Source: an uncultured Deinococcales bacterium (GTDB taxonomy: Bacteria; Deinococcota; Deinococci; Deinococcales; JAAFIG01). Taken from it: 11,131 bases of DNA. This document shows positions 1 to 11,131 of the stretch, piece by piece. The position numbers and the translations under genes were made by a program. The first letter of the stretch is position 1. Each line of letters starts with the position of its first letter. Under the pieces are notes generated by a model, which did not search any database, was not told where the DNA came from, and worked only from the letters and a program-made list of their open reading frames with translations. The stretch covers positions 1-11,131 of the forward strand of contig CAXTTL010000163.1 of assembly GCA_964247135.1 (NCBI GenBank), given 5' to 3'.

Positions 1-2873
1 TCGAGAATGTACGGGTAAGCGCCTTTCATTTCCCAAGCGATAAAGAACGGTGTCCAGTCAATAAAATCAATCAGCGTCTCGAGCGGTACGTTGCTCAATA
101 CGGTACGTCCAAGCTTTTTGGGGGTTGTTGGGGCGTACTCGAGCTTCGGCGCGTTTTTACGGGCATTCTGAAGCGTCAAAAGCCGCGTGGTTCTCTCCAA
201 TCGAGCTTCCCGAAGCGCGGTGTATTCGGCTCGAATTTGGTTGGCAAAAATTTCTTTCTCATTGCCTAACAATTTAGAAACTACGCCCACTGCTCGAGAC
301 GCATCGAGTACATGCACCACAGGACTCGAGTAGCCTGGTTCGACCTTGACGGCGGTGTGGGCTTTGCTGGTGGTCGCGCCACCAATCAACAATGGCAGTT
401 TCATGCCGCGACGTTCCATTTCCTTCGCCACAAATACCATTTCATCAAGACTTGGCGTTATCAAACCCGAAAGCCCAATGATGTCCACATTCTTTTCAAT
501 GGCTGTCTCGAGAATTCTTTCCGCGCTGACCATCACACCCAAGTCGATCACCTCGTAATTGTTGCAACCCAACACGACCCCGACGATGTTTTTGCCAATA
601 TCGTGAACGTCACCTTTGACGGTTGCCATCAAAATTCTGCCCGCGTGGGACTGCGAATTTCCACCCGCAAGTTTTGCCGCCTCGAGAAACGGCGTTAAGT
701 ACGCCACCGCTTTTTTCATGACTCGAGCACTTTTCACGACTTGCGGCAAGAACATTTTTCCTGCGCCAAACAAATCACCCACGATGTTCATGCCGCTCAT
801 CAGAGGACCTTCGATCACCTCGAGCGGTTGCGAAAATTGCGCTCGAGCCTCTTCAACATCCGCGTCAATAAATTCGGTGATGCCATGCACCAATGCGTGT
901 TCGAGGCGTTCGGTGACGCTCGAGTTTCGCCATGCAGCCTCTTCGGCTGGAGTCTTTTTGATGCCCTTGTAACGGTCAGCCAATGCCACCAAACGCTCTG
1001 TGGCATCCTCGCGGCGGTTCAAAATCACATCTTCAACATGCTCGAGCAACTCGGGTTCGATGTCGCTGTACACCGCCAACATTCCCGCATTGACGATGCC
1101 CATGTCCAGCCCAGCTTTAATGGCGTGGTACAAGAACACCGCGTGCATCGCTTCGCGGACGTGATTGTTGCCGCGAAACGAAAACGAAACATTGCTGATG
1201 CCACCCGAAACGAGCGCCCCAGGCAAATTCTGCTTGATCCAGCGTGTGCTTTCAATAAAATCTCGAGCGTAATCGTTATGCTCTTCGATGCCTGTGGCAA
1301 CCGTTAAAACGTTCGGGTCGAAAATAATATCTTGCGGATTCCAACCCAGTTCTTCAACCAGAATTTTATAAGCTCGAGAGCAAATCTCAATCCGACGCTC
1401 GAGCGAATCCGCTTGACCTGTTTCATCAAACGCCATGACCACCGCCGCCGCACCGTAACGCCGCACGGCTCGAGCCTGACGCCTGAATTCATCCTCACCA
1501 GCTTTGAGCGAAATCGAATTGACAATGGATTTCCCCTGCACGACCTTCAAACCAGCCTCGAGAACACTCCACTTGCTCGAGTCGATCATGAACGGCACTT
1601 TGGCAATTTCGGGTTCTGAACCTGCCAGATTCAAAAAATGCACCATCGCCGCTTCGGAATCGAGCATTCCCTCGTCCATGTTGACATCAACAACTTGCGC
1701 ACCGTTCTCGACTTGCTGCCGCGCTATTGCAATGCCAGCCTCGAAATCACCCGCTAAAATCGCCTTGCTAAATTTGGGCGAACCCGTGATGTTCGAGCGT
1801 TCACCCACGTTCACAAAATTCGTCTCGCTCGAGATTTTTAAAGGCTCGAGACCAGAAAAAGTTGGCAGCTCAGATCGTTTGACTGGCACTCGAGGTTTGA
1901 TATCTTTCACCGCCTCCGCAATCGCTTTGATGTGTACTGGCGTCGAACCACAGCAACCACCGACAATGTTCAGCAAGCCTTCCCTGGCGTACTCACCTAA
2001 GACTCGAGCCATAAATTCTGGCGTGTCATCGTACTCACCAAAGGCGTTCGGCAAACCCGCGTTCGGGTGGCAAGACACAAATTCTGGCGCGATGCTCGAG
2101 AGGGTACGCAAATACTCGCGGAACATTTCCGCACCAAGCGCACAATTTAAACCCACCGACAAGACGTTCGCATGAGCCGTGGAAACATAAAATGCTTCCG
2201 TCGTCTGCCCCGACAAGGTGCGCCCAGATTGATCCGTAATCGTGCCAGAAAGCATGATCGGCACTCGAGTCTCGAGTTTTTGGAAGACATTTTCAGCGGC
2301 GTACAATGCCGCCTTCGCGTTCAAGGTATCGAACACCGTTTCAATCAACAGTAAATCCACGCCACCCTCGAGCAACGCCGTGATTTCCTCCTCATAAGTC
2401 GCCACCAGATCATCAAACGTTACCGCCCGAAACGCCGCGTCCTCCACCTTCGGACTGATGCTCGCCGTGCGATTTGTCGGACCAATCGAACCCGCCACAA
2501 AACGCGGTTTGTCAGGCGCGAGAAGCGTAAATTCATCCGCCGCTTGCCGCGCCAGTTTTGCACCCTCGAGGTTGATTTGAAACGCGAAATCCTGCATTTC
2601 GTAATCCGCCTGCGCGATTCGCGTGGCGCTGAACGTGTTCGTGCTGATGATGTCCGCCCCCGCCGCCAGGTACTTTCGGGCAATCTCGAGCGGAATGTCA
2701 GGACGGGTGATGTTGAGCAGATCGTTGTTGCCAAACAGGTTAAATGGTGTTGGGAAACTGGGGTGACGGAAGTCTTTTTCGTGGAGGTTGTACGACTGGA
2801 TCATCGTACCCCACGCGCCATCCAGCACCAGGATTCGCTCGAGAAGAAGTTTTTCGATTTGAGATTTATTCAT
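1..2873 (-). CDS. metH: Cobalamin-dependent methionine synthase, 3' end outside window
   Basis: Missing from the ORF track because no stop lies in the window. Manual translation from ATG 2873 gives [26 protein letters not shown], Zn-ligand motifs GLNCALG (~2140) and GGCCG (~1950), the B12 motif [13 protein letters not shown] (~600), and [11 protein letters not shown] of the activation domain (~30-60). Confidence 0.98.
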
Positions 2874-3340
2874 TTGATTCTGCCTTCTGCTAAATCTGTT
2901 TTGTATTTTGGCTCAAGCTCCAAGTGTATTTTCCCTTGTCCGATTTTTTCAGTAATGATCAACTTGAACAATTCGTAGTTTATAATGTCAGAATTTGAGA
3001 TAAGAATCGAAGTATTATCTTCTAAATGGAATTGAATTGTAAAACTTTTCGATGATTCTGAGACATCAACAGACTTAACATTTGAATACTCTATTGTTTT
3101 TAGACTTTTTCCTGATTGGAATGTAAAATATTTATCATAAACGTATATTTTGGATAAAAAAACTTTATTGACAAAACTAAGCAAACTCCCAACTGCAAAT
3201 ACTACAGAAAGACCGATAAGTAAAGAATTATGTTGAATCAGCCCAAAGTACAATGCTCCTGTTGACCAAAATAGCAAGACAAATACGCCCCCAAGTGTTT
3301 TGTCAATTTTAGATTCAAAAAGACTCTTGTTTGCGCTCAT
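2870..3340 (-). CDS. Hypothetical membrane protein, 156 aa: two N-terminal TM helices plus possible bacterial PH-like domain
   Basis: Start at ATG 3340 ([11 protein letters not shown]), 4 nt after the Uma2 stop. Stop overlaps the metH start (ATGA). Two hydrophobic segments are followed by [10 protein letters not shown]...[10 protein letters not shown]. About 32% GC by hand count. The track start at 3436 overlaps Uma2 and is rejected. Confidence 0.75.
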
Positions 3341-3344
3341 ACAG

Positions 3345-3923
3345 TTACCACCACTCGAGCAGCACGTCAGGAAACTCGAGCGGCGCAACTTTCTCGCCAA
3401 CTTTGTAGGTGCGTTTGCTGGCGTATTCGGTGTCAAAAGGTTCGCGGTACACCTCGAGCAAATTCTTGTTCAGGTTTAAAATCCAAACTTCAGGAATGAT
3501 ATTTCGGGCGTAAGCCTCGAGTTTCACGCCAGAATCGCGTACCAGAGTTGTGTCCGAAACTTCAATCACAATCAAGGCATCTCGAGATTCCACATTGCGG
3601 TTGTCGTATTGTTCAGTTGGAAGTCGGAGCAATGCAATGTCTGGTTCGACAAAATCAGGTGGCGGGGAAAGTAAAATCATTGGAAGTTGCGCAGAGACAA
3701 TTGCAGCTTCGCCCAACATTTTCTCGAGCCTTTTTGAGAGCTTGCGTACTGCCTGTGCGTGAGGTGGTTTTTGCATGGCTTTGACCGTGATCTCCCCGTT
3801 TAAAAGTTCGACTCGAGTATCCCCAAATTGTCCCTCGTTACTCATCTTCTCGAATTGCTCGAGTGTGAACTTGTAAGGACCATCCACAATTGGCGTTGCG
3901 GGTTTTTCAGCGTAAGCAGTCAT
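3345..3923 (-). CDS. Uma2 (DUF820) family PD-(D/E)XK endonuclease-fold protein
   Basis: Typical Uma2 motifs: RVELLNGEI, PPH, EPDIALL, IEVSDTT..RD..KL..YAR..IPEVWILNL. Confidence 0.93.
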   Translation of the reverse strand: MTAYAEKPATPIVDGPYKFTLEQFEKMSNEGQFGDTRVELLNGEITVKAMQKPPHAQAVRKLSKRLEKMLGEAAIVSAQLPMILLSPPPDFVEPDIALLRLPTEQYDNRNVESRDALIVIEVSDTTLVRDSGVKLEAYARNIIPEVWILNLNKNLLEVYREPFDTEYASKRTYKVGEKVAPLEFPDVLLEWW

Positions 3924-3929
3924 AAGAAA

Positions 3930-3957
3930 AGTCTAGCCCTCCTTTGCAAACCGTCAA
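3930..3957 (-). promoter_or_regulatory. Putative internal promoter for uma2 (TTGACG-N16-TAGACT, 6 nt before ATG)
   Basis: Minus strand reads TTGACG gtttgcaaaggagggc TAGACT tttctt ATG. Confidence 0.5.
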
Positions 3958-4811
3958 GCTCGAGGCACACCAAGCACTTCTGAAACCACTTTAGGTCGTC
4001 CGAGCGGGTACAAATGCACTCCCGCCACGCCCAATTCCCGAAGCTCGAGGATGTTTCGCCGCGCCCATTCAATCCCTGCAATGCGCCCTCGAGCTTTCAA
4101 ATCATCCATGAGCGCATCTGGAATTTGCGTCCATTTGCCAACACGTTCTGCCATCTCGAGGCTGCGAACGGGCAGGATGCCGTACAAGACTGGAATTGGG
4201 GTTTTGCCACCAAAAGCGTTCTGGAATTTTTCAACGGTTTGCATGTCAAACACGGGTTGAGTTTGTGCAAAATGTGCGCCCGATTCAATTTTCTCGAGGA
4301 AACGGTTTTTTTCGCGCTCGAGGTCGTTGCTGCCTGGGTTGGCGGCAACGGCAATGTGTAAATCCGTTCCACCCTCGAGTTCGCGCCCTGTTAAGGCGTG
4401 ACCTGTGTTGAGGTTTTTGACGAGTTTCGCCAGCCCCACCGCATCAAGCTCGAACACGCCTTTGGCGGTTGGGTGGTCGCCGCGTTCGGGCGAGTCGCCG
4501 TTTAAGACCAGCACGTTTTTTAAGCCCAACGCATGTGCGCCCAAGAGTTCGGCTTGTAAACCCAGCACGTTTCGGTCACGGCACGTAAAATGTGCGATCA
4601 CCTCGAGATCAACTTGGGTTTGCACCAGATGCGCGGCAACCAGCGGTGTCATTCGTAAATTCGCTTGGGGACTGTCAGAAATGTTGACTGCATCCACCAA
4701 ATGCTTGACGGCTCGAGCTTCCGCCAGTGTCGCGCCTGGGTTGCTGCCGCGTGGTGGGTCGAGTTCGGCGGTGATGACGAATTGTTTGCCCAGTTTTTCT
4801 TTTAAAGTCAC
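3954..4811 (-). CDS. metF: Methylenetetrahydrofolate reductase (stand-alone, resembling the YitJ C-terminal domain)
   Basis: Motifs AELDPPRG, NISDSP, HFTCRDRN, GDSPERGDHP and FAQTQPVFD. Start placed at GTG 4811 behind AGGAAAGGGA because the track start at 4886 lies inside the riboswitch. Confidence 0.93.
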   Translation of the reverse strand: MTLKEKLGKQFVITAELDPPRGSNPGATLAEARAVKHLVDAVNISDSPQANLRMTPLVAAHLVQTQVDLEVIAHFTCRDRNVLGLQAELLGAHALGLKNVLVLNGDSPERGDHPTAKGVFELDAVGLAKLVKNLNTGHALTGRELEGGTDLHIAVAANPGSNDLEREKNRFLEKIESGAHFAQTQPVFDMQTVEKFQNAFGGKTPIPVLYGILPVRSLEMAERVGKWTQIPDALMDDLKARGRIAGIEWARRNILELRELGVAGVHLYPLGRPKVVSEVLGVPRA

Positions 4812-4843
4812 AAAAAATCCCTTTCCTAACGACATGGAAGGGA
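4812..4843 (-). terminator. Riboswitch terminator / SD-sequestering hairpin
   Basis: Minus strand: TCCCTTCC-atgtcgtta-GGAAAGGGA-TTTTTT, followed directly by the GTG start of metF. Confidence 0.75.
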
Positions 4844-4871
4844 GTCCCGAGAGACTTGGTTTGCACCCTTC

Positions 4872-4984
4872 CTTATCTTCCCGCAAATGATACTCGCGGC
4901 TGGATTTAGCACCTGGACATGACGGGGTAAGTCATCTGGTTGCTGCGGCTTCAAAGGGTCAGTCCCTCCACCGCTCTAGATAAG
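4872..4984 (-). ncRNA. SAM-I (S-box) riboswitch aptamer
   Basis: Minus strand: CTTATCtAGAGcGGTGGAGGGACTGACCCtttGAAGCCgcaGCAACC...GGTGCtAAaTCCagc...GAAGATAAG. P1 CTTATC/GATAAG pairs, and the element lies upstream of metF-metH. Confidence 0.97.
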
Positions 4985-5010
4985 CAACTCGAGAAACTCG
5001 AGCTTTAAGA

Positions 5011-5040
5011 AGTTTAAGATTATTTTATAAGCTCTGTCAA
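5011..5040 (-). promoter_or_regulatory. Sigma70-like promoter of the riboswitch/met operon
   Basis: TTGACA (5040-5035), 18-nt spacer, TAAACT (5016-5011). AT-rich tract upstream. Predicted start ~20 nt before P1. Confidence 0.65.
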
Positions 5041-5074
5041 ATATATTTATTGTGATTTGTAGTAAACTCAGCGC

Positions 5075-5305
5075 ATGACGCAACTTGTTGAGCAAGTTTT
5101 CTCCAAAGTTGAAACCTTACCAACAGCCGTGCAGAACGAATGGGCGGCTCGGGTTTTGGCTGAACTAGAAGATGAAACAACTTGGGATACATTGCTGGCT
5201 CGTCCAGAATCAAAATTGTTTCTTGAAGAATTGGTGTCTGAAGCTCGAGCGGAACGCCAAGTGGGTACACTTCGGGCGCTGAATCCTGATGAGATTGGTC
5301 AGTGA
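5075..5305 (+). CDS. Putative type II antitoxin
   Basis: 76 aa, acidic and helical (LP...QNEWAARVLAELEDE..WD). GTGA overlap with the downstream toxin. TAAACT lies 6 nt before the ATG. Confidence 0.8.
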   Translation: MTQLVEQVFSKVETLPTAVQNEWAARVLAELEDETTWDTLLARPESKLFLEELVSEARAERQVGTLRALNPDEIGQ

Positions 5306-5574
5306 ACTCAAAAACCACAAAACGATTTTGGAAATTACTTGAAGAATTGCCAAAAGAAGTTCAGTTGCAAGCTCGAGTTGCCTATCAGGTTTTTATTCAA
5401 AATCCGAATCATCCAAGTTTGCAGTTTAAAGCGTTGACAGATTTTTCTGAACCGCTTTACAGCGTGCGAATCGGTGCGCATTACCGCGCTTTGGGTTTAC
5501 TCGAGCATGACCAGATCACCTGGATTTGGATTGGAACGCATAGCCAATACAGCAAAGTTCTGGCTATGCGTTAA
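5302..5574 (+). CDS. RelE/ParE-superfamily toxin
   Basis: 90 aa with TTKRFWK..LP.EVQ, NPNHPSLQFK, YSVRIG.HYRALG and WIWIGTH..Y, a RelE/ParE-like pattern. Confidence 0.85.
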   Translation: MNSKTTKRFWKLLEELPKEVQLQARVAYQVFIQNPNHPSLQFKALTDFSEPLYSVRIGAHYRALGLLEHDQITWIWIGTHSQYSKVLAMR

Positions 5575-5585
5575 ACCTCGAGATT

Positions 5586-6512
5586 TTACGGTTGCAATTC
5601 GGTGGTGGTCTCGGTGGTCGAAGTGAACCCAAGTTTAACGGTCACTTTGACGCCAGCAAAAGTGGTCAAGTACGAAATCGTGCTGCTGCTGGTAGTTGTT
5701 CCGCTCGAGCGCTCGAGGCGACCATCGGGCAGGTAACTGTCTTCGCTGCTGGTTTTGGCGGGGTCAAAGTTGTAAGAAAAATCGGTTTTGCGTACTGTTT
5801 TGGCGTAAGAATAACTGCTCACAGTGGCGTTGGTGGTGAAATTGAACTGTTCTTTTGTGCCGCGTCCTTTAAACGTGCGACTCGAGTTCACCTTCACGCT
5901 CAAAGCCGATTTTTTCGCGTCGTAGCTGACGTTGCGGTTGTATTCGCTGCCCGAGCCGACCAGTCCAGCCTCGGTCAGGGGCAGCCCGTACAGTTGCTGA
6001 AATCGTGCCAGTTCGGCATTTTTAGCATTGATGCTTTGGTTCTTTAGGGCGTTTAATGCATCTGGAGTTAAGCCTTTGGTGTCGTAAGCAAAATCACTCA
6101 CGCTGACCTTGCCATCGGTTTGGTAGACGCGGTTAAACGACCATTTGGAGGTTTGCTTGCTGGGTTTTTGACCATTGTTGACGGTGGCTGTTGTGCTTGT
6201 AATGCTGACGGCAACAGTGCTCGAGCCATCTTTCACGCCCACCACTTTTTCGGTGATGACATTTCGGGTGGCGCTGACACTTGTTCCAAGCCCTTTTTTC
6301 AGGCTTTGCTCGAGTTTGGCAGGCACTTTCTTGCCCGCTTCGGCAACCAGTACAGGCTCGAGTGGTACTGTTTTGGTCGAGATTTTTTGCACGTAAGTCC
6401 AAGTCGTGTTGACTGGCACGTTGAAGCTCAGGGTGGTTTGGGCAAAAGCTTGGCTCAAGCCCAATACTGCACTGCTTGCAACAAGGCTGGTGAATAAATA
6501 GGATTTCTTCAT
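5586..6512 (-). CDS. Secreted Thr/Ser-rich beta-rich hypothetical protein (paralog of 6575..7486)
   Basis: Sec signal MKKSYLFTSLVASSAVLGLSQAFA begins at ATG 6512, 7 nt after TAAACT. The alternative start at 6578 has an ATGA-like overlap but would bury the signal peptide. Confidence 0.8.
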   Translation of the reverse strand: MKKSYLFTSLVASSAVLGLSQAFAQTTLSFNVPVNTTWTYVQKISTKTVPLEPVLVAEAGKKVPAKLEQSLKKGLGTSVSATRNVITEKVVGVKDGSSTVAVSITSTTATVNNGQKPSKQTSKWSFNRVYQTDGKVSVSDFAYDTKGLTPDALNALKNQSINAKNAELARFQQLYGLPLTEAGLVGSGSEYNRNVSYDAKKSALSVKVNSSRTFKGRGTKEQFNFTTNATVSSYSYAKTVRKTDFSYNFDPAKTSSEDSYLPDGRLERSSGTTTSSSTISYLTTFAGVKVTVKLGFTSTTETTTELQP

Positions 6513-6574
6513 CCCATACAGTTTAAACCGCTTTTGGTTAGAAGTTGCTGCATTTGCTGAATCAACGATGAGCG

Positions 6575-7486
6575 TCATAAAACCAGATCGCTGCTGGTCT
6601 CGAGTTCAAGTGTGGCAGTGCCCGAAATCACAATTTTTTGGTCTAGCAATTTGAGGCTGGTTTTAAATTTGTACGTGCCATTTGATTGAGATTTGGAATG
6701 CTCGAGTCTGCCGTCTGCCAGATAGCGTTCGGTGGAAGTCGTGGTTGATGCTGGGAATTCGTATTCGGAGACCATATCAGGCAAGGCTTGAAACTCAAGT
6801 TTTGCCGTGTAGGCGTCGGTGTTGGTTTGAATTTGAAACTCGAGTTGCCCTTGAGTACCAATGGTGGTCAGGGTTCTTGTGAGGTTCACCTGGGTTTGGA
6901 TTTGACCAAAACCAGAATGCTCGAGTTTGTAATTGGACAACACGGGTTGATTGACTTCATAAGTCTGTCCGTAGCCCGATGGTTTGGGGCTTGACAAACT
7001 GGTTTTTAAATCCTGCTCGAGGCTGTCAATCATCGCATCGGTCAAACTTGATGGGAGGCTCGAGCGGTCATAGGTTAAGGCTTGAAGCTGGACTTGACCG
7101 TTTGCCAAATACGCGGTGGTCGTCAAGAATTTGAGTGTTTGGGTTGGAATGCTTATCGTTCCACTTTTGGTTTCAACCGTGGCGCTATTGACCGCATCGA
7201 CCATTCGAGTGCCGTCGGTTAAAATCTCACGCACGGTTTCAGTCACACTGGCGCTGGTGGTCGAATTGAAGTCTTTAAAACCAGCCGTCAGCGCATCTTG
7301 AAAGACTTTCTTGACTGGTGTTCCGTCTTCGTTGCTGACTGTCACATCATTAAAACTGGTTTGGTTGACACTGAGCGTCTTGTATTGGCTCACTGTGCCG
7401 ACTGGAACAGCATACGTGAGGGTTTGGGCGGCGAAAGCCAAGCTCGAGAAGCCAACAAAAAACGCGGTGGTCAAGGTTCGTTTCAT
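6575..7486 (-). CDS. Secreted Thr/Ser-rich beta-rich hypothetical protein
   Basis: 303 aa ORF with signal peptide MKRTLTTAFFVGFSSLAFA. TACAAT lies 5 nt before the ATG. Confidence 0.85.
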   Translation of the reverse strand: MKRTLTTAFFVGFSSLAFAAQTLTYAVPVGTVSQYKTLSVNQTSFNDVTVSNEDGTPVKKVFQDALTAGFKDFNSTTSASVTETVREILTDGTRMVDAVNSATVETKSGTISIPTQTLKFLTTTAYLANGQVQLQALTYDRSSLPSSLTDAMIDSLEQDLKTSLSSPKPSGYGQTYEVNQPVLSNYKLEHSGFGQIQTQVNLTRTLTTIGTQGQLEFQIQTNTDAYTAKLEFQALPDMVSEYEFPASTTTSTERYLADGRLEHSKSQSNGTYKFKTSLKLLDQKIVISGTATLELETSSDLVL

Positions 7487-7521
7487 GCTTGATTGTACAA
7501 CTCGAGATTGAAAATCATTTC

Positions 7522-8301
7522 TTAACTCATCACCGTTCCGCCATCGATGTTTAAACCCTGCCCCGTGATGGCGGCGGCTTGGCTGGAAGCCAAAAAAACC
7601 ACCAAGCTTGCAACCTCTTCGGGTGTCACCATCCGCGCCATCGGCACATCTTTAACCAAACTGGCAACGGCTTCTTCCCTCGAGCGACCCGTTTTTTGCA
7701 TGATGTTTTGCACGGTTTGCTCGACCATTTCGGTGCTGACCCAACCAGGGCAGACGGCGTTGACGGTCACGCCCGTTTTGGCGTAATCGAGCGCCACCGA
7801 ACGCGTTAAACCCAGCAGCGCGTGTTTGCTGGCATTGTAGGCGGCGCTGTAACGTAAGCCGTGTTTGGCGGCGATGCTGGCGATGTTAATCACCCGTCCC
7901 CATTTTTTTTGTGCCATGCCCTCGAGCGTCAGTTGCATCAATCGCATGGCGGCATCAACATTGATTCTTTGGATTTTTGTCCACAACTCGAGGCTGGTTT
8001 CCGTAAATTTCACGCCTTGGGTGATGCCCGCATTGTTCACCAGAATGTCCACGCCACCAAATTCTGATGCTCGAGTCCCCAATTCGTTTAAGCTGGCATC
8101 GTCAAGCACGTCGCAAGGCACAGCCAAGGCGTTCACGCCAAAATTTTGAAGCTCGAGTTTTAAGTGCTCGAGTTCGGTGGTGCTTCGGGCGCTGACGATC
8201 ACATTCGCGCCAGTGCGTGCCAGTTCGAGCGCGATGGCGCGTCCGATGCCTCGAGATGCGCCAGTGACCAAAGCGGTCTTGCCAGTTAAATCGATTTTCA
8301 C
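7522..8301 (-). CDS. Classical SDR oxidoreductase (FabG / 3-hydroxybutyrate dehydrogenase-like)
   Basis: Motifs TGASRGIG, NNAG, catalytic YNASK, VNAVCPG and IDGG. GTG start overlaps the upstream stop (GTGA). Confidence 0.95.
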   Translation of the reverse strand: MKIDLTGKTALVTGASRGIGRAIALELARTGANVIVSARSTTELEHLKLELQNFGVNALAVPCDVLDDASLNELGTRASEFGGVDILVNNAGITQGVKFTETSLELWTKIQRINVDAAMRLMQLTLEGMAQKKWGRVINIASIAAKHGLRYSAAYNASKHALLGLTRSVALDYAKTGVTVNAVCPGWVSTEMVEQTVQNIMQKTGRSREEAVASLVKDVPMARMVTPEEVASLVVFLASSQAAAITGQGLNIDGGTVMS

Positions 8302-9281
8302 GGTTCGATTATCACTTTACCCGTGCTTGCCCTCGAGAACACGTGCTCGAAGGCTTTCCCTGCTTCCTCGAGTTTGAAAACCTGCCCGACAATTGGTTTG
8401 ACCGCGCCACTCGAGAGCAGTGGCGTCATGAAGCCAGTGGCTTGGATCATGACATCGGGTTCTTGCAACAGTGGTGTCAGCCAAACGCCAATCACGCTGA
8501 CGTTCTTTTTCATCAGCATGGTCGGGTTGAGGTTGGCAGGTTCGCGGCTGGCATTGCCGATCACCATCACGCGACCCAAAGCATTCATGAAGGTGGTGGC
8601 ACGGTCTTCAAAACCGCGCCCGCCCGTGACCGACAGGTAAATGTCCACACCGCGTTTGCCTGTAGCCTCGAGAATCAAATCGCGCAAGTTCTCCGCGCCA
8701 GACAAGAACACATGATCTGCGCCAAGGTTTTTGGCGATCTCGAGTTTTTCTGGTGTGCTGGCAATGGCAATCACGTTTAAGTTCATGGCTTTTGCCAGTT
8801 GAATGCTGGCAGTGCCGAGCGCTCCGGCGGCGGCTTCGACCAACACGGTTTCTCCGTCTTTGGCGTTGCCCAAGGTCTTTAGACTGAAATACGCGGTGTA
8901 ATAACTGACAGGAAGTGCTGCCGCTTCCCGAGCCGTCAGGTTTGCTGGAATGGGCAAGATTGCGGCAGCAGGCACAACGGCGTATTCGGCAAAACTGCCC
9001 GCGCCAAGTGCCGCGACCAACTGCCCAAGCTCGAGGTGCGTGACACCGTCGCCGAGTTTGTCCACAATGCCCGAAAATTCCATACCTGGCACAAACGGCG
9101 TGCGTGCTCGAGTGAGGTATTCGCCGCGCACGTTCAGAATGTCGGCAAAGTTCAATCCCACGCTTTGGACTTTGATGCGAACCCAGCCTGCTCGAGGTTC
9201 TGGGATGGGCATTTCGCTGACCGTCAGGACTTCTGGACCGCCAAGTTGCTGGACGTTGATGGCTTTCATGGTTTCAGACAT
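8298..9281 (-). CDS. NADPH:quinone oxidoreductase family (zeta-crystallin-like MDR)
   Basis: Motifs GGPEVL, GLNFADI, PFVPGMEFSG, AAAGALG and TGKVII. No Zn-binding cysteines. Confidence 0.93.
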   Translation of the reverse strand: MSETMKAINVQQLGGPEVLTVSEMPIPEPRAGWVRIKVQSVGLNFADILNVRGEYLTRARTPFVPGMEFSGIVDKLGDGVTHLELGQLVAALGAGSFAEYAVVPAAAILPIPANLTAREAAALPVSYYTAYFSLKTLGNAKDGETVLVEAAAGALGTASIQLAKAMNLNVIAIASTPEKLEIAKNLGADHVFLSGAENLRDLILEATGKRGVDIYLSVTGGRGFEDRATTFMNALGRVMVIGNASREPANLNPTMLMKKNVSVIGVWLTPLLQEPDVMIQATGFMTPLLSSGAVKPIVGQVFKLEEAGKAFEHVFSRASTGKVIIEP

Positions 9282-9355
9282 GAATTTAGTCTAACGTGAT
9301 TGAGCGATTACAAATTGTTCGATGATTCCAATTTTTGTGATGGTTAAGTTGAAAA

Positions 9356-9576
9356 CTACGGCGCATTTTCCCAGTCTTCTCGAGAAATTTCGGCTTCCAG
9401 TAAGATTTGAGCCAAAGTGGAATGCCAATGTCACCTTGATGCGGATTTGGAATGCGAAGTTTAAAGTGTCCCCGTTCCATGTACTCATGGCGTTTTCCTG
9501 CGAATGGTCCAACAAATCCCAATTGGCACAACCTGATGATGAGATCGCGTCTCGAGATGGGTTTTAAACCTGGCAT
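9356..9576 (-). pseudogene. hicA: HicA-family toxin, frameshifted
   Basis: MPGLKPISRRDLI..LGFVGPFAGKRHEYM...LRIPNPH. Adding one T at the TTT of 9414-9416 restores the family-like tail LLAQILLEAEISREDWENAP* (73 aa). As sequenced, the ORF reads on to 9286. Confidence 0.82.
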
Positions 9577-9827
9577 TATGCCATTTCCTCAGTGGCATGA
9601 AAATCGGGCAACTTCAGCCCAAGAAATTCTGGTGTCTCATGACCACGAGCCACGCCAAGGAGTACCCAATCCTCGAGCACGTCACGCAGTTCATCACGGC
9701 ATTCTTCAAGGGTTGCTGCATTTGCCCAAACTCCTGGTGCTTCGGGAATGTTGGCGTAAAAAGTATTGTCCTCGAGCAGCTTGTATTTGGCGAGTTTCAT
9801 TCCGGCGTTGAGGTAATTTTCAATCAT
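9576..9827 (-). CDS. hicB: HicB-family antitoxin (short, no evident DNA-binding domain)
   Basis: FYANIPEAPGVWANAATLEECRDELRDVLEDW. AGGAGG Shine-Dalgarno 6 nt before the ATG. TAATG overlap with hicA. Confidence 0.9.
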   Translation of the reverse strand: MIENYLNAGMKLAKYKLLEDNTFYANIPEAPGVWANAATLEECRDELRDVLEDWVLLGVARGHETPEFLGLKLPDFHATEEMA

Positions 9828-9922
9828 TTGTAACCTCCTGCGATGTCTTGATTTTAGCGCAAAAGCCCGTATATTTTATCAATCTTGAGTGTGTTTGTAA
9901 TGTTTTCGGCTAAGATGTTGCC

Positions 9923-10111
9923 ATGAAACAAAAGTTTGTCTACTGGCAAGATGATGGAATGTGGTTGGGGTATCTCGAGGAATATCCCGATTATTGGACC
10001 CAGGGAGTCACCGAATCAGAATTGCGTCAAAATCTGATTGATTTACACAAAGATTTGACTGGCGGAGAAATACCGAATGTTCGTCTTGTTGCCGAACTCG
10101 AGGTGGCATGA
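9923..10111 (+). CDS. hicB: HicB-family antitoxin (short)
   Basis: WLGYLEEYPDYWTQGVTESELRQNL. TAAGAT lies 6 nt before the ATG. ATGA overlap with a hicA remnant. Confidence 0.85.
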   Translation: MKQKFVYWQDDGMWLGYLEEYPDYWTQGVTESELRQNLIDLHKDLTGGEIPNVRLVAELEVA

Positions 10112-10292
10112 AGTCACGTGATCTTATCAAAGTGCTCGAGGATATGGGTTGCGAATTCATTCGTCATGGTGAGAATTACGATTGGTATCAAAATCCGCGT
10201 ACCAGAATTGCTCAACCTGTTCCAAGGTTTCTGAAGTGAATGAACGTCTAGCAAAGCACATCATCAAAATGCTCAGTGACGATGATGAATAA
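10108..10292 (+). pseudogene. hicA: HicA-family toxin, frameshifted
   Basis: MKSRDLIKVLEDMGCEFIRHGENYDWYQNPRTRIAQPVPR, then FLK* at 10239. The family-like tail SEVNERLAKHIIKMLSDDDE* continues in another frame (net 1 nt missing near 10228). Confidence 0.85.
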
Positions 10293-10375
10293 GCTTTAGC
10301 GACATTTTTGTTTTCGCGTGATTTGACGGCGCAAGCTCGAAATTATTTTGAGACTTGACTAAGCTTTTTGACGCA

Positions 10376-10404
10376 TTGACTTTTAAGCATCTTGCATATA
10401 TGCT
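10376..10404 (+). promoter_or_regulatory. Sigma70-like promoter of nrtR
   Basis: TTGACT-N17-TATGCT, ending 14 nt before ATG 10419. Confidence 0.7.
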
Positions 10405-10418
10405 ACTTGCAGATAACT

Positions 10419-11131
10419 ATGAAAAACCTCAAACCCCAAACCGAACAAGAATTCCTCGAGACTTACGATCCCAACATCTTCCCCCACCCCAGCCTCAGCG
10501 TGGACGTTGCCATGCTGACCGTGCGGCAACGATCTCTCGAGGTGCTGGTCATCAAACGCAGCGAACACCCCTTCAAAGACCGTTACACCCTGCCAGGTGG
10601 CTTTGTGCAAATGGATGAAACCCTGGATGCCGCCGCCGCCAGACTTTTAAAAGCCAAAACAGGTTTGGATAACGTGTTTCTCGAGCAACTGTACACCTTT
10701 GGCAGCCTGAACCGTGACCCCAGAACCCGGGTGATTTCAGTGGCGTATTACGCGCTTGTGAACACCGAAAGGCTCGAGGCTCTTGAAAACACCGACACCA
10801 TTCGGTTGGCAAGGGTTGAAGTCCCGTGGCTTGGCGAAGTCGGCGGCAAGGTGCAAATCAGGCTCGAGAAACAAAATTACGACCTGGCGTTCGATCACGG
10901 TGAAATCCTCGGCACAGCCGTCAAACGCATTCGCGGCAAACTCGATTACGCCCCCATTGGGTTTCAACTGCTGCCCGAACGCTTCACCCTGCGCCAACTG
11001 CAAGACATTCACGAAACCATCCTGGCTCGAGGGGTGAACAAAGACTCGTTCCGCCGTCGGATGCTTGCCAGCGAACAACTCCAAGCCACGGGTGCGCTCG
11101 AGAGTGGTGTGGATTATCGCCCCGCCGAGTT
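10419..11131 (+). CDS. nrtR: NrtR-family regulator (Nudix-like domain plus winged HTH), 3' end outside window
   Basis: Manual translation: EFLETYDPNIFPHPSLSVDV, LPGGFV, LEQLYTFG..NRDPRTRVISVAYYALV, LAFDHGEIL, LLPERFTLRQLQ and NKDSFRRRM. Confidence 0.92.
   Translation, partial: MKNLKPQTEQEFLETYDPNIFPHPSLSVDVAMLTVRQRSLEVLVIKRSEHPFKDRYTLPGGFVQMDETLDAAAARLLKAKTGLDNVFLEQLYTFGSLNRDPRTRVISVAYYALVNTERLEALENTDTIRLARVEVPWLGEVGGKVQIRLEKQNYDLAFDHGEILGTAVKRIRGKLDYAPIGFQLLPERFTLRQLQDIHETILARGVNKDSFRRRMLASEQLQATGALESGVDYRPAE

Follow-up and report, generated by a model that had tools for sequence, protein, structure and literature searches.

CTCGAG is a hyperabundant palindrome in a lineage of Deinococcales

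The palindrome CTCGAG is highly iterated throughout the genome of an uncultured Deinococcales bacterium and its relatives. The MAG (84% completeness) contains 33,925 copies in 5,091,702 bases, or 6.7 per kb, which is approximately 35 times the expectation from a first-order Markov model (963 copies; 2,351 under a second-order model). CTCGAG is the most frequent hexamer, occurring roughly once per 150 bases throughout the genome. All 297 contigs of at least 5 kb are enriched (at least 2.56 sites per kb, median 6.77), which rules out confinement to one contig. That CTCGAG is a genuine motif, shared across the lineage and maintained at the level of the DNA, we consider almost certain. The enrichment does not extend to one-mismatch variants, which occur at 0.45-1.96 of expectation (site to one-off abundance ratio of approximately 27). 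The reversed word GAGCTC has 0 copies, GGCC has 380 (observed/expected 0.02) and over 15 palindromic hexamers fall below 5% of expectation, indicating a genome clearly shaped by restriction-modification.

The window, meaning the whole 11,131-nucleotide stretch of DNA that was analysed, contains exactly 94 sites (8.4 per kb), the first at 78-83 and the last at 11097-11102; a sequence-only reading had arrived at about 94 by hand count. Dinucleotide-preserving shuffles of the window give a mean of 1.92 (SD 1.39, largest 7), and 94 was reached in 0 of 200. Nine ORFs hold 83 of the sites and 11 lie outside ORFs (Table 1), among them all four (4988, 4997, 5577, 7501) that had been read as non-coding; none falls within the SAM riboswitch aptamer. 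The 28 sites in MetH are divided among the three frames as 14 CTC GAG, 9 xCT CGA Gxx and 5 xxC TCG AGx. In a codon alignment of this gene, the number of sites is 12-31 in genomes of the family, compared with 4 in the f2 genome G019 and 0 in four Deinococcus orthologues. The ORFs of 330 and 303 aa matched no Pfam family.

Table 1. Features of the window and the CTCGAG sites that they contain
Feature	Coordinates	Strand	CTCGAG sites	Basis
CTCGAG set	78..11102	.	94	94 vs 1.92 expected
B12-dependent methionine synthase MetH, incomplete at window edge	3..2873	-	28	Pfam domains
Uma2-family gene	3345..3923	-	8 (13.8 per kb)	Pfam
Methylenetetrahydrofolate reductase gene	3954..4886	-	9	Pfam
Non-coding stretch	4887..5585	.	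6 (4988, 4997, 5244, 5372, 5500, 5577)	
SAM riboswitch aptamer, mostly inside 4887..5585	4870-4986	-	0	RF00162, 86.4 bits
Two ORFs (330 and 303 aa)	5586..7486	-	6 and 7	ORF list
Intergenic gap	7487..7521	.	1 (7501)	
Short-chain dehydrogenase and zinc alcohol dehydrogenase genes	7522..9281	-	7 and 8	Pfam
Stretch with ORF119 and sites outside ORFs	9282..10391	.	4 outside ORFs (9379, 9974, 10097, 10135)	
ORF119	9452-9811	+	3	ORF list
NUDIX/NrtR-type regulator gene, incomplete at window edge	10392..11129	+	7	Pfam

Codon usage is no explanation of the enrichment. All three coding frames named in the sequence-only reading are present genome-wide (CTC GAG 17,264; xxC TCG AGx 6,484; xCT CGA Gxx 4,362), and its claim that protein composition cannot account for the motif holds: site density is 7.57/kb in intergenic DNA and 6.50/kb in coding DNA. 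The codon and dicodon controls that it called for leave the enrichment standing, as synonymous shuffles retain 3,951 ± 31 of the 28,110 coding sites (7-fold fewer) and codon-order shuffles 1,673 ± 37 (17-fold fewer). The enrichment prevails over codon choice and over the amino-acid sequence as well: Leu-Glu dipeptides are 2.4-fold more frequent than expected (22,460 vs 9,423), and 76.9% of them are spelled CTCGAG, while elsewhere CTC accounts for 15% of Leu codons and GAG for 32.5% of Glu codons. The idea that the motif reflects base composition or the usage of codons or dipeptides, or arises artefactually from assembly, binning or a synthetic sequence, could draw on the Leu-Glu frame holding 61% of coding sites and on GC-rich phage contigs reaching 3-7 sites per kb by composition alone. 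These controls, the absence of the reversed word, the conservation of sites at aligned positions across species (see below) and the occurrence of the trait in 19 separate assemblies nevertheless refute this explanation, to which we assign practically no probability. An assembly or library artefact in particular is ruled out by 18 of 18 other family genomes, all separate assemblies, being likewise enriched.

CTCGAG hyperabundance is a lineage trait. All 19 family genomes, including a single-contig genome of 5.1 Mb, have 4.3-6.8 sites per kb, and a second lineage shares the enrichment: densities of 7.0 and 8.6/kb are seen in two genomes of a different family, with G151, of the same genus as these two, at 0.3/kb. 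Weaker enrichment is scattered across the phylum Deinococcota, and none is seen in the genera that we take to be Thermus and Deinococcus.

The sites are actively kept, and their loss is several times slower than change at nearby neutral positions. In 313,735 aligned columns between the MAG and a species of the same genus (85.7% identity), 1,802 of 2,277 sites (79.1%) are intact, ranking CTCGAG first of 2,910 hexamers (mean 43.9%). The proportion is the same in intergenic DNA (192/243, 79.0%; 45.8% across all hexamers there). Identity at the synonymous third positions in CTC GAG is 90.4% and 92.1%, whereas the same codons outside the motif reach 57.7% and 67.0%, and synonymous positions within the motif diverge approximately four times less than controls. 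In a three-genome comparison (68.6 kb), sites are lost at 14% per branch, compared with a change in 33% of other hexamers. Conversion of one-mismatch variants to CTCGAG exceeds baseline, although on only 6 events (6/121 one-off ancestors, vs approximately 2.9% for any given transition and 0.66% for any given transversion), and such variants remain unchanged in 62% of cases vs 66.7% on average. Being neither enriched nor extra conserved, these variants argue against graded affinity.

The density profile across genes is flat, with a mild excess directly 3' of stop codons (12/kb) and in convergent spacers (8.9/kb). In 2-kb windows, density drops from 7-8/kb to 1.1/kb in the AT-richest; most of the longest stretches without a site are AT-rich too (down to 27-40% GC), and a conjugative-element contig has half of the chromosomal density. 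These site-free AT-rich islands are probably foreign, and CTCGAG is a mark on resident DNA.

At short range, site pairs less than about 18 bases apart are in deficit (0.33-0.55 of the expected number at spacings of 7-20 bases), and of all arrangements of the CTC and GAG half-sites only that with zero gap is enriched. A weak symmetric flank preference, GA.G-CTCGAG-C.TC, persists when the 5,077 intergenic sites are taken alone (42% have A at -3, vs 26% background, and 35% have G at -1). The spread of sites is more uniform than that of 34 similarly dense control words (dispersion index per kb of 1.12 vs 1.22-1.82), and the only short-range periodicity up to 1 kb is a period of 3. The site-specific DNA-binding protein that the sequence-only reading offered as an alternative would fit the short-range exclusion and the flank preferences. 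In one version, CTCGAG would be the site of an abundant nucleoid or chromosome-architecture protein, with selection for even chromosome coverage: the mutual exclusion resembles a footprint, the flanks are symmetric in intergenic DNA too, the even spread and flat gene profile agree, and approximately 34,000 sites per genome lie within the copy-number range of abundant nucleoid proteins. However, neither a 35-fold excess of one exact hexamer nor a distorted proteome is known to result from any nucleoid protein, no candidate for the role was found, the lack of conservation of one-mismatch sites is unusual for an affinity-based site, and no period other than 3 is seen up to 1 kb. We regard this version as rather unlikely.

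Similarly improbable, in our estimate, is a mechanism of the HIP1 type, in which a CTCGAG-specific orphan methyltransferase would mark the site and methyl-directed or very-short-patch-like repair would restore and create sites. CTCGAG is a classic type II target, that of XhoI and PaeR7I; the genome has been shaped by restriction-modification; and at least 12 DNA methyltransferase candidates are encoded in the MAG. Cyanobacterial HIPs, moreover, accompany cognate methylases according to PMC4390886. The candidates come from a scan of six Pfam methylase families. Eight of the 12 were searched singly across the 18 other family genomes; close relatives (at least 62% identity) of each occur in only 3 to 6 of these. 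The other four are a low-GC beta-class gene without a site, a contig-end fragment covered by its paralogue's query only, and two large gamma-class genes covered by the family scans only. G008 and G015, one of them a genus representative, gave no C5 methylase match, the complete single-contig genome G011 has no PF01555 (N4/N6 beta-class) match, and in an all-against-all comparison of methylases from six genomes of five genera, no orthologous group spans the five genera. The searches found neither Vsr nor a TaqI_C domain, and the XhoI-family nuclease (PF04555) gave no match even at E 0.1; resident restriction targets are normally avoided, whereas CTCGAG is 35-fold enriched. Dcm/Vsr very-short-patch repair enriches CCWGG in E. 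coli, and repair bias from the deamination product is, to our knowledge, the only textbook route to repair-driven enrichment of a palindrome. That effect is far weaker than 35-fold, and here there is no family-wide C5 methylase, deamination products are not depleted (CTTGAG/CTCAAG 1.16, TTCGAG/CTCGAA 1.33, observed/expected) and the three kinds of transition partner occur at similar frequencies in the two-species alignment (85, 71 and 60). The sequence-only proposal of an orphan methyltransferase with methyl-directed repair thus gains no support: no candidate searched singly is family-wide, Vsr was not found and deamination products are undepleted. A methylase outside the six scanned families, or missing from incomplete MAGs, may still lie behind CTCGAG.

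The best explanation, in our view, is a fixation bias. Weak, pervasive, sequence-specific and acting on DNA itself, this bias would hold approximately one site per 150 bases. Its source would be a protein conserved in the lineage, binding CTCGAG as a symmetric dimer and distinct from the strain-variable restriction-modification methylases. A symmetric dimer would explain both the flanks and the deficit below approximately 18 bases. Most likely, exchange, recombination or repair between relatives would favour DNA with the site, a molecular drive such as is accepted for DNA uptake sequences and was recently proposed for cyanobacterial HIP1. A scaled bias strength of roughly 2 to 3.5, a rough estimate from the site to one-off ratio and the gain and loss rates, could give a 30-fold excess at equilibrium. 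No protein recognising CTCGAG was found, so we infer the central actor, and we hold the combination of a conserved reader and a drive favouring site-bearing DNA as a serious but tentative possibility. Against the drive, a six-base word offers little specificity for an uptake or exchange signal, and enrichment is missing from the presumed Thermus and Deinococcus genera, to which the well-studied competent members of the phylum belong.

Turnover of the sites poses further difficulties. In the three-genome comparison, sites absent from one genome (159) outnumber those private to one genome (94), while a simple equilibrium expects the reverse; two of the three lineages may be seeing the process weaken, or gains may often occur in parallel. 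Private sites often differ from the nearest orthologue by at least 2 bases (53/94 vs 26% for control words, 21,622/81,963; p about 9e-11) or at least 3 (23/94 vs 6%), which stepwise point substitution with weak bias does not predict. Each such site could have arisen in one event, if an activity that is dedicated or linked to repair swapped a short patch for CTCGAG and so changed several bases together. Flank divergence equal to that of same-size control events (0.159 vs 0.161; 0.204 vs 0.204) is consistent with this, as is the agreement, in several cases, of the other two genomes on a hexamer 2-3 bases away (such as CCCTGG, CGAGAG and CTGCGC). Losses, however, show a multi-base excess too (56/159 vs 24%), which relaxed constraint following an initial hit could explain; one branch of the tree leaves the direction of change ambiguous, the sample is just 68.6 kb and no enzyme or template is known. 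We consider single-event writing very unlikely.

Among known systems, the uptake sequences (DUS of Neisseriaceae and USS of Pasteurellaceae) are thought to accumulate by drive from biased uptake and recombination. Like CTCGAG, they are short words over-represented family-wide, spread more evenly than chance, lie inside genes where they shape peptides, and are in excess after stop codons, as is mildly seen here. They differ in being longer (9-12 bases), non-palindromic and present at about 1 per kb.

CTCGAG also resembles HIP1 (GCGATCGC), a short GC-rich palindrome that is likewise hyperabundant genome-wide, both within and outside coding DNA and in every frame, and also an unexplained repeat. 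According to passages of PMC5861425, HIP1 is conserved above control motifs between related genomes, beyond codon and amino-acid usage, and our shuffles and two-species alignment give the same pattern for CTCGAG; HIP1* variants are also described there as conserved, unlike the one-mismatch variants of CTCGAG. HIP1 has eight bases rather than six, occurs approximately once per 1000 nucleotides (PMC4390886) as against 6.7 per kb, and belongs to cyanobacteria, whereas CGATCG is nearly missing from our MAG (47 copies). That paper also has HIP1 accompanying GATC and CGATCG methylases, while no conserved cognate methylase was found for CTCGAG. Alternate HIPs, such as GGGATCCC in hot-spring Synechococcus, replace HIP1 in particular lineages (passages of PMC13756078 and PMC4390886), showing that the identity of the word is lineage-specific; in these passages they are described only in cyanobacteria, each said to accompany a methylase of that specificity. 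A literature search found no published description of CTCGAG hyperabundance, and a search of the text of PMC4390886 found no mention of CTCGAG or Deinococcus. The HIP1-like reading of the sequence is borne out in that CTCGAG is a highly iterated palindrome, both coding and intergenic: a HIP-like hyperabundant palindrome is now seen in Deinococcota, outside the cyanobacteria.

The window contains exactly 94 copies of CTCGAG, in agreement with the number (approximately 94) and positions given in the sequence-only reading; dinucleotide-preserving shuffles average 1.92 copies and none of 200 reaches 94. Nine open reading frames (ORFs) hold 83 of these sites and 11 lie outside ORFs, among them all four positions that had been named as non-coding (4988, 4997, 5577, and 7501). 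None of the genes is unusual: they encode MetH, MTHFR, a Uma2-family protein, two dehydrogenases, and a NUDIX/NrtR regulator, and the remaining ORFs have no Pfam family. The aptamer of a SAM riboswitch in this stretch has no CTCGAG, yet two sites lie 12 bases or fewer from its 5' end. Because of this riboswitch, positions 4938-4984 have short 85–91% matches to many loci from several families.

The excess extends to the whole genome. The assembly (G000) is 5,091,702 bases in length, in 386 contigs, with a 52.7% GC content and 84% completeness. It has 33,925 CTCGAG sites (6.66 per kb), compared to Markov-model expectations of 963 (first order) and 2,351 (second order). CTCGAG is the most frequent hexamer (67,850 on both strands); the next hexamer with no part in common with it has 11,958 copies on both strands. 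All 297 contigs of at least 5 kb carry the site, at 2.56 to 10.5 per kb, which rules out a single-contig effect; a single-assembly effect is ruled out by the family's other genomes, which are also CTCGAG-rich. Approximately 4% of the DNA consists of these sites, which contain 43% of all CTC triplets. Other palindromes are avoided to an extreme degree, making the CTCGAG excess more striking: GAGCTC (the reversed word) has 0 copies, GGGCCC 1, CGGCCG 3, AGGCCT 4, CGTACG 5, GGATCC 7, CCGCGG 11, and GGCC 380 (observed/expected 0.02). In the rest of the family, 15 of 18 genomes have no more than 25 copies of GAGCTC. Such stability is unusual for avoidance driven by restriction, and the scarcity may be connected with the bias towards CTCGAG.

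Genes in G000 were called as the longest non-overlapping ORFs of at least 100 amino acids (4,452 genes, 85% of the genome). CTCGAG density is 6.50 per kb in coding and 7.57 per kb in intergenic DNA, a class that takes in some short genes because the calling was crude; this bears out the claim that protein composition cannot explain the excess. The 28,110 coding sites fall to 3,951 ± 31 when synonymous codons are shuffled within genes and to 1,673 ± 37 when codon order is shuffled, results that reject a cause in codon, dicodon, or amino-acid usage. By reading frame, the sites are distributed as CTC|GAG (17,264), xxC TCG AGx (6,484), and xCT CGA Gxx (4,362). Leu-Glu is the top over-represented dipeptide (22,460 vs 9,423 expected) and is spelled CTCGAG in 76.9% of cases, while outside these pairs CTC accounts for 15% of Leu codons and GAG for 32.5% of Glu codons. 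The approximately 13,000 surplus Leu-Glu pairs give the reach of the DNA-level bias into proteins. In a MetH alignment, CTCGAG often stands where Deinococcus has other residues (for example, ATGGAG, CTGAAG, or CGCGCC). Origin by 6-base insertion was rejected, as most MetH sites align gap-free to other codons.

Two larger units were considered and rejected. The 8-base palindrome GCTCGAGC has 4,224 copies, under the approximately 5,050 expected from independent flanks, and by our own arithmetic all four symmetric 8-mers are rarer than this type of expectation. CTC/GAG half-sites spaced 1–12 bases apart are at background, the zero-gap arrangement being the sole one enriched. A weak symmetric flank preference, for G, A, A, and G at positions -4 to -1 and the mirror image on the other side, holds in 5,077 intergenic sites. 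No site pairs are 6 bases apart, a spacing that would create GAGCTC. Spacings of 7–20 bases occur at 0.33–0.55 of expectation (short-range mutual avoidance), those of 40–160 bases are 1.2–1.27-fold over-represented, and those of 320–640 bases are at 0.78, with a coefficient of variation of 0.96. The dispersion index per kb is 1.12 for CTCGAG and 1.22–1.82 for 34 control words of similar density. The sites might be bound as elements of chromosome architecture, an explanation that we consider unlikely; when spacing periodicity was sought, period 3 alone was found at short range.

CTCGAG density is flat along genes, with 5 per kb in the first 20 bases and a peak of 12 per kb (1.8-fold excess) in the 20 bases past stop codons. 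It rises with local GC content, from 1.1 per kb below 35% to 7–8 per kb above 55%, and most of the longest stretches without a site are AT-rich (lowest 27–40% GC). The AT-rich islands lacking CTCGAG are probably recent acquisitions; four ORFs in the C13 and C70 islands (contigs of G000) have no Pfam family above cut-off and at most a weak AAA_16 match. Contig C75, probably a conjugative element because of its type IV secretion genes, has 3.45 CTCGAG per kb, half the chromosomal density and far over baseline. The 66 tRNA genes predicted by ARAGORN, some of which may be false, contain 10 sites in 5.1 kb (1.95 per kb), approximately ten times the Markov baseline despite the constraint on such genes.

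Coordinates of features in the window and in other contigs of G000
Feature	Location	Strand	Details
CTCGAG-free gap	window 2838 to 3354		516 bases; in lower-GC part of window (42% GC for 3001-4000)
Part of gap between MetH and Uma2 gene	window 2874-3344		sole cover is an ORF without a Pfam family
Uma2-family gene	window 3345-3923	minus	putative restriction-endonuclease fold; inside methionine operon
SAM riboswitch (RF00162)	window 4870-4986	minus	86.4 bits; upstream of the MTHFR - Uma2 - MetH row
Examples of private CTCGAG sites	window 1262, 1398, 7679, 8410		off by two or three bases from both orthologues, which are sometimes alike (CCCTGG at 1262, CGAGAG/CGAGAT at 7679)
CTCGAG-free islands	C13:11893-14536, C70:14168-16418, C20:7986-9673		27-30% GC; 1.7-2.6 kb
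Contig with type IV secretion genes	C75:1-19420		VirD4/TraG-type coupling protein and VirB4/TraC-like ATPase
Examples of predicted tRNA genes with CTCGAG	C157:3282-3357, C8:37756-37850		
MmeI-family type IIL restriction-modification enzyme	C21:25623-28157		844 aa
MmeI-family type IIL restriction-modification enzyme	C192:4855-7644		929 aa

Among named records, the nearest is that of a Deinococcales metagenome-assembled genome (MAG) with a 93% identical MetH and 141 CTCGAG in 22.9 kb. Densities range from 4.3 to 6.8 sites per kb in the 18 other genomes of the family (five genera), so that all 19 members are enriched. CTCGAG was counted in 364 genomes of Deinococcota; the unpublished G325 enters these tallies and supports no claim made here. 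Density is 0.01–0.36 per kb in the presumed Deinococcus genus and about 0.7–1.6 per kb (most near 0.9) in the presumed Thermus genus, where it is approximately equal to that of the reversed word in most genomes. In one genus of another family, G149 and G150 have 8.6 and 7.0 sites per kb and G151 has 0.3 per kb; a further rich genome, G032, has 3.6 per kb. The ratio of CTCGAG to the control word CTGGAG, a rough measure because some genomes may avoid CTGGAG, is 45 in G000, 12–56 in the other family genomes, 25 and 29 in G149 and G150, 1.1 in G151, 13 in G032, about 0.05–0.3 in presumed Deinococcus, about 0.4–1.5 (mostly 0.6–0.9) in presumed Thermus, 1.3–7.5 in presumed Meiothermus and relatives, and 5–60 in several genera of the largest MAG-rich family. 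By these ratios, the trait varies by degrees within the phylum and reaches extremes in at least two lineages.

Uma2 genes, a family expanded in cyanobacteria, were rejected as a correlate: G032 has none, and presumed Thermus genomes have many with no enrichment. First-look candidates number 25 in G000 and 5–42 in family members, with no correspondence between copy number and CTCGAG density across the phylum. Among the 80 listed viral stretches counted, the 25 densest in CTCGAG have 58–73% GC and most contain GAGCTC, making them uninformative on phages of this host.

Comparison of related species shows that the sites are maintained. Alignment of 397 kb of G005 (same genus) to G000 gives 313,735 columns at 85.7% identity, with 1,802 common CTCGAG sites, 475 only in G000, and 309 only in G005. 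At 79.1% conservation, CTCGAG ranks first of 2,910 hexamers with at least 30 occurrences each (mean 43.9%, 99th percentile 68%). Intergenic sites are conserved equally well: 192 of 243 (79.0%), compared to 45.8% for all intergenic hexamers. The synonymous third positions of CTC|GAG are 90.4% and 92.1% identical, compared to 57.7% for CTC before other codons and 67.0% for GAG after other codons.

Three approximately equidistant species (G000, G004, and G005; 86.2, 85.9, and 85.7% identity over 68,581 aligned columns) have 325 CTCGAG sites in all three genomes, 159 in two, and 94 in one. Per branch, 14% of sites (69/492) were lost in a 28 kb subset, compared to 33% change in other hexamers. One-off ancestors (one mismatch from the site) became CTCGAG in 6 of 121 cases; the baseline for any one specified change is about 2.9% if it is a transition and 0.66% if it is a transversion. 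Of the 121 ancestors, 75 (62%) stayed the same, compared to 66.7% of all non-site hexamers, indicating no extra constraint. The site is approximately 27 times as abundant as the average one-off variant; from this ratio and the turnover rates, which involve few events, we roughly estimate a scaled fixation bias of 2 to 3.5. The private/two-genome ratio is 0.59 for CTCGAG, 2.78 for all other hexamers, and approximately 1.4 in a simple stationary two-state model (our own calculation). Private versus missing sites number 49 and 32 in G000, 21 and 58 in G005, and 24 and 69 in G004. The low ratio reflects either net site loss in two of the three lineages or common parallel gains at favoured positions.

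Private sites often differ from other genomes at several bases: 53 of 94 are at least two bases from the nearest orthologue, compared to 26% for control words (p about 9e-11), and 23 of 94 are at least three bases away, compared to 6%. Lost sites show a weaker excess of changes of two or more bases (56/159 vs 24%). The excess among private sites speaks for the writing of CTCGAG in single events, which we nevertheless regard as very unlikely. Two readings of the multi-base differences remain: short-patch multi-base conversion, or fast reversion to preferred codons or residues after a first hit. Flanks of multi-base events diverge no further than flanks of size-matched control events, and imported divergent tracts are therefore no obvious explanation. 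The CTCGAG bias acts at the DNA level, on the exact hexamer, throughout the lineage, and is still acting.

The sequence-only reading had attributed the sites to an orphan CTCGAG methyltransferase with methyl-directed repair, a model that found little support here and that we judge improbable. A scan of six Pfam families did identify at least 12 DNA methylase candidates in G000: two C5 methylases, five N4/N6 beta-class genes or fragments, one D12-class gene, a 1,500-aa Eco57I-type protein, a 798-aa HsdM-like protein, and the two MmeI-family enzymes in the table. So many patchy candidates in one genome point to heavy restriction-modification traffic. Against the model, each of the eight (of 12) candidates searched singly is matched by close relatives (at least 62% identity) in only 3 to 6 of the family's 18 other genomes, in a patchy pattern. 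No C5 methylase match was found in G008 or G015, which are incomplete family MAGs, and no PF01555 match in single-contig G011. Gamma-class methylases are present in all five good genomes scanned (five genera), and an all-against-all comparison of the methylases of six genomes gave no orthologous group across the five genera, a negative that applies to six Pfam families, which do not take in every methylase, and to MAGs that are incomplete.

One-off hexamers are not depleted (observed/expected 0.45–1.96, with expectations inflated by the site's own dinucleotides), nor are the deamination products CTTGAG/CTCAAG (1.16) and TTCGAG/CTCGAA (1.33), and the transition classes among non-conserved partners are approximately equal (85, 71, and 60), giving no sign of methyl-cytosine decay. 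Unlike systems of the Dcm/Vsr type, which combine Vsr, a conserved C5 methylase, and a depleted deamination product, G000 has C5 methylases that are patchy among relatives and deamination products that are not depleted; neither Vsr nor a TaqI_C domain was found in its 84% complete assembly. An XhoI/PaeR7I-type system has a cognate endonuclease, whereas the XhoI nuclease family (PF04555) had no match at E 0.1 in the same assembly.

The highly iterated palindrome HIP1 has been treated as a cyanobacterial peculiarity and, to our knowledge, still lacks an agreed function three decades after it became known. CTCGAG shares with it a genome-wide excess beyond codon usage, presence in non-coding DNA, and conservation above control motifs, which upholds the proposal of a HIP1-like palindrome outside cyanobacteria. 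Conservation evidence of the same kind is taken in PMC5861425 to show selection on HIP1. The two differ in that one-mismatch HIP1 variants are under constraint, while CTCGAG one-offs are not and have abundances near expectation. HIP1 goes with GATC and CGATCG methylases; among the eight G000 candidates searched in incomplete family MAGs, no family-wide methylase was found. DNA uptake sequences (DUS/USS) resemble CTCGAG in that it is over-represented family-wide (19/19) and spread more evenly than chance; however, they are oriented, 9–12 bases in length, and often form inverted pairs in terminators, whereas CTCGAG is a six-base palindrome with weak flanks. Full-text literature searches (supplements, subscription journals, and REBASE aside) turned up no account of CTCGAG enrichment, whether in Deinococcota or in other bacteria, and no HIP described outside cyanobacteria; the main text of Elhai 2015 mentions neither CTCGAG nor Deinococcus.

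Our tentative explanation, to which we give somewhat less than an even chance, is that a conserved protein reads CTCGAG and that the bias would arise from preferential exchange, recombination, or repair of DNA bearing the site. Such a bias would parallel uptake sequences and recent proposals that HIP1 promotes transformation, with a correlation to type IV secretion (10.1101/2024.09.10.611283, PMC13756078).

An independent and denser HIP-like case in a second phylum makes the phenomenon general rather than cyanobacterial alone, and separates it from the GATC and CGATCG methylases of cyanobacteria. In practical terms, CTCGAG provides a strong signature for the binning of these MAGs, and such DNA would be cut by XhoI approximately every 150 bases. 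The contrast between G149/G150 and G151 within one genus is a natural experiment that could point to the responsible gene, and comparison of the graded CTCGAG strength over the 364 genomes could also help to find it. As a long shot, Deinococcota may possess an unrecognised, methylation-independent genome-marking system, in which a conserved enzyme would write and keep CTCGAG by short-patch multi-base conversion over up to 4% of the chromosome; the sites would serve as a self label for exchange or repair, and the graded strength and on/off contrast would reflect gain and loss of this activity.
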